A model generated the notes under the pieces. That model was not told the origin of the DNA. It made no database searches and saw only the letters and a list, made by a program, of their open reading frames with translations. From Waddliaceae bacterium (lineage in GTDB: Bacteria > Chlamydiota > Chlamydiia > Chlamydiales > SLOH01): DNA of 64,000 nt. Of this stretch, positions 1 to 64,000 are shown piece by piece. Numbering within the stretch: position 1 is the stretch's first letter; each line of letters begins with the position of its first letter. Both the position numbers and the translations under genes were made by a program. The DNA lies in NCBI GenBank assembly GCA_040880105.1, contig JBBDJA010000010.1:41317-105316 (forward strand), written 5' to 3'.

Positions 1-1
1 G

Positions 2-1879
2 GAGTATTCAATTTCTTCACACGGTGCTCGTAAAGGTCTCTCCGATACAGCGTTGAAAACCGCAGACTCAGGTTACTTAACGAGACGTCTAGTCGATGTC
101 GCTCAAGACGTGATTGTCACAGAAGATGATTGCGGAACACTTAACGGAATTGAAGTCTCTGCAATTAAACAGGGACAAGAAGAACTTCTTCCTATTAAGG
201 AGAGAATCTTTGGACGCACGCTTTGTGAAAATGTTTACCTTCCAGGGGATCAGACAAAGCTCTTAGGAAAAGCAGGTGACATATTGACTGTCAAACAGGC
301 AGAGAAAATTGATGATGCAGGGATTGAATCAGTCAAGATTCGGTCTGCATTAACATGCGAAACAAAACGCGGCGTATGTAAGAAGTGCTACGGAATTAAC
401 CTCGCAAACGGACGGTATGTAAGCCAAGGTGAAGCTGTCGGTATTATTGCCGCTCAGTCAATCGGTGAACCTGGAACGCAGTTGACAATGAGAACGTTCC
501 ACTTAGGGGGTATTGCCTCTACATCTGTGACACCTGAAATTATTGCTGAGCATGACGGAATCGTCGTTTATGAAGATTTGCGCACAGTTAAAAATGAAGA
601 AGGACAGTGGGTTGTTCTAAATAAAAATGGATCTTTACATGTTCTTCGTGATGAAGGTAGGACGCTTGAAGCATATAAAAAACTACTCTCAACTAAATCT
701 ATCGAGCCTCTTCAGACATTTACTGTTGAGCTTGGAACAAAAATTTTCGTTGAGGACGGCTCAAGTATCCAAAAATCTAAAATGATTGGTCAATGGGAAC
801 AGCATAATATCCCGATTATTTGCGACAAACCCGGTTACCTTAAGTATGAAGATCTTGTTGAAGGAATTTCTATTGAAAAAGAAATTAGCAAACAAACAGG
901 ACAGACTGAGCTTATCGTAAAACAGCACCGCGGAGAGCTCCATCCACAGATTTTAATTTTTGCTGATAAAGAGTTCACAGAACTTGTGGGAACATATCCA
1001 ATCCCATCCAGCGCGATTATCTCTGTGAAGGAGGGGCAGTTCGCCTCAGCTGGTACGTTGCTTGCGAGACTTCCTCGCGGCGCGCTTAAGACAAAAGATA
1101 TTACGGGTGGTCTTCCACGTGTAGCTGAATTATTTGAAGCTCGCAAACCAAAAGATGCCGCTGAAATTGCTAAAATCGATGGTGAAGTAGACTTCAGAGG
1201 CGTCCAAAAGAATAAGCGTATTGTTGTGGTTCGTGACAATGCAACCGGAGTAGAAGAAGAGCACTTAATTCCATTAACAAAGCACTTGATTGCTCAAAAA
1301 GGTGATTTTGTGATTAAGGGTCAGCAGCTTACAGATGGTGTTGTAATTCCGCATGAAATCTTAGATATTTGCGGCGTACGTGAGCTACAGAAGTATCTTG
1401 TTAACCAAGTGCAAGAGGTCTATCGCTTGCAGGGTGTTGATATTAACGATAAACACATTGAAATTATCGTTCGTCAAATGCTCAAAAAACTCAGAGTCAC
1501 AGATCCGGGCGATACAAGCTTCCTCTTCGGTGAAGAAGTCGATAAGAGAGACTTTGAGCTAGAAAACCATAAAGTGGTTGATGAAGGTGGAAAAGCCGCA
1601 CAAGCTGCACCTGTTTTACTTGGAATCACTAAGGCTTCATTAAGTACGGAGTCCTTTATTTCAGCTGCGTCATTCCAAGATACAACACGTGTCTTGACTG
1701 ATGCTGCATGTTCTGGAAAAGTTGACAAATTACGAGGTTTTAAAGAAAACGTCATTATGGGTCACATCATTCCAGGTGGTACCGGCTATGAGCAACACCG
1801 CGCAGTTGGTAAATTCGTAGATGAAGAGAAGATAGGGGAACTTGTCTTTGATTTTGATGACGAAGTCATTAACGTATAA
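2..1879 (+). CDS. rpoC: DNA-directed RNA polymerase subunit beta', C-terminal ~625 codons (5' end outside window)
   Basis: The frame is open from nt 2; the track ORF starts at an internal TTG at 53. Translation reads ..SSHGARKGLSDTALKTADSGYLTRRLVDVAQD.. and ..AAQSIGEPGTQLTMRTFHLGG.., both beta' hallmark motifs. TAA at 1877-1879. Confidence 0.97.
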   Translation, partial: EYSISSHGARKGLSDTALKTADSGYLTRRLVDVAQDVIVTEDDCGTLNGIEVSAIKQGQEELLPIKERIFGRTLCENVYLPGDQTKLLGKAGDILTVKQAEKIDDAGIESVKIRSALTCETKRGVCKKCYGINLANGRYVSQGEAVGIIAAQSIGEPGTQLTMRTFHLGGIASTSVTPEIIAEHDGIVVYEDLRTVKNEEGQWVVLNKNGSLHVLRDEGRTLEAYKKLLSTKSIEPLQTFTVELGTKIFVEDGSSIQKSKMIGQWEQHNIPIICDKPGYLKYEDLVEGISIEKEISKQTGQTELIVKQHRGELHPQILIFADKEFTELVGTYPIPSSAIISVKEGQFASAGTLLARLPRGALKTKDITGGLPRVAELFEARKPKDAAEIAKIDGEVDFRGVQKNKRIVVVRDNATGVEEEHLIPLTKHLIAQKGDFVIKGQQLTDGVVIPHEILDICGVRELQKYLVNQVQEVYRLQGVDINDKHIEIIVRQMLKKLRVTDPGDTSFLFGEEVDKRDFELENHKVVDEGGKAAQAAPVLLGITKASLSTESFISAASFQDTTRVLTDAACSGKVDKLRGFKENVIMGHIIPGGTGYEQHRAVGKFVDEEKIGELVFDFDDEVINV

Positions 1880-1895
1880 AGCTTTCGATTCTCTT

Positions 1896-1928
1896 GTTGC
1901 CTCCGGATGATCTGGAGGCAACTTTTTC
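1896..1928 (+). terminator. Rho-independent terminator after rpoC
   Basis: Perfect 9-bp stem GTTGCCTCC (1896-1904) / GGAGGCAAC (1914-1922), a 9-nt loop, then TTTTT (1923-1927), 17 nt after the rpoC stop. Confidence 0.75.
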
Positions 1929-2050
1929 AAATACTCAAGATCAGTCCAGATATAGACTAAAGATTGTAAATAAATTTCTAAATAATCTGATCGTCAAGAT
2001 TTTCCGCTCTCATCTTAAAATTAGAACGTTCACGGTTGTTTAAGGAAGGT

Positions 2051-2196
2051 CTGATTAACTCAGGTTAATTTAATTTTGCATGATTTTTTTCTAAAATTCG
2101 AAAAAAAAATCGAGCTTAACTGTTGGTAGTTAGGTGAGTGTATTTTATCGAATTCCCTCGAAAAAGGCACTGAATTTAATAAGTTCAGTTAATCAG
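2051..2196 (+). repeat. Copy E1 of a ~147-bp MITE/REP-like intergenic repeat with terminal inverted repeats
   Basis: Left end is ctgattaactcag; the right end reverse-complements to ctgattaactgaa. By hand alignment the interior matches the reverse complement of 38109-38256 along its whole length, e.g. ttaatttaattttgcatgatttttttctaaaattcgaa vs cgattaaattttgtatgaattttttctaaaatccgaa. Confidence 0.8.
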
Positions 2197-2280
2197 ATTT
2201 TCTTTATGCTTTAGGAACCTATGAATGACTCGGTTTCTATTAAACAAGAACTTCAGCACAAATCCCAAACAACAATCTAT

Positions 2281-2340
2281 CTTAACGTTTTGATAGTTAA
2301 GTGTGTACGTATATATCGAATACCCTAGAAAAAGGCGAAA
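2281..2340 (+). repeat. Partial copy (central/right part) of the same repeat
   Basis: cttaacgttttgatagttaagtgtgtacgtatatatcgaataccctagaaaaaggcg aligns with E1 interior cttaactgttggtagttaggtgagtgtattttatcgaattccctcgaaaaaggca. It is followed by the hairpin AAAAAGGCGA..TCGCCTTTTT (about 2329-2362). Confidence 0.65.
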
Positions 2341-2578
2341 AGTGCATCAACATCGCCTTTTTAGAGTTTCTTTTAGGTGGATAACTTCGATTTTTCACTC
2401 ATATGATAAAATACATAGAAATTCTCAAAAGGCGATATGTATTTATATGAGTTGTTCACTATTGACTTCCTATACCCCTAGAGACTAAAAAAAAACTGAT
2501 TTCTTGTGAATTCGGTTGAACAATAAATCTTTTAACGCTATATCTATTGACTTATGAAAGTACATATCTAAGGTCTAT

Positions 2579-2812
2579 ATGAAAAAGTTTTTTTGCCTCG
2601 CACTCTTGACCACTTCTATGAATATGAATGCACATGATATGAACTATCAGGATGCAGGAATTGCCTATACCCAATCAAGAGAATCTACAAATAGATTTAC
2701 AGCGATTTCATTTGCTACTTTTTCTGTTGCATTGTTAACGGGTTTAATTATAAATGCAAATGGCGGATCGAAAAGTACGAAACTGGGTGGAAGTTCAAGT
2801 CATAACGGATAA
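2579..2812 (+). CDS. Small secreted/membrane-anchored protein, family member A (77 aa, Cys-free ectodomain)
   Basis: Has an N-terminal signal-like segment MKKFFCLALLTTSMNMNA, a C-terminal hydrophobic helix AISFATFSVALLTGLIINA, and a short polar tail ending SSSHNG. AAGG lies upstream of the ATG. First of three tandem same-strand genes with the same architecture. Confidence 0.55.
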   Translation: MKKFFCLALLTTSMNMNAHDMNYQDAGIAYTQSRESTNRFTAISFATFSVALLTGLIINANGGSKSTKLGGSSSHNG

Positions 2813-2833
2813 TTTAAGTTACGGAGAATGTAA

Positions 2834-3073
2834 ATGAATAAATTTAAGAAAATCATCACTGGTCTTGCTTTGACTACAATGGCAAGTTCATCAGTTGGAA
2901 CTTTATCAGCAGATCCTTGCTGTTATAACAACACCGGCTACGGATATCAAGACTGCTGCCGCGCACCTTGTATATCACCATACGTGGCTCTTGGAGTTGT
3001 CACTGTAGCTGCAGTTATCGCTGTGCTTGTAAATAACAAAAAATCTGATAACGGTCACTTATCTCACGATTAA
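2834..3073 (+). CDS. Small Cys-rich signal-peptide/single-TM protein, family member B (79 aa)
   Basis: GGAG lies 8 nt upstream of the ATG. Signal peptide is ..LALTTMASSSVGTLSA; ectodomain DPCCYNNTGYGYQDCCRAPC has 5 Cys. TM helix is ISPYVALGVVTVAAVIAVLV, followed by NNKKSDNGHLSHD. Alignable with member C. Confidence 0.7.
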   Translation: MNKFKKIITGLALTTMASSSVGTLSADPCCYNNTGYGYQDCCRAPCISPYVALGVVTVAAVIAVLVNNKKSDNGHLSHD

Positions 3074-3083
3074 AATTCCTTGA

Positions 3084-3105
3084 ATGGAGACCCAAGGGTC
3101 TCCAT
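3084..3105. other. Near-perfect 22-bp palindrome / hairpin between members B and C
   Basis: ATGGAGACCC aa GGGTCTCCAT begins 11 nt after the stop of member B. There is no U-tract, so it is not a canonical intrinsic terminator. Confidence 0.5.
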
Positions 3106-3127
3106 CCAACTATTACAAAAGAAAAAT

Positions 3128-3412
3128 ATGTGTAAATCTTATATCCTATCTGTATTGACTATTATAACAACTCTCTCCTCATTTCAGCTGAATGCAGGAG
3201 CCTGCACCTCCTGTGTAGACTCTGTTGGACTTGATGGATGGTGTGATCGCCAAGAGTACTGTACTGATATTGGCGGATGTGGCTATCGAGATAGCTACGC
3301 CTCTTGTTGCATTACACCGGCTGTTGCCTTTGGCGCAGTTGCTTTGGGTGTGATCATCGCAGTCGCATTTCATAATAATAAGGGCGCGCACGATCATGTG
3401 CACTGTGACTAG
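3128..3412 (+). CDS. Small Cys-rich signal-peptide/single-TM protein, family member C (94 aa from ATG 3128)
   Basis: The track ORF starts at TTG 3080, which would read through the palindrome, so ATG 3128 is preferred. Signal is MCKSYILSVLTIITTLSSFQLNA. The ectodomain has 7 Cys (ACTSCVDS..WCDRQEYCTDIGGCGYRDSYASCC). TM helix is ITPAVAFGAVALGVIIAVAF, with tail HNNKGAHDHVHCD. Confidence 0.65.
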   Translation: MCKSYILSVLTIITTLSSFQLNAGACTSCVDSVGLDGWCDRQEYCTDIGGCGYRDSYASCCITPAVAFGAVALGVIIAVAFHNNKGAHDHVHCD

Positions 3413-3545
3413 CTTTCGTTTAGCTAACTAGAAACGTCAAATTTATCAATCTGCTATTTACTTTGATCTACGATATTTGCGATTTTGAAACACCACTTGG
3501 ATTAGATGTCTCTTTTTGGAGATAATGTTAGAAGATTTTTCTTGA

Positions 3546-5213
3546 TTACTCATATGTTTCAATGTTGTCAATTGTCTCAAGGTATTGATTCACAAAGAGA
3601 AACTGGTTGCGAATCCATTTTCCCTCACTATCAAAATCATTAAGAAAATGAAAAAACTCAGAAAACTGATAGCGGTATTCAAGAAGCTCGCGCTGAATAA
3701 TCTGGGAGCCCTTCTTTTCTTCTTTTACGTCATTTAAGAATGCACTTAATTTGTTTTCTACATCTTGTATCAATAAATTGAGCTCATTTGCATGTCGATA
3801 TGCCTTTCTAGAAGTCACCCATTTTTGGCACTTGGAAATTGCGTTAGTAAAACATTCTTTCCGCCTTTGATGCTCTTCGTCTTTCGGTATAGAATCGATT
3901 CCGCAGTGGAGTTTGTATAATTGGTGAAAAAGTGGGAATTCAAATAGAACCTGGTGTCGCCAATCTATACTAATGGCTTTGGATAATGCAGATCCAACAA
4001 CTTGAACAACCTTAGGGTCTTTGGAGCCAAGTTCATCTAGTCCTTCAAGTTGTTCCAATAGTTTTTCTGCTCGGGAGCGTAAAAGATGGCGGGGAGTTAG
4101 TGGTTGTCCCATTTCATGTAGAGTCGCATCAATTTCATCTGCAGGGTTTTGTAGGGGAGTCTCTACTCTATTTTGAGTGGAAGCTTGAAGGTCCTCATAT
4201 AGTTCATCTAATTGCTCAACTTCAAAAACAAGATTTAAAAGTTTACGAGTCTGCGTAGGCTCAGGTCCCACAACCCATTCAGAAAATCCAAAGCGGGTGC
4301 GCACATATGGGTTGGGGTGGGTACGTAAAAAGAAATTACGATAGGTAGCTATGGTAGCTTTAAGCGAGCGTACCTCTCTTCGAAATGCGTTGAATTGATC
4401 TTTAGTGGGAATTTTTAATTGATCAGACTTAATTGTCCGGCTTAAGGCGAAAAGTTGCTCGGTCGCCTGATCGAAGTATGTTTTGAAGTGAGTTGTCATT
4501 TGTTCAATACTAATGCGACTACGTAAAAGGCGCGCAATGTCCTTGGGAGGTATCGCATGTGTCTTTTCATCTAACTGCCACATTTTTAATAGTCTGTGAA
4601 GTTCTTTGTAATCTTGTTTCGTCTTACTATCTAATGATGAAAATATTTTAAAATGTTCAAATTTCTTTAATGAGTGCTCGACTTTCTGTTGCAAAACTTG
4701 AAAGTTTTCGTAGCGTGTATGAAAACTGTTCTTTTGACTTTTTAGCTGATAGACACTTTTCTTAAGATATGAGTTAAGGGATCGATCTAAAATGGAAACA
4801 AATGGGTAATATAATCTTTTAAAAAACGTCTGAATCTTTCCTTTTTTCTTTTCGTTCTTTAGGCGAATTTTCCATAGCGAGTTCTCAAGTTTGTCTATGG
4901 TGAAAAGGGCGCCTTTCATCTTCTCCATTAGGACTGTTGAGATATCATTAACAATTTTACAGAGGCCTTCAGTCCATTGATCAAAGTTGATTTGTTTCAC
5001 ATGTCTATACAATTCAACAGAAAACCCATCAAGTAGCTCAACATATTCCCAAAGAAGGTTGTTAATTCGGCTTGCTTCATGTTCCCATTGTTCAGTGTCA
5101 GCGACTCTTAGCAAAAGCAGTTCGGACTCCTTTTCTTGTAAATACGCTTTAAGTTTTTCCGCAACTTCTAGATCTAAAGATGCGACACCGTGAAATTCAA
5201 TCGGATCAGACAT
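3546..5213 (-). CDS. Hypothetical protein, 555 aa, predicted largely helical, no recognised domain
   Basis: Long uninterrupted ORF, convergent with the small-protein genes. Rich in E/K/L/Q with heptad-like stretches; no signal peptide or TM seen. I recognise no family motif. Confidence 0.75.
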   Translation of the reverse strand: MSDPIEFHGVASLDLEVAEKLKAYLQEKESELLLLRVADTEQWEHEASRINNLLWEYVELLDGFSVELYRHVKQINFDQWTEGLCKIVNDISTVLMEKMKGALFTIDKLENSLWKIRLKNEKKKGKIQTFFKRLYYPFVSILDRSLNSYLKKSVYQLKSQKNSFHTRYENFQVLQQKVEHSLKKFEHFKIFSSLDSKTKQDYKELHRLLKMWQLDEKTHAIPPKDIARLLRSRISIEQMTTHFKTYFDQATEQLFALSRTIKSDQLKIPTKDQFNAFRREVRSLKATIATYRNFFLRTHPNPYVRTRFGFSEWVVGPEPTQTRKLLNLVFEVEQLDELYEDLQASTQNRVETPLQNPADEIDATLHEMGQPLTPRHLLRSRAEKLLEQLEGLDELGSKDPKVVQVVGSALSKAISIDWRHQVLFEFPLFHQLYKLHCGIDSIPKDEEHQRRKECFTNAISKCQKWVTSRKAYRHANELNLLIQDVENKLSAFLNDVKEEKKGSQIIQRELLEYRYQFSEFFHFLNDFDSEGKWIRNQFLFVNQYLETIDNIETYE

Positions 5214-5323
5214 TAAAAGTGACTCCCTTAGTAATATTCATATTAGAGCACATACAATATTTTTCACTAGCAATTTACGCATCTTTATCAGTAAGATGTG
5301 TCGTATATGCAACAGGAGAAAGT

Positions 5324-5680
5324 ATGCAAAAAGGGTCAAATCTAGAGTTTAAATGTCTTGAATGTGAAAAAGCTGTCTTTTTTTCCCTTGTGAATGTATC
5401 TAGAGACACCTCAGTTGAATGTTTTGATTGCGGAAAAAAATACTTGTTTAATGACGAAACTTTGATCCGTCAACTTCAAAAATTTCAATCACTTTGCGAA
5501 AAGATCCACGAGTGCGAAGAGATTCTTGGCAATACTTCTGTTGGAATTGATGTCGGAAAGGAGCAAGTTAAGGTTCCCTATAAACTTTTACTAACAAGAC
5601 TGAGTTCCTGTCTTGAACTTAAAATTGGAGATAAACCCCTTACGATATTCTTTCGTTTCGAACCATTGGAGATTAGATGA
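5324..5680 (+). CDS. Small zinc-ribbon protein (118 aa from ATG 5324), translationally coupled to tal
   Basis: AGGAGA lies 5 nt upstream of ATG 5324; the track start at 5180 has no SD. Contains CLECEK..(17 aa)..CFDCGK, a CxxC..CxxC pair. The stop overlaps the tal start (ATGA at 5677-5680). It occupies the same position as the small hypothetical gene between rpoC and tal in Chlamydia (from memory). Confidence 0.7.
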   Translation: MQKGSNLEFKCLECEKAVFFSLVNVSRDTSVECFDCGKKYLFNDETLIRQLQKFQSLCEKIHECEEILGNTSVGIDVGKEQVKVPYKLLLTRLSSCLELKIGDKPLTIFFRFEPLEIR

Positions 5681-6639
5681 ATCAGTTAGAACAATTAAAG
5701 CAGATGACAACAATTGTAGCAGACACAGGAGAGGTCGAAGAAATCAGAAAATATATTCCTCAAGATGCTACGACAAATCCAACACTTATTATGAAGGCAT
5801 CAGGTCAGCCGGAATACGATTATCTTATTGAAGACGCTGTCAAATATGCCAAAACAAAGGGGAGTGCTGAAGTCGCGCAAGAAATGTTTTTGCTTCCTAA
5901 GCTTTTTGTTAATTTTGGAGCAGAAATACTAAAGATTATTCCTGGCAGAGTGTCAACAGAGGTCGATGCGCACCTCTCTTTCAGTGTACAAGGAAGTATA
6001 GACCAAGCAAGGTTTATCATTTCACTATATGAAGAAATGGGTATTCCAAGAGATCGAGTATTAATCAAGCTTGCATCTACTTGGGAAGGGATAATGGCCG
6101 CGCGAGCACTTGAAAAGGAGGGGATTCATTGCAATATGACTTTGTTATTTTCTCTTGTTCAGGCTGTCGCATGCGCTGATGCCAAAGCCACTTTGATTTC
6201 TCCATTTGTCGGACGTATTCTTGATTGGTATAAAAAGTCAGAAGGCGTTGAGGGATATGCCCCGGAAGAGGACCCTGGGGTGCGTTCAGTAGCTACCATT
6301 TATCATTACCTGAAGCACCACAATCATCCTATTTTGATTATGGGAGCGAGTTTTAGAAATAAAGAGGAGATTATCCAGCTTGCTGGCTGCGATTTACTGA
6401 CAATTTCTCCTCAGCTTTTAGCGGAACTTGAAAAAAGTAAAGACCCCGTTGTACGTAAATTGGATCCCGAAAAAGCAAAGCTTACCCCGATTGAGCAAAT
6501 TCCTATTGATGAAGAATCTTTTCGCTACCGTCTTAATGATGATGCAATGGCAACAGAAAAACTAGGCGAAGGAATTCGTGGATTTGCAAGAGATTATACT
6601 AAGCTTAAACAAACGATCGTAAAGAAATATTTTAGCTAA
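5677..6639 (+). CDS. tal: Transaldolase
   Basis: MNQLEQLKQMTTIVADTGEVEEIRKYIPQDATTNPTLI.. and ..RVSTEVDA..LIKLASTWEGI.. are classical transaldolase motifs. Length 320 aa. Confidence 0.97.
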   Translation: MNQLEQLKQMTTIVADTGEVEEIRKYIPQDATTNPTLIMKASGQPEYDYLIEDAVKYAKTKGSAEVAQEMFLLPKLFVNFGAEILKIIPGRVSTEVDAHLSFSVQGSIDQARFIISLYEEMGIPRDRVLIKLASTWEGIMAARALEKEGIHCNMTLLFSLVQAVACADAKATLISPFVGRILDWYKKSEGVEGYAPEEDPGVRSVATIYHYLKHHNHPILIMGASFRNKEEIIQLAGCDLLTISPQLLAELEKSKDPVVRKLDPEKAKLTPIEQIPIDEESFRYRLNDDAMATEKLGEGIRGFARDYTKLKQTIVKKYFS

Positions 6640-6650
6640 AATCAAAGGAA

Positions 6651-6679
6651 GCCTCTGAAAGAATAGATTCTTCAGAGGC
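6651..6679. terminator. Bidirectional terminator hairpin between convergent tal and 6684-7187
   Basis: GCCTCTGAA (6651-6659) pairs with TTCAGAGGC (6671-6679). It is followed by CTCTTTT on the plus strand and preceded by an A/T-rich run. Confidence 0.65.
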
Positions 6680-6683
6680 TCTT

Positions 6684-7187
6684 TTACTTATTGATCTCCA
6701 AAGAGCGAATCGCAGCAAAGAACTCTTGGTAGAATTTTGGAAATTCGTCTTTTAAGGCAGCTGCGGAAAGAATATGCATGGTCCCATTTTTAATGAACAT
6801 GGCATGCATCATTTTCACTTGCCCCCACTGCGTCATTTGAATGGCTTCTGAGAGCTCAGCCTTTCCAGCTTTAGTCTGCACTTGACCAAGCCTCTTCCAT
6901 TCCGAACGATTTTCTTGATTGATTTTTTTGACAATTCCCAAGTAGTCCTCCATGCTTCCACTGAATGATTCAGTTGCAAGATTTATCGAGGGGGGAAACG
7001 GGCTTCCGTTTCCTATCACCATAAATTCAACACTTGGAGGAAGGTCTTTTTTATCTGCTAAGTGCCATCCTTTTGGGGGAGTAAATGAGATAGACTCTTG
7101 CGTATTTGTGTCTGACTGAGAGCCGTATGTGGAGGGTATCTGCAAGAGAATAAGTAAAACGCTTAGGATAAAAAGTTCTCTTTTCAT
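6684..7187 (-). CDS. Secreted hypothetical protein (167 aa), possibly PsbP/DcrB-like fold
   Basis: Signal peptide is MKRELFILSVLLILLQIPSTYG. The body shows F.PPKGW...SINLATESF..SMEDYL.. patterns. It occupies the position of the hypothetical gene between tal and atpE in Chlamydia. The fold assignment is tentative. Confidence 0.7.
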   Translation of the reverse strand: MKRELFILSVLLILLQIPSTYGSQSDTNTQESISFTPPKGWHLADKKDLPPSVEFMVIGNGSPFPPSINLATESFSGSMEDYLGIVKKINQENRSEWKRLGQVQTKAGKAELSEAIQMTQWGQVKMMHAMFIKNGTMHILSAAALKDEFPKFYQEFFAAIRSLEINK

Positions 7188-7381
7188 GGGATTCCTTAAT
7201 GATTAATGTGCCTTTGTATATCATACAGCTCTCTTTTGTTGCTAATATCTTTGCACTGTGGTAGATACATTAGTTGTACATGTGGTCGAAGTTTTTCTTG
7301 GTTGAAATTTCTATTCGAGGACAATATGATAGCAGCAAAGTACGTGATGATAGTTTGACCCTCTATAAAAGGACAATAAAG

Positions 7382-8002
7382 ATGAAAACTTTAGAGAAAA
7401 GTGAGAATAAGGTTCAGCAAATTTGCGAGCAGATCAGAAATGAGACAATTGAGCCTGCCGAAAGAGAGGCTAAAGCAATTGTTCAAAGTGCGCAAGAGGA
7501 AGCCAAAGCGATTGTTTCCCAGGCAGAGCAACACGTTGAAAAGATGTTTGTTGAGGCTAAAAGGAAAATCGAACAAGAACGCAATGTCTTTACCTCATCT
7601 CTACAGCAAGGGGCAAAACAAGTTCTTGATAGACTTAGACAGTCGATTGAAACGAAACTTTTTAATCCTGAGTTGAATCGATTAGTGTCAGAGCCGATGA
7701 ATGATCCTAAACTGATTTCAAAGGTGATACTTGCGATCACTGACTCGATTAAGCAAGAGGGAATCTCTTCGGATTTTTCTGTCGTTGTTTCAAATGCAAT
7801 TAACAAAGAAGAGCTTGCCGAGCTGATTGGCAAAAGCGCGCTTGACCGATTGAGGGATAAACAGTTGACCGTTGATGCCATTGGTGGCGGGGTTAAAGTT
7901 AAGCTTCATGACAAGAAAGTAACTCTTGATTTCTCTGAAGAAGCACTAAAGGAGCTTTTAAGCCGTTATATAAGAAAAGACTTTAGAGAACTGATTTTTT
8001 AA
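7382..8002 (+). CDS. atpE: V-type ATPase subunit E
   Basis: ATG 7382 has AAGGA upstream; the track start at 7274 is unsupported. The N-terminus is a charged helix (EREAKAIVQSAQEEAKAIVSQAEQ) typical of subunit E. First gene of the V-ATPase operon. Confidence 0.85.
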   Translation: MKTLEKSENKVQQICEQIRNETIEPAEREAKAIVQSAQEEAKAIVSQAEQHVEKMFVEAKRKIEQERNVFTSSLQQGAKQVLDRLRQSIETKLFNPELNRLVSEPMNDPKLISKVILAITDSIKQEGISSDFSVVVSNAINKEELAELIGKSALDRLRDKQLTVDAIGGGVKVKLHDKKVTLDFSEEALKELLSRYIRKDFRELIF

Positions 8003-8787
8003 TGCAATACTATTTTATTGGTTCCTCACTTCCGGATTTGCAAATTGGAATGCCTCCTGAGATTAGCTTCGGAGATTTTGATACTCTTTTAAAAGAAAAT
8101 CTAAGTCGAGAGGATTATGAACAGACTCTTGTCATTAGACTCTATTTCGATTTGCAAAACATCAGAGCATTTTGGAAGAGCGAGGAGATGGATAAGTATG
8201 GCAATTTAGATGAAAACTCCATTGAAGATGCTTTAATTGTCAGAAGTGGATTACCTGATTATGTTTTTGATTTCTTGGAGAAGTATGAATCAAAAAATGA
8301 ACGATTAAAATACTTTTCAGAGTTATCTGTCCGATATTTTCAAGAAGAGCTTAAAGACCATTCTGAGGGTTTTTTACATGAGTTCTTGAAGTTTGAGCGC
8401 GAATGGCGACTTGTTTTAGTTGGCTTTCGAGCGAAGAAACTTAAGAGGGATATCATTAACGAATTGCAATTTGAGGATCCAAATGATGAGATCGTCGCGC
8501 AGCTGATCGCACAAAAAGACGCAAAAGTCTTTGAGCCCCCGACTCGTTATAGTGATCTTAAAGCAATTTTTGAAGAATACGGCAATCAACCGATCGAGCT
8601 GCACCAAGCGCTTGTCGAATGGAGATTTGAAAAACTATTTACAATGTATGGAGACTCTGTCTTTTCGCTTGATCGGATTCTCTCGTATTTAGTTAGATTG
8701 ATTCTTGTTGAAAAATGGATGCAGCTTGATCAGAAGAAAGGAATAGAACTTATTGATAGTCAATTAAAACAGGATGGAGTGGTGTGA
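8002..8787 (+). CDS. V-ATPase operon protein, DUF2764-like (possible C/d-subunit analogue)
   Basis: N-terminus is MQYYFIGSSLPDL... It has a TAATG overlap with atpE and a GTGA overlap with atpA. Same slot as the hypothetical gene between atpE and atpA in Chlamydia. Confidence 0.65.
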   Translation: MQYYFIGSSLPDLQIGMPPEISFGDFDTLLKENLSREDYEQTLVIRLYFDLQNIRAFWKSEEMDKYGNLDENSIEDALIVRSGLPDYVFDFLEKYESKNERLKYFSELSVRYFQEELKDHSEGFLHEFLKFEREWRLVLVGFRAKKLKRDIINELQFEDPNDEIVAQLIAQKDAKVFEPPTRYSDLKAIFEEYGNQPIELHQALVEWRFEKLFTMYGDSVFSLDRILSYLVRLILVEKWMQLDQKKGIELIDSQLKQDGVV

Positions 8788-10547
8788 CGACAAAAACAGA
8801 AACTCGTGGAGAAGTAGCAGGCGCTTTCGGTAACCTGCTCAATGTGAAATTCGAAGGTCATATTCGTCAAGGTGAGGTGGCAAAGGTTCACGTCGGAGAC
8901 GTTGGGTTAAAAGCTGAGGTTATTGAGATAGTAGGGGACCTGGCAAAAGTGCAAGTCTTTGAAGATACTCGAGGAATTAAGCTTGGAACAAAAGTTAGCT
9001 TTTCAGGTGATTTGCTCGAAGCTGAGCTTGGCCCCGGATTGCTGACATCAATTTTTGACGGTTTACAAAACCCACTTGTTGATGTTGCTGAAAAGGCAGG
9101 ACTTTTTTTACCTCAAGGTGTCTATCTTCCCCCCCTTGATCGACAGAAAAAATGGGGATATGAGAGCTCTGTAAAAGTCGGTGATGAAGTCAGAAGAGGC
9201 GATGCATTAGGACAAACTTTAGAAGGGCGTTTTCATCACCTTGTGATGGTTCCATTCTCTTTATATGGGAAATATACAGTTAAATGGACGATCGCGCCCG
9301 GCTCATATAATATCGACACTGTCATTGCGAAACTCGAAGATGAAGAGGGGAAAGAGCACGACATTACAATGGTACAAAAATGGCCGGTCAAATCTGCTCT
9401 TTCCGAAGGTGAAAGAACGCGTCCAACTGAGATGATGGATACAGGATGCCGCACACTTGACACACAGTTTCCTGTTGTGAAGGGGGGGACATTTTGCAGC
9501 CCAGGACCTTTTGGTGCAGGTAAAACAGTTCTACAGCACCACCTCGCTAAATTTGCTGCTGTTGACATTGTGATTGTCTGCGCATGCGGAGAGAGAGCGG
9601 GCGAGGTCGTTGAGATGCTTCGTGAATTCCCGCACCTGATCGATCCGCATACAGGCGAGAGCTTAATGAACCGCACCGTTATCATTTGTAACACATCTTC
9701 AATGCCTGTAGCAGCTCGAGAAGCATCTGTATATATGGGAGTGACGATTGCCGAGTATTACCGACAAATGGGCCTCAATGTGTTATTGCTTGCCGACTCC
9801 ACTTCTCGCTGGGCGCAAGCGATGCGCGAAATGTCCGGCCGTTTAGAAGAGATTCCCGGAGAAGAGGCCTTCCCGGCTTATCTTGCCTCTCGTATTGCCG
9901 ATTTTTACGAGCGGTCCGGTGTAATAAACCTAAGAGATGGAAAGACAGGCTCAATTACAATCGGCGGAGCTGTTTCACCTGCGGGAGGTAACTTTGAAGA
10001 ACCCGTGACACAGGCCACTTTGTCTGTAGTCGGCGCATTCCACGCCCTTTCACGCGAGCGTTCAGACTCTCGTCGATATCCGGCTGTCGACCCCCACATG
10101 TCTTGGACAAAGTATGTAGATGATGTCGCACAGGCTCTTGAAAGACGTTCGGATGGATGGGGAGACAGCGTAAAGCGGGCAACGAAAATTTTGAAAATGG
10201 GTGATGAAGTCCGCAAGCGTATGGAAGTGGTCGGAGAGGAAGGAACGGCAATTGAGGATCTTGTTGTTTATCTGAAATCCGAGCTTTACGACTTTTGTTA
10301 TCTGCAACAAAATGCTTTTGACAAACAAGATGAATACTGTCCGTTAGATAGACAGATCCCACTTTTTAATTTGATCAATCGCATTTTTGAAAAGCAGTAT
10401 CAATTTTCATCTCATGATCAAGCTCGCGAATTCTTTTTAAATCTACAAAATAGAATCAAAAATTTAAATTTCATGATATTCGAATCACCGGAGTATCGTA
10501 AACAAATGAACGCGATTGAAGAGAGTGTGGAGAGGGGATCGATATGA
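8784..10547 (+). CDS. atpA: V-type ATPase catalytic subunit A
   Basis: GTG start preceded by GGATGGAG. Has the Walker A motif GPFGAGKT and ..[33 protein letters not shown].. Length 587 aa. Confidence 0.96.
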
Positions 10548-11842
10548 AAAAAGTATATGATAGAATCAAGGATATGCGCGGAAACTTGATTACGGTGACT
10601 GCAACAGATGTCTTTTTAGGCGAACTTGCTCAGGTTAAGCTTCGGGATGGTCGAAAAATTTACGCCTCAGTTCTTCGGATTGAAGGTGACGATGTGACTC
10701 TTCAGGTTTTTGAAAATACGCGTGGAATCTCAACCGGCGATGAAGTGACCTTCCTAAAACGGCAGATGCAAGCGAACTTTAGCGATGCGCTTTTAGGGCG
10801 CAGACTCAGCGGAACAGGCGAGCCGATCGACGGAGGCCCTGAAATCATCGGTGAGTCGATTAATATTAACGCTCCCTCTTTTAACCCGACAAGACGGATT
10901 ATTCCCAAAGAGATGGTGCGAAGCAATATTCCGATGATCGATGTCTTTAACACGCTTGTCAAGTCTCAAAAGATTCCGATTTTTTCTGTCTCCGGCGAAC
11001 CCTATAATCAGCTTTTAATGCGGATTGCCAACCAGACGGATGCAGATGTTGTTGTGATTGCAGGAATGGGTCTTACCTTCCGCGACTACCAAGCGTTTAT
11101 AGATAATGCCGAAAGTTCAGGGTCTATGAATAAAACAATCATGTTTATCCATCGGGCGACAGATCCCGCTGTTGAGTGCCTGCTAGTTCCCGATATGGCG
11201 CTTGCTTGCGCAGAAAAGTTTGCCATTAACGATAAAAACGTTTTAGTTTTGCTTACTGACATGACAGCCTTTGCAGACTCTATTAAGGAAATTTCAATTA
11301 CAATGGACCAAGTGCCTTCTAATCGCGGATATCCGGGCTCCCTATACTCGGATCTAGCTTCCCGTTATGAAAAGGCCGTGTTGATTGAAGGAAGCGGCTC
11401 CATTACAATTATCGGTGTCACAACAATGCCCGGTGATGATGTGACCCATCCGATTCCGGATAATACAGGGTATATCACCGAGGGACAGTTTTACCTTCAC
11501 AATCATCAGATTGACCCTTTTGGTTCACTTTCACGTTTAAAACAAAATGTGATCGGAAAAGTGACCAGAGAAGATCATGGCGATCTTGCGAATGCGATGA
11601 TTCGACTATTTGCAGAATCTAAGAAAGCAAAAGAGAGACAAAGTATGGGATTTCGCTTGTCCGAGCGTGATAAACAGCTTTTAGTTTACTCCGAACTTTT
11701 TGAAAAGGAGATGATGGATCTCGAAGTGAATTTGCCGCTTGAGAAGGCTCTTGACAATGGGTGGAGAATTTTATCCGAATGTTTCAAGCCTGAACAAGTT
11801 GGAATTAAACAAAGTCTTGTTGAAGCATATTGGCCCGGATAA
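10544..11842 (+). CDS. atpB: V-type ATPase subunit B
   Basis: ATGA overlap with atpA. Motifs ..[21 protein letters not shown].. and ..[23 protein letters not shown].. Length 432 aa. Confidence 0.95.
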
Positions 11843-12450
11843 TGGCAGAAATTAAACTGACGAAAAATGAACTGCGCGCCCAGCAAATTCGGTTGGGACA
11901 ACTGGAAAGATATCTTCCGACGTTGCAGTTAAAAAAAGCCCAATTGCAGCAAGAGGTTTCATTTGCCAGGATGGAGATTGAAAAAGTCAATCAAGAGCTC
12001 ATGCAAAAATATGAATCCATTAAGCATTTTGCAGCTTTGTTGACCGATCAATTTTCTATTGAAATAGATAAGGTTGCAGTGATTGACCGCTTAGATACCA
12101 CTACGGAAAATATTGCAGGCGTTGAAGTCCCAATTTTTGAAAAGGCGCATTTTATACCCTTTGAGTACGACCTGTTTGATTCTCCTCCATGGATAGATCC
12201 AGCGGTTGAGTCTATTCGAGAGTTAATCAGTCACAAAGCAGCACATGGAGTAGCAAAGGAAAAAAGTAAGCGCCTAGAAGAAGAATTGAGACAGGTATCT
12301 ATTCGAGTGAATCTATTCGAAAAGATTTTGATTCCACGTGCAAATAAAAACATTAAAACAATTAAAGTTTTTTTGGGTGATCAAGAGTTAGCTGCAGTGT
12401 CACAAGCAAAGGTTGCGAAAGCAAAAATCGAAGCGAGGAAGAGTGAATGA
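11842..12450 (+). CDS. atpD: V-type ATPase subunit D
   Basis: ATG 11842 overlaps the atpB stop (TAATG); an alternative TTG lies at 11830. [36 protein letters not shown] is a typical subunit D N-terminus. Confidence 0.9.
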   Translation: MAEIKLTKNELRAQQIRLGQLERYLPTLQLKKAQLQQEVSFARMEIEKVNQELMQKYESIKHFAALLTDQFSIEIDKVAVIDRLDTTTENIAGVEVPIFEKAHFIPFEYDLFDSPPWIDPAVESIRELISHKAAHGVAKEKSKRLEEELRQVSIRVNLFEKILIPRANKNIKTIKVFLGDQELAAVSQAKVAKAKIEARKSE

Positions 12451-14369
12451 GGATAGATGTTAAAAAGTATCTCTTCTGGGGACCAGAGAACATAAAAACC
12501 GTTTTTTTTCAAAAGGCACAGTCAGCTGGGATTATCGAGTTTATCGACCCAAAGCCTTTGAAGCAAAAAGAGATTCCTGAAGAGGTACAAAAGTACCACA
12601 ATGCAATTAAGGTGCTTCGTGAAAAGCCATCCGTTACACAAGAAGAGCCCGAAAATCCAAACGACGCGAAAAAAATCGTCTCAGAAATCTTAGACCTAGA
12701 ACATGCGCACGGAAAGTATTCCGAAGAAAGGCGCCAATTGCATATGGAGATTTCCCGAATAGAAGTCTTCGGAGACTTTTCACTTGAAGAGTTGAAAAAA
12801 ATCGACCGAGAAACCGGCCGTAAAATTCAGTTCTTTTTTTCAAAACATTTACCCCAAGAAGAGCTCGAAATTCCTGAAGAGCTGATTTATATCGGTTTTA
12901 AGAGTGGTCTTGATTATTTTATTTCAATTAATCCTGTTGAAAAACAGTATGATCAGATGATTGAAATGCATTTTGATCAATCGCTTGGAACGCTAAAAAA
13001 TCGTTTGAATGAAATTGAGATCAAAGAGCGTAGAATCGAAGAAAAACTAAAGGATCTTGCCAAGTACAACGCCTTTTTGCACACCGCATTGATTAAAGAG
13101 ATGAATCAATATTCACTTGTTCAGGCACAGTCTTTTGCTCAAGGAAAACTTAATGACATTCTTTTTGTGATTGAAGGATGGGTACCCAAACACAAAGAAG
13201 AGGCTCTTTTTGATTTACTCGAAGAACTCAATGTGACAGCCAATCAGATCGCAATCGAACCTTTCGATCACGTCCCTACTTTTTTGGAAAACTCTGGAAC
13301 TAAACGCATCGGTGAAGATCTTGTACATATTTATGATACCCCCTCGATTACAGATAAAGATCCTTCTATTTGGGTTTTAGTCTTTTTCTCACTTTTCTTT
13401 GCCTTAATCATCAATGACGGGGGCTACGGTCTGCTCTTTTTGATAGCGGCACTTTTCATTCGCTCTAAATATAAAGTTCTCCCAAAAGCAGGAAATAGAT
13501 TCTATAAACTTGTCATTATCTTATCTGTAGCAACCATCGGGTGGGGCGTATTATCCAATAGTTTTTTTGGTGTCATTTTTGATATAGACAGCCCATTTAG
13601 AAAAGTCTCTTTGTTGCAATGGGTCTCGGAAAAAAAGGCCGCCTACCATATTGAAGAAAAGGATGACACATATCAAGAGTGGGTGAGGAAGTACCCTGCA
13701 GCTCTTGATGCTAATGATGCGAATGAGTTCTTAAAGATAGGAGCTAAGGAAAAGCCGACCGGTCAAATAGAGTATGAGATTTTAGATAAATTTAACGATT
13801 CCATTCTAATGGAGCTGGCCTTATTGGTCGGTATGATCCATGTCTCGCTTTCTTTCCTTAGGTACTTAGATATCAACTGGTCAGGCGCCGGATGGGTGAT
13901 TTTTATTTTTGGCGCTTATCTCTACCTACCAAGCTACTTAGAGGCCGCGTCGATGACTCAATACATTTTTGGAGTTGATAGAGACTTCGCTGCATTTGAA
14001 GGGATCATTATGATGGCTGGAGGACTAAGTCTTGCATTTATCTTATCCTTCATCCAAAACAAACTCTACGGGCTGCTTGAAATTACCAATTTAATACAAG
14101 TTTTTGCAGATATACTCTCATATCTTCGCCTGTATGCACTAGGACTTGCAGGAGCGATCATCAGCAATACTGTCAATGACATTGCCGCCGGGTCACCTTG
14201 GATTTTTGCAATCTTTTTACTTTTAATCGGCCATGCCGTCAATATTATCCTCTCAATCATTGGAGGTGTTATTCACGGTTTGCGTCTAAATTTTATCGAA
14301 TGGTATCACTATAGTTTTGAAGGAGGAGGAAAAATGTTTCGTCCCCTTGAAAAAGTGGTGATCGAGTAA
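12447..14369 (+). CDS. atpI: V-type ATPase subunit I (membrane a-subunit)
   Basis: ATGA overlap with atpD. 640 aa: a hydrophilic N-terminal half, then multiple TM helices and ..LSYLRLYALGLAG... Confidence 0.92.
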   Translation: MRIDVKKYLFWGPENIKTVFFQKAQSAGIIEFIDPKPLKQKEIPEEVQKYHNAIKVLREKPSVTQEEPENPNDAKKIVSEILDLEHAHGKYSEERRQLHMEISRIEVFGDFSLEELKKIDRETGRKIQFFFSKHLPQEELEIPEELIYIGFKSGLDYFISINPVEKQYDQMIEMHFDQSLGTLKNRLNEIEIKERRIEEKLKDLAKYNAFLHTALIKEMNQYSLVQAQSFAQGKLNDILFVIEGWVPKHKEEALFDLLEELNVTANQIAIEPFDHVPTFLENSGTKRIGEDLVHIYDTPSITDKDPSIWVLVFFSLFFALIINDGGYGLLFLIAALFIRSKYKVLPKAGNRFYKLVIILSVATIGWGVLSNSFFGVIFDIDSPFRKVSLLQWVSEKKAAYHIEEKDDTYQEWVRKYPAALDANDANEFLKIGAKEKPTGQIEYEILDKFNDSILMELALLVGMIHVSLSFLRYLDINWSGAGWVIFIFGAYLYLPSYLEAASMTQYIFGVDRDFAAFEGIIMMAGGLSLAFILSFIQNKLYGLLEITNLIQVFADILSYLRLYALGLAGAIISNTVNDIAAGSPWIFAIFLLLIGHAVNIILSIIGGVIHGLRLNFIEWYHYSFEGGGKMFRPLEKVVIE

Positions 14370-14377
14370 CAGACAGG

Positions 14378-14809
14378 ATGGGAATTATGAATTTTGATAT
14401 GGTAGGACCAGCTCTTGCCCTTGGTTTAAGTGCCATTGGTAGCAGTATTGGTTGTGGTATTGCGGGAATGGCCTCTCATGGCGTTATGAGTCGCGTTGAA
14501 GAGGGACATGGTAAGTTTATCGGGATGGCAGCAGCTCCATCCTCACAGTCGATCTACGGCTTTATTTTAATGCTTCTAATGGCTCGAGCGATTACAGATG
14601 GTTCACTATCGCCTCTATCAGGAATTGCAATCGGTTTCTCTTCAGGCGCAGCGATTATGATTTCTGCTATTTACCAAGGAAAAGTTGCAGCTACAGGTAT
14701 CCAAGCCTCAGCAAAGCAACCGGCGATATTTGGTAAATGTTTTGCTGCAGTCGGTATTGTTGAATCGTTTGCTCTTTTTGCTTTCGTTTTTGCTTTACTC
14801 ATCATGTAG
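14378..14809 (+). CDS. atpK: V-type ATPase proteolipid subunit K
   Basis: 143 aa, Gly/Ala-rich, four-helix proteolipid pattern (GLSAIGSSIGCGIAG.., ..VGIVESFALFAFVFALLI). Last gene of the operon. Confidence 0.92.
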   Translation: MGIMNFDMVGPALALGLSAIGSSIGCGIAGMASHGVMSRVEEGHGKFIGMAAAPSSQSIYGFILMLLMARAITDGSLSPLSGIAIGFSSGAAIMISAIYQGKVAATGIQASAKQPAIFGKCFAAVGIVESFALFAFVFALLIM

Positions 14810-14836
14810 AATCGCTTGCAGAAAAAGCAATTTTTT

Positions 14837-14916
14837 AAAAGCAGCCTTTAGCACTTCTGAAAAACTGGATCTTGAACATCCGAATTTCATTAGAAGTGGC
14901 TTCAGGCTGCTTTTTT
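14837..14916 (+). terminator. Large terminator-like hairpin after atpK
   Basis: AAAAGCAGCCT (14837-47) pairs with AGGCTGCTTTT (14904-14), and CACTTC (14852-57) pairs with GAAGTG (14893-98). A T6 run follows. The 35-nt loop is unusually large, so confidence is moderate. Confidence 0.45.
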
Positions 14917-15013
14917 ATTCTGGCAGAACGATTCGCTCTTGCCACCTAAGGTTTCATTAGAAGTGGCCTCAGGCTGCTTTTTTTATTCTGGCAAGACGAT
15001 TCGCTCTTGCCAC
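14885..15013. repeat. Tandem direct duplication, 2 copies, 67-bp period
   Basis: Copy 1 (14885-14945) and copy 2 (14952-15013) are tttcattagaagtggc(t/c)tcaggctgc-T6/T7-attctggca(ga/ag)acgattcgctcttgccac. They differ by 3 substitutions and 1 indel. Confidence 0.95.
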
Positions 15014-15402
15014 ATAGGATGTTCCCACGTGTTTAGTACTTGATCTTCGGCTAAAAGCTGAACTTTATAGGCTAGAATGCCACACAGACGAAAATAATCC
15101 TCATTACATAAGAGATAACTGTATGTTCCGCAGTCCCTTGTGATCGGGACGCTGAAATTAGATTGACTATGGTCTCTAAAGCGGATTTGAACATAAAGCG
15201 TATGCGGAAAGAGCCGTGCAGCACCTTTCGGCAAGGACCAGTTGATCAAGATTTTCTCGCCTTGAGGGGGACAGTTATATAGAGGGTCAGGTGTTCCTGT
15301 GATATAGCTTGCTAGGCTGTATTTAGTTAGATATTCTCTATTCACTTCAAGCTGCGGTGAGTGGCAGCTAGACAGAAAGAGAAGAAGTAAGAGACGTTTC
15401 AT
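14983..15402 (-). CDS. Putative lipoprotein (139 aa)
   Basis: MKRLLLLLFLSSC contains a lipobox-like L-S-S-C. The last 10 codons (WQERIVLPE*) lie in copy 2 of the 67-bp duplication. The start overlaps the aroG 3' end by 35 nt. Confidence 0.7.
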   Translation of the reverse strand: MKRLLLLLFLSSCHSPQLEVNREYLTKYSLASYITGTPDPLYNCPPQGEKILINWSLPKGAARLFPHTLYVQIRFRDHSQSNFSVPITRDCGTYSYLLCNEDYFRLCGILAYKVQLLAEDQVLNTWEHPMWQERIVLPE

Positions 15403-16456
15403 GAGTGACTGGTTCTTGTAGCTTAACAGCAGCCCAGCGGATGAGTCGTTCAGTCGTAGAAAAATCCAAACAAGGATCTGTCACTGATACCCCATACTTA
15501 AGCTCTGATGTGTGTTTATCTAATGATTGATTTCCCGAGAAGAGATGACTTTCTAAAATTAACCCACGTATGGATTCATTTCCTGAAAGAATTTGACGGA
15601 CGATCTCGTGGAATACTGTCGTTTGCTTTTTGTGAGCACGACCGGAGTTGTCATGAGAACAGTCTACAACCACAGCATTTGAGAGATTGCACTCCTTGAG
15701 CAGCGATAGAGCATATGCAATATCTGAGGGGTGATAATTGGGCTCATTTTCACCGCCGCGAAGCACCAGATGGGCCATCGGATTCCCGCGACTTATCATT
15801 TTTACCGGTCCACCTCTCTTGTCCATTCCCAAAAAAGTCTGAGATACAGATGCCGCTTTAATTCCGTCGACTGCAATTTTTATATTTCCATCCGTATTGT
15901 TTTTAAAACCCATAGGAAAGTTAAGAGTCGATGCGATCTGTCTATGAGGTTGAGAAGAAGACGTTCGCGCGCCAATACATCCCCAGGAGATCAAATCATC
16001 GAAATAGAGAGGGGAGAGGGGTCCTAGAATTTCAGAGGCAATTGGGATTTTCTTTTGTGTGAGTTTTAACAGCAACTCACGTGTCCACTTTAGTCCAATT
16101 TCTATATCCCCGGAACCATCAAGAAGTGGGTCGTGTAAAATCCCTTGCCAACCGAATACTGTTCGAGGTTTTTCAAAATAGGTGCGCATAACCATGAAAA
16201 ACTGATCGGAAACTTGAGAAGAGAGCTCAGAGAACTTTTCAGCAAACTCTTTAGCTGATGTCAGATCGTGTATCGAACAAGGTCCTACGATAATAAGCTT
16301 GCGCCTATCCTTACCTTCAAGAATCTGGCAAATCGTTTTTCTTGATTGTTCCACAAAATCTTTGTCTTCTGTAGATAATGGGAATTCTTGAATCAGCTCT
16401 TCGGGAGTTGGCAATGGCTTTGACTGTTCTTCCGGCAATGGGTGAATTTTGGACAT
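15368..16456 (-). CDS. aroG: 3-deoxy-7-phosphoheptulonate (DAHP) synthase, class I
   Basis: Motifs ..RKLIIVGPCSIHD.., ..YFEKPRTVFGWQG.., ..VVDCSHDNS.. match the AroF/G/H family. The isozyme assignment is not resolvable from sequence alone. Confidence 0.9.
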   Translation of the reverse strand: MSKIHPLPEEQSKPLPTPEELIQEFPLSTEDKDFVEQSRKTICQILEGKDRRKLIIVGPCSIHDLTSAKEFAEKFSELSSQVSDQFFMVMRTYFEKPRTVFGWQGILHDPLLDGSGDIEIGLKWTRELLLKLTQKKIPIASEILGPLSPLYFDDLISWGCIGARTSSSQPHRQIASTLNFPMGFKNNTDGNIKIAVDGIKAASVSQTFLGMDKRGGPVKMISRGNPMAHLVLRGGENEPNYHPSDIAYALSLLKECNLSNAVVVDCSHDNSGRAHKKQTTVFHEIVRQILSGNESIRGLILESHLFSGNQSLDKHTSELKYGVSVTDPCLDFSTTERLIRWAAVKLQEPVTHETSLTSSLSV

Positions 16457-16513
16457 GACAAATTGATTTGTATTGTTTAATATCTCAAACTATCAAAAAG
16501 TGAATTTTTAAAC

Positions 16514-17257
16514 ATGAAAAATCTTAAGCCCCTTTGGATTAAAGAGAGTTTGAGCCCCGAAATGCCGCCTCGCATTGCCGAGATGGGATATAATGCTGTC
16601 GTCCTGAATGCTCCTTGCAAAAATCTTTCGGGACTTCAGTCGATCAGTACTCATAAAGAGCTGAACCCCGACTACCTACTTGTTCATGCTAAGTTTCTTG
16701 AAAACCAGAAACTGCATCTAACTTTAGAAGATCTAATGCGCGCTGAGATCGATTCTCTGCTTTCTGTTAAAAATAAAATCATTTATTTAATTCCGGACCT
16801 TCCACCTACACAATTGCACCCTTGGCTTTTACCGTTAGAAAAAGAACTACCGAGCCGATTTATTTTAGTTGGGGGGTCAATCCCGTTTATTGAACATGGT
16901 AAAGTTCTGCCATTTCCTTCAAAGCTCGAGGGGAAACGCGCTCTATTTTCTTCATCTCCACGCTTTCCTCAAGAGGATGAAATGCTTGCTGCCTCACTAT
17001 TTATTGGAGCGCATGTTCAAGATGGAGAAAAAAGTTGTTTAGAACTTTTTTCTAAATGGTGTGAATCATATCGACCCGATTGGCTAAAAAATCTCCCGTT
17101 ATTTCTCAGATTACAAAGGCACATGGAAGACAAATCTCTGTATGAAGAGCCGTCCGACTCCTTAAGAAAATTGCTTACTGCTGAGACAAATTATCTCTCT
17201 TCGTGCTTGATTAAAGAGATCGAAGAGGTCTTTTCTGAACCCTTAAATTCAGTCTAA
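16514..17257 (+). CDS. Hypothetical protein (247 aa)
   Basis: Clean ORF with an ATG start, divergent from aroG. No motif recognised. Confidence 0.65.
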   Translation: MKNLKPLWIKESLSPEMPPRIAEMGYNAVVLNAPCKNLSGLQSISTHKELNPDYLLVHAKFLENQKLHLTLEDLMRAEIDSLLSVKNKIIYLIPDLPPTQLHPWLLPLEKELPSRFILVGGSIPFIEHGKVLPFPSKLEGKRALFSSSPRFPQEDEMLAASLFIGAHVQDGEKSCLELFSKWCESYRPDWLKNLPLFLRLQRHMEDKSLYEEPSDSLRKLLTAETNYLSSCLIKEIEEVFSEPLNSV

Positions 17258-17389
17258 ACCTAAATTTAACTTATTTTTTAGCGATTCCTCGCTAAAACCA
17301 TTGTTTTCCTCGCTTCAATTTGTTTTTTTCTGGAATTTTTTTCGTCTATTCTGTAACATTATAATCATAATTTTTTGCTTATTGAATTA

Positions 17390-17833
17390 ATGGAAGATCT
17401 ATTTTCAGTTTATATTGATCGCTTAAAAGACGGGAAAGTTGAGAAGATCTCTCAAACTTATACACCGGATTTTATCGAGACGGAAGATGTCGAACTCTCT
17501 TTTAAGGACCCGGTCCTTTACGAGGGCGAGGCTTATCTTGCCGATGATGAATTGATCCTGCATTTTAATGTAGACACATATGCAACCATTCCGTGTAAAA
17601 TTTGCAATGAACCGGTCAAAGTACCGATACAAATTAGAAATGTTTATTACCCCGTCTCTTTAAGTGAAATCAAAGGAAGCATTTATTCCCTTAAAGAAAG
17701 TTTACGCGAGACAATTCTTCTTGAGACCCCAACTTTTGCCGAGTGTTCTCGGAATAGTTGCCCAAAACGCATGTTGCTCAATAAGTATTCAGAGAAGATG
17801 CCTCCACCGGAAAACCCTTTTTCAAAATTATAA
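17390..17833 (+). CDS. DUF177 (YceD-like) protein preceding rpmF
   Basis: Fits the conserved bacterial yceD-rpmF-plsX arrangement. Contains ..IPCKICNEP.. and ..FAECSRNSCPK.. Cys pairs. ATG 17390 is preferred over TTG 17375. Confidence 0.75.
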   Translation: MEDLFSVYIDRLKDGKVEKISQTYTPDFIETEDVELSFKDPVLYEGEAYLADDELILHFNVDTYATIPCKICNEPVKVPIQIRNVYYPVSLSEIKGSIYSLKESLRETILLETPTFAECSRNSCPKRMLLNKYSEKMPPPENPFSKL

Positions 17834-17850
17834 TATAGAGGAAAGAAACA

Positions 17851-18036
17851 ATGGCAGTACCACGTAGTCGCCTATCGAACCAAAGAAAAAATAAACGGCG
17901 TTCACACCATGCGAAGTCACCGAAGCAATTGCAGGGTTGCTCTAACTGTGGAACACAAAAACCATCGCACGTGATTTGTGCATCTTGCGGAACTTACGCA
18001 GGAAGACAAATCTTTGCAAAAGACACAGAAGAGTAG
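17851..18036 (+). CDS. rpmF: 50S ribosomal protein L32
   Basis: MAVPRSRLSNQRKNKRRSHH.. with a CSNCG..CASCG zinc ribbon. 61 aa. GAGGAAAG lies upstream. Confidence 0.95.
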   Translation: MAVPRSRLSNQRKNKRRSHHAKSPKQLQGCSNCGTQKPSHVICASCGTYAGRQIFAKDTEE

Positions 18037-18066
18037 GAAATTCCGATTTCTATTGATTTCAGAAAA

Positions 18067-19011
18067 GTGAAGAGTCGAAAGGTACGCCTAGGAATAGACT
18101 TGATGGGAAGCGAACGTTTTCCATCTGATTTATTTTCAGCATCTATCTCTCAAGTTGAGGATGATGTTGAGTTGCTTTTTTTAGCAACAGATGAGGAAAT
18201 ACCGGAAAACTCTTCATTTTCTTTTCATAGAGTGGACGAGGTGATCACCATGGAAGATGATCCTATCCGCTCTGTCATTTCAAAAAGACAGTCCTCATTA
18301 ATTCAAGGCCTTGAACTTTTAAAACAAGGCGCTATCGATGCATTTATCACATCAGGTAATACAGGTGCTTTAATTGCCGGTTCTACCGCGCTTTTAACTA
18401 AAATGGGATCAATGGAAAGAGCCGGTCTCCTTGCTACCCTACCTTCAAGAAGAGGCGAGTTTATAGCTCTTGATGTCGGAGGAATGCTCTTGTGCAGACC
18501 CAATCATCTTTTGCAGTTTGCTCGCTTTGGGAGCGCTTATATCAGTGTCGTCAATGATATAGAAATGCCAAGAGTCGGACTTCTTAATGTCGGCTCCGAA
18601 TCCGTAAAAGGGACTGAAGAACTGCGCGCTGCCTATCGGCTTCTTGCGGAAGATCAGCCGCATTTTGAATTTATTGGAAATGTGGAACCCGACCAGATTT
18701 TCGAAGATAATGTCGATGTTGTGGTTACAGATGGATTTTCCGGTAATGTTCTATTAAAAACATGCGAGGGTATTTCTTCGCTTATATTTCAGAAACTCAA
18801 AGAAAATCTTTTAACTCAAGAAGGGTTGTATCTGGTCGAAAAGACATTCTGTTCTGCAGAGTATCCAGGTGCTTTGGTTTCCGGAATCGAGTCTGTTGTT
18901 CTTAAGTGTCATGGTCATTCATCAGACACTGCAATTCAACATAGCATTCAACTAGCGACTCGTTTGGTGAGACTTAATGCTCTTTCTCAAATCAGTTCAA
19001 AAATGGTCTGA
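18067..19011 (+). CDS. plsX: Phosphate acyltransferase PlsX
   Basis: GTG start. ..ITSGNTGALIAG.. and ..DGFSGNVLLKTCEG.. are PlsX motifs. Lies directly after rpmF. Confidence 0.93.
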   Translation: MKSRKVRLGIDLMGSERFPSDLFSASISQVEDDVELLFLATDEEIPENSSFSFHRVDEVITMEDDPIRSVISKRQSSLIQGLELLKQGAIDAFITSGNTGALIAGSTALLTKMGSMERAGLLATLPSRRGEFIALDVGGMLLCRPNHLLQFARFGSAYISVVNDIEMPRVGLLNVGSESVKGTEELRAAYRLLAEDQPHFEFIGNVEPDQIFEDNVDVVVTDGFSGNVLLKTCEGISSLIFQKLKENLLTQEGLYLVEKTFCSAEYPGALVSGIESVVLKCHGHSSDTAIQHSIQLATRLVRLNALSQISSKMV

Positions 19012-20141
19012 GCAGCTTCGATGCTTGCGACTTTATCTTTAAGTTTGCTTCGCAAGGTTTTGCATTTTTCAATACAGATCTTACGTGAATCTGTATCTTC
19101 GTGAAGCTCTTCTAGATTTCGAAGAATATTTTTTGGACTCAAACCCTTTGCGATCAGTTCCGGAAATACAGAGTCTTCCATTAAAATATTGACAATACAG
19201 TAGTAGGGAAGGTTGAGTCTCAGGAAGTATTTAGCAATGAGTTTGTTGAACAGGTTTAACTTATACATGACAACAGATGGGCACGAATGTAGCGCAAGTT
19301 CTAGAGTGACACTTCCGGACTTGGCAATTGCGCTCTTGCAATCTTTCATAAGTTCATAAGAGTACGATTTTGGAAGAAGAAATATATTTTCATTAATGAT
19401 TAAAGACTTTCCTTCGAGCATTTGATGCATTGAGGGAATGACTTGTTCGTGAGCGCATGAGATAGCAAAAACAGCATCCGGATATTTCTTTTTGAATTGT
19501 TCAGCGGCTTTTAGTTGGTAGGGGAGATTACTTAACACTTCGCTACGCCTGCTTCCCGGAAAGAGACCGATTAGATGATCACTTTCTCTAATACCAAATA
19601 GACGCTTCCACTGAGGGTCATATGTGTGTTTTTCTACTATCTCTGCAATCGGGTTGCCCACATAAGTCACAGGAAGAGAGGTCTTTTCAAAAAGCTTTTT
19701 TTCAAATGGGAGGATAGTCAGTAAGTGGTCAAGGCAATGTTCCATTTTTTCAATTCTGCCCTTTCCCCATGCCCATACTGAGGGTGATACATACTGAATG
19801 ACTTTCCCTTTATATCCACTGCGCTTTAATGCTGACGCAAGTCTTAAATTAAATCCGGGATAATCGATGAGAATGACAGCGTCCGGTTGAGTAAGAAGAA
19901 TATGATCTTGAACTTGCTTGAGTCGCTTCACCATTTTTCTTAGCGATTTGATAAGGTCCGAAAACCCCATCACTTCAAAATCTTCAGCGCGCATTACGGC
20001 TTCTACACCATTATCTCGCATAGTTGCACCTGCGACGCCCTGCAGTACATGATTCGGGAATTTTTCTTTTAAAGAGAGAGCAAGCATCCCTCCTAGTAGA
20101 TCACCGCTTTTTTCTCCGGCCATGATAAAAAGTGACTTCAT
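18987..20141 (-). CDS. lpxB: Lipid-A-disaccharide synthase
   Basis: MKSLFIMAGEKSGDLLGG.. and ..VIQYVSPSVWAWGKGRI.. match E. coli LpxB (GETSGD, YVSPSVWAW). The 3' end overlaps the convergent plsX by 25 nt. Confidence 0.93.
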   Translation of the reverse strand: MKSLFIMAGEKSGDLLGGMLALSLKEKFPNHVLQGVAGATMRDNGVEAVMRAEDFEVMGFSDLIKSLRKMVKRLKQVQDHILLTQPDAVILIDYPGFNLRLASALKRSGYKGKVIQYVSPSVWAWGKGRIEKMEHCLDHLLTILPFEKKLFEKTSLPVTYVGNPIAEIVEKHTYDPQWKRLFGIRESDHLIGLFPGSRRSEVLSNLPYQLKAAEQFKKKYPDAVFAISCAHEQVIPSMHQMLEGKSLIINENIFLLPKSYSYELMKDCKSAIAKSGSVTLELALHSCPSVVMYKLNLFNKLIAKYFLRLNLPYYCIVNILMEDSVFPELIAKGLSPKNILRNLEELHEDTDSRKICIEKCKTLRSKLKDKVASIEAAQTIFELI

Positions 20142-20788
20142 GCGCTTTTCTCCCTTGAAAGTAAAATGAGATTGCGAGCATACGGCACAAGGCTAAGTAG
20201 AGGCCCAGTGACATTAATAAAATCTTGGATGTAGACAAAGTAGACGAGAGTTAAAATGCTACCAGCGCCGCTGATCCAAAAAAATAGAGGGGTAAGCAGA
20301 CTCGTTTGGTTTTTCTCCGCTTGCCACCATTGCACCCAGAAACGAGATGCAAAAAGAGTCATTCCAATGACCCCAAGCATGTGCCAAGGCCATCCGACTG
20401 CTCTGCTTGGTTGATGCCAAAGTGATGAGGGGATACGAAACCATTCAGTAGACGTCATCCAATAGATTCCCGTACAACATGATAACGTTAAAAAAAGAAG
20501 GAAGATTGTCTGTTTAGCAGAGTATCGTTTGTCGCTCATCAAGTTAAGGTTGCGCCAAGAGATAAACGCGCCGCCGACCTGGGTTAAAAAAAGGTGAAAC
20601 TGTAGTTGAATAAAGGCATGAATCATCAAAGAGAGGTTCCCTAAAATTGATAACTGCCAAAATCCTTTTGTGACATATGATTTTCCATTTGCCTCACTGA
20701 GGATCCATTGGTAAATCACGCGGCCGCCAAAGAGGATTTGCGCGCAAAGACCCAAAGGGTAGAGGACAACTCGAAGAGAATCATCCAT
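20138..20788 (-). CDS. Membrane protein with two lipid-A-biosynthesis N-terminal (LAB_N-type) repeats
   Basis: 216 aa, about 6 TM segments, with two similar halves (..AQILFGGRVIYQWILSE.. and ..LFASRFWVQWWQAEKN..). ATGA overlap with lpxB and an 8-nt overlap with the upstream GT2 gene. Confidence 0.7.
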   Translation of the reverse strand: MDDSLRVVLYPLGLCAQILFGGRVIYQWILSEANGKSYVTKGFWQLSILGNLSLMIHAFIQLQFHLFLTQVGGAFISWRNLNLMSDKRYSAKQTIFLLFLTLSCCTGIYWMTSTEWFRIPSSLWHQPSRAVGWPWHMLGVIGMTLFASRFWVQWWQAEKNQTSLLTPLFFWISGAGSILTLVYFVYIQDFINVTGPLLSLVPYARNLILLSREKSA

Positions 20789-21503
20789 TTTTGATCCGAT
20801 AGTTAATCACGCGTTTGCGCATCCATCGAACGGCTAAAAGATCGGCGATTGTATTGAATGAACGGTTGAAGAAGTTGTACTTGGTTTGACCTTCTGTGCG
20901 CGGTCTGTGATTAACATCGACTTCTTTAATTGAAAATCCCTCAATAGAAAATAGCGCAGGTAGGAAACGGTGCATGCCGTTATACATTTTTATCTTTTGT
21001 AAACAGCTCTTCTTGTAAATCTTTAGTGAACATCCCGTGTCCTTTACCGGATCTTCTAAAAGGTAGTTGCGAAGGGCGTTTGCAAGTTTTGAAGTGAGGC
21101 GTTTGACAAGAGTGTCTTTCCGTTTTTTTCGACGACCGCATACAAGATCATATCCCTTACCCTCATCAATTAACATCGGAATGTCCCGAGGATCGTTTTG
21201 GCGATCTCCATCTAGTGTGATGACATACTCTCCCTTTGCAGCCTCAAAACCTGCAGCAAACGCGCTTGACTGTCCGTAATTTTTGTTAAAGGCGATCACT
21301 TTTAAAAATGGTTTGTTCTTGGATAAATCTTTAAGAATAGGAAGGGTTTGATCCGTCGACCCATCATCAATACATATGAGTTCCCATGGCTTTTGAAGGC
21401 CGTTCATCACTTCTTCGACCTCTTGAATTAGCAAAGAAATGTTTCCCTCTTCATTTTTCAGGGGTATGACAATTGAATACAGAAGGCTCACCCTTCCCTC
21501 CAC
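20781..21503 (-). CDS. Family-2 glycosyltransferase, polyprenyl-phosphate sugar synthase type (ArnC/GtrB/DPM1-like)
   Basis: YSIVIPLKNEE.., ..ICIDDGSTDQT.., ..ITLDGDRQNDP.. (DxD). Has a soluble GT-A domain without C-terminal TM helices. GTG start at 21503, or alternatively 21491. Confidence 0.85.
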   Translation of the reverse strand: MEGRVSLLYSIVIPLKNEEGNISLLIQEVEEVMNGLQKPWELICIDDGSTDQTLPILKDLSKNKPFLKVIAFNKNYGQSSAFAAGFEAAKGEYVITLDGDRQNDPRDIPMLIDEGKGYDLVCGRRKKRKDTLVKRLTSKLANALRNYLLEDPVKDTGCSLKIYKKSCLQKIKMYNGMHRFLPALFSIEGFSIKEVDVNHRPRTEGQTKYNFFNRSFNTIADLLAVRWMRKRVINYRIKNG

Positions 21504-21570
21504 GGATTATAAGTAGAAAAGATCATAGCGGATAGGAAGATAAAAATTCAATGTGAGAGAGCGTTAAAAT

Positions 21571-22326
21571 TTAATCGATTAGTTTGTTTTTAAGCCAAGA
21601 TGCGCCGTCGGAGAAAATTTTATCTGGAGTCCCATGCCCCTTAAAACCGATTGAGGGGTACATCACAAGTTCAATTTTTGGAGAGCGAATGCCGGAGTTA
21701 GCAGCGGCATTGATAACAGACAGTAAGCTTTCAATGCAGTGTTCTGTCCCTACACGTTCGTCTCGGTTCCCAATATAGTATTTGATTTGTTTTGAGATCA
21801 GCTGGTCCTTCATAGCAACAACAGAAAATGGATCTTCTTTCAGAAAGTCAAAAGTTTGCAAAACTGTAAGATCTGTTACAGGGGCAAATCCAAGAATAAA
21901 TGAGACCCTTGGTTCTTTAGCGGCAAGAGCTGAGGCGATATATCCTCCTCTTGATATCCCGGCAGTTGCCAGGCGCGCCGGATCTGTGTACCCTTGCTTG
22001 ATAACAAAATCAATCGCTTCGAGACATTGCTCAATGAACGGTGAAATAAAGTTGCGCCCCTCTGATAGAGCCTCTGCCCATTTCTTCATTGATTTTGTGT
22101 GTGGAAGGTCATTTGTGTGATAAGGCAAAGTCAGAGAAAAAACGCGGCAATTATGGGAGGAAAGAAGTTTTGGAACTTTTGAGAATGGAAGTAGATTTAA
22201 ACTCTCCTCTCCTGTGAGAGCAAAATAAAAAAGTGTGGGGAGCGATCCTTGCGAAAGAGACGGGCCTAGGTGATAAAGGGTGGTTCCCGCCTCTGTTTTT
22301 AGAATATCAATTTCGCTATTTGTCAT
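21571..22326 (-). CDS. Alpha/beta-hydrolase (esterase/peptidase S9-like)
   Basis: Nucleophile elbow G-I-S-R-G-G and a C-terminal ..GHG.. 251 aa. ATGA overlap with pcnB. Confidence 0.75.
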   Translation of the reverse strand: MTNSEIDILKTEAGTTLYHLGPSLSQGSLPTLFYFALTGEESLNLLPFSKVPKLLSSHNCRVFSLTLPYHTNDLPHTKSMKKWAEALSEGRNFISPFIEQCLEAIDFVIKQGYTDPARLATAGISRGGYIASALAAKEPRVSFILGFAPVTDLTVLQTFDFLKEDPFSVVAMKDQLISKQIKYYIGNRDERVGTEHCIESLLSVINAAANSGIRSPKIELVMYPSIGFKGHGTPDKIFSDGASWLKNKLID

Positions 22327-23528
22327 GCTTTAGGTTTAGGCGGCGGATGTTTCTTCCTTTTATGGATTTGTGTATTCTTATGATGAAAATTTTTCCAGGA
22401 ATCGTAGTCGTCTTGTAGTTCTCGGTTAGCTAATGCTCGGACTTTTAAAAATTGCAGAGCATCGACAAACTCGCGATTGGTTAACATTTTTTTGCGCATA
22501 TTGCGTTTTTTTGAAATAGGAGTCAACTTATATTGCGTGGATAGAATATAGCTGACTTGAGCTGCCATACGTCTTGGAAAATGAGAGAAGGTGCTGCTCA
22601 CAACATCGCGAATTAGTGAGGAGATTTCAAGAATCACATCCCCAAGCGTCGGATGCTCTATCTTTTCCAGTTGTAATTCAAGCATCGGAAAAAGTAGGCA
22701 GGACATACATACAGAGCGAGGCGGTGCTATGTTTTTTAGCAAATCAACCCCTTTGAGTAACTTAAAGACGTAATCTGATTGTGCTGTTGTTAAAAAATGA
22801 TCCAGAGTCGGGAACACAATCTTTAAAATTCCGGATTTGTGCAGCAAATAGAAAAACGGCGCTGCGTAACCGGACTCTAACATACGTAGCAGCTCTTCAA
22901 GCACTCTTGCAGGAGAGCTGTGGGCGATATGCTCTTTACATTTCAATAACGCTTGCTTGGTTTGCTCATCTACATGGAAGCCAAACCTCGCCCGAAATTT
23001 GAGCAATCGGATCATTCTGACCGGGTCTTGTTTAAAGCGAATGAGAGGGTCTCCAATAGAGCGGAGTGTATTCTTATGGATGTCTTCCCAACCGTCGACA
23101 TAGTCGATGATTTCTCTTGTCAATGGGTTGAAGTAAAGACCGTTAATTGTAAAATCTCGGCGCAGCACATCCTCTTCTTCAGAACCCCATTGATTATCCC
23201 GGATAATCAAATCGCTTTCATTATCGCCTGAGCGAAACGTTGCAACTTCAATAATTTTATTTCCAAATCTAATGTGAGCAAGTCGGAACCGTCTGCCGAT
23301 TAGGATGCATTTACGTCGAAATACAGCCTTGATTTCCTCCGGTTTCGCCGTTGTGGAGACATCGAAATCTTTCGGTTTCCGATGTGTGAGCAGATCGCGT
23401 ACAGAACCTCCGACAAGATAGGCTTTGTAGCCTGCCTCTACGAGTTTCTGGACGACGTATAATGCTTCGTTGTCAATTTGTACCGGATCGATATCGTGAT
23501 CTGTTGCGTAATATATTTTTGGGCGCAC
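22323..23528 (-). CDS. pcnB: Poly(A) polymerase I / tRNA nucleotidyltransferase family
   Basis: ..YLVGGSVRDLLTHRKPKDFDVSTTAKPEEIKAVFRRKCILIGRRFRLAHIRFGNKIIEVATFR.. closely parallels E. coli PcnB. Has a basic C-terminal tail. Confidence 0.88.
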   Translation of the reverse strand: MRPKIYYATDHDIDPVQIDNEALYVVQKLVEAGYKAYLVGGSVRDLLTHRKPKDFDVSTTAKPEEIKAVFRRKCILIGRRFRLAHIRFGNKIIEVATFRSGDNESDLIIRDNQWGSEEEDVLRRDFTINGLYFNPLTREIIDYVDGWEDIHKNTLRSIGDPLIRFKQDPVRMIRLLKFRARFGFHVDEQTKQALLKCKEHIAHSSPARVLEELLRMLESGYAAPFFYLLHKSGILKIVFPTLDHFLTTAQSDYVFKLLKGVDLLKNIAPPRSVCMSCLLFPMLELQLEKIEHPTLGDVILEISSLIRDVVSSTFSHFPRRMAAQVSYILSTQYKLTPISKKRNMRKKMLTNREFVDALQFLKVRALANRELQDDYDSWKNFHHKNTQIHKRKKHPPPKPKA

Positions 23529-23607
23529 AACTTCTAAGCTCTTGATTGTAGATAAAGGAAGATTATATTAGACTTCCAAACTTGAAGTCAATCAATCTTG
23601 GTTTAGA

Positions 23608-24978
23608 ATGAGCAGTAAAGAGCATTATAAAATTTTTGGAACGGATGGAGTAAGGGGAAGAGCGAACCATTTTCCCATGACAGTTGAGGTTGCACTCGCC
23701 CTTGGAAGGTCTGCCGGTAAGATGTTTAGGCGCCATAAAGGACGTCATCGTGTCGTTATCGGAAAAGATACACGACGCTCTTGCTACATGTTTGAAAATG
23801 CGCTGATTGCCGGGCTTTGTTCGATGGGTGTTGATACCCTAATGGTAGGTCCTCTTCCGACTCCGGGCGTTGCATTTTTGACCCGCGCATATCGTGCAGA
23901 TGCCGGAATCGTGATTTCTGCCTCGCATAACCCATACTATGATAACGGAATTAAATTCTTCTCTCCCGATGGGTTTAAGTTATCTAATGAATGGGAAGAA
24001 GAGATGGAACGGAACTTAGAGTTGTGTGACTTTAGCGATGATCTTCCTGGTGACGCCGAGATTGGAAGGAACACAAAAGTCCATGATGCTCAAGGGCGAT
24101 ATATCGAACTGGCAAAGGCAGTGTATCCTCGGGGATTGACACTAGACGGATTTAAAATTGCACTTGATTGTGCAAATGGTTCTGCTTACACCGTGGCTCC
24201 TTTAATTTTCACAGAGCTTGGAGGCGATGTAATTACTTATGGTGTTCAACCTAACGGATTAAATATCAACGACAATTGTGGGGCTCTTCATCCTGAAAAT
24301 GTCAGAAATGCCGTATTGAAGCATCAAGCAGATATTGGAATCGCATTAGATGGTGACGGGGATCGGCTGATTCTTGTGGATGAACTTGGAAATATTATTG
24401 ACGGGGATCAAATTCTTGCGATTTGTGCAATGAATATGATGGAAAGAAAGATGTTGCGTGGCAACCGATTAGTCCTTACTTCCATGAGTAATTTAGGAAT
24501 AGTTAAACATCTCAATGAAATAGGCATTCAAACGATTTTTTCTGATGTAGGTGATCGACATGTCATCGAAAAGATGATCGAGGAAGACGCAAATCTAGGT
24601 GGCGAACAAAGTGGTCATTTGATTTTTCTTGATCATAATACCACCGGAGACGGCCTTGTTTCCGCTCTTCAAGTTTTATCCATTCTGAAAGAGAGAGGAA
24701 CGACGTTATCAGAGCTAGCGGGTCAGTTCTTAAAATATCCTCAGATCTGTCTAAATGTTAAAGTAAGCCAGAAACCTCCTTTAGAAAGCTTGCCGAATAC
24801 ACAAAATGCAATAGATAAGGCCACCAAAAAACTAGGGGAGGAAGGACGTGTATTTGTGCGCTATTCCGGAACAGAAGATCTTCTTCGAGTAATGGTTGAG
24901 GCAAAAGAGGGAGAAGTGGTTGAAGAATTAGCCACAAGCATAGCCAATGCTGCAAAAGAAGAGATAGGAGAGAGATAA
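23608..24978 (+). CDS. glmM: Phosphoglucosamine mutase
   Basis: FGTDGVRGRAN.., ..ISASHNPYYDNGIKFF.., ..ALDGDGDR... Confidence 0.96.
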   Translation: MSSKEHYKIFGTDGVRGRANHFPMTVEVALALGRSAGKMFRRHKGRHRVVIGKDTRRSCYMFENALIAGLCSMGVDTLMVGPLPTPGVAFLTRAYRADAGIVISASHNPYYDNGIKFFSPDGFKLSNEWEEEMERNLELCDFSDDLPGDAEIGRNTKVHDAQGRYIELAKAVYPRGLTLDGFKIALDCANGSAYTVAPLIFTELGGDVITYGVQPNGLNINDNCGALHPENVRNAVLKHQADIGIALDGDGDRLILVDELGNIIDGDQILAICAMNMMERKMLRGNRLVLTSMSNLGIVKHLNEIGIQTIFSDVGDRHVIEKMIEEDANLGGEQSGHLIFLDHNTTGDGLVSALQVLSILKERGTTLSELAGQFLKYPQICLNVKVSQKPPLESLPNTQNAIDKATKKLGEEGRVFVRYSGTEDLLRVMVEAKEGEVVEELATSIANAAKEEIGER

Positions 24979-24980
24979 TT

Positions 24981-26807
24981 ATGTGCGGGATTTTTGGTTA
25001 CGTCAATACTTGCGATCCCATTCAAAAAGTCATTAAGGGATTAAAACATCTTGAGTACAGAGGTTACGACTCTTCGGGGATTGCAGGCCTGTTTAATGGC
25101 AAGTTGGAATGTGTCAAAGCAGTTGGAAAAGTCGAAGAGCTTGAAAAGGCAATTGAAGAGAGGCAATTGAAACTCGATATTGCAATCGGCCATACTAGAT
25201 GGGCAACGCACGGAAAGCCTGCCAAAAAGAATGCACACCCGCATCTTGATGAAAGTAGAAGTTTAGCAGTTGTGCATAATGGGATTATTGAGAATCACCA
25301 TGAATTGCGAGAAATGCTAGAAAAAGAAGGTGTAAAATTTCTATCCGAGACAGACACTGAGGTAATCGCCCACTTAATCAGCCATTTTTATAATGGCGAC
25401 TTAATTGAAGCACTAAAAAAGGCTATTCCACTTCTGCACGGTTCGTTTGCAATCGGATGTATTCATAAAGACTATCCCGGAACATTAATAGGAATTGCAA
25501 AAGATTCTCCATTGGTTGTTGGAGTGGGAAAAGGCGAGTCTTTTCTTTCTTCAGATTCCCAAGCTTTTTCAGAGTATACAAAAGAGGTCTTTTATTTATC
25601 AGACGGCGAGATTGCAGTCATCCAAAAAGATAAAATTGAGATCTATTCATCCACACTTGAAATCATTAAAAAAGAGACAGAAATTCTTTCCGACAGTGTA
25701 AACATAATCACAAAAGAAGGTTATGCTCACTATACATTGAAAGAAATTTTTGATCAGCCTCAAGCTCTTAAGAACTGCCTACTCTCTCGCTTTTCAGAAG
25801 AGTGGGGAAGTGCGATTTTTGAAGAGCTTCCGTTCGATCCAAAAGAATTTCTCTCGATTAATAATATTTTGATCGTCGCTTGCGGCACATCTTCGCATGC
25901 GGGAATCCTTGGCCATTATCTTCTGGAGGGGTTAGCAAGAATACCCGCTCGCGTCGAGTTTTCATCAGAGTTACGCTATCAAAACCCGATAGTCCCTAAA
26001 GGGACTCTTGTGATTGCGATTAGCCAGTCAGGGGAAACTGCCGATACGATCGCAGCTGTTAGAGAAATGAAGTCAAAAGGGGCGATGATACTTGCGCTTT
26101 GCAATGTCTACTCTTCCACATTAACGCGCATTGCAGACGGAACGATTTTTTTACGCGCAGGTCCTGAGATCGGAGTGTGTTCAACAAAGGCTTTTGTCAA
26201 CCAAGTCGCAGTGATTACTCTACTTTCTACCATGTTTGCAAGACTACATCATATGAGCAAAGAGAAGGGAAGGCGGATTTTTGAAGAGATCCAAAAGCTG
26301 CCTGAAATGATTCAGCAAGTCCTGGATCAATCAGAGCAGATCCAAAAGCTCGCAGAAAAATATAACGCATACAATAACTTTTTTTATATTGGGCGTCGAT
26401 ATATGTACCCGACTGCCTTAGAAGGGGCTCTCAAGCTTAAAGAGATTGCCTATGTGAATGCTAACGGGTATGCAGCAGGTGAGATGAAACACGGTCCGAT
26501 TGCCTTAATTAACGAAGATTGTCCGACAATTGCCTTTTGTGCAGATGAAAGTACGTATGAAAAAATGGTTTCAAATATTTTAGAAATTAAATCAAGGAAT
26601 GGAAAGGTAATTGCAATTGCTCCTTTTCATAGCCCGCGCATTGAATCTATTGCTGATGATGTCATTTATGTACCAAAAACGCTTGATGAACTATCGGCAA
26701 TACCCTCCACTGTCGCAGCGCAACTTTTTGCCTATTATTTTGCACTAAAGCGTGGGACAGAAATTGACCAGCCTCGAAATTTAGCCAAATCCGTAACTGT
26801 CGAATGA
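24981..26807 (+). CDS. glmS: Glutamine--fructose-6-phosphate aminotransferase
   Basis: MCGIFGY.. is a class-II amidotransferase N-terminus. Has two SIS domains and ends ..AKSVTVE. Confidence 0.97.
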   Translation: MCGIFGYVNTCDPIQKVIKGLKHLEYRGYDSSGIAGLFNGKLECVKAVGKVEELEKAIEERQLKLDIAIGHTRWATHGKPAKKNAHPHLDESRSLAVVHNGIIENHHELREMLEKEGVKFLSETDTEVIAHLISHFYNGDLIEALKKAIPLLHGSFAIGCIHKDYPGTLIGIAKDSPLVVGVGKGESFLSSDSQAFSEYTKEVFYLSDGEIAVIQKDKIEIYSSTLEIIKKETEILSDSVNIITKEGYAHYTLKEIFDQPQALKNCLLSRFSEEWGSAIFEELPFDPKEFLSINNILIVACGTSSHAGILGHYLLEGLARIPARVEFSSELRYQNPIVPKGTLVIAISQSGETADTIAAVREMKSKGAMILALCNVYSSTLTRIADGTIFLRAGPEIGVCSTKAFVNQVAVITLLSTMFARLHHMSKEKGRRIFEEIQKLPEMIQQVLDQSEQIQKLAEKYNAYNNFFYIGRRYMYPTALEGALKLKEIAYVNANGYAAGEMKHGPIALINEDCPTIAFCADESTYEKMVSNILEIKSRNGKVIAIAPFHSPRIESIADDVIYVPKTLDELSAIPSTVAAQLFAYYFALKRGTEIDQPRNLAKSVTVE

Positions 26808-27982
26808 GAAATACAAATTCATTAGTTGGCGGGATATTACTTGTAGCAGGAACCTCTATTGGCGCCGGAATGCTTGGTCTTCCTGTTTTAACAGCTCAAA
26901 TCGGGTTTCTACCCACATGTCTTATTTATACAATCGCATGGGCCATTATGGCATCCACTGGACTGTTGCTTCTTGAAGTGACTCTTTGGTTCCAGGCACG
27001 CACGAATCTGGTTTCTATGGCTAAAGAGACACTTGGGTTTTGGGGTGCAGCCTTCGCATGGGTCATTTACTTATTTTTCTTCTACTTTTTGACTCTTGCC
27101 TATATCACAGGATGCGGAAAGTTTTTGACCTTTCTCTCGGATGGAGCGATCCCCGAGTGGTTATCTCCAGCTATTTTTGTGCTTCTTTTTTCCCCTTTTG
27201 TTATTTACGGGGCTCACTTGCTTAGTCAGGTGAATGCTGTGATGGTTGTTGGACTTATTGTGAGTTTTGTCTCATTTCTCGTGCTTGGGTTTTCTCACAT
27301 ACATCTCCCGATTTTAGAGACAGCCGATTGGTCTGCTGCGATATTTGCCCTTCCTATCTCCTTTGCAGCATTTGGGTTTCAAGGTGTGATACCAAGTCTT
27401 GGACATTATTTTAATTACAATAGGAAGAAAACCCAGACTGCAATCGTTTTAGGGTCGCTGATTCCACTTGTAATCTATACGATCTGGGAGGCCTTTATTT
27501 TGGGAATCGTCCCCTTAGATGGCCCCAACAGTTTAAGTGAAGCTCTCATTCAAGGAGAAGAGGTGGTTGCGCCCCTTGCTAAACAGCTTAAAAATTCAAA
27601 AGTTGCATATTTAGCGCAAGTTTTTGGCTTCTTTGCTCTTTCTACCTCCTTTTTTGGAGTGACTCTTGGATTAATGGACTTTCTCTCCGATGGGCTAAAA
27701 ATTCCAAAAAGGGGTGCATATCGCCTTCTTCTTGGCGCCTTAGTTTTCTTTCCGCCTGTATTAGTCGCTATGATAGACCCAAGATTATTTTTGACCGCTC
27801 TCGGTGTGGCTGGGGGATTTGGAGGCGCTCTACTTTTAGGCCTGTTGCCGATTCTTATGTTCTTTTCAGGAAAATACTATCTAAAGCTTAAGACAAAACT
27901 TCCTGTAGGGAAATTAGGTCTATTTTTGATTACAGTGATTGTTTTTATGGTTGTCGTGATTGAAATTCTACATCTAGTATAA
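26804..27982 (+). CDS. tyrP: Aromatic amino acid (Tyr/Trp) permease, HAAAP family
   Basis: ..GGILLVAGTSIGAGMLGLPV.. with about 11 TM helices. ATGA overlap with glmS. The glmM-glmS-tyrP order is the same as in Chlamydia. Confidence 0.88.
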   Translation: MRNTNSLVGGILLVAGTSIGAGMLGLPVLTAQIGFLPTCLIYTIAWAIMASTGLLLLEVTLWFQARTNLVSMAKETLGFWGAAFAWVIYLFFFYFLTLAYITGCGKFLTFLSDGAIPEWLSPAIFVLLFSPFVIYGAHLLSQVNAVMVVGLIVSFVSFLVLGFSHIHLPILETADWSAAIFALPISFAAFGFQGVIPSLGHYFNYNRKKTQTAIVLGSLIPLVIYTIWEAFILGIVPLDGPNSLSEALIQGEEVVAPLAKQLKNSKVAYLAQVFGFFALSTSFFGVTLGLMDFLSDGLKIPKRGAYRLLLGALVFFPPVLVAMIDPRLFLTALGVAGGFGGALLLGLLPILMFFSGKYYLKLKTKLPVGKLGLFLITVIVFMVVVIEILHLV

Positions 27983-27985
27983 AAA

Positions 27986-28104
27986 ATAGCCCACCCGTTA
28001 CACACGCTCTTCAGACTTATAACGAACTTTAATCAACTTGATAAACAAATCTCATTTTAAGTTCTAAGTTTTTTCCCAAAGAGCGTGTGAAACGGGCAGG
28101 CTAT
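27986..28104. repeat. Long imperfect inverted repeat (27-nt arms, ~67-nt spacer) between convergent tyrP and the Gly/Tyr/Arg-rich gene
   Basis: Left arm is atagcc cac CCGTTACACACGCTCTT (27986-28011). Right arm is AAGAGCGTGTGAAACGG gca ggctat (28079-28104). The core is 18 bp with 1 mismatch. Confidence 0.85.
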
Positions 28105-28126
28105 CAATACTTCATACTATTATATA

Positions 28127-28438
28127 TTAGAATCCAATACGGAACTGAACTCCCGAACCCCCACGTCTGTAATATCTACCATGACGAGGTCCATAGAAGT
28201 TATTATATCCGGGGCCCCAATAATCACCATATGTATAGGGGCGATAATAATAGCTGCGATTGTAAGGTCGATAGTAACCTCTTCTTACATAAGGACGCGA
28301 TCCAAATCCACCGCGTACATACACACGCTGGCTTATTTCTGTATCGGCTGATCCCTTAAGTACTTCTGCTCCAGTGGCAGGAACTGCTACCATCATCCCT
28401 AACGCGATTAATAGTCCACTTACTTTTGCTAGGTACAT
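28127..28438 (-). CDS. Secreted Gly/Tyr/Arg-rich low-complexity protein (103 aa)
   Basis: GGAGG lies 5 nt upstream of ATG 28438. Signal peptide is MYLAKVSGLLIALGMMVAVPATGA. The mature part reads ..RGGFGSRPYVRRGYYRPYNRSYYYRPYTYGDYWGPGYNNFYGPRHGRYYRRGGSGVQFRIGF. Confidence 0.7.
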   Translation of the reverse strand: MYLAKVSGLLIALGMMVAVPATGAEVLKGSADTEISQRVYVRGGFGSRPYVRRGYYRPYNRSYYYRPYTYGDYWGPGYNNFYGPRHGRYYRRGGSGVQFRIGF

Positions 28439-28691
28439 ATGCACCTCCATTTAATTTATTAAACGATAACGGAGGATTGCCCTCACTTGACCGCCTAAAA
28501 AGGCGAATAACAGATCATTTTCGTGATGTCTTTAAACCTAATCGGTTTAGCGTCACAAAACGTATCTGCATAAATCAAGATCATTGTGACAACCCTCCTA
28601 AACTCTCTTTACTTAACCTCCTTCTATACTTTTATTATCAAATAATAAATTTACAAAGTCAAATAAAAACTACAACATTTATTACATTTAT

Positions 28692-28913
28692 TTAATTAAC
28701 TCCCTTATTGTTAAAGGATTTAAATGTAGATTGATATATCTTTGTTTTATCAGACTTTGTGCGGTGAAATTTCAGGGTGCAACTGATAATTTAGCGGGGG
28801 AGGAGAGCGCCGAGCACTAACGCAAATGTATTGGAACGTGTACTTTTACGAGAGGTAAACATAACTGATTGATAATTAGTTAGGTGTGCCTAGGGTCGAT
28901 CACCGTTAAGACG
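28692..28913 (-). repeat. Possible degenerate/expanded copy (E4) of the 147-bp repeat
   Basis: The left end tttaattaactcccttattgttaaagg resembles ctgattaactcagattgttaaattg. The interior ataactgattgataattagttaggtgtg resembles E1 cttaactgttggtagttaggtgagtg. The right end tcgatcaccgttaagacg resembles tcgacccgagttaatcag. It carries about 70 extra bp. Hand alignment only. Confidence 0.35.
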
Positions 28914-29031
28914 TTTAGGATTTAAAGAGCAGACTTTTTGGTAGTTTTTTACGCTTAAAATTCAATCTACAAAAAGTTCTTACTTGCATAAAATCCATGT
29001 CATTGCTACTATTTTTTTATCAATTGACCAT

Positions 29032-29103
29032 TGGGGTGTCGCCAAGCGGTAAGGCAGCGGTTTTTGGTACCGCCATGCGGAGGTTCGAATCCTTCCACCC
29101 CAA
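29032..29103 (+). tRNA. tRNA-Gln (anticodon UUG)
   Basis: Acceptor TGGGGTG/CACCCCA, D-arm GCCAAGCGGTAAGGC, anticodon stem GCGGT/ACCGC with loop TTTTGGT (anticodon TTG), T-arm GGAGGTTCGAATCCTTC. Close to E. coli tRNA-Gln. CCA is not encoded. Confidence 0.93.
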
Positions 29104-29123
29104 ATTGACCAAGGGATAAATGC

Positions 29124-30110
29124 ATGCCCAAAGCGGGAAATAATTTCCTACTATTCTCAGGTTCTTCACATCGAGAATTAGCGATAGAAGTAGCTGAGAA
29201 TTTAGGCGTGGCTCTTGGAAAGGTTGCATTTGAACGGTTTCCGGATGGGGAGATTGCTCTTCAAATCCAGGAAAATGTCCGCGGTCGGGATGTATTTGTA
29301 ATGCAAAGCATTGCTCTTGACCCTAACAACTTCTTAATGGAGCTGTTAATCATGGTCGATTCGTTCAAACGAGCATCCGCAAAAAGTATTACTGCTGTGA
29401 TTCCCTATTTTGGGTATAGCCGGCAGGATCGAAAGGACAAACCTCGAGTCCCAATTACAGCAAAATTAGTCGCTAATTTGCTTGAAACAGCGGGAGTTAC
29501 TCGAGTTGTCACAATGGATTTGCACACTGAGCAACTCCAAGGCTTTTTTGATATCCCTGTGGAAAATTTGTATGCTAGACCCGCTTTGGTTGAAGCATTT
29601 CAACAAATTGTCCCGGGAAAATGTGTAGTAGTGGCCCCCGATATTGGGAGCGTCAAATTGGCACGTACATTTGCAAGTCAACTTAATGTGGATTTTGCAG
29701 TTGTAGACAAGCATCGTAAAGATGCAAGTCACGTGGAGGTTGTCGCTTTAATCGGGGATGTGGAAGAAAAGGATGTACTTCTCGCTGATGACATGTGTTC
29801 TACATCAGGAACATTAGTGTCTGCAGCAAAAATTTGCCAAGAGAAGGGCGCAAGTAGGATCTTTGCTGCTGTCTCGCATGGAGTTCTTGTAGGAGAATCC
29901 ATGAAGAGATTAGAAGCAAGTCCGATTGAAACGTTGTTAATTAGTAACAGCATCCCGTTCTCGGATCGATTATCCGGGACGACCAAAATCCAAATTGTTT
30001 CAATTGCCCCTCTTATTAGTAAAGCGATAAATTGTATTTTATCGCGAGAATCCATCTCTTCATTCTACCGTATCGACAGCTCCGGAAAAGAGCCAACGAT
30101 TAGTCATTAA
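29124..30110 (+). CDS. prs: Ribose-phosphate pyrophosphokinase
   Basis: ..LLFSGSSHRELAIEVAENLG..FPDGE.., ..AVIPYFGYSRQDRK.., ..LLADDMCSTSGTL... Starts 20 nt after tRNA-Gln. Confidence 0.95.
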   Translation: MPKAGNNFLLFSGSSHRELAIEVAENLGVALGKVAFERFPDGEIALQIQENVRGRDVFVMQSIALDPNNFLMELLIMVDSFKRASAKSITAVIPYFGYSRQDRKDKPRVPITAKLVANLLETAGVTRVVTMDLHTEQLQGFFDIPVENLYARPALVEAFQQIVPGKCVVVAPDIGSVKLARTFASQLNVDFAVVDKHRKDASHVEVVALIGDVEEKDVLLADDMCSTSGTLVSAAKICQEKGASRIFAAVSHGVLVGESMKRLEASPIETLLISNSIPFSDRLSGTTKIQIVSIAPLISKAINCILSRESISSFYRIDSSGKEPTISH

Positions 30111-30227
30111 AAAATTTAGTCCTGATACTCGAGTTTAATCTGTAAATCATAATTTACCTATTAATCCGGTGTTTAAGACAAGTAGCCTTTTTATAGTTAA
30201 AATGTATCCATCTTATTGGAGGAGTAA

Positions 30228-30791
30228 ATGTTTAAATTACAAACGAAAGCGCGCAAGGCTGAAACAAAAGGCGAGACAAATCAACTTCGCAGAGAAGGCT
30301 GTATTCCTGCAGTGATTTATGCGCACGGAACAAGCGGCAAGTCTGTATCGATATCCGGTGTGGAATTTGATGCTTGCATGCGAAATGTTCGAAAAGGGCA
30401 TTTGTCAACAACAAGGTTTAACCTTGTGGATGAGAACGGTGAAAAAGCGGAAGCGGTTATTAAAGAGATACAATATAACCCAACGAACTATCAACCGATT
30501 CATATTGACTTTGAAGAACTCGTTCAGGACGTTCCTGTCAATATCAAAGTTCCGATTGAGTGCGTAGGTGTCGCCGATTGTGTCGGAATTAAATTGGGCG
30601 GAGTATTACGACAAGTGATTCGTAGCTTAAAAGTGAGATGCCTTCCAAAAGACATCCCTTCAGAGTTTAAAATTGATGTACGCAAGCTGCAAATCAAAGA
30701 GAAGAGACGTTTAAGTGACCTTAAGATTCCTGAAACAGTAAGGCCGCTTGCAAAACTTCAAGAAGTTGCCGTGGTGATTGCGAAAAGATAA
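30228..30791 (+). CDS. rplY: 50S ribosomal protein L25 / general stress protein Ctc
   Basis: GGAGG lies upstream. ..LRREGCIPAVIYAHG.. and the two-domain Ctc length (187 aa). Precedes pth as in Chlamydia. Confidence 0.9.
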   Translation: MFKLQTKARKAETKGETNQLRREGCIPAVIYAHGTSGKSVSISGVEFDACMRNVRKGHLSTTRFNLVDENGEKAEAVIKEIQYNPTNYQPIHIDFEELVQDVPVNIKVPIECVGVADCVGIKLGGVLRQVIRSLKVRCLPKDIPSEFKIDVRKLQIKEKRRLSDLKIPETVRPLAKLQEVAVVIAKR

Positions 30792-31393
30792 TGCAACAAG
30801 TCGTTTTTGCAGGCCTAGGGAATCCGGGCAAAGAATATGAAAGAACGCGCCACAATCTAGGATATCTTGTCGTTCAAGAGTTTGCCAAACGGCATGGCTT
30901 GAACTTCAAGGAAGACAAACGATGCAGCGCGTACTTTTCAAAGGGTAATGTAGAGGGTGTGATTGTACATCTCTTACTTCCCGCGACTTATATGAATAAT
31001 AGCGGTATTGCCTTAAGAAAATACTGTGATTATTTAAAACTTAAGCCTTCTGACTTTGTTGTCGTAGTCGATGATATTGCGCTTCCCTTTGCGACAATGC
31101 GTCTAAGACAGAGAGGGACTCACGGAGGGCATAACGGGTTAAGGAGTATTCAGCTCCATTTTGGCACCCAGGAATATGCAAGATTGCGTATGGGAGTGGG
31201 TCGAGGACGGCAAGAGAAACCGTTGGCCAAACATGTGTTGGATCGGTTTACTAAAGATGAGGCAGATATATTAGATGAGTTTGTGCAAAAAGGGACAGAT
31301 GTTTTGCAAACTCTTTTGAAAGAGCCCATCGAACAAGTGATGAACAAAATAAATTTAAAGGTACAAAATGACAGAGAAGAAGAATCTGTATGA
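30791..31393 (+). CDS. pth: Peptidyl-tRNA hydrolase
   Basis: ..GLGNPGKEYERTRHNLGY.. and ..GTHGGHNGLRSI... Confidence 0.95.
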   Translation: MQQVVFAGLGNPGKEYERTRHNLGYLVVQEFAKRHGLNFKEDKRCSAYFSKGNVEGVIVHLLLPATYMNNSGIALRKYCDYLKLKPSDFVVVVDDIALPFATMRLRQRGTHGGHNGLRSIQLHFGTQEYARLRMGVGRGRQEKPLAKHVLDRFTKDEADILDEFVQKGTDVLQTLLKEPIEQVMNKINLKVQNDREEESV

Positions 31394-31706
31394 GGGAATG
31401 TTTATCATATCCCCCACGCTGAGCGAGGAGGCGACTAAGTCGGCTTTTGATCGCATTCAAACAGCGATTACAGAACAGAAAGGAGAAATTAATAAACTAC
31501 ATGACATGAGAAAACGTAAGCTCGCTTATGAAATTCATGGCCATAAAGAAGGGCATTACTTTCTACTTTATTTCACAGCTCCAACACAAGCAATTGCAAA
31601 ATTGTGGAAAGAGTTCAATTTACATGAAGATTTGCTCCGATTTGTTACGCTTCAAGCGGATGAAGTGAGAGAAAATCTTGAATATAAACCTTTAGGCGAA
31701 GTGTAG
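31368..31706 (+). CDS. rpsF: 30S ribosomal protein S6
   Basis: ..LYEGMFIISPTLSEE.. and ..RKLAYEI..H.EGHYFLLYF.. 112 aa. Confidence 0.93.
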   Translation: MTEKKNLYEGMFIISPTLSEEATKSAFDRIQTAITEQKGEINKLHDMRKRKLAYEIHGHKEGHYFLLYFTAPTQAIAKLWKEFNLHEDLLRFVTLQADEVRENLEYKPLGEV

Positions 31707-31715
31707 GAGGAAAAC

Positions 31716-31967
31716 ATGTCGAGTCGTACGTACCGTCCAGGAGTCTCTGAGCGCAGACGCAAGAAAAAACAGTGTCCATTCACTGCTGCAGGCATCAAAG
31801 AGATCGATTATAAGGATGTAGAAACATTAGAACAGTTTATTACAGAACGGGGTAAAATTCTTCCTAGAAGAATTTCAGGAGTCTCCGCATATCACCAGAA
31901 AAAATTATCAAATGCGATCAAGCGTGCAAGATATATGGCATTGCTTCCTTTCGTCGCAGGAGCGTAG
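31716..31967 (+). CDS. rpsR: 30S ribosomal protein S18
   Basis: ..[60 protein letters not shown].. Confidence 0.95.
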
Positions 31968-31978
31968 GAGAGAAGATA

Positions 31979-32464
31979 ATGGCACATAAAATTTTATTAC
32001 TTGAAGATGTTCGTAAATTGGGAAGAAAAGGAGATGTAGTCTCTGTACGCCCTGGATTTGCGAGAAACTATTTGATTCCAAACGGTGTCGCTTTGCGCGC
32101 CGACAAACACACTCTTCGTTTAAAAGAGCGATTGGAAGAAGAAAGAAAGCAAAAAGCTGTAGAAGATCGTACAGAAGCTGAGGGATTTGCTTCTAAAATT
32201 GATGGCACTGTTGTTTCAGTCACAGTTAAAGTTGACCCTGCAGGCCATATGTATGGCTCTGTTTCAGCAACTGACGCTGCGAATCTCTTGTCAAAAGAGA
32301 CAGGTCTTGAAATTGATAAATCTTCAATTGATTTGAAGCATCCGATCAAAAAGCTTGGCGATCACTCTCTTTCAGTTCTTCTTAAAGAAGATGTTAAAGC
32401 ATCATTTACTGTTAAAGTGGTAGCTGAAGGCGCAAGTGAGATTGAAGAGGTGGAAGCTGAGTAA
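31979..32464 (+). CDS. rplI: 50S ribosomal protein L9
   Basis: MAHKILLLEDVRKLGRKGDVVSVRPGFARNYLIPNGVA.. Confidence 0.95.
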   Translation: MAHKILLLEDVRKLGRKGDVVSVRPGFARNYLIPNGVALRADKHTLRLKERLEEERKQKAVEDRTEAEGFASKIDGTVVSVTVKVDPAGHMYGSVSATDAANLLSKETGLEIDKSSIDLKHPIKKLGDHSLSVLLKEDVKASFTVKVVAEGASEIEEVEAE

Positions 32465-33293
32465 GAAGTCTGTTTCTTATTTTTCTCCCGCAAAAATCAA
32501 TCTATTTCTCAAAGTCGTCGGGAGATTTCCCGACGGCTATCATGAGATTGAAACTTTAATGCAGACAATCTCCCTTTTTGATGAAATTACATTTAGTATT
32601 TCAAAGAGTGACACTCTTCGTTGCGACTGCTCTCAAATTCCCACAAATCGCTCGAATCTGATATGGAAAGCTGTTGATGCTTTTAGAGAAGAGACTAAGG
32701 TTCATACACCACTTGATATCAATCTTAAAAAGCGTATCCCTCACGAAGCTGGGCTTGGAGGGGGGAGTGGAAATGCAGCCACTACCTTATGGGCTCTTAA
32801 TCAACTATTTAATACGGATCTCTCAGTAGAGTCGCTGAAATTAATAGGAGCGAAGATCGGATCCGATGTTCCTTTCTTCTTTTCATCCGGCCGCGCCTAT
32901 TGTAAAGGGCGAGGAGATCAGTTTGTGGATGTCCCCCTTTTTTCTAAAGACGAATTTTGGGTCGTCAAGCCGCCAATCTCAATTTCCACTCAGTCTATCT
33001 ATAATCAATTCAATATCCAAAATGACTTCTCCAAAGAGTGTACAGATGATGTCTTGGGTAGATTACAGGCTGGAAGTCATTGCTACTTTAATGATCTGGA
33101 AAAACCGGCGTTCCGCTTGCATCCAGCTCTTATGGAATTAAAAACTGAATTCTCGCGGGATTCTTTATCTGATACATGTATGACAGGATCGGGATCGGCA
33201 TTTTTTACTCATATTGAGCCGGAAATAACCGAGAGTCATCTAAAGTTTAAAGTGCAGTCAATTGTCCGAAATCAGTACCATTGGTATGTGTAA
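32436..33293 (+). CDS. ispE: 4-diphosphocytidyl-2-C-methyl-D-erythritol kinase
   Basis: ..SPAKINLFLKVVGR..DGYHEIETL.. and ..PHEAGLGGGSGNAATTL... There is no ATG; the start is GTG 32436 or TTG 32442, overlapping the rplI 3' end. Confidence 0.9.
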   Translation: MRLKRWKLSKKSVSYFSPAKINLFLKVVGRFPDGYHEIETLMQTISLFDEITFSISKSDTLRCDCSQIPTNRSNLIWKAVDAFREETKVHTPLDINLKKRIPHEAGLGGGSGNAATTLWALNQLFNTDLSVESLKLIGAKIGSDVPFFFSSGRAYCKGRGDQFVDVPLFSKDEFWVVKPPISISTQSIYNQFNIQNDFSKECTDDVLGRLQAGSHCYFNDLEKPAFRLHPALMELKTEFSRDSLSDTCMTGSGSAFFTHIEPEITESHLKFKVQSIVRNQYHWYV

Positions 33294-33304
33294 AGTTGAA
33301 CGTC

Positions 33305-34132
33305 CTAACCTGTCAAAATACCGGCCGAACGCAGCTCCATTCCAAATAGTCTACTGATTAGCTCTTGTTGTCTATAATTTAGTACATGTGGATAACCCGT
33401 ATGTATCCGTTCCCATGTGTTGATTACCTTTCTCAAGGCATCTTGTCTCACAATATAACTGTTTGCTTGAAGTTTCTCTTTCAAAGCCACATATTCAATG
33501 ATCATTTCACTATAGTTTCGTCGCGATTTCGGATGGATCTCTTTTGGCTTATTGGCCAGGTCTCCGGTCATTTGATTGTAAAGGGTAGAAAACCATGCAG
33601 AGTGCCCTGACATTTTCTGAAGGTTGAAATGTTCATCAAAACTATCGGGAATATTCCAGTGGGTGTTTTGCGGGAAAATACCTTTTGCAACACCTTTCTC
33701 AATAATGGATTTTGTGCCTAGAGCATTGATATATTCTATTCTTTCCATTGTCTCTATGTACTCAAGTCTAGAAAGCAAACCGGCCTGCGCAAGTTTGGAT
33801 ACTTCGCTCATTTGATTGGTTGTCTTCGCGTTATGCAGCTCAAAGACGATCGAAATGATGTTATCGCTTAAGGAGTTATGTGCATTTTTGTTGAGTTGAA
33901 TTGTTTTTAGGTCAGGGTTCCAAAGTGCTTGAAATTTCGTATGCTGTGGCTTTATCTCTACGCGTATTGTCCCGATTCGCTCTTCGACTTCAGAAAGAAT
34001 TTCATTGACCTCGTCCATTTGGTTGACCAAATGGATCGCTGTTTTGAGTTGCGGGGAATAGTTGGTAAATTCTGCAGAAATTAAAAAAGGGATAGTTACT
34101 AAAGAAACTATAAAAAAGTTTAGTATATTCAT
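33305..34132 (-). CDS. Secreted hypothetical protein (275 aa from ATG 34132)
   Basis: Signal/anchor is MNILNFFIVSLVTIPFLISA. No domain recognised. Convergent with ispE, with an 11-nt gap. Confidence 0.65.
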   Translation of the reverse strand: MNILNFFIVSLVTIPFLISAEFTNYSPQLKTAIHLVNQMDEVNEILSEVEERIGTIRVEIKPQHTKFQALWNPDLKTIQLNKNAHNSLSDNIISIVFELHNAKTTNQMSEVSKLAQAGLLSRLEYIETMERIEYINALGTKSIIEKGVAKGIFPQNTHWNIPDSFDEHFNLQKMSGHSAWFSTLYNQMTGDLANKPKEIHPKSRRNYSEMIIEYVALKEKLQANSYIVRQDALRKVINTWERIHTGYPHVLNYRQQELISRLFGMELRSAGILTG

Positions 34133-34285
34133 GTTTTTTGTTATTTTAAATTTTAAAAAGTAAATTATATAAGATTTAGTAATAAAAATCAATTGTTTGA
34201 AGTTATTTAAAATACCTAAAGCTCTCTCTTACAGAAAAGAGGTTCTCGTGTTATGATGATCCACTCTGAACCAGGGGATAAAGGA

Positions 34286-35254
34286 ATGAAGAGAATAGTT
34301 GTGACCGGGGGCGCGGGATTTATAGGATCCGGAGTTGTCAAACATCTCAATAATCTAGGATATTCAAACCTGATCATTGTTGATGATTTAGGAAATGGTC
34401 AAAAGTGGAAGAATTTAGTAGGTAAATCTTTTGAGACGATTGTCCCAATTCATTCATTTTTTGATTGGGTGAAGGGTAGAGAAAGCGAGATTGATGCCTA
34501 TATCCATTTAGGTGCTTGCTCATCAACTACTGAAACTGACGCCGACTTTCTCCTCGAAAATAATTACCGCTACAGCGTGCGACTTGCAGAGATTGCATTA
34601 CAGAATGACTCTAGATTTATTTACGCCTCCTCAGCTGCAACATACGGCGATGGATCAAGAGGGTTTTCTGATGACCATGACGGGTTAGAGCTGTTAAAAC
34701 CTTTAAACATGTACGGATATTCTAAGCAACTATTCGATTTATGGTTAAAACGGCAAGGCGCTCTAAACGATGTTGTGGGACTAAAGTATTTCAACGTATA
34801 TGGACCCAATGAGTGGCATAAAGATGAGATGGCTTCTGCTGTTTTGAAAATGTATCCTAGTATTGCATTGGGAAAGCCTGTTTCTCTTTTTCAATCTAAC
34901 GACAAGCAGTATGCAGATGGGGATCAATGCCGCGATTTTATTTATGTGAAAGATGCTGTTCGAATGACTTGTGAGTTCCTGCATAACACATGCGGCGGTA
35001 TTTATAACATAGGAACCGGAAACCCGACCACTTGGAATCAATTAATGACAGCAATCTTTCAAGCAGCAGAAAAGCCCGCCCAAATTACATATATTCCAAT
35101 GCCACAAAAGCTGTATAACCAGTATCAAAATTTCACATGCGCGACAGTAGATAAAACCAAAAAAGCGCTAGGAAATCAATCGGAGTGCCTTTCACTCACA
35201 CGCGCAATTGAAGATTACGTTGTCAATCATCTGAAAGAGGATCTTACATGGTAA
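34286..35254 (+). CDS. hldD: ADP-L-glycero-D-manno-heptose 6-epimerase
   Basis: MKRIVVTGGAGFIGSGVVKHLNNLGYSNLIIVDDL.. parallels E. coli RfaD. Has the YGYSK catalytic motif. An alternative start ATG 34253 would add 11 aa. Confidence 0.9.
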   Translation: MKRIVVTGGAGFIGSGVVKHLNNLGYSNLIIVDDLGNGQKWKNLVGKSFETIVPIHSFFDWVKGRESEIDAYIHLGACSSTTETDADFLLENNYRYSVRLAEIALQNDSRFIYASSAATYGDGSRGFSDDHDGLELLKPLNMYGYSKQLFDLWLKRQGALNDVVGLKYFNVYGPNEWHKDEMASAVLKMYPSIALGKPVSLFQSNDKQYADGDQCRDFIYVKDAVRMTCEFLHNTCGGIYNIGTGNPTTWNQLMTAIFQAAEKPAQITYIPMPQKLYNQYQNFTCATVDKTKKALGNQSECLSLTRAIEDYVVNHLKEDLTW

Positions 35255-36186
35255 ATTTTGAATCGAAACAAATTGCACTCATCGGCGATCTAATGCTAGA
35301 TGCTTATACTTTTGGAAATGTCGAGCGTATCTCGCCCGAAGCACCGGTTCCTATCCTTCATGTCACAAGCGAATCTAATCAACCCGGAGGGGTTGGAAAT
35401 GTGGCGCTAAACTTAGCAGCACTTGGGTCAAAAGTTCGATTGATGGGGCGCATCGGCCCGGACAGCAGTGGAGAGATTCTTATCAAGGAGCTTCAGGATT
35501 ATAAGATCTGTTGTAAGTCTGTGATTTCGCAGAGCGATTTCTTAACTCCTCGTAAAAATCGACTGATCGCCGGTAACCAGCAAATGGCACGCGTGGATCA
35601 CGAGGTGATTATGCCAATTAACCACGCATTAGAAAACGCTCTTATCCATTCTCTACCAAATTTTTTGTCAGGTGTCGGTGCAGTTGCCTTATCTGACTAT
35701 GGAAAAGGAGTACTGACTCCCAATCTCATTCAGGCGGTAATACACGCATCCAAGGTCCCTGTGATTGTAGATCCAAAAGGGACTGATTTTTCAATCTACC
35801 GCGGCGCATGTGTCATTAAGCCCAACCTTAAAGAGGCGTATGGTGCGAGCGGACTTACGCATTCGCACTCATTAGAGCAGGTTGCGGAAAAACTGTTAAC
35901 GATCACTCAATGCAAAGCACTTGTGATTACTCGATCGGAAAAGGGAATCTCTCTTTTTAGGCCGAATGCCGAAGCGAAGTTTTTTCCAGCTAAAAACAGA
36001 GAAGTTAAGGATGTAACCGGGGCCGGTGATACCGTACTTGCGACTATAAGTGTTGCTCTTGCCAATGGATTTTCTATAGAAGAGGCAATTGCTCTTGCAA
36101 ATATTGCCGCTGGAATTGCTGTTGAAGGGTTAGGTTGCCAGCATGTAACTTTAGATCAAATGAACGCGGTTTATAGTTCGAAGTGA
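35248..36186 (+). CDS. hldA: D-glycero-beta-D-manno-heptose-7-phosphate kinase (RfaE/HldE domain I only)
   Basis: ..LIGDLMLDAYTFGNVERISPEAPVPILHV.. and ..DVTGAGDTVLA.. (PfkB-type). 312 aa with no adenylyltransferase domain. Overlaps hldD by 7 nt. Confidence 0.88.
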   Translation: MVNFESKQIALIGDLMLDAYTFGNVERISPEAPVPILHVTSESNQPGGVGNVALNLAALGSKVRLMGRIGPDSSGEILIKELQDYKICCKSVISQSDFLTPRKNRLIAGNQQMARVDHEVIMPINHALENALIHSLPNFLSGVGAVALSDYGKGVLTPNLIQAVIHASKVPVIVDPKGTDFSIYRGACVIKPNLKEAYGASGLTHSHSLEQVAEKLLTITQCKALVITRSEKGISLFRPNAEAKFFPAKNREVKDVTGAGDTVLATISVALANGFSIEEAIALANIAAGIAVEGLGCQHVTLDQMNAVYSSK

Positions 36187-37214
36187 TTTAAGATAGGAAT
36201 TCCTATCTTATTCATAACAAAGTCAATTGCTTTCCAAGGACGCTGACGTTTTTTGGATAAATGACTTATAGAAAGCGCGTTGTATTCCATATGTTTTTCA
36301 GCTCGACGGAGACGTTTAAAGGATCCGGCGCCCGCGCTCATGTGAAGAAGACACGCTCTCTCTTCAGCTTCTAACATTAGTGCGATAGAAATGAGTCTGT
36401 AAAGCCCAAGTTCTTTCGGTTTAGTGGTGTCATATCCAAAAAACGGAGAGGTCATGACTCCGTTTTGACAAAAAAATCCACAAACAGCATCGATTTCACC
36501 CTCTTTTTCAAAAGCAATAAATTCAAGCAAAGAGGTTTGAAGTGCCATTTCAATAAACTTTGCATTGAACTGCGGGTTGATTTTGGCGTACTTCTCAATA
36601 TTTAGCATTCGATATAACTCGGCAATTCGAGGAGCATCCTCTTTCTTTAATGCCACGCGTCGATAGGATGTCTGTTTGAGTAGTTTCTGATCGCTCTGCA
36701 CCATTCTTGACTTGAACGCACGCGGTAGCTTCGGGTTGAATATATAGACCGGTCTTGAGGGGATGAGCCTTAAGGGGAGTGGCTCAAAAAAAGATGGCGT
36801 CGTCACTTGATTGATAGATTTAAAGACAATCGCATGATCAGGGTACTCCTTTTGTAGCGAGGAGATAAGTGTAAGGACTTGCTCTCTTGAGATATCAGGG
36901 TAGAGATTTGTTGAAAATAGCCAGTTATTGACCATGACGACTTTATTGATCTCATTGCGTTTGAGAAACTTTCCAGCTCCTTTCAGGATGATCGCTAAAG
37001 GACTTTTAAGCCAAGGAGGAGCTAAATGAGAAAGTTCTTCAATTCCGTATTCAATGTATTGGCCATAAGGTGAGCAAACGTAGGAGTTGTTAAACTCCGC
37101 CTTGTTGTTTGTTAGAGGCAAAGATAGGTTATCAACCTTAAGTACGCTCATATTCGTTATGATATTATCAAAAAAAGCGCTAGGCCCTTCTTTGATGTAA
37201 GCTGCAAAATTCAT
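36171..37214 (-). CDS. GNAT-fold acyl/aminoacyl-transferase, FemAB / Acetyltransf_6-like (347 aa)
   Basis: The C-terminal half ..LEFIAFEKEGEIDAVCGFFCQNGVMTSPFFGYD....GLYRLISIALMLEAEERACLLHMSAGAGSFKRLRRAE.. fits the G.G..FK..(R/G)A pattern of FemAB-like GNAT proteins. Assigned from memory of the family. Confidence 0.55.
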   Translation of the reverse strand: MNFAAYIKEGPSAFFDNIITNMSVLKVDNLSLPLTNNKAEFNNSYVCSPYGQYIEYGIEELSHLAPPWLKSPLAIILKGAGKFLKRNEINKVVMVNNWLFSTNLYPDISREQVLTLISSLQKEYPDHAIVFKSINQVTTPSFFEPLPLRLIPSRPVYIFNPKLPRAFKSRMVQSDQKLLKQTSYRRVALKKEDAPRIAELYRMLNIEKYAKINPQFNAKFIEMALQTSLLEFIAFEKEGEIDAVCGFFCQNGVMTSPFFGYDTTKPKELGLYRLISIALMLEAEERACLLHMSAGAGSFKRLRRAEKHMEYNALSISHLSKKRQRPWKAIDFVMNKIGIPILNHFEL

Positions 37215-37236
37215 TAGCTCCTGCCTGCTTGAAATA

Positions 37237-38004
37237 TTAAAAGTGATAATTAAACATTACGCGACCGCCCCAGATTCGGTACTGTTCTTCCTTGAAATCA
37301 TGTGGTGAATTTTCCCACGCTCCATAGTCGCGAAATCGGTAGAAGGGAACGAGTTCAATCGAGTACTGTTTGTTATTAACGCAGCGAGAAAAGGTTAAAG
37401 GAAAATCGACTTCATAATTGACTTTATCACCAATCCGCTTACGTCGAACTTCTCCTCCTCTAATTAAAAAGCGCTCCGCCTCTTCAACAAATTTTGTTTT
37501 AAAGCAAACAGCTACATCCAAGTCATTATGAATGGCAAGTTTCAGTTCAGCTGCTGCAAGGTAATAATGGAAACGTGTATTTGTTTTACAGTGAACGGGC
37601 TCTTTGATGATATTTTCTCCCCAAAAGTTACCATATCCTGCAAAAGGCGTAAAAGAAACCCCGTATGTGCATATCGGTTGATAGAATGTAAATCCAAGGT
37701 AACCTTCCACTTCCGCATCAGATTTCCAAGAAGCCCGTTTTGTCCCGGTTGTATCGTTGCCCTCAATGTTTCCGTAGGCATAATACCCTTCGACACCCCA
37801 CATTATGCCCCATGGCACTTGTCTAATATAATGTCCATGCACACCATACAGCCAACCGTCCTGCTTACTTCCTTCTGTAATCCGGCGACTTGTGTAAAAA
37901 AATTCAGGCCCAACACCGAGTCGATGACCTTGGAAGAGTGAGCATAAATCGAAGGAGAAAAGTGAAAAGGGAGCTAAGAGAGCAATGAGTAAGTACTGTT
38001 TCAT
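37237..38004 (-). CDS. Putative outer-membrane beta-barrel protein (255 aa)
   Basis: Has an N-terminal signal, alternating aromatic/Gly-rich strands (GVGPEFFYT.., GVEGYYAYG.., GYLGFTFYQ..) and an OMP-type C-terminus ..VMFNYHF. Confidence 0.65.
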   Translation of the reverse strand: MKQYLLIALLAPFSLFSFDLCSLFQGHRLGVGPEFFYTSRRITEGSKQDGWLYGVHGHYIRQVPWGIMWGVEGYYAYGNIEGNDTTGTKRASWKSDAEVEGYLGFTFYQPICTYGVSFTPFAGYGNFWGENIIKEPVHCKTNTRFHYYLAAAELKLAIHNDLDVAVCFKTKFVEEAERFLIRGGEVRRKRIGDKVNYEVDFPLTFSRCVNNKQYSIELVPFYRFRDYGAWENSPHDFKEEQYRIWGGRVMFNYHF

Positions 38005-38108
38005 TTCTAATGTTTCCGTAAAGGGCTCTTGTCTTTAATCTATGGTTTATATTTTGTATTGGCATTATGGCGCAATAAAAACATGACCATATGAGTGTAT
38101 AGTAACCC

Positions 38109-38256
38109 CTGATTAACTCAGATTGTTAAATTGAGCACATCTTTCAAGGGAATTTAAGAAAAACGCACTTGATTAACCATCAAGTGGTTAATTTCGATTG
38201 CGTTTTCGGATTTTAGAAAAAATTCATACAAAATTTAATCGACCCGAGTTAATCAG
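38109..38256 (-). repeat. Copy E2 of the ~147-bp MITE/REP-like repeat (inverted relative to E1)
   Basis: Ends are ctgattaactcag and cgagttaatcag, matching 12 of 13 as an inverted repeat. There is an internal hairpin ATTAACCA tcaag TGGTTAAT. It lies in the 352-bp divergent spacer between the OMP gene and the 38357 gene. Confidence 0.8.
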
Positions 38257-38356
38257 AGGCTCCTATAGAAAAAAACCATTTGATTGAGATGAAAAAAGTT
38301 GAGTTTCTTATGAAAAAACTTTATAAATCCATTTTAGATATATTTGAGGAGTAAAG

Positions 38357-38893
38357 ATGTTTCGTATAATCATGGGCGCAATTTTGTTATTCGGTTCTGT
38401 GCAAGCAAAGGTGTCACACATGAATGTAGACATCAAACAGGAAGTGTTACGAGATTACTATGCCGGGTACACGCAAGAAGACAAGAATAACTGGAAATTT
38501 ATTCTAACTAACCTTTCCAATAAACCGCTTACAAAGCTGCTTGCGTTGCGTCCCAAACTTAAATTGGCAGGAGACAAGATTGCTCATGTGCATCCTCTTC
38601 AATTGCTTTGCTGCGCATTTAGCGATGATTCTCTAAAGGTTGCTTTGCGCAATTTACAAGCAAGAGGCGGCTATGTATGGGGTGAATTTATCAGCGACAT
38701 GGGAAAATCCTTTGGTGAAGAGATGAACCTAAGCAATATGCGCGATGAGTATATCCATGATTTTAGTTTAAATGTAAAAATCGACATCGATTTGATCTAT
38801 GGTTCCATTCAACAACGCAAATGGGAACATTTCATCAATCTATTGATTAATAACATACCGAGAGACAACCCGTCAGATCCTTGGGACGATTGA
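38357..38893 (+). CDS. Secreted hypothetical protein (178 aa), first gene of the repeat-bracketed cassette
   Basis: GAGGAG lies upstream. Signal peptide is MFRIIMGAILLFGSVQA. No domain recognised. Confidence 0.7.
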   Translation: MFRIIMGAILLFGSVQAKVSHMNVDIKQEVLRDYYAGYTQEDKNNWKFILTNLSNKPLTKLLALRPKLKLAGDKIAHVHPLQLLCCAFSDDSLKVALRNLQARGGYVWGEFISDMGKSFGEEMNLSNMRDEYIHDFSLNVKIDIDLIYGSIQQRKWEHFINLLINNIPRDNPSDPWDD

Positions 38894-38930
38894 TTTCAAA
38901 GTGAATTGACTTGATGCATTAGAGGTTTAT

Positions 38931-40127
38931 ATTAAAAATCATAAACGAATTTTACTTACGGCAGGACGACTTCCAATTACATTGGAATTAGCAAGGCAGC
39001 TAGCAAAGGCTGGGCATACTGTATTTGTGACAGACTGTCTTCCTATGTATGTCTCTAAGTTTTCAAATGCTGTTAAAAAGAGCTTCACTGTTTCAGACCC
39101 ACGCAAATTGCCGGACAAATACATACAGGAACACTTGGAGTTAGTTCGAAAATACGACATCGATTTCTTGCTCCCGATTTGGGAAGATGTCTTATATTTT
39201 TCTCAGGTCAAAGAGCAGTTTTTACCTCGATGCGAAGTTTTTTGCGATAACTTTCAAACGCTCTACAAGCTCCATCATAAGTGGCATTTTATGCAAATGC
39301 TTGAAAAATGGGGGATACCCACTCCTCCATCTTTTCTTGTTCGAAATCCAGAAGAGGTAAAAAATGTGGATATCGATAAACCATTTGCCTTGAAACCGTG
39401 TCTTTCCCGAGCGTCTCAAAATGTCTATAAAATCGATGATAAAAATGAACCGATAGACATCTCTGTTAACTGCGGCGATTGGATTGCCCAAGAATGGCTT
39501 CGCGGAGATAAATACTGTACCTTGAGCGTTTGTCATGAAGGGAACCTTTCTGCTCACTCCGTTTATCCGGTGACATTTTCTATCGATAAGAGCTCGTGTT
39601 TAAGTTTTGTCTCAGTAGAACATAAGAAAATTTATGAATGGGTCAAGGACTTCGTTAAAAAGGCAAATTTTACAGGCTTAATCGCATTTGACTTCATCGA
39701 ACTAGAAGATGGTCGTCTATATCCGATCGAATGTAATCCTCGAGGAACGAGTGGGCTGCATCTATTCGCCTCTACTCCAGAATTCCCGAGCGCCCTTTTT
39801 AAAAGTCCCTCTAATTGCCTCTTTCCTAAGGAACAGAAAAAGCGACAAATTGCTGTTGGCATGCTGATGTATGGCTGGAGAGTGAAAGGTCAACATTTTT
39901 TAAAAGAATTTTTAAGCTCCAAAGATGTCTTATTTTCCGTTAAGGACCCTCTTCCATCTCTTTTAGAGCCGTTTCTTTTGCTGCAAGTTCTTTTGCTTGC
40001 TCTTCGGCAGAAAAAGAACTTACCCGCCTTCTACACTCACGACTTAGATTGGGAGCCGGGAATAAGCGACGCAACTGATGTTCCTGTTGAAAATCCACTT
40101 GTAGACCAACCAAAGAGCTTTGTATGA
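38931..40127 (+). CDS. ATP-grasp ligase; proposed non-canonical ATT start (the track starts at TTG 38982)
   Basis: Has the ATP-grasp signature ..YPIECNPRGTSG... The frame is open from 38910, and the upstream in-frame codons encode IKNHKRILLTAGRLPIT, a beta1/Gly-loop typical of the pre-ATP-grasp domain. There is no ATG, GTG or TTG before 38982. AGAGG lies 5 nt upstream of ATT 38931. Confidence 0.6.
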   Translation: MKNHKRILLTAGRLPITLELARQLAKAGHTVFVTDCLPMYVSKFSNAVKKSFTVSDPRKLPDKYIQEHLELVRKYDIDFLLPIWEDVLYFSQVKEQFLPRCEVFCDNFQTLYKLHHKWHFMQMLEKWGIPTPPSFLVRNPEEVKNVDIDKPFALKPCLSRASQNVYKIDDKNEPIDISVNCGDWIAQEWLRGDKYCTLSVCHEGNLSAHSVYPVTFSIDKSSCLSFVSVEHKKIYEWVKDFVKKANFTGLIAFDFIELEDGRLYPIECNPRGTSGLHLFASTPEFPSALFKSPSNCLFPKEQKKRQIAVGMLMYGWRVKGQHFLKEFLSSKDVLFSVKDPLPSLLEPFLLLQVLLLALRQKKNLPAFYTHDLDWEPGISDATDVPVENPLVDQPKSFV

Positions 40128-41479
40128 CAACACAGTCTCCTTTTGAATGGCAAAGACATCCGAAGGCTGAACAATTAATTATGAACGCGCTTGAATCTGC
40201 TTGCGAGCAAAATTCAATGATTGAGAGCTTAAGGGAAGATCTTCTCAATTTTACAAGTACGAGATTATTTGATTGGGCCGATCATATTACACTTGGTTAT
40301 TCTCCCCAATTGGAACAAGATTTAATCGAATTTGGATTTGAAGCGGTGCATGCGTCTGCTGATTATCGTGTGTTTGCCCATCCGGGAGCGCAGCTTCCCC
40401 GGGTCGTTGTGTATGATCATGATGAACCTGTGAGAGGAGTGGCGATTACTGTAGACAGTATTGCGGATTTCTTGATGGTCCGCGGGATCCATGCCATTAT
40501 TGAAGGAATCCCATATAGCGGCTATCGACGCTCGAGGGTTTCAGATGAAAATGGTGTTGAACTTTTAATTGTTGAGCGGCGCGGCACTCAGACGCTCGAA
40601 CCTACCTACCCGGACTCCGATTATGTTGAAAAGTATCTGGATGCGCTTGAAAAATGGCAAACGCGTCCAAGATCACTTGACGATGAAGATCTTGCAATGG
40701 AGCAAACCTTAACAATTGCAGAGGATCTTGTTAGAACACTTGGCAAAGACTTGGCGGCATGGGTAGTAATGGAGGGAGAGCGTAAATATTGGCAATCAAG
40801 GAATTTTGCAGCTCAGCTCCAAAAGAATCGCCAAGATAAGCTCGGAATGGGATGGGCCAACCACGATCATCATACTTTTCGCTCGTCCAGACGACAATTC
40901 ACTCACCTCATTCGACTTCTTGAAATGCTCGGTTTTCACTGCCGAGAGAGATACTACGCCGGACAACAAGGGGGATGGGGAGCGCAAATAATGGAAAACT
41001 CCCGATGCGGGCTTGTATGTTTTTGTGACCTGGATCTCTCTCCCGAAGAGGTTGAGATTGATTTTGCTCATCACCCACTTCCTGAGCTTTCAAAACTAGC
41101 AACGGTGGGTCTGTGGTGTGAATTACATGGAGACTCTATACTAAATGCCGGAATGCATCATCTAGAGGCGCAATTTATGTTTAGCGAACTTAAAGATGAT
41201 TTAGATCATTTAGGGGTTGCTATGATGGAACCTTTCAGTGACTTCCCTTACCTTAAACAGGCATTTACGTCCGGAGAACTTTGGCAAGTCGCTCCGAGCC
41301 GAGTCAATCGTTTGCTCCAGCAAGGAAAAATTACGCATCAAGAAGCTGATAAGTTTATCTCTTACGGCGCTGTGGGCAGCCATTTGGAGAACCTACAAAG
41401 GCGCGAGGGATACAAGGGATTTAATCAGAAAAATGTCAGTTATATCATTAAAAAGACAGATCCAAGAACTTTAGAGTAG
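40124..41479 (+). CDS. 451-aa candidate metalloenzyme, VOC-fold / DUF1338 (HglS/YdcJ)-like (tentative)
   Basis: ATGA overlap with the ATP-grasp gene. Contains His clusters GWANHDHHTFRS and MHHLEAQF. The C-terminal ..GSHLENLQRREGYKGFNQKNVSYI.. is reminiscent of the DUF1338 C-terminal motif. The ORF is solid; the family call is from memory only. Confidence 0.5.
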   Translation: MTTQSPFEWQRHPKAEQLIMNALESACEQNSMIESLREDLLNFTSTRLFDWADHITLGYSPQLEQDLIEFGFEAVHASADYRVFAHPGAQLPRVVVYDHDEPVRGVAITVDSIADFLMVRGIHAIIEGIPYSGYRRSRVSDENGVELLIVERRGTQTLEPTYPDSDYVEKYLDALEKWQTRPRSLDDEDLAMEQTLTIAEDLVRTLGKDLAAWVVMEGERKYWQSRNFAAQLQKNRQDKLGMGWANHDHHTFRSSRRQFTHLIRLLEMLGFHCRERYYAGQQGGWGAQIMENSRCGLVCFCDLDLSPEEVEIDFAHHPLPELSKLATVGLWCELHGDSILNAGMHHLEAQFMFSELKDDLDHLGVAMMEPFSDFPYLKQAFTSGELWQVAPSRVNRLLQQGKITHQEADKFISYGAVGSHLENLQRREGYKGFNQKNVSYIIKKTDPRTLE

Positions 41480-41547
41480 CTTACTTGAAAACCGCATGGA
41501 CTCTCTAATAGTGACAGTTGCTATCTCAATCGACTACAAGAAACTTT

Positions 41548-41695
41548 AGAATAAGTCAGATTGCAAGGTTTAGCCGCATATTACTGAAATTTAAAAACTC
41601 ACTCGTTCAATTTACAAGTGGTAACGCTCGATTACTTTTGCTAAAAATACGGGAAAAATTCACAAAAAAAAATTAGACAGACCCGCCATATTTAG
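41548..41695 (-). repeat. Copy E3 of the ~147-bp repeat (same orientation as E2, more degenerate)
   Basis: tcagattgcaaggtttagc.., ..gaaatttaaaaactcact.., ..caagtggtaacgctcgattacttttg.. and ..ggaaaaattcacaaaaaaaaattagacagacccg align in order with E2. Same length (148 bp), roughly 65-70% identity by eye, with eroded ends. Confidence 0.6.
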
Positions 41696-41747
41696 AGTTT
41701 ATTCAATTAATTCTTTCAAACTTTCAGCTGCAGAGCGTTCCTATCCC

Positions 41748-41777
41748 TTGATAAAAAATTAGTTCATTCGTTAATAT
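41748..41777 (+). promoter_or_regulatory. Candidate sigma-70/66-type promoter for the NSS transporter gene
   Basis: TTGATA (41748-53), an 18-nt spacer, then TAATAT (41772-77), about 90 nt upstream of ATG 41868. Sequence match only. Confidence 0.3.
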
Positions 41778-41867
41778 TTGCCCATGTTTTATTCTTTTTT
41801 TTATCAAAAGCTCCTTTTTTCTCTTCTAAAAAGTTAGTTTCAATTTTATATCTGTGGAGTTTAAGAA

Positions 41868-43328
41868 ATGTCTCAAGTAGAAACGCAAAAATGGAGAAGC
41901 TCGGCCGGGTATATATGGTCAATGCTGGGTTCGGCAATAGGATTTGCTAATCTCCTGGGTTTTGGATCTCAAAGCTACAAAAACGGTGGTGGGGCATTTT
42001 TAATACCCTTTTTTATCGCACTATTTATCCTTGGCATCCCCATGCTGATGCTCGAGGGAATTATCGGGCAAAAAAGAGAAGAACCGCTCGTTACAGCTTA
42101 CGGTCGTGTCATGGGGAGACCTGCAAAAATCCTAGGCTGGCTTGCTGTCTTTGCAGTTATGACAATCGGCGCTTTCTATACTGTTTTGACCGGATGGTCC
42201 ATTGCGTATACATATTTTGCAGCTACAGGTGGAATTGGAGCGGATACAGCCGCGTTCTTTTCGCAGGAATTTCTTAAAGTTACCCCTAGTTTATCTGAAA
42301 TTGGGGGCATTTCATACCCTGTCATTATCTCTACTTTGTTTGTTGGGTGTTTAGGATGGTATGTCCTTTCGCGCAATATTCAATCGGGAATCGAGAAGTG
42401 GTGTAGCATTTTTCTTCCACTTTTAATCGGCTTAATTATTGTCTTTACTGCAGTTGTTTGTTTCCTCCCTGGCTCTTTTGACGGGTTTTACCATTACTTA
42501 TATCCTGACTTCACAAGACTCTACGATTTGACAATATGGCGAGATGTCTTCGGACAGCTCTTTTTTAGCCTCTCTTTAGGTTTGGGAATTGTTGTGGGTT
42601 ACTCGCGTCACACCGAAAAAAAGACAGACATCCGTCAAGCGATGCTGATTGTTGCGCTATCGGATTTTGCGATCTCATTTTTAAGCGGTCTTATGATCTT
42701 CGGCTGTCTTGGATTTATGTCTCAGCAGCAAGATGTTGCCTTCAATGAGGTGGTGACGTCTCATTCCACTTTTGAAATCGGCTATGTCATCTTCCCATTA
42801 ATCTTAAATAGCTTTGGACCCATTTTTTCAAGAGTGATTGGTGTTTTGTTCTTTTTTTCCGTTTTCATTGCAGGTTTTACCGGCGTTTTTTCAATTATTG
42901 AAAGTATTGTCGGGAACTTAAGAGTAGAGTTCTCTCTTTCAAGAAAAATGGCAGCGACAGTTGCGATGATTGTTATTTTTATCCTCTCCATCCCGTTTTG
43001 CATGGGAAATGGCACCGCACTGATCGCAGCTCTTGAGCCTATGGTTTTGGGGAATAACATGCTAATCGGTGCCATTGCACAAATCATTGTCTTTATGTAT
43101 GTAAGTTCCGAATTTCGAGACCATCCCATATGGATGAAAGGTGGTCGAAGAGTCCCGGCATTTTATGCATTGAAATACGTCTCACTTGCGATTTTAATTT
43201 TCAGCTTGCTCTTTTCTATACGCAGCGAGTATTTGAGTGGTTTTGGTCTTGCAGAAGCTATTCGCTTTGGTTGGCTTGCAATTGCACTCTGTTTAGCTGC
43301 AATTCTTTCATTGAAAAATCCAAGATAG
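41868..43328 (+). CDS. Sodium-dependent transporter, NSS/SNF family
   Basis: ..WRSSAGYIWSMLGSAIGFANLLGFGSQSYKNGGGAFLIPFFIAL.. matches the NSS N-terminal signature. About 11-12 TM helices. Confidence 0.85.
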   Translation: MSQVETQKWRSSAGYIWSMLGSAIGFANLLGFGSQSYKNGGGAFLIPFFIALFILGIPMLMLEGIIGQKREEPLVTAYGRVMGRPAKILGWLAVFAVMTIGAFYTVLTGWSIAYTYFAATGGIGADTAAFFSQEFLKVTPSLSEIGGISYPVIISTLFVGCLGWYVLSRNIQSGIEKWCSIFLPLLIGLIIVFTAVVCFLPGSFDGFYHYLYPDFTRLYDLTIWRDVFGQLFFSLSLGLGIVVGYSRHTEKKTDIRQAMLIVALSDFAISFLSGLMIFGCLGFMSQQQDVAFNEVVTSHSTFEIGYVIFPLILNSFGPIFSRVIGVLFFFSVFIAGFTGVFSIIESIVGNLRVEFSLSRKMAATVAMIVIFILSIPFCMGNGTALIAALEPMVLGNNMLIGAIAQIIVFMYVSSEFRDHPIWMKGGRRVPAFYALKYVSLAILIFSLLFSIRSEYLSGFGLAEAIRFGWLAIALCLAAILSLKNPR

Positions 43329-43329
43329 G

Positions 43330-43358
43330 TTTCAATTTTCTGCGCATTGCTGTATAAT
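43330..43358 (+). promoter_or_regulatory. Candidate promoter for the YtxJ-like gene
   Basis: TTTCAA (43330-35), a 17-nt spacer, then TATAAT (43353-58), 22 nt upstream of ATG 43380, which has an AAAGGAGAG SD. Confidence 0.35.
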
Positions 43359-43379
43359 TTCTTCAAAAAGGAGAGAAAT

Positions 43380-44030
43380 ATGGCAGTGCGTGATCGTATG
43401 TATGAATTGACAACACCTGAAGAGGTCGATGCATTTTTTAAAAAATATCCGACCTGTGTTTTTTTTAAAGCAGGCTCTTGCCATAAAACAACACATGGAT
43501 TTGGTTTTGTTGAAAGCGCTTTAAAAGGAAGAAAGGATCTACACTTGGGCGTGGTTCGAGTCATTGAAAACAGACCTGCCTCTAACTATATTACTGAGAT
43601 TACAGGTATTACCCATCAATCCCCGCAATTTATCCTCATGAAAGAGGGCGCGCCAGTTTTTGATCTCGATAACTGGGATATTACACTTGAAGCGCTTGGT
43701 CTTGGTCTAAATCAACATCACGGAGTCGTTGAACACGAAGAGGAGACAGCACATAAGGGCGATATTTCACCTTATGTCACTTTACTTGAAGAGTTTGTAG
43801 GTGGTCAAATATCGGAAAAAGAGTTTGAGCTGCGTTGGCTTGAAACATTTCGCGTTGATTCCAGCCTTCGCTCTGCAGAAGAATTTAACTTACTCAATCG
43901 CCTATATGGGGATGTGGATGAGATGATTGTTCATGCGTGTTCAACGGATCTTACAGTCGGAGATACATCGCTATTTGAAAGGGCAGAAGCTCTCCTTAAC
44001 GAACTTCGCTCTAGACATTTGCCAGCTTAA
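43380..44030 (+). CDS. Fusion protein: YtxJ/DUF2847 monothiol thioredoxin-like domain plus a C-terminal colicin-immunity-like helical domain
   Basis: The N-terminal domain ..VFFKAGSCHKTT.. and ..RPASNYITEITGITHQSPQFILMKEGAPVFDLDNWDIT parallels B. subtilis YtxJ (FKHSTTCPIS..RPLSN.IAE..G..HESPQ..). The C-terminal ..GGQISEKEFELRWLETFRVD....EEFNLLNRLYGDVD.. resembles the ImmD-type self-protection domain pattern (from memory). Confidence 0.7.
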   Translation: MAVRDRMYELTTPEEVDAFFKKYPTCVFFKAGSCHKTTHGFGFVESALKGRKDLHLGVVRVIENRPASNYITEITGITHQSPQFILMKEGAPVFDLDNWDITLEALGLGLNQHHGVVEHEEETAHKGDISPYVTLLEEFVGGQISEKEFELRWLETFRVDSSLRSAEEFNLLNRLYGDVDEMIVHACSTDLTVGDTSLFERAEALLNELRSRHLPA

Positions 44031-44045
44031 TCAATAGTTCGTACA

Positions 44046-45107
44046 ATGCATTTAAAACCCCGATTTTCATCGGGGTCATTAAGAAAGGGTGCTTTGAAAA
44101 AATATCAACGAAATTACTTTTCCTTCGATCCAGAGGCTGTTCTTAACACGATCGGTCAAGATGCGCTTCTACAATCTCTTAGAAAGATGCTACTCATTCG
44201 GAATTTTGAAATTCGGGCTGAGGCAAGCTATCTTCAGGGTAAAATTGGCGGTTTTTTTCACTCTTACATCGGTCAAGAAGCGATCCAAACAGCTGCAGTT
44301 GATGTGATGGGTCAAGAGCAGTGGTGGGCCACTTCCTATCGTTGCCATGCGCTTGCGCTTCTTCTTGGAGTATCGCCTGAAAGTGCGATGGCTGAACTTT
44401 TTGGACGAAAAACCGGTAATGCAAAAGGACGCGGCGGTTCGATGCACTTTTATACCGACCGGATGTTGGGTGGGTTCGGAATTGTAACCGGACAAGTTCC
44501 AATGGCTACCGGAGCTGCGTTTTCTATCAAATATCAAGGAATTAATGATCAAGTTGCCGTTTGCTTTTTAGGAGATGGTGCAGTCGCTCAAGGAGCCTTC
44601 CATGAGTCTTTAAATTTAGCTTCTTTATGGGATCTCCCGATTATTTATGTGATTGAAAATAATCAATGGGGAATGGGCACAGGAGTTGAGCGTGCAGTTG
44701 CTGCCAAACACCTTGCGGAAGAAATAGCCCCGACCTATCGCATGAAGGGGTATTCTCTTGACGGGATGGATTACTTAAGCTGCTATTCCGGGTTTTCACA
44801 TATTTACAAAGAGACACTTGAGACAAAGCGCCCGGTTTTGGTTGAAGCCGTATGTGAGAGATTTAAAGGGCACTCTATTTCAGATCCCGGATTGTATCGA
44901 TCCAAAGAGGAGCTAAAAAAGGACATGCAGCACGACCCGCTTTTACAACTAAAGGATCATCTTGAAAAAAGGCAGTGGCTAACAGAAGAGCAGTACAAAG
45001 AGATCGATAAAGAAATTAAGGAAAAAATCGTATCAGCGATCAAATATGCCGATGATCAGCCGTGGCCGGACCCGGCCACTCTTGAAGAGGGAGTCTTTGC
45101 GCCATGA
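44046..45107 (+). CDS. pdhA: Pyruvate dehydrogenase E1 alpha subunit
   Basis: ..MLLIRNFEIRAEASYLQGKIGGFFHSYIGQEA.. and ..GDGAVAQGAFHESLNLASLW.LPIIYVIENNQWGMGT... The start is uncertain: ATG 44046 places a strong hairpin (44057-44076) in codons 4-11. An alternative in-frame TTG lies at 44094. Confidence 0.9.
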   Translation: MHLKPRFSSGSLRKGALKKYQRNYFSFDPEAVLNTIGQDALLQSLRKMLLIRNFEIRAEASYLQGKIGGFFHSYIGQEAIQTAAVDVMGQEQWWATSYRCHALALLLGVSPESAMAELFGRKTGNAKGRGGSMHFYTDRMLGGFGIVTGQVPMATGAAFSIKYQGINDQVAVCFLGDGAVAQGAFHESLNLASLWDLPIIYVIENNQWGMGTGVERAVAAKHLAEEIAPTYRMKGYSLDGMDYLSCYSGFSHIYKETLETKRPVLVEAVCERFKGHSISDPGLYRSKEELKKDMQHDPLLQLKDHLEKRQWLTEEQYKEIDKEIKEKIVSAIKYADDQPWPDPATLEEGVFAP

Positions 45108-46093
45108 ATACCCAGACTATAGAAATCCGAGAAGCCATTCGCCAAGCGATTGATGAGGAGATGGCGCGTGATGATAAAGTATTTGTCATGGGCGAAGAGG
45201 TCGGACAATACAATGGAGCCTATAAAATCACAAAAGGCTTACTCGACAAATGGGGCCCCGAACGTATCGTAGACACCCCAATTTCAGAGCTTGGGTTTGC
45301 CGGAGTCGGTATCGGAGCTGCCATGTGCGGCCTTAGGCCCATAGTTGAATTCATGAGTTTTAATTTCTCATTTGTTGCAGCCGATCAATTAATCTCAAAT
45401 GCTCCCAAAATGTATTACATGTCCGGAGAGCGCTTTTCAGTCCCGATTGTATTTCGCGGCCCAAATGGCGCTGCGGCTCAAGTCTCTTGTCAACACTCGC
45501 ACTGTGTGGAGGCAATTTACAGCAATATCCCAGGGTTAATTGTAATAGCTCCAAGTAATGCCTATGATTATAAAGGGCTGTTAAAATCAGCAATTCGGAA
45601 TAACAACCCTGTGCTATTTCTTGAGTGCGAACTTGATTATGGCAAAAAAATGGAGATCCCGACAGATGAGTACTTAGTGCCAATCGGAAAGGCCAAGGTG
45701 GTTCAAGAGGGAAGTGACATTACGATTGTCTCCCATGGAAGCGTTGTAAAAGTCTGTTTAGATGCCGCAAAAGAACTTGCAAAAAGAGGGGTAAAGGCAG
45801 AAGTAATAGATCTTCGCACCATAAAGCCCTTAGATATTGCTACCGTGGCGCAGTCGATTCGGAAAACAAACCGCGCAGTCCTTGTTGAAGAGGGCCATAT
45901 CTTTACAGGTATCAGCGCTGAGGTCGGTTTCCAAGTTATGGAGCACTGCTTTGACTTTCTCGATGCTCCATTGTATCGAGTATGTCAGCGTGAAACGCCG
46001 ATGCCATATTCGGTACCCCTAGAACACGCCACGCTCCCAAATGTCAAGCGCATTCTTTCTCAAGCACTAAAATGCATGGGAATCCCTGAGTAG
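45104..46093 (+). CDS. pdhB: Pyruvate dehydrogenase E1 beta subunit
   Basis: ATGA overlap with pdhA. ..VFVMGEEVGQYNGAYKITKGL..GPERIVDTPISE... Confidence 0.95.
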   Translation: MNTQTIEIREAIRQAIDEEMARDDKVFVMGEEVGQYNGAYKITKGLLDKWGPERIVDTPISELGFAGVGIGAAMCGLRPIVEFMSFNFSFVAADQLISNAPKMYYMSGERFSVPIVFRGPNGAAAQVSCQHSHCVEAIYSNIPGLIVIAPSNAYDYKGLLKSAIRNNNPVLFLECELDYGKKMEIPTDEYLVPIGKAKVVQEGSDITIVSHGSVVKVCLDAAKELAKRGVKAEVIDLRTIKPLDIATVAQSIRKTNRAVLVEEGHIFTGISAEVGFQVMEHCFDFLDAPLYRVCQRETPMPYSVPLEHATLPNVKRILSQALKCMGIPE

Positions 46094-46218
46094 GGCGAAT
46101 AAAATGCTTAAAAGTCTCATTTTTATCAGGGCTTCATTTCCTGATTTTATAAGAGTAAAAAAAAGTGGAAAATAACGCGAGCTGACGCTAAGATTGCCTT
46201 TCAAACAGGAGAGAACGT

Positions 46219-47511
46219 ATGCCCTTTACAGTGACGATGCCAAAGCTTTCACCCACGATGGAAAAGGGTGTCATTGTAAAATGGCATAAAAAAGAAGGCG
46301 AGTATGTCGAGTCCGGCGATCTATTAATTGAGATTAGTACAGATAAAGCAACCGTTGAACATGAGGCGCTTGATCCCGGCTGGCTTAAGAAAATCGTTCG
46401 CAAAGAAGGCGATGAGGCAAACGTGAATGACCCGCTTGCTATCTTTACTGAAGAAAAAGATCAGTCCATTGAAAATTATGAGTATCAAAGCGTCCAGACA
46501 AAACAAGAGAAAGTAGAAGAAAAAGAGGCGAGTGAAGGGGAAGTACCTTCACCTAAAAAGCAAAAGGAAACCGTTGGCTTGCAGCAACCTGCTTTTGTTC
46601 CGGAAGCCCCGCTAGAAGAGTACCAATTTGCCTTCCCAAGAGAACAGATTCAAGATCGTATCAAAGCATCCCCGCTCGCACGTAAAATTGCAGAAGAAAA
46701 GGGACTTGACCTGACATCCGTAAAGGGGACCGGACCGGGAGGAAGAGTCGTTGAAAAAGATCTTTCGAAGGCACAAACGCTTGGCCCGGCGCAGTTTAAT
46801 AGAAAAGAAATTCCAACAATTCCACCCGGCACCTTTAAAGAAGAACCTCTATCACAGATACGAAAAGTAGTAGCCGAGCGATTACAAAGCTCAAAGACCT
46901 TTATCCCACATTTTTACGTCCACCAGACAGTAGATGCAAGCGGCTTGGTTCAACTGTATCAACAGCTAAAAGAGCTTGGAATTAAGGTTACCTATAATGA
47001 TCTTGTTGTCCGCGCGTGCGCGCTTGCTTTGCGCGAGTTTCCTGAAGTCAATTCCGGTTACAACAGTGTGAATCAAACCTTTATTCGGTATCAAACAGTA
47101 GATATTTCTGTTGCCGTTGATACGCCTGAGGGATTAATCACCCCGATTATCCGCCATGCCGATTATAAAAATCTTGCTGAAATTTCGGCGGAGACAAAAG
47201 AGCTTGCGTTGCGGGCACGGGCTGGAAGTTTGAAACTTCATGAGTTTAAAGGCGGTTCATTTTCTGTATCCAACCTTGGGATGTTTGGGGTCAGTTCTTT
47301 TGAAGCTGTGATCAACCCACCGCAAGCAGCAATCTGCGCAGTTGGCGGTATAGAAGAGACTCCTGTTGTAAAAGACGGAAGTATTATACCTGGAAAAACG
47401 CTAAAGCTCTCATTCTCTTTCGATCATCGTGTCATCGACGGCGCTCTTGGAGCTAAATTTGTTAAAGCCGTCCAGCGTTTGATTGAACAGCCGATTACAT
47501 TGGCAATATGA
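46219..47511 (+). CDS. pdhC: Dihydrolipoamide acetyltransferase (E2)
   Basis: Has a lipoyl domain (..EISTDKATVEHEA..), a subunit-binding domain (..ASPLARKIAEEKGLDL..) and the catalytic motif ..FDHRVIDGA... Confidence 0.95.
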   Translation: MPFTVTMPKLSPTMEKGVIVKWHKKEGEYVESGDLLIEISTDKATVEHEALDPGWLKKIVRKEGDEANVNDPLAIFTEEKDQSIENYEYQSVQTKQEKVEEKEASEGEVPSPKKQKETVGLQQPAFVPEAPLEEYQFAFPREQIQDRIKASPLARKIAEEKGLDLTSVKGTGPGGRVVEKDLSKAQTLGPAQFNRKEIPTIPPGTFKEEPLSQIRKVVAERLQSSKTFIPHFYVHQTVDASGLVQLYQQLKELGIKVTYNDLVVRACALALREFPEVNSGYNSVNQTFIRYQTVDISVAVDTPEGLITPIIRHADYKNLAEISAETKELALRARAGSLKLHEFKGGSFSVSNLGMFGVSSFEAVINPPQAAICAVGGIEETPVVKDGSIIPGKTLKLSFSFDHRVIDGALGAKFVKAVQRLIEQPITLAI

Positions 47512-47543
47512 AAAATTGAACCATTCTGTATATAATCTAGCGT

Positions 47544-48140
47544 ATGAAATATCCAAATCACCTTCTTCAAATTATTGATGTACTGAAATTTTTTCCGGGC
47601 GTGGGTGGGAAAACCGCTGAGCGCTACGCGTTCGATCTTCTGGAATGGAGCCCTGAGCACCTAAAACGTCTCACACAAGCTGTTAAAGAGATTCCCGAAA
47701 AGTTAAAGTCATGCAGTGAGTGCTCCGCTTTGATTAGTGAAAATGAATGCCCATATTGCACTGAAGAGCGTCAATCCACAAAAAATATCTGTGTGATCGC
47801 AACAAAGCGCGATCTGTTTTCAATCGAACAAACAGGGGAGTACAACGGGCTCTACCATGTACTTGGCGGCTTGCTTTCTCCACTTGAGGGGATTGGTCCT
47901 GAGGCAATTGCCTTGAAACAGCTGCGTAAGCGTATTTTTGACTACCAACTTTCTGAAGTTGTTATCGCCTTAGACTCAACGCTAGAAGGCGATGCGACAG
48001 CTCTATATATCAAGGAAGAACTTTCAGATCTTTCAGTAAAATTTTCACGGATTGCCTTTGGTGTGCCTATGGGAAGTTCTCTTGATTATGTGGACGGGGG
48101 AACATTAGCGAGAGCTTTTTCCGGAAGAAGACAATTTTAG
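47544..48140 (+). CDS. recR: Recombination protein RecR
   Basis: ..LKFFPGVGGKTAERYAF.., zinc finger CSECSALISENECPYC, and a Toprim domain. Confidence 0.95.
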   Translation: MKYPNHLLQIIDVLKFFPGVGGKTAERYAFDLLEWSPEHLKRLTQAVKEIPEKLKSCSECSALISENECPYCTEERQSTKNICVIATKRDLFSIEQTGEYNGLYHVLGGLLSPLEGIGPEAIALKQLRKRIFDYQLSEVVIALDSTLEGDATALYIKEELSDLSVKFSRIAFGVPMGSSLDYVDGGTLARAFSGRRQF

Positions 48141-48196
48141 ATTTGCTCTATTCAGTACGATCCTCTATACTTCTGTGCTTTCTGGGGAATGATAAT

Positions 48197-50551
48197 ATGC
48201 AATTAACAAGACCTATTTTATTAATTTTCTTCCTATTCACATTCGCTGTTGGATATGCGCAAGAGCGTTATGAAATTGAACGGGTAGAAATCGTTCACGG
48301 CAATCCTAGGATGATGGAGCAAATTGACCTGTACCCATACCAGTCGCGTTTGGGAACTCAAGAAGGCGCTTACTTCTCACAGGCTGAGTTTGATAAAGAT
48401 CTTAAGCTTTTGGTAGCAGATTTTGATAGAGTTGAACCGAATATTGATTTTGTTGATGGTAAGCTCGTCATTACAATTGAGGTTTGGACAAAGCCCTTTA
48501 TTCGTCAAATCCGCTTTGAAGGGAATCAAAAAATCGGAACTTCTAGGTTACTTAGCGAATTAGATATTACTCCTGGAACAGTTTTTGATCGCTTTGCATT
48601 CCATGAGGCATTTCATAAAGTTCGAACGCTCTATCTGCAAAAAGGATATTTTGAAGCAGAGATGGATTATCATGTTGAGTCGGATGAATTTGAGAACCAA
48701 GTCGATATTACAGTTTCTATCGATGAAGGCAAGTCTGGATATGTGAGAGACATCCTATTTACCAACTTTACAAATGCAGAGAGAGTTGCTGTCCTCGACT
48801 TAATGTTCACAAGCAAATACTTCTCTTTGATCAGTTGGCTGACATCTCATGGCGTTTACAACGAGGAGATGCTGCAGCAGGATCGCTATATCATTATCAA
48901 TTATCTCCAAAATCGCGGCTATGCAGATGTCAACGTTGAAATTGATATAACGGAAGATCCGAAAACCGGTCAACTACTTGTTCATATCACCGCGTTTAAA
49001 GGTCAAATTTATCGCTTTGGCGAGGTGACATTCGGTGGAAACTGCATCTTCTCTAATCAAGAGATCGCAGATCAAATTTGCATTAACTCAGGCGATGTCT
49101 ACTCTCCCGATCATTTAATTGAAGCGTCTGACCGCATCAGTCGACTCTATGGAAAGTGCGGGTATATCAACACATTTGTCACATTCGAGCCCCGTCTGAT
49201 TGCCGATCAATGCAGTTATAATGTGCATTTTTCAGTCGAAGAAGGTGAGCAATATCGAGTCGGGATGATTAAAGTATTTGGAAATAGCTGTACTCAAACC
49301 AAAGTCATCCTCCATGAAACGCTATTGGTTCCGGGTCAGGTATTCAATATAGATAAAATGCGTGCGACTGAGATCAGACTTTTAAACACCGGCTTTTTTA
49401 AATGTGTCAACGTCTACCCTGTAGAGTCTCAAGGTGTGCTTGAAGGGTGCGGAAATTACCGTGATGTTCATATCGAAGTAGAAGAGACCGGAACTGGACA
49501 CTTTGGAATTTCAGCCGGATTTAGTACGAGTGAAAATCTTTTTGCCGCGATTAACATCACTGAAAAGAACTTCAATATCGCAGGCGTTCCAGCTGCTTTT
49601 AGAGGTGATTATAGCAATCTTCGAGGGGGCGGTGAGTACTTTAGTATCTTAACTCAGCAAGGGCTTGAAGCAAGTTCTTATGGGATCTCCTGGACGAAGC
49701 CTCATTTTATGGACACGCCTTGGACTCTCGGTTTTGATATAGACTATTCTACATCCGACTATACCTCAAACGCATATGACATCGACGCTTGGGGATTCTC
49801 TTTCCATTCACATTACTGTCTAGATAAGTTTTGGAAGCTTGGGCTGCATTATCGCTTGCGAGATAGTCACATTCACTTGCAGACAGATAATCCTTCCAAG
49901 GAATTAGAGAGACAGGTGAAGAATTCAGGCCTGATTACCGCTATGGGAGCCTCATTTGTCCATAACACAACAAATAGCATCGCATGTCCGACTAGCGGCG
50001 TTAAAATGAATTGGAGTGTTGAAGCGGCAGGTGCCCCCGGTGATCACAATTTCCTATCGGCTGCTTTTTTAAATACTGTATACTTTAATGTGTATGATTT
50101 TGCGATTTTAAAAGTGAGAGCCGACTATCGTTTCTTGCATCCGTTGAACGGCACAACAGTCGATGATATTCCGATCGATGAGAGATTTTTCTTAGGGGGC
50201 GCATACGAAGTTAGAGGATATAAACCTTACTATCTTGGACCTAAATATGAAAATTCGGCAGGAAAGGATGATATTCCAGCCGGAGGGGTTTCAATGGAGC
50301 TCTTTTCCATTGAATTGTATAAACCAATCACTTCGATATTTGAGCCTTTTGTCTTTTTTGATGCCGGTGGACTATCCGATCAAGTATGGGACTACGGAGT
50401 AAACAAAAAAGCGGCTTACGGGATTGGAGCGCGCCTAAGCTTAATGCCCGGCAATCCGCCGGTTACTATTGGGTATGGTTGGGTTATTAATGAGATTGAA
50501 GAAGATAACGATGTAAAGCACTTCTTCCTGACCTTAGGGGGAAGATTCTAA
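48197..50551 (+). CDS. bamA: Outer membrane protein assembly factor BamA (Omp85)
   Basis: ATG 48197 gives the signal peptide MQLTRPILLIFFLFTFAVGYAQ; the track TTG 48143 is unlikely. Has POTRA repeats and a C-terminal barrel ending ..HFFLTLGGRF. Confidence 0.93.
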   Translation: MQLTRPILLIFFLFTFAVGYAQERYEIERVEIVHGNPRMMEQIDLYPYQSRLGTQEGAYFSQAEFDKDLKLLVADFDRVEPNIDFVDGKLVITIEVWTKPFIRQIRFEGNQKIGTSRLLSELDITPGTVFDRFAFHEAFHKVRTLYLQKGYFEAEMDYHVESDEFENQVDITVSIDEGKSGYVRDILFTNFTNAERVAVLDLMFTSKYFSLISWLTSHGVYNEEMLQQDRYIIINYLQNRGYADVNVEIDITEDPKTGQLLVHITAFKGQIYRFGEVTFGGNCIFSNQEIADQICINSGDVYSPDHLIEASDRISRLYGKCGYINTFVTFEPRLIADQCSYNVHFSVEEGEQYRVGMIKVFGNSCTQTKVILHETLLVPGQVFNIDKMRATEIRLLNTGFFKCVNVYPVESQGVLEGCGNYRDVHIEVEETGTGHFGISAGFSTSENLFAAINITEKNFNIAGVPAAFRGDYSNLRGGGEYFSILTQQGLEASSYGISWTKPHFMDTPWTLGFDIDYSTSDYTSNAYDIDAWGFSFHSHYCLDKFWKLGLHYRLRDSHIHLQTDNPSKELERQVKNSGLITAMGASFVHNTTNSIACPTSGVKMNWSVEAAGAPGDHNFLSAAFLNTVYFNVYDFAILKVRADYRFLHPLNGTTVDDIPIDERFFLGGAYEVRGYKPYYLGPKYENSAGKDDIPAGGVSMELFSIELYKPITSIFEPFVFFDAGGLSDQVWDYGVNKKAAYGIGARLSLMPGNPPVTIGYGWVINEIEEDNDVKHFFLTLGGRF

Positions 50552-50572
50552 GTTTTAAACGAAAGGAGAATC

Positions 50573-51103
50573 ATGATGAAAACAAAAAAAATACCGTTAA
50601 TCCTATTCATTGCCTGTGCAATGCTTTCATTTTCTGCAGCGTCTGCGAAAGAAGTGAAAGTGGGATACGTGGACTTTAAAAAATGCGTTGAAAATTCACG
50701 CCAAGGAAAAGATGAGCTCAATAACTTTGAGACCATGAAAAAGCAGATGGACGAACTGCTATCATCTAAAGAAAAGGAGCTAAAGGAAGTAGCCGCTAAA
50801 CTTAGCGACCCTGACTATCTTGACAGCTTGTCTCAAACAGCAGAAGCTGAACTTAAGCATAAAGGAAGAACGCTTAGCCAAGAGATGTCGCGCGCACAAA
50901 ATGAGTATTATCAAATGTTGCAGCAAGCAAACATGAAGGTGATGCAAATCATTCAAGATCATGTATCAAGTGCTTCAGAAAAAGTGGCACAAGCAAAAAG
51001 CTATGACTTTATTTTAAGAGACGGCTCTGTTTTTTATGCAAACCCAACACACGATATTACAAATCTTGTCGTTGAGCAAATGGATAAAGATTATAAAAAA
51101 TAA
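50573..51103 (+). CDS. skp: Periplasmic chaperone Skp/OmpH
   Basis: Signal peptide, then ..VGYVDFKKCVENSRQGK.., in the conserved bamA-skp-lpxD order. Confidence 0.9.
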   Translation: MMKTKKIPLILFIACAMLSFSAASAKEVKVGYVDFKKCVENSRQGKDELNNFETMKKQMDELLSSKEKELKEVAAKLSDPDYLDSLSQTAEAELKHKGRTLSQEMSRAQNEYYQMLQQANMKVMQIIQDHVSSASEKVAQAKSYDFILRDGSVFYANPTHDITNLVVEQMDKDYKK

Positions 51104-52140
51104 TGGATGCGTTAACACTTAATCAAATAGCAGAGCTAACGCACTCTAAAATACACGGTGACCCCCAAAAAAATATCACCGGCGTCTCTGACTTGAAATC
51201 AGCAAAGAGGCAACACGCCTCTTTTGTTGCAAGTCAGGACTTCTACAAAGCAATGCTTCAATCTGAAGCGGGGGTCATCTTTGCACCTTATAATATGAAA
51301 CTACCCGAAGGGAAAGATTTTCTGCTTAATGAAAACCCATCTCGCGCGTTTCAGACAGTAGCGGAACACTTTCAAGGATTATCTTGTGACCGAAGCTCCG
51401 CCTTCCAGGGAGTTCATGACACTGCTGTTATTCATCCCTCATCAATTGTCGAAGAAAATGTCACAATCGGACCAAAAGCTGTTATTGATCGAGACTGTTT
51501 CATTGGCGCCGGTACATTTATCGGAGCCGGTTGCTATATCGGTTTGGAAACGCGCATAGGAAATGACTGTCTCATTCATCCAAATGTGACGATACGCGAA
51601 AAAACAGTCATCGGCAATCGCGTGAATCTACAGCCGGGAGTTGTTATTGGAGGCTGCGGCTTTGGATTTCAAACAGACGCTAAGGGCAATCATCATAAGA
51701 TCAGTCAAATTGGCATTGTAGTAATTGAAGATGACGTTGAGATAGGCTCTAACACTACCGTCTGCCGGGCGCGATTTGGAGAGACAGTCATCGGTCAAGG
51801 AACAAAGATAGATACCCTCGTTGTGATCGGGCACGGCGTCAAACTTGGACCGAATAACTTAATTGTCGGACAAGCAGGTATTGCCGGATCCTCGAAGACA
51901 GGGCGAAATGTTGTCTTAGCCGGACATGTCGCAGTGAAAGAGCAGGTGGAACTTGCCGATGGGGTTATTATAACCGGAAAGAGCGGGGTCTCAAAATCGA
52001 TTACCAAAGCGGGTCCCTACGGCGGCATACCGGCAGTCCCTCTTAAAGAACACCATCGAACCAATGTCCATATCCGCAATTTAGGTAAACTATTCGAGGA
52101 AGTTAAAGAGATTAAATTAAAACTGGAGAAACTTATATGA
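51103..52140 (+). CDS. lpxD: UDP-3-O-acylglucosamine N-acyltransferase
   Basis: Hexapeptide-repeat (left-handed beta-helix) core ..IGNDCLIHPNVTIREKTVIGNRVNLQPGVVIGGCGFGF... TAATG overlap with skp. Confidence 0.94.
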   Translation: MDALTLNQIAELTHSKIHGDPQKNITGVSDLKSAKRQHASFVASQDFYKAMLQSEAGVIFAPYNMKLPEGKDFLLNENPSRAFQTVAEHFQGLSCDRSSAFQGVHDTAVIHPSSIVEENVTIGPKAVIDRDCFIGAGTFIGAGCYIGLETRIGNDCLIHPNVTIREKTVIGNRVNLQPGVVIGGCGFGFQTDAKGNHHKISQIGIVVIEDDVEIGSNTTVCRARFGETVIGQGTKIDTLVVIGHGVKLGPNNLIVGQAGIAGSSKTGRNVVLAGHVAVKEQVELADGVIITGKSGVSKSITKAGPYGGIPAVPLKEHHRTNVHIRNLGKLFEEVKEIKLKLEKLI

Positions 52141-52694
52141 GCATCGGAAGAATGTGTCTATTTCCTTTTAGACCCCAAGTCAACTCCTCTTTTTTAAGAA
52201 CTCCTGTCAATTTTCAAAGTCGCCTTGTCAATCACTTCTCAATGCAACAAGCAGCGCCCGATATCAGGTTTCGTAACATTTGGATTGGCGCTTCAGATTC
52301 TTTAGAAGCAAGATACAATCTTAAAGGGGTTGCTGGCTTGACTAAAGAAGAATTGAAGAAAGCACCAAAAAAACTGTATCGTGACATGATGTACTATGCA
52401 GAGCACGGTCATGCAGCTCAGATTATAGAAGCAAATCAAAGATTTAAAAAATGCATTAAATACACAGTCGCGACAAGGGCTAAAAAGCGACGCAGCAAAG
52501 CAAGTGTAAATGGTCCTGTGTATGATCTTATGCGTTGGAAGTTTGAAAGATCCGAAGTAGAGAATATTTATAGATCTATGAGATACTCATCACTCATCCT
52601 TAGGGGGCAATTTCGATATGGAGAATCATCAAAGTTTCTAAAATTTTCAAATGAGTTAATCGGGAGAGACAACGCTGAAGTCGATTTAATTTGA
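52137..52694 (+). CDS. Hypothetical basic protein (185 aa), translationally coupled to lpxD
   Basis: ATGA overlap with the lpxD stop. Lys/Arg-rich, with no signal peptide and no recognised motif. Confidence 0.6.
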   Translation: MSIGRMCLFPFRPQVNSSFLRTPVNFQSRLVNHFSMQQAAPDIRFRNIWIGASDSLEARYNLKGVAGLTKEELKKAPKKLYRDMMYYAEHGHAAQIIEANQRFKKCIKYTVATRAKKRRSKASVNGPVYDLMRWKFERSEVENIYRSMRYSSLILRGQFRYGESSKFLKFSNELIGRDNAEVDLI

Positions 52695-52822
52695 AACGAT
52701 ACTCTTGCTCTCAACCCCTGTAATAGGACTTACGCTCCAATGATATGTTGGCGAATTTCGAAATGAGAAACCACTCAAAATTTTAATACTTCAAGATGCA
52801 CAACTGTTAAGATCACTTAGTA

Positions 52823-53887
52823 TTAAACGATAATCCCGCTACCAAGGCAAACGTCGCCTTTATAGAAAACAACTGCTTGTCTAGGGGTAATCGCACGCTC
52901 GGGATTTGCGAACTTCACTTTTGCTACACCATTCTCAATCGATTCAATGATGCACGAGACATCATTTTGCCGGTACCTGACTTTACAACTACAAGCAAAT
53001 GGGAGTGTATCTAGACTATTTGGAGAGATCCAGTTTAACTCGTTTGCAAGAAGACCTTCTTTATACAGGGCCGGGTGATTCTCACCTTGAACGACAACGA
53101 CGCGGTTTAGTGATAAATCCTTATCGACAACAAACCACGGATCTCCCGCGCCTCCGATACCAAGACCTCGCCTTTGACCAATCGTATAAAAGGGTGCCCC
53201 GTCATGGCGCCCGACCACTTCACCTTCGGGGGTAATGAACTCTCCCGGCTCTGTTTGGACATACTGGCTTACAAATTCTTTAAAGTTGCGTTTACCGATG
53301 AAGCAGATTCCTGTACTGTCTCTTTTCTCCGATGTTGCAAGGCCATGGGTTCTGGCCAGTTCCCTTACCTCACTTTTCATAAGATCTCCAATGGGGAAAA
53401 GAACGTGATTGAGTGCGTTTCCGTTAATGGATGCAAGGAAGTAGCTTTGGTCTTTATTCGGGTCTTTTCCTCTTAGAAGTTGCGGATTTGCGCCCTCCAT
53501 TCCAATCCGGCAGTAATGGCCCGTCGCAAGCTTACTTGCGCCTAGTTCTAGCGCCTTATCTAAAAAGACCTGAAATTTAATTTCTCGATTGCATAGAAGA
53601 TCGGGATTAGGCGTCAAACCTTGTTTTAGATCAGAGATGAAAGGCTCGAAGACGCTTTTCCAGTACTCTTGAACAAAGTTTACGCCGTAGTACGGAATAT
53701 CAAGCGTTTCACAGACGCGGACGACATCCTCATAATCACGTGTCGATTGACACACCCCGTTTGCATCCTTCTCTTCCCAGTTTTTCATGAAGAGTCCGAT
53801 CACATGATAGCCTTGTTGCTTTAGTAAGAGCGCGGCAACAGAGGAGTCAACGCCACCGGACATTCCGACGCAAATTGTTTCTTTCAT
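52823..53887 (-). CDS. mnmA: tRNA-specific 2-thiouridylase
   Basis: ..VGMSGGVDSSVAALLL.. PP-loop and ..ATGHYCR... Confidence 0.95.
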   Translation of the reverse strand: MKETICVGMSGGVDSSVAALLLKQQGYHVIGLFMKNWEEKDANGVCQSTRDYEDVVRVCETLDIPYYGVNFVQEYWKSVFEPFISDLKQGLTPNPDLLCNREIKFQVFLDKALELGASKLATGHYCRIGMEGANPQLLRGKDPNKDQSYFLASINGNALNHVLFPIGDLMKSEVRELARTHGLATSEKRDSTGICFIGKRNFKEFVSQYVQTEPGEFITPEGEVVGRHDGAPFYTIGQRRGLGIGGAGDPWFVVDKDLSLNRVVVVQGENHPALYKEGLLANELNWISPNSLDTLPFACSCKVRYRQNDVSCIIESIENGVAKVKFANPERAITPRQAVVFYKGDVCLGSGIIV

Positions 53888-53914
53888 TGTAATTCACTTT
53901 TAAAGTTCTAAAGT

Positions 53915-55120
53915 TTAAGCGATTACAGATTTTTTTTCAACAACAGCAACCATTTGACAGCAAGCGGCATTACTTGCAACATTTGTCATTGTACGAATCA
54001 TATCTAAAAGACGCTCGACCGGAAGGAGAAGGGCAATTGCCGATTCAGCCCCCGTGACTCCAATGGATTGCAAGATCATGATAATGATGACAAGCGAGGC
54101 TGATGGAATCCCGGTCACCATACCCCACGATGTAAAAAAGCACATGATACCAATTGTTAGGTAGGTAGAAAATGTGAGCTCAACGCCCATTGTGCCCGCT
54201 AAAAATGGAACAGCAGTCGCGCAGTATGCAGCCGTTCCGGCCAAATTCATGGAAGTCCCAAGAGGAAGAACAAAACTGCAAATACGTGCAGGGAGACCTG
54301 CCTCTTCAAGAGATTGAAGCGTAACAGGAAGAGTTGCAGCAGTTGAGCTTGTTGTGAATGCTGTAATTAGCGGCTTTAGTATAGATTGATAGAACCTGAA
54401 AGGTGAGACCTTGTGCATGAGCAAAAGAGAGGGGATAATTACCAACAGAACAAGAAGTTGGGCGAGGAGCGCCTGAGTAAAAAAATAGAGGACAGGGCCG
54501 ATCATACTCGCTCCGGTTTCAGAAACAGCCTTTGCAATCAGACCAAAAACGCCAATCGGAAGAAACTTCATAATGATCATTGTCATTTCCATCATGATCT
54601 GAAAACTTCCTTGCCAGAATTGAGAGACGACCTCTTTAACACCGCTTTTGAGTTTATTAATACAGATGCCGAAAAGAAAAGAAAAACCGATCAACCCAAG
54701 TAATTTACCTTGAGATGCAGCTGCAAAGAGATTTGAGGGGATTAAGGAGAGAAGGATTTCATAAAATCTAGCAGATAAGCTGATCTCTTGAATGGACTCA
54801 CTATAACTTGCAGCTAAAGGAACGACATTTAAAGAAAAAAGCATCACAACAAGAAGAGCAAAAATAACAGAAAAAAAGCTCGTCAAATAAAAGGACCGAA
54901 ATGTCACAAGTGCGATCTTCCCAACCGATTGTTCTTGTCCAAGCTTCATTGCGCCTGTAATAATCGACGAGACAACGAGGGGTAAAACAACAAGCGTCAG
55001 AGCATTTAGAAAAAGTTTTCCTATCAGATCGTAAATCTCAAATATAAGCGAATCTGAGGGAGTGACGCTTCCGGCAGCGATCGCTAAAAACATAGAAAGA
55101 AAAATGAGTTTGAGTTTCAC
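53915..55120 (-). CDS. Dicarboxylate/amino acid:cation symporter (DAACS/GltP family)
   Basis: ..AFTTSSTAATLPVTL.. (SSxATLP-type motif). About 8-10 hydrophobic segments. GTG start. Confidence 0.85.
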   Translation of the reverse strand: MKLKLIFLSMFLAIAAGSVTPSDSLIFEIYDLIGKLFLNALTLVVLPLVVSSIITGAMKLGQEQSVGKIALVTFRSFYLTSFFSVIFALLVVMLFSLNVVPLAASYSESIQEISLSARFYEILLSLIPSNLFAAASQGKLLGLIGFSFLFGICINKLKSGVKEVVSQFWQGSFQIMMEMTMIIMKFLPIGVFGLIAKAVSETGASMIGPVLYFFTQALLAQLLVLLVIIPSLLLMHKVSPFRFYQSILKPLITAFTTSSTAATLPVTLQSLEEAGLPARICSFVLPLGTSMNLAGTAAYCATAVPFLAGTMGVELTFSTYLTIGIMCFFTSWGMVTGIPSASLVIIIMILQSIGVTGAESAIALLLPVERLLDMIRTMTNVASNAACCQMVAVVEKKSVIA

Positions 55121-55148
55121 TTGGGTTTCCTGAGCTAAACTTTTGATT

Positions 55149-55799
55149 TTAATGTACGTCTATTTCTCTTGCAAACGCAAAAGCGCGATCTCGAATTAAG
55201 CAAGCGTCGCATTTGCCGCACGGCATTTGGTTATATGGATCGTAACAACTGTGGGTCTTTTCAAGAGGTGCGTTTAGACGCATCCCTTCTTCAATAATCT
55301 CTTGCTTATTCAGACCGATCAATGGCGCTTGAATCAGGGGAGTCATTTTTTTGTTTCCGGCAAAAATCACTTGTTGGAAGGCCTGAATAAACTCAAGAGT
55401 GCAGTCAGGATAGGGAACTTCATCGACAGCTCCGACACCAATGTATATTTCCGAGGCGCCAATCGATTCAGCGTAACTTGTAGCAGATGCCAAAAAAAGT
55501 GTATTGCGTCCGGGCACAAAAGTGGGCGCGGTCGAGTCGCTGATCTCTTTCAGGCTGCGGTTTTTTGGAACTCGCTCACCTGTTAATAAAGGGTTTGGTG
55601 CAAAAAGAGCCGGATCGATTCGAATGCAAGTCAACGGAATCCCGTAGTGATCGGCAATTTTTTTTGCGGCCTGAATCTCAATTCTATGATTTTGATAATA
55701 ATCAAAACAAAGCGCGTAGCAGTCGATCTCCTTTTCAATCGCCTGTGCAAGGCACACAGTAGAGTCAACGCCTCCACTCAATAAAATGACAGCTTTCAT
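55149..55799 (-). CDS. queC: 7-cyano-7-deazaguanine synthase
   Basis: MKAVILLSGGVDSTVCLA.. PP-loop and a C-terminal Zn site ..SCYD..CGKCDACLIR... Confidence 0.93.
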   Translation of the reverse strand: MKAVILLSGGVDSTVCLAQAIEKEIDCYALCFDYYQNHRIEIQAAKKIADHYGIPLTCIRIDPALFAPNPLLTGERVPKNRSLKEISDSTAPTFVPGRNTLFLASATSYAESIGASEIYIGVGAVDEVPYPDCTLEFIQAFQQVIFAGNKKMTPLIQAPLIGLNKQEIIEEGMRLNAPLEKTHSCYDPYNQMPCGKCDACLIRDRAFAFAREIDVH

Positions 55800-55802
55800 C
55801 GG

Positions 55803-56447
55803 TTAGACGCCTCGTGTGGTTGGATGCCAGATAAATTTATGCGTCTGCAAATTGAGTCGCACAGACAACCGATCATTTAAAATCCAGCTCACAAGGTTTT
55901 TTGCTTCCAATTGATCAAAAACAGGTGAAAAAAGAGGGGGGGTCGGGCGGACGAAAAGGTTGTATTTTTCACATACTTGCTTTGCAAACGCATAGTCTTG
56001 CTGATTCAAGATGACAAACTTTACCTCATCTTGTGGTTTAAGGGTATCAAGGTTTTGATACAAGTTACGATCGCTCATGTCGCTTCCCGGACATTTAATA
56101 TCGAGTATGATCTTAACGCGCGGATCAATTTCCTTGGTCGATAGGGAACCACCGGTCTCGATACTAACCATAAAGCCCCTGTCGCAAAGAGATTTCATCA
56201 GAGGTAAAACTTGCTTTTGTAAAAGGGGCTCTCCGCCTGTGATACATACATGGCGGTGTCCGAACCCTTCAACCTTATCGATAATCGCCTCAGTTGCCTG
56301 CTTTTCTCCTCTTGAAAATGAATATGGAGTATCACACCAAGAGCAGCGTAGGTTACACCTAGAAAGCCGGATAAATGTTGTAGGGAGGCCAACAAGGGTA
56401 GTTTCCCCTTGAACACTCTCAAAAATTTCTGTTATATCAATTGTCAT
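55803..56447 (-). CDS. queE: 7-carboxy-7-deazaguanine synthase (radical SAM)
   Basis: ..IFESVQGE.. and CNLRCSWCDTPYS (CxxxCxxC). ATG 56447 is preferred over the track TTG 56480. Confidence 0.9.
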   Translation of the reverse strand: MTIDITEIFESVQGETTLVGLPTTFIRLSRCNLRCSWCDTPYSFSRGEKQATEAIIDKVEGFGHRHVCITGGEPLLQKQVLPLMKSLCDRGFMVSIETGGSLSTKEIDPRVKIILDIKCPGSDMSDRNLYQNLDTLKPQDEVKFVILNQQDYAFAKQVCEKYNLFVRPTPPLFSPVFDQLEAKNLVSWILNDRLSVRLNLQTHKFIWHPTTRGV

Positions 56448-56788
56448 AGGAAATATTATATCAAGAAATCTTGATTGCAATCAATAAAAACAGAGATTGT
56501 ACCTAGAGAATTTGTTACTGAATTTGTTTTTTATTTTGAATCAATAGCATTGAGCTCTGCTATCAAAAAAATTAATCTGTGAGTGAGTAGTATCCTTGAC
56601 TAAATCTCCTATAATATCCGATGAATCAAATAGAGACGCTTCGAGCCTGACCTCACTTGATAAAATTTCATCCATTTCGGCAGTTTCAACATTTGTCACA
56701 CCCTTATCCTAACGAGATATGGGTATTTGAGTGATTCAAAATATACCGAACAGGAGGTTTCTTTAGAAACCACCTATTAAGGTCCTGT

Positions 56789-56953
56789 CTACAAAATACT
56801 AATTATCCACCCGAAAAAGAGTACTTGGGCAATTGGTAGGGCGACAATGAATATGGCAACACCAATTCTAAATGCGATTTTAAGGGCGTAGTATAGTCCC
56901 TGCTCTTCAGTATCCTCGTAAGAGCATTCGTTATAATTTTCATAATTAGTCAT
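56789..56953 (-). CDS. Possible 54-aa membrane mini-protein (below the track's apparent length floor; no entry is shorter than 60 aa)
   Basis: Translates as MTNYENYNECSYEDTEEQGLYYALKIAFRIGVAIFIVALPIAQVLFFGWIISIL*. It has an acidic head plus one long hydrophobic segment. The hairpin AGGAGGTTTC ttta GAAACCACCT (56751-56774) lies just downstream. The SD is weak. Confidence 0.3.
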   Translation of the reverse strand: MTNYENYNECSYEDTEEQGLYYALKIAFRIGVAIFIVALPIAQVLFFGWIISIL

Positions 56954-57756
56954 TTCTGTAACCTGATTTATTTATATTGTTGATTATAATTTATATTTTT
57001 AAATAAATGATTAAGATTAAAATAAATGCAACACAAGTGTTATATTGAACTCTCTTAAAAGGATCATGTCGGTAAAACCTGTGAAAATCGGTGACTGTCG
57101 CTAAAAATAACACTTGAAAAAAGTGAAGTACTATTTAAGTACAATAATGCTTAAGATTAGACGTCTAAAGTCATCTAAATCGATAGATCCTCAGATCCTC
57201 CAATCAATATACGCATTTTCCTGTTTGAGTATGTAAATCACAAAAGAAGTCCCATTTTTAGAGAAAAACTTCAATTTTTCTTTAAATTATGAATTTACCT
57301 TCCAAGAGCTTAAGATGATTTTGAGTCAAACTCACTCATGAGACCCCCATTCAGTAAATTCCTGTAGGACAATCATAATCTCTTAAGTCTCTCTTAAGTT
57401 TCCAAAATATCTTTATGTCGTAAAAGATTGAAAAGACCGTTAGATATATTCGCACCCGTACTTTCTGATTAGGTTTTATTGGACGGATGAAGTACTTCTT
57501 TCCATTATTAAGAATTGAGATGCATGGTCATTTCTCAGGAAAGCATATCAACAGGTTAAAGTTTTCTTGATGTAGCAGTTATCATGAGACTTAATGGTGA
57601 ATTGATTTCGAAATTTGTGAGATTTATATCAAATTAAATTGATGATAGTAAGTATTTTGAAAGCTGTCTTTAGATTGAATACTGTACTAATTAATGATTG
57701 ATTAAATGTAAATATTTTTAGCTATATCCATTCTTCATGTTGTTATGGGCTTTTTC

Positions 57757-57785
57757 TTGACAAATCAGGTGTGGCAAGTTAAAAC
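57757..57785 (+). promoter_or_regulatory. Candidate promoter for mdh-gltA
   Basis: TTGACA (57757-62), a 17-nt spacer, then TAAAAC (57780-85), 23 nt upstream of ATG 57808. Sequence match only. Confidence 0.35.
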
Positions 57786-57807
57786 TTAAATTTTAATGGA
57801 GAATTTG

Positions 57808-58758
57808 ATGAAGCGCATTGCAGTGACCGGAGGCGGTGGCAACATCGCGTATAGTTTGTTATTTCGTCTGGCAAGCGGGGAGCTTTTAGGAGATGAGCCC
57901 ATTGCGTTGCATATACTTGAGATTCCTGAGGCTTTAGAGAAGCTTGAGGGAGTCAAAATGGAGCTTGATGATTGCGCGTTTCCTCTACTGAAAGAAATTA
58001 GAATTGGCTCCGATCCAAAACAGGTATTTGAAGGAGTCGAATACGCCTTTTTAGTGGGAGCTAAACCAAGAGGTCCCGGAATGGAGAGATCGGATCTTTT
58101 AAAAGGCAATGCGCAGATTTTTGTTGAACAAGGCAAAGCATTAAACGAAGTCGCAAGTCGAGATGTTAAAGTCTTGGTCGTTGGAAATCCGTGTAACACC
58201 AATTGTTTAATTGCCATTCACAATGCACCGGACATTCCTAAAAAGAATTTTCATGCGATGACTAGGCTCGATCAAAATCGTGCAAAAGCACTTCTCGCAC
58301 AAAAGGCTGGAGTAGATCTTACAGAGGTTTCTCATGTGACGATTTGGGGTAATCACTCATCTACACAAGTGCCGGATTTTATCCATGCGAAAATTGGCGG
58401 GGAACCCGCCCGTGATGTCATTGGAAACCCCATATGGTTTGAAGAGGAGTTTATTCCGGCCGTCCAGAACAGGGGGTCTGCGATTATCAAAGCAAGAGGC
58501 GCTTCTTCTGCGGCTTCTGCTGCTAATGCGGCGCTCGATGCGATGCGTGGGGTGATTAATCCGCCACCTGAGGGAGAGTGGGATTCTTCGGGAGTTTATA
58601 CCGAGGGCAACCCATATGGCATTGATGAGAATTTAGTCTTTTCATTTCCCTGCCGAATGGGTGAAATCGTGCCCGATATTGAATGGAATGAGTTTTTGGC
58701 TAGCAAAATTTATGAATCCGAACAAGAATTGATTAGAGAACGCGAGATGGTATTATGA
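57808..58758 (+). CDS. mdh: Malate dehydrogenase (LDH-like type 2)
   Basis: [25 protein letters not shown].., ..VGNPCNTN.., ..IWGNHSSTQ... GGAG lies 7 nt upstream. An alternative ATG at 57796 would add 4 aa. Confidence 0.94.
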
Positions 58759-59912
58759 TGAACGATGTGATATTTGAAATTAAAGTTGACAATCTTGAGA
58801 CAGGCTTAAGAGGATATCCATGTGGATATTGCAGTACCTCTTCTGTTGATCCCGAAAAAGGACTTTTTTACTCTGGCCATCCGGTAACAGAAATGGAAGA
58901 CTGGCCAACAGAGAAGGTGATTTATCTTTTGTATTTTGCAAAGGAGCCGAGTGAAGATGAGCTAGTTACATTTACCAAAAAAATTCGAAGCGAAGCCCAG
59001 CTTAAGCAAGAGACTGTCGATGCGATTCGGCGTCTTCCAAGAGAGGGCCATCCGATGAAGCTGTTTTCTGCCGCTCTGCTAATTGCAGGGATGTCAGAGG
59101 GGAAAGAGGATTACAAAAAAGATGCGTACCACTTACTTGCGACACTCCCGCAGATTGCAGCAACTGTAATCAATCACCATGCGGGATGGGGAGAGGTGAA
59201 TGAAAGTAATCCGGAGCTTGGGTATATCGAAAATTTTGTTCACATGCTCAATCTACCGGATCCACACGATGAAAGTCTGATCGATACGATGCGCCTTTTT
59301 CACCTTCTACATATGGATCACGGGGGAGGTAATCTCTCTGCCTTTGTCGGAAAGGCTGTGGCGTCCGGGCTTGAAGATATTTACGGCTCGCTTTCTTCTG
59401 CGATGTGCGCGCTTGCAGGGCCAAGACACGGAAAAGCTAATCAAGACTGCCTTTCTTTTGTTCAAGAAATAGTGGACACACTTGGAGAGGATGTTGAAGA
59501 GGCAAAGTTAGAGCAGTACATACGCGACCGTCTGGAGTCGAAAAAGTTAGTCTACGGCTTTGGTCACGCGGTTCTACGTGTGGAAGACCCAAGAGCAACC
59601 ACTTTTTATGAACTCAGCGCTAAAAAGTATTCAGATCATCCTTTAGTGAAAATTGCCCATCTTTTGCATACGGTCGGACCTAAAGTGCTAAAGGAAAACC
59701 CAAAAATCCAAAACCCCTACCCGAATGTGGATGCGATTTCCGGAATTACTTTGTATGCCGCAGGTTTCCCATATCCGCAGTATTATACGGTTCTGTTTGG
59801 ACTCTCAAGATGTATTGGGATTTCGCGTCAGATCATTTACGAGCGTTTAGAGGCAAGAGAGGGGAAAGGAACGCCTATTGTGCGGCCAAAATATCTCTAC
59901 AGAGCGCCTTAG
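58755..59912 (+). CDS. gltA: Citrate synthase
   Basis: ..[10 protein letters not shown].., ..GPRHGKANQ.., ..[14 protein letters not shown]... ATGA overlap with mdh. Confidence 0.92.
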
Positions 59913-60786
59913 CATAGTAGGCGTGATATAAAAGCCCTTTAGATCCCATCCCGGTGATAACAAAATGCTTTTGATCTAATCTTTTGACAAGCGGGAGGTG
60001 ATCGGGGGCTGCCACACGAATGCCTGCATTACAACTGATAATCTCAGCATTCAATAAGTCGGGAAACATTTTTTCTAAATGAGGCAATAATTGCTTTGAG
60101 GCGAAGGCGATGTCAGGCTCCCACGACTTAAACTCTCTTTCAAATGTTGCACCAAGTGTTGCAGTCTTTCCGTGGCAAATCAGGTATGCTTTTGAGTTGA
60201 TCGGAACCTTTAGTGGCTCGAGCGCGTCCGGCCATTTGAGCGTTAATGTTTGGCCTTTAATTAAGCGCAAGGGGAGTTCAGGGAGGAGCGCTTTTGTATT
60301 CGCGCCGGTTGCATAAATGGTAAGATCGGAGGAGATGTTTTCATAAGAAAACTTGATGCCGAGTTGTTCACATGCAGACCATAACTTGTTTAGGTAAGTT
60401 CTTGTGTCAACAACAATGCCGGATGATATAAGAATACCGTCACTTTCCAGGTGGACATCGTCGTAGAGCTCTGCGCTCTTTTTAAATGCGAGCATCTGCT
60501 CGTCAGACATTGCTTTGCGATAGATTCCTGTTTTTTTATAGACGCTTGTGCCAGCGATTCCAAGTAAGTGAATAGTCTCTTGATACGCCTCTCTTCCGAA
60601 TCGACTCAGTTTTGCTCGCGCTCCTCCGAATGTATGTAGAAGACCGGCAGAAACGCCGGAGGCACCATTGCCAATGCCATTTGGATCAATGAGCGTGACA
60701 TTAAGATGAGGGGCGCTTTTTTTTAAGTACCATGCAACAGCGACCCCGCAAAATCCTGCTCCTAAAATTGAAATGTTTTTAATCAT
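59875..60786 (-). CDS. FAD-dependent oxidoreductase (DAO family)
   Basis: MIKNISILGAGFCGVAVAWYL.. is a dinucleotide-binding fold. At 303 aa it is short for the family. The 3' end overlaps the convergent gltA by 38 nt. Confidence 0.75.
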   Translation of the reverse strand: MIKNISILGAGFCGVAVAWYLKKSAPHLNVTLIDPNGIGNGASGVSAGLLHTFGGARAKLSRFGREAYQETIHLLGIAGTSVYKKTGIYRKAMSDEQMLAFKKSAELYDDVHLESDGILISSGIVVDTRTYLNKLWSACEQLGIKFSYENISSDLTIYATGANTKALLPELPLRLIKGQTLTLKWPDALEPLKVPINSKAYLICHGKTATLGATFEREFKSWEPDIAFASKQLLPHLEKMFPDLLNAEIISCNAGIRVAAPDHLPLVKRLDQKHFVITGMGSKGLLYHAYYAKALCRDILAAQ

Positions 60787-60907
60787 ACTAGAGAGGTGTG
60801 TTGAGAGAAATCATAAACCAAAAAGTATAAGATGTGTAAAATTGATTATCAATAAAAAATGGTTTTATCTATATTAGTATAGTTTGTAAATTTGTTGAGC
60901 GGTTTTT

Positions 60908-63900
60908 ATGAGTGTTAGTTTATCTAATGTTGATTACAATAAATATTTAACTCAGTTTTTGACAGTAATAGGCGAGACTGAGGAGTACAAAATCGATGAG
61001 ATTGATTGTGCATTTTTGGAGAAGAGACAGGAGGTCGCGTTAAGATCCGGAGAGGTGGCAATCAGGTGCTTTCATGTTCTTTTTCAGTATGTCAATCATT
61101 TCAAAAAAAATGCGGAAAGAACAGTTCAGTGTCAAAAAGTCAGTGAGATTAGTTTAAATGATTTTGAAAAACTCAAATATCTAATCAATAGCACTCGTCA
61201 AAGTTGTATACAAATGATTTGGAATAGATTTTTTAGTAATCCCAATGAATTGGATTACAGACCCAAATTGGTGAAGATTTGGATTAGAGTCTTAGCGAGT
61301 AGAAAATGGAGTGATGTTCAAAGAGAAGAGATTTTTGATCTGTTGATTAGCCGTGGATTTATTAATGTTGTTGATAGAAAAGGTACAACGCCTCTTCACC
61401 AAGCTTGTCAAGAGGGAGATACAGAAGTTGTACATAAGTTAATTCATGCAAAAGCCTCTTTATACCCAATCAACTGCATGGGAATGACACCTCTACACCT
61501 TGCCGTTAGTAATGGTCATAAGAAAGTGGTGGATATATTAATTAACGCAGGTATGCAAGTCGATATCCCTTTAGCCCCTTTTTCCCCTCTGTATTTAGCG
61601 ATTCAGAAGGGGTATACTGAAATCGCAAAAACCTTGATTCAGGCAGGTGCACGTATTAACTTCTTTTCAGAAGGTATATCAGCTCTCCACCTTGCAGTAA
61701 TTAATGACAATCTCGAACTCGTAATTACCTTAATAAACGCCGGCGCGAATGTTAATCTCTATACACTTCTTAGCTTCACTCCCCTTTATATGGCAGCTCT
61801 TAATGGGAATGCTGAAATTGTTAATGTATTGATTCAAGCAGGTGCCGGTATCGACTTAGGCGGCGGCGGATTTAGCCCCCTATATTGCGCTGCTCTTTGC
61901 GGAAATAAAGAGGTTGTTGATGTCTTAATCCGAGCAAACGTAAATGTGAACTTGTCCACTAAAAACGGTCATACACCCCTTTATGTTGCTGCTATGAATG
62001 GGAATATAGACTTGGTTAACGCCTTAATTAAAGCGGGAGCCCATATAGACCATGAGAGATTCGGTAAGTTATCTCCTTATTATATTGCTGTTAAAAATGG
62101 ACAAGTTGAAGTCTTAAAAGCCTTGATGCATGCGGGAGATAATCTCAATGAAAAATCGAGTGAGAAATGGACACAGCTATTATGTATTGCCGCATATAAA
62201 GGTCATCTTCCAGTTGTGAATACTTTATTAGAAGCGGGAGCTCATATAAACGATGTTTTGGTTACTGGATTGTTCGCTCTTTATCTTGCTGCTGAGTATG
62301 GACATGTTGAAGTGTTGGTCGCTTTAATAAATGCGGGGGCTAATGTAAATGCAAGAAAGAAGGATGGGGCGACACCGCTATGTGTTGCCGCTTGCAACGG
62401 TCATCTTTCAATTGTCACTACTTTAATAAAAGCGGGAGCTGTTGTAAATGTGTGTGATAAATGGACACCACTTCATCTTGCTGCTCAAAATGGCCACCAT
62501 GAAGTAGTAGATGTGTTAATTAATGCAGGCGTCTGTGTTAACGGAATTGATAAATGGACACCACTTCATCGTGCGGCTGAAAATGGCCACTATCAAGTTG
62601 TAGAAGTCTTAATTAATGGAGGCGCGCATCTCAATGGATTTGAAGGGTGGACACCGCTACATCTTTCGGCTCTTTACGGTCATCTTGAAGTTGTAAAATT
62701 GTTATTAAAGGCAGGTGCTAAAATCGATACAAGAGGCTATGAGGGAGTCACCCCATATGATTTAGCAGTTCATAGTCGTAATAAGGAGATTATTGAGTTT
62801 ATATTATCAGTACACACTGCGACATATTTTGAAAAGCTTCATTGTTGGATGTTGTATTATAATGTAGATGAAGCTGATCAGGTCTTAATCAATAAAAAAG
62901 ATTTAGCAGAATTTATAGTTGATGGGGAACACAAACGCCTTTCTCTTTGCTCCGGAAGAGGTCCAAGTGAGTACAATGGAAGTATAGAAATAGACCAAGA
63001 AATAAAAGAAGATCTTGAGTGGAGCGTGGATCTATTTCAGCCGACAAGCCTTCTTCCCCTTTTAGCTGAATTGAGTGCTCAAGACAGTGTTGATGCGTTA
63101 GGTTCAGAAGACGATTCTGTTTCTATATCTCCGGATATGTTACTTGAAGAAATACAAAATGTCTCTCAAGTAAAGATGACCCAAGGCATACGAGATCGTA
63201 TCATTCAACTGTCAAGCGAAAGGACTGAAGGTGGGATTCCACTTAGATCCGTTGTTATCAATTATTTAAGAAAGGGAATGTATATTCTGCAACAAGAGGA
63301 TGAACAGAAAATTGAGGGTTTTTTCGCTTCTTTACAAGAAATAATCAACCCCTCATGCAAGGAAGGTGTCTACAACCGAATCGCGGAGTTTCTTGCTCCT
63401 TTTTTAAACAATGATAGTATTATTGGGCAAAAACTGCATGAATTGAAGCGCACAGCTTGCCTAACTGCCCTTTTTGAAATTCTTAATGACCAAAAGTATG
63501 ATGATTTGTTTAATGAAATTGCCAATCGATCGCTGTTTGAAATCAATTCGATTCAGATAAAAAATGCATATATAAATCAAACCATTCACTTTCTGCCGGC
63601 AGTCTCGATATATCTAGGAAATCGACTGGGATTTTCAAAATACGAAGGTGAGAGAGATTACTTTGCGACAAAGATATATGAAGATTTTTTTTATGTGTTA
63701 AATGAAGAATTTTTTGATCTTGTCAAAGAGAAGCTAAGCCAACCGGAAGTTGTTAAAGAGCTTGTTATTTTTGCAAAACAGACCATCGAATCCCAACTCA
63801 ATGCTCTTGAAGCTGAAATGATAAAAGGAAAAAAAACAGTTGATGATTTTAACCGTTTTAAAAGTCAATTCACTCAGGCGATAAAAAAGTACCTTAGAGG

Positions 63901-64000
63901 TGCCGAGTTTGGAGATCTCATACAGGCGGATGACGAAGGAAACACAATCGTATCAAACAATCTCGTTATTGCCATGTTAATGGACCAAGGTCTGATCAGA
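60908..64000 (+). CDS. Large ankyrin-repeat protein, over 1031 aa (3' end outside window; absent from the ORF track because no stop is reached)
   Basis: I translated 60908-64000 by hand: 1031 codons with no stop. It has about 150 aa of N-terminal region and 15 consecutive ANK repeats from about 61378 to 62810 (e.g. GTTPLHQACQEGDTEVVHKLIHAKA, WTPLHLAAQNGHHEVVDVLINAGV). It then has more than 390 aa of unrecognised C-terminal region. Confidence 0.9.
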   Translation, partial: MSVSLSNVDYNKYLTQFLTVIGETEEYKIDEIDCAFLEKRQEVALRSGEVAIRCFHVLFQYVNHFKKNAERTVQCQKVSEISLNDFEKLKYLINSTRQSCIQMIWNRFFSNPNELDYRPKLVKIWIRVLASRKWSDVQREEIFDLLISRGFINVVDRKGTTPLHQACQEGDTEVVHKLIHAKASLYPINCMGMTPLHLAVSNGHKKVVDILINAGMQVDIPLAPFSPLYLAIQKGYTEIAKTLIQAGARINFFSEGISALHLAVINDNLELVITLINAGANVNLYTLLSFTPLYMAALNGNAEIVNVLIQAGAGIDLGGGGFSPLYCAALCGNKEVVDVLIRANVNVNLSTKNGHTPLYVAAMNGNIDLVNALIKAGAHIDHERFGKLSPYYIAVKNGQVEVLKALMHAGDNLNEKSSEKWTQLLCIAAYKGHLPVVNTLLEAGAHINDVLVTGLFALYLAAEYGHVEVLVALINAGANVNARKKDGATPLCVAACNGHLSIVTTLIKAGAVVNVCDKWTPLHLAAQNGHHEVVDVLINAGVCVNGIDKWTPLHRAAENGHYQVVEVLINGGAHLNGFEGWTPLHLSALYGHLEVVKLLLKAGAKIDTRGYEGVTPYDLAVHSRNKEIIEFILSVHTATYFEKLHCWMLYYNVDEADQVLINKKDLAEFIVDGEHKRLSLCSGRGPSEYNGSIEIDQEIKEDLEWSVDLFQPTSLLPLLAELSAQDSVDALGSEDDSVSISPDMLLEEIQNVSQVKMTQGIRDRIIQLSSERTEGGIPLRSVVINYLRKGMYILQQEDEQKIEGFFASLQEIINPSCKEGVYNRIAEFLAPFLNNDSIIGQKLHELKRTACLTALFEILNDQKYDDLFNEIANRSLFEINSIQIKNAYINQTIHFLPAVSIYLGNRLGFSKYEGERDYFATKIYEDFFYVLNEEFFDLVKEKLSQPEVVKELVIFAKQTIESQLNALEAEMIKGKKTVDDFNRFKSQFTQAIKKYLRGAEFGDLIQADDEGNTIVSNNLVIAMLMDQGLIR

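Follow-up and report, generated by a model that had tools for sequence, protein, structure and literature searches.

What are the short repeats that recur between genes in this 64,000-nucleotide stretch of a Waddliaceae genome (the window), and do they serve the host? The original prediction described a dispersed intergenic family of about 147 bp with 13-bp terminal inverted repeats and labeled it MITE/REP-like. It allowed that the ATTAAC and GTTAAT motifs in the copies could equally be an operator array. It also called for a search of other genomes, for fold predictions, and for a cognate transposase with matching ends. We conclude, with a probability of about 0.85, that the repeats are old, decaying copies of an IS5-type MITE (a non-autonomous transposable element) that was mobilized in trans by an IS5-family transposase.

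The repeat family in the window is real, and it comprises four full-length copies, E1, E1b, E2, and E3 (Table 1). The element is about 161 bp long and noncoding. The copies measure 158 to 164 bp, which agrees with the view that they are too small to encode a transposase. As predicted, E1 and E2 belong to one dispersed family. The Smith-Waterman score of E1 against the reverse complement of E2 was 70, compared with 9.7 ± 1.6 for shuffles (z = 36), and the end-to-end alignment proposed for the pair was upheld at 74% identity. A repeat finder reported the two copies as inverted arms, one pair of 78 nt at 81% (2043-2120 and 38187-38264) and a second pair of 54 nt at 76% (2143-2196 and 38109-38162). 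An independent HMM, built from 8 copies in 3 other Chlamydiae MAGs and containing no window sequence, recovered both E1 and E2 at full length. Both copies had been located correctly, but their ends lie 7 nt farther outward than first placed. Likewise, the terminal inverted repeats are present but are about 20 nt long, not 13. Ends resembling CTGATTAACTCAG with at most two mismatches occur 7 times in the window, against 1.9 expected, and 4 of the 7 are the ends of E1 and E2.

When E1 and E2 were slid across the whole window, just two further places exceeded the background (maximum, 15 to 17). One, on the minus strand at 41521-41740, scored 34 (with E2) and 22 and corresponds to E3. The other, on the plus strand at 2241-2460, scored 26 and 38 and corresponds to E1b. 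The original prediction had listed a 60-bp fragment at 2281-2340. This piece is indeed related (z = 15.5 by itself in Smith-Waterman comparison with shuffles), but it is the best-kept part of E1b, a fourth full-length copy. E1b stands in tandem with E1, in the same direction and after a 10-nt spacer, and the two are 68% identical over 163 columns. E3 is 65% identical to E2, with a Smith-Waterman z of 14.5 against the E2 reverse complement, and in the sliding alignment over the whole window it ranked third for E2 and fifth for E1. The sliding-window and alignment scores indicate that E3 is a genuine copy (score of 34 against a background of 15). However, it is degenerate and has the orientation of E2, not that of E1 as first assigned. 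It was missed by the HMM from the other Chlamydiae copies. Two more suggested members, an expanded copy at 28692-28913 and an end fragment at 5221-5254, were not substantiated: each gave z < 2 and an nhmmer E of >= 7 and was absent from the top sliding-window matches. By eye, the former resembles the central hairpin over just about 27 nt. It lies just upstream of a tRNA-Gln gene (anticodon TTG, 29031-29104), the sole RNA gene found in the window.

Table 1. Copies of the repeat in the window, with their ends and flanking sequences
Feature	Position	Strand	Description	Evidence or match
E1	2044-2203	+	Full-length copy, 160 bp	Independent HMM, E = 3.6e-5, full length
E1 left inverted repeat	2044-2063		GGAAGGTCTGATTAACTCAG	
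E1 right inverted repeat	2184-2203		Outer heptamer eroded: AGAAAAT vs expected GGANNNN	
E1 flanks	2040-2043 and 2204-2207		TTAA and TTAT; imperfect 4-bp duplication	3/4
E1b	~2214-2371	+	Degenerate full-length copy; right end badly eroded, boundary approximate	nhmmer E = 7e-4, model positions 2-135
E1b left end			GGAACCTATGAATGACTCGG	
E1b possible flanks	2210-2213 and 2372-2375		TTTA and TTTA	
E2	38102-38263	-	Full-length copy, 162 bp, inverted vs E1	Independent HMM, E = 1.3e-7
E2 right inverted repeat			GGAGCCTCTGATTAACTCGG (read on - strand)	
E2 left inverted repeat			GTAACCCCTGATTAACTCAG	
E2 target-site duplication	38098-38101 and 38264-38267		TATA	Perfect
E2 central hairpin	38166-38186		T-run follows on - strand	
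E3	~41540-41703	-	Heavily decayed copy, orientation of E2; boundaries approximate	
E3 ends			Recognizable solely as GAAACTTTAGAATAAGTCAG and ATAAACTCTAAATATGGCGG	
E3 flanks			ACAA and TCAA	3/4

The window also contains repeats of other kinds. At 14885-15016, two tandem units of about 67 nt, 92 to 97% identical, lie between convergent ORFs (14378-14809 on the plus strand and 14983-15402 on the minus strand), and each unit has a hairpin followed by a T-run. A 26-nt inverted repeat at 27986-28104, 88% complementary and with 67 nt between its arms, directly follows an ORF that ends at 27982. A coding region at 61980-62727 contains a run of diverged repeats of 99 nt (33 aa), which follow the pattern ...LL.AGA... 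and look ankyrin-like.

The ends of the element became clear from copies in other genomes, where the recommended search turned up many. We scanned one genome per species for CTGATTAACT, a gap of 110 to 140 nt, and AGTTAATCAG, and obtained 92 loci. After unrelated matches had been removed, mostly short-repeat arrays of Bacteroidota, there remained 68 elements with complementary outer heptamers. The terminal inverted repeat of about 20 nt has the form GGA-N4-CTGATTAACT; that is, it extends 7 nt beyond the core on both sides, as in GGAGGTG...CACCTCC, GTACCCG...TGGGTAC, and GGAACCT...AGGTTCC. These outer heptamers are complementary at 5 to 7 of their 7 positions across the 68 elements, and their sequence differs by lineage. 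Some lineages have the terminus GTA rather than GGA. In the window, 4 of 7 positions of the outer heptamers still pair in E1, as in E2, and the core is perfect in both. The invariance of CTGATTAACT among the retrieved copies is circular, because the search pattern fixes it. A 151-bp MITE on a Xanthomonas perforans plasmid (CP077786.1; L093:2505-2655) has the variant core GGAAGCTCTGAACAACTCC between CTAA/CTAA flanks, which shows that the core is not invariant beyond the search pattern. This Xanthomonas MITE is found at 11 places on the one plasmid, and it adjoins an unrelated IS5-family insertion sequence with the ends GGGTCGCCCCTGAAAAACCCC.

Insertion has left its mark beside the elements. The 4-bp flanks were identical in 38 of the 68 elements, compared with 4.9 in controls whose left and right flanks were randomly re-paired. 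At 5 nt, one element had identical flanks; at 6 nt or more, none did. The base composition at the four target positions was T/C, T, A, and A/G, which corresponds to YTAR. Among the window copies, E2 alone has a perfect duplication, and the copies are individually weak in this respect.

Relatives of the host provide a second line of evidence. The gene downstream of E2 has a homologue with 80% amino-acid identity on contigs of the closest relative that come from other samples (L216 and L217). The two genes flanking E2 can be aligned there, as can the conserved stretches of the DNA between them, but these contigs lack about 165 nt where E2 would be, which equals the element and its duplication together. 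On another contig of the same relative (L229), the region orthologous to that of E3 is shorter by 194 nt and resembles none of the copies. The intergenic DNA of the relative is too diverged for the junction to be read base by base, so the relative may instead have undergone a precise deletion at these sites. In Parachlamydiales CSMAG_2015, five sampled copies are 91 to 97% identical and occupy different loci with different duplications, so the element has recently amplified in some chlamydial lineages. In Chlamydiales P_S1_42, five copies are found in one 8-kb stretch. A tandem pair in that genome (L005:3125-3450) has the layout GTAA-copy-CTAA-copy-CTAA, with a shared 4-nt CTAA between the copies. 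This layout suggests re-insertion into a YTAR site regenerated at the edge of the element, and the pair resembles the E1/E1b pair of the window. The duplications, the presence and absence at orthologous loci, the recent amplification, and the many copies elsewhere support the reading of the repeat as a MITE. This part of the original label therefore stands. The REP-like part does not, given the size, the terminal inverted repeats, and the duplications.

The fold predictions that had been proposed gave a consistent picture. Intact copies from seven lineages are predicted to form a single hairpin that spans the whole element, with z values of -7.5 to -15 relative to dinucleotide shuffles. Erosion shows in the window copies, whose values are -4.2 to -4.9 for E1, -4.6 to -6.3 for E2, and about 0 for E3. 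These predicted values would fit neutral decay, as for decaying relics. In the genome-scan sample, in which the pattern fixes the core and bounds the length and the sequences are related by descent within lineages, 36 elements are exactly 161 nt long (from Clostridia, Zetaproteobacteria, Chlamydiae, Coriobacteriales, and Spirochaetes). We took ten nonredundant 161-nt elements without gaps and paired each position i with position 162-i. Standard pairs made up 69%, compared with 55% when partners were dealt among sequences and 36 to 47% in slid registers. Changes had occurred on both sides in 52 of 72 pairs, and interior identity across phyla was 24 to 45%. When the pattern was relaxed, the same loci yielded extra copies, among which core-to-core lengths of 147 nt or 137 nt again predominated. 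A MAFFT alignment of 29 copies, made from sequence only, yielded the terminal stem alone in RNAalifold, because the interiors are not alignable. Apart from the tRNA, Rfam searches over the window found no family for the element at gathering or permissive thresholds; the best permissive match over E1, to a eukaryotic snoRNA at 21.6 bits against a threshold of 40, is noise.

Some copies have an additional internal feature. In Zetaproteobacteria, Gammaproteobacteria, and Coriobacteriales, CAAGGCG, a stem, and CAACG surround the central hairpin in an oriented, non-palindromic arrangement (L003:736-896, L006:5015-5173, L012:3645-3805, and L040:6707-6877). The predicted folds show the same asymmetric internal loops there, although the surrounding stem sequences differ. 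The motif is absent from the chlamydial and clostridial copies.

Which transposase moved the element? Its IS5-like ends, its duplication at YTAR, and the existence of known IS5-family MITEs lead us to file it as an IS5-type MITE, and this family-level assignment appears to be the best available on end similarity, duplication length, and target motif. We retrieved the IS5 sequence from the E. coli K-12 genome, in which its annotation reads "IS5-like element IS5 family transposase". Its ends are GGAAGGTGCGAACAAG and GGAAGGTGCGAATAAG, with the combined form GGAAGGTGCGAA(C/T)AAG, and it is flanked by CTAA/CTAA. The left end of E1, GGAAGGTCTGATTAAC, matches the right inverted repeat of IS5, GGAAGGTGCGAATAAG, at 12 of 16 positions. 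The first seven are among them, and both begin with GGAAGGT. IS5-family subgroups other than the IS5 group also produce duplications of 2 to 4 bp. IS5 itself duplicates 4 bp at YTAR targets (PMC5009759), as the element does. However, E. coli IS5 is 1195 bp long and encodes a 326-aa transposase, whereas the window element has 161 bp and is noncoding. The inner inverted repeats also differ (CTGATTAACT in the element and GCGAATAAG in IS5). IS5 is not a foldback palindrome, unlike the element, and our searches found no insertion sequence with the exact ends of the MITE.

We looked for a parent in several places. No IS5-like transposase was found in the window, for which the original prediction had stated that no transposase is present, or in 1.7 Mb of fetched loci by tblastn with Xanthomonas IS5-family and E. 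coli IS5 transposases. Pairs of cores 300 to 3500 bp apart in all loci were just neighboring MITEs and included no autonomous element, and Pfam scans of the ORFs beside the chlamydial copies detected no transposase. A scan of viral contigs for GGANNNNCTGATTAACTC gave 120 loci, none of which had a partner end; they are therefore chance matches. A metagenome scan with the end of the rumen lineage gave 7 loci, four of them further MITEs and three unrelated single matches, and no parent. BLAST searches of plasmids, for which the queries were the inverted repeat and three lineage MITEs, returned just another MITE family, the one on the Xanthomonas plasmid near the unrelated insertion sequence. A 17-nt match in Vibrio and Alteromonas plasmids was rejected, since it lies inside coding DNA. 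The inverted-repeat sequence matched only primers and unrelated sequences in the literature. The cognate transposase with matching ends that the original prediction suggested looking for, which for the IS5 family would be a DDE enzyme (DUF772 plus DDE_Tnp_1), was thus not found in the window, the 1.7 Mb of loci, the viral contigs, the one lineage-specific metagenome scan, or the plasmids. Because these searches found neither an autonomous element nor an IS5-like transposase, we infer mobilization by an IS5-family enzyme from three features: the end sequences, how long the duplication is, and the motif of the target.

We propose the following mechanism. The element is a near-complete palindrome that would fold back as one long hairpin. 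The outer heptamer, which starts with GG (GGA-N4), is the predicted cleavage point, and the inner core CTGATTAACT is presumed to be the site where the transposase binds. The element would be non-autonomous and would depend on a DDE transposase of the IS5 family that is encoded elsewhere in the genome or has since been lost. This enzyme would bind both ends and then excise or copy the element. Insertion at 5'-YTAR-3' through a 4-bp staggered cut would produce the 4-bp duplication. The window copies are probably functionless now.

The gene context bears on whether the copies might instead regulate their neighbors. E1 and E1b lie 3' of rpoC and in the same direction as rpoC. E2 sits centrally between two divergent genes, with about 95 nt separating it from the start codon on either side. 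Both genes next to E3 are on the plus strand. The host is an uncultured chlamydia; a 451-aa protein encoded at 40124-41479 has chlamydial homologues and is identical to an NCBI entry from a Waddliaceae MAG. The operator-array proposal holds that the ATTAAC/GTTAAT half-sites bind a regulator of neighboring envelope or secreted-protein genes. Each of E1 and E2 has four or five such motifs, E2 sits in a divergent promoter region, and the gene to its left has, by eye, a signal-peptide-like start. We nevertheless consider an operator array very improbable. The terminal motifs are the core of the inverted repeat, which recurs with 4-bp duplications in at least seven phyla near unrelated genes, a distribution that speaks against the proposal. 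The internal motifs vary even among chlamydial copies: in other Chlamydiae the central hairpin reads GCTAACC...GGTTAGC, and the internal ATTAAC motifs are a lineage-specific version. The relative keeps the E2 gene pair without the element, and outside the copies the motif is no commoner in the window than expected by chance. The association with envelope genes in a shared orientation describes two copies, E1 and E2, but E3, which is oppositely oriented between its plus-strand neighbors, does not follow it. The copies have no consistent relation to neighboring genes, and the relative lacks both E2 and E3.

A different regulatory proposal accepts the MITE origin. The former MITEs would now act as regulatory hairpins of the host at rpoC and in the divergent promoter region around E2, for example as transcription terminators or insulators, as targets of RNase III, or as genes for small RNAs. 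Read in the orientation of the family (the minus strand), the central hairpin of E2 and E3 precedes a T-run and has a terminator-like score; E1 and E1b are co-oriented with rpoC and lie just downstream of it. Long hairpin transcripts would be expected from the predicted fold, and across phyla the hairpin and the length have been kept while the interior sequence turns over. However, rpoC has its own strong terminator-like hairpin upstream of E1 (1896-1922), 17 nt past the stop codon, with a 12-bp stem that includes 7 G-C pairs and is followed by TTTTTCAAAT. Most of the pairing is gone from the window copies (z of -4 to -6, and about 0 for E3), which argues against selection on the fold there. 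In the closest relative, the same genes flank sites that have no E2 or E3. The side of E3 that looks like a terminator points away from both neighbors, and no Rfam family matches. We therefore consider such a host function improbable, though less so than an operator array. Least probable of all, and close to negligible, is a mobile element of another kind, either a REP/BIME palindrome spread by a RAYT (IS200/IS605-like) or a TA-duplicating IS630/mariner MITE such as Correia or RUP. The Correia element duplicates TA and has known regulatory effects. The window copies are likewise intergenic, palindromic, and AT-rich, and the center of their target is TA. However, their duplication is 4 bp long, and its variable first and last bases agree between the two sides, so it is not a 2-bp TA duplication. 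The ends are IS5-like. Moreover, the element has 160 bp and 20-nt terminal inverted repeats, while REP elements are described as palindromes of 20 to 40 bp that carry a conserved GTAG/CGTC end and lack duplications (PMC3733652).

The IS5-type MITE of the window has relatives far beyond the Chlamydiae. At least seven phyla contain related elements, most of them exactly 161 bp long and with many copies per genome. Clostridia RGIG3704 and Mariprofundaceae 131-447 bin 046, like the two chlamydial genomes CSMAG_2015 and P_S1_42, are rich in copies. Their hosts include Chlamydiota, Clostridia, Zeta- and Gammaproteobacteria, Coriobacteriales, Spirochaetota, and Fibrobacterota. In this pattern-selected sample, the elements of different phyla share the core CTGATTAACT, the length (161 bp in five phyla), and the end-to-end hairpin. 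It is conceivable, but on balance doubtful, that the window copies are part of one ancient foldback-MITE superfamily that extends across bacterial phyla. If they were, the fold and the length would be under selection, either as a transposition substrate (hairpin or cruciform) or for a host-level function. In that case, the lasting unit that passes from phylum to phylum would be the MITE itself and not an insertion sequence. The recurrence of core, length, and foldback in many phyla with no known parent would be the less ordinary aspect of the family, although the sample does not establish it.

Several observations concern the hosts. Termite-gut MAGs with family members belong to Coriobacteriales, Spirochaetaceae, Fibrimonadaceae, and Parendomicrobium (L012, L029, L042, L046, L004, L075, and L064). 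In one hydrothermal sample (131-447), both Mariprofundaceae (L003 and others) and Piscirickettsiaceae (L084) carry members. Hosts of different phyla in the same habitat hint at spread within communities, though the sequences are not close. The Bacteroidota matches of the scan were arrays of short repeats of the ...CTGAATAA... type and not the MITE. Those of Chitinophagaceae, Pinibacter, and Saprospiraceae (L009, L065, L083, and L076) are inverted arrays in which ...CTGATTAACTGAATAACTGAATAACTGA... faces ...TCAGTTATTCAGTTATTCAGTTAATCAG, with spacers of about 60 to 100 nt. We set them aside as short tandem repeats, a different kind of repeat.

Similar elements are known in other bacteria. The IS5-family MITEs BrickBuilt, MITEPgRS (both from Porphyromonas gingivalis), and ATR (from Neisseria meningitidis) are, like the present element, non-autonomous and multi-copy, contain no transposase remnant, and have inverted repeats of an IS5-family type (PMC4596501), which in our case are the IS5-like ends. 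However, their ends are of the GAGACC type and unrelated to GGA-N4-CTGATTAACT, and each has a candidate parent in the same species (PMC4596501), whereas we found none for the present element, which is spread over many phyla. The duplications of BrickBuilt vary in length and sequence (PMC4596501), while those of the element are fixed at 4 bp. Correia of Neisseria and QMITE1 and QMITE2 of Coxiella burnetii resemble the element in their size of about 100 to 200 bp, their long predicted hairpin transcripts, and the truncated and decayed copies beside full ones (PMC10969869), although their sequences are unrelated to it. The QMITEs, too, are present in an obligate intracellular bacterium, but QMITE2 has direct repeats of 7 to 9 bp (PMC10969869) in place of the 4 bp seen here.

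The element is thus ordinary in kind, an IS5-type MITE present here as decaying relics. The literature that could be searched held no account of chlamydial MITEs, and the family may not have been described before. Its identification explains about 650 bp of puzzling intergenic DNA in the window, and regulatory sites should not be inferred from the repeated motifs. Environmental chlamydiae carry an IS5-type MITE that has recently amplified in some lineages. The same core, 161-bp length, and hairpin in at least seven phyla, within a pattern-selected sample, may help in studying how non-autonomous elements persist and cross between phyla.
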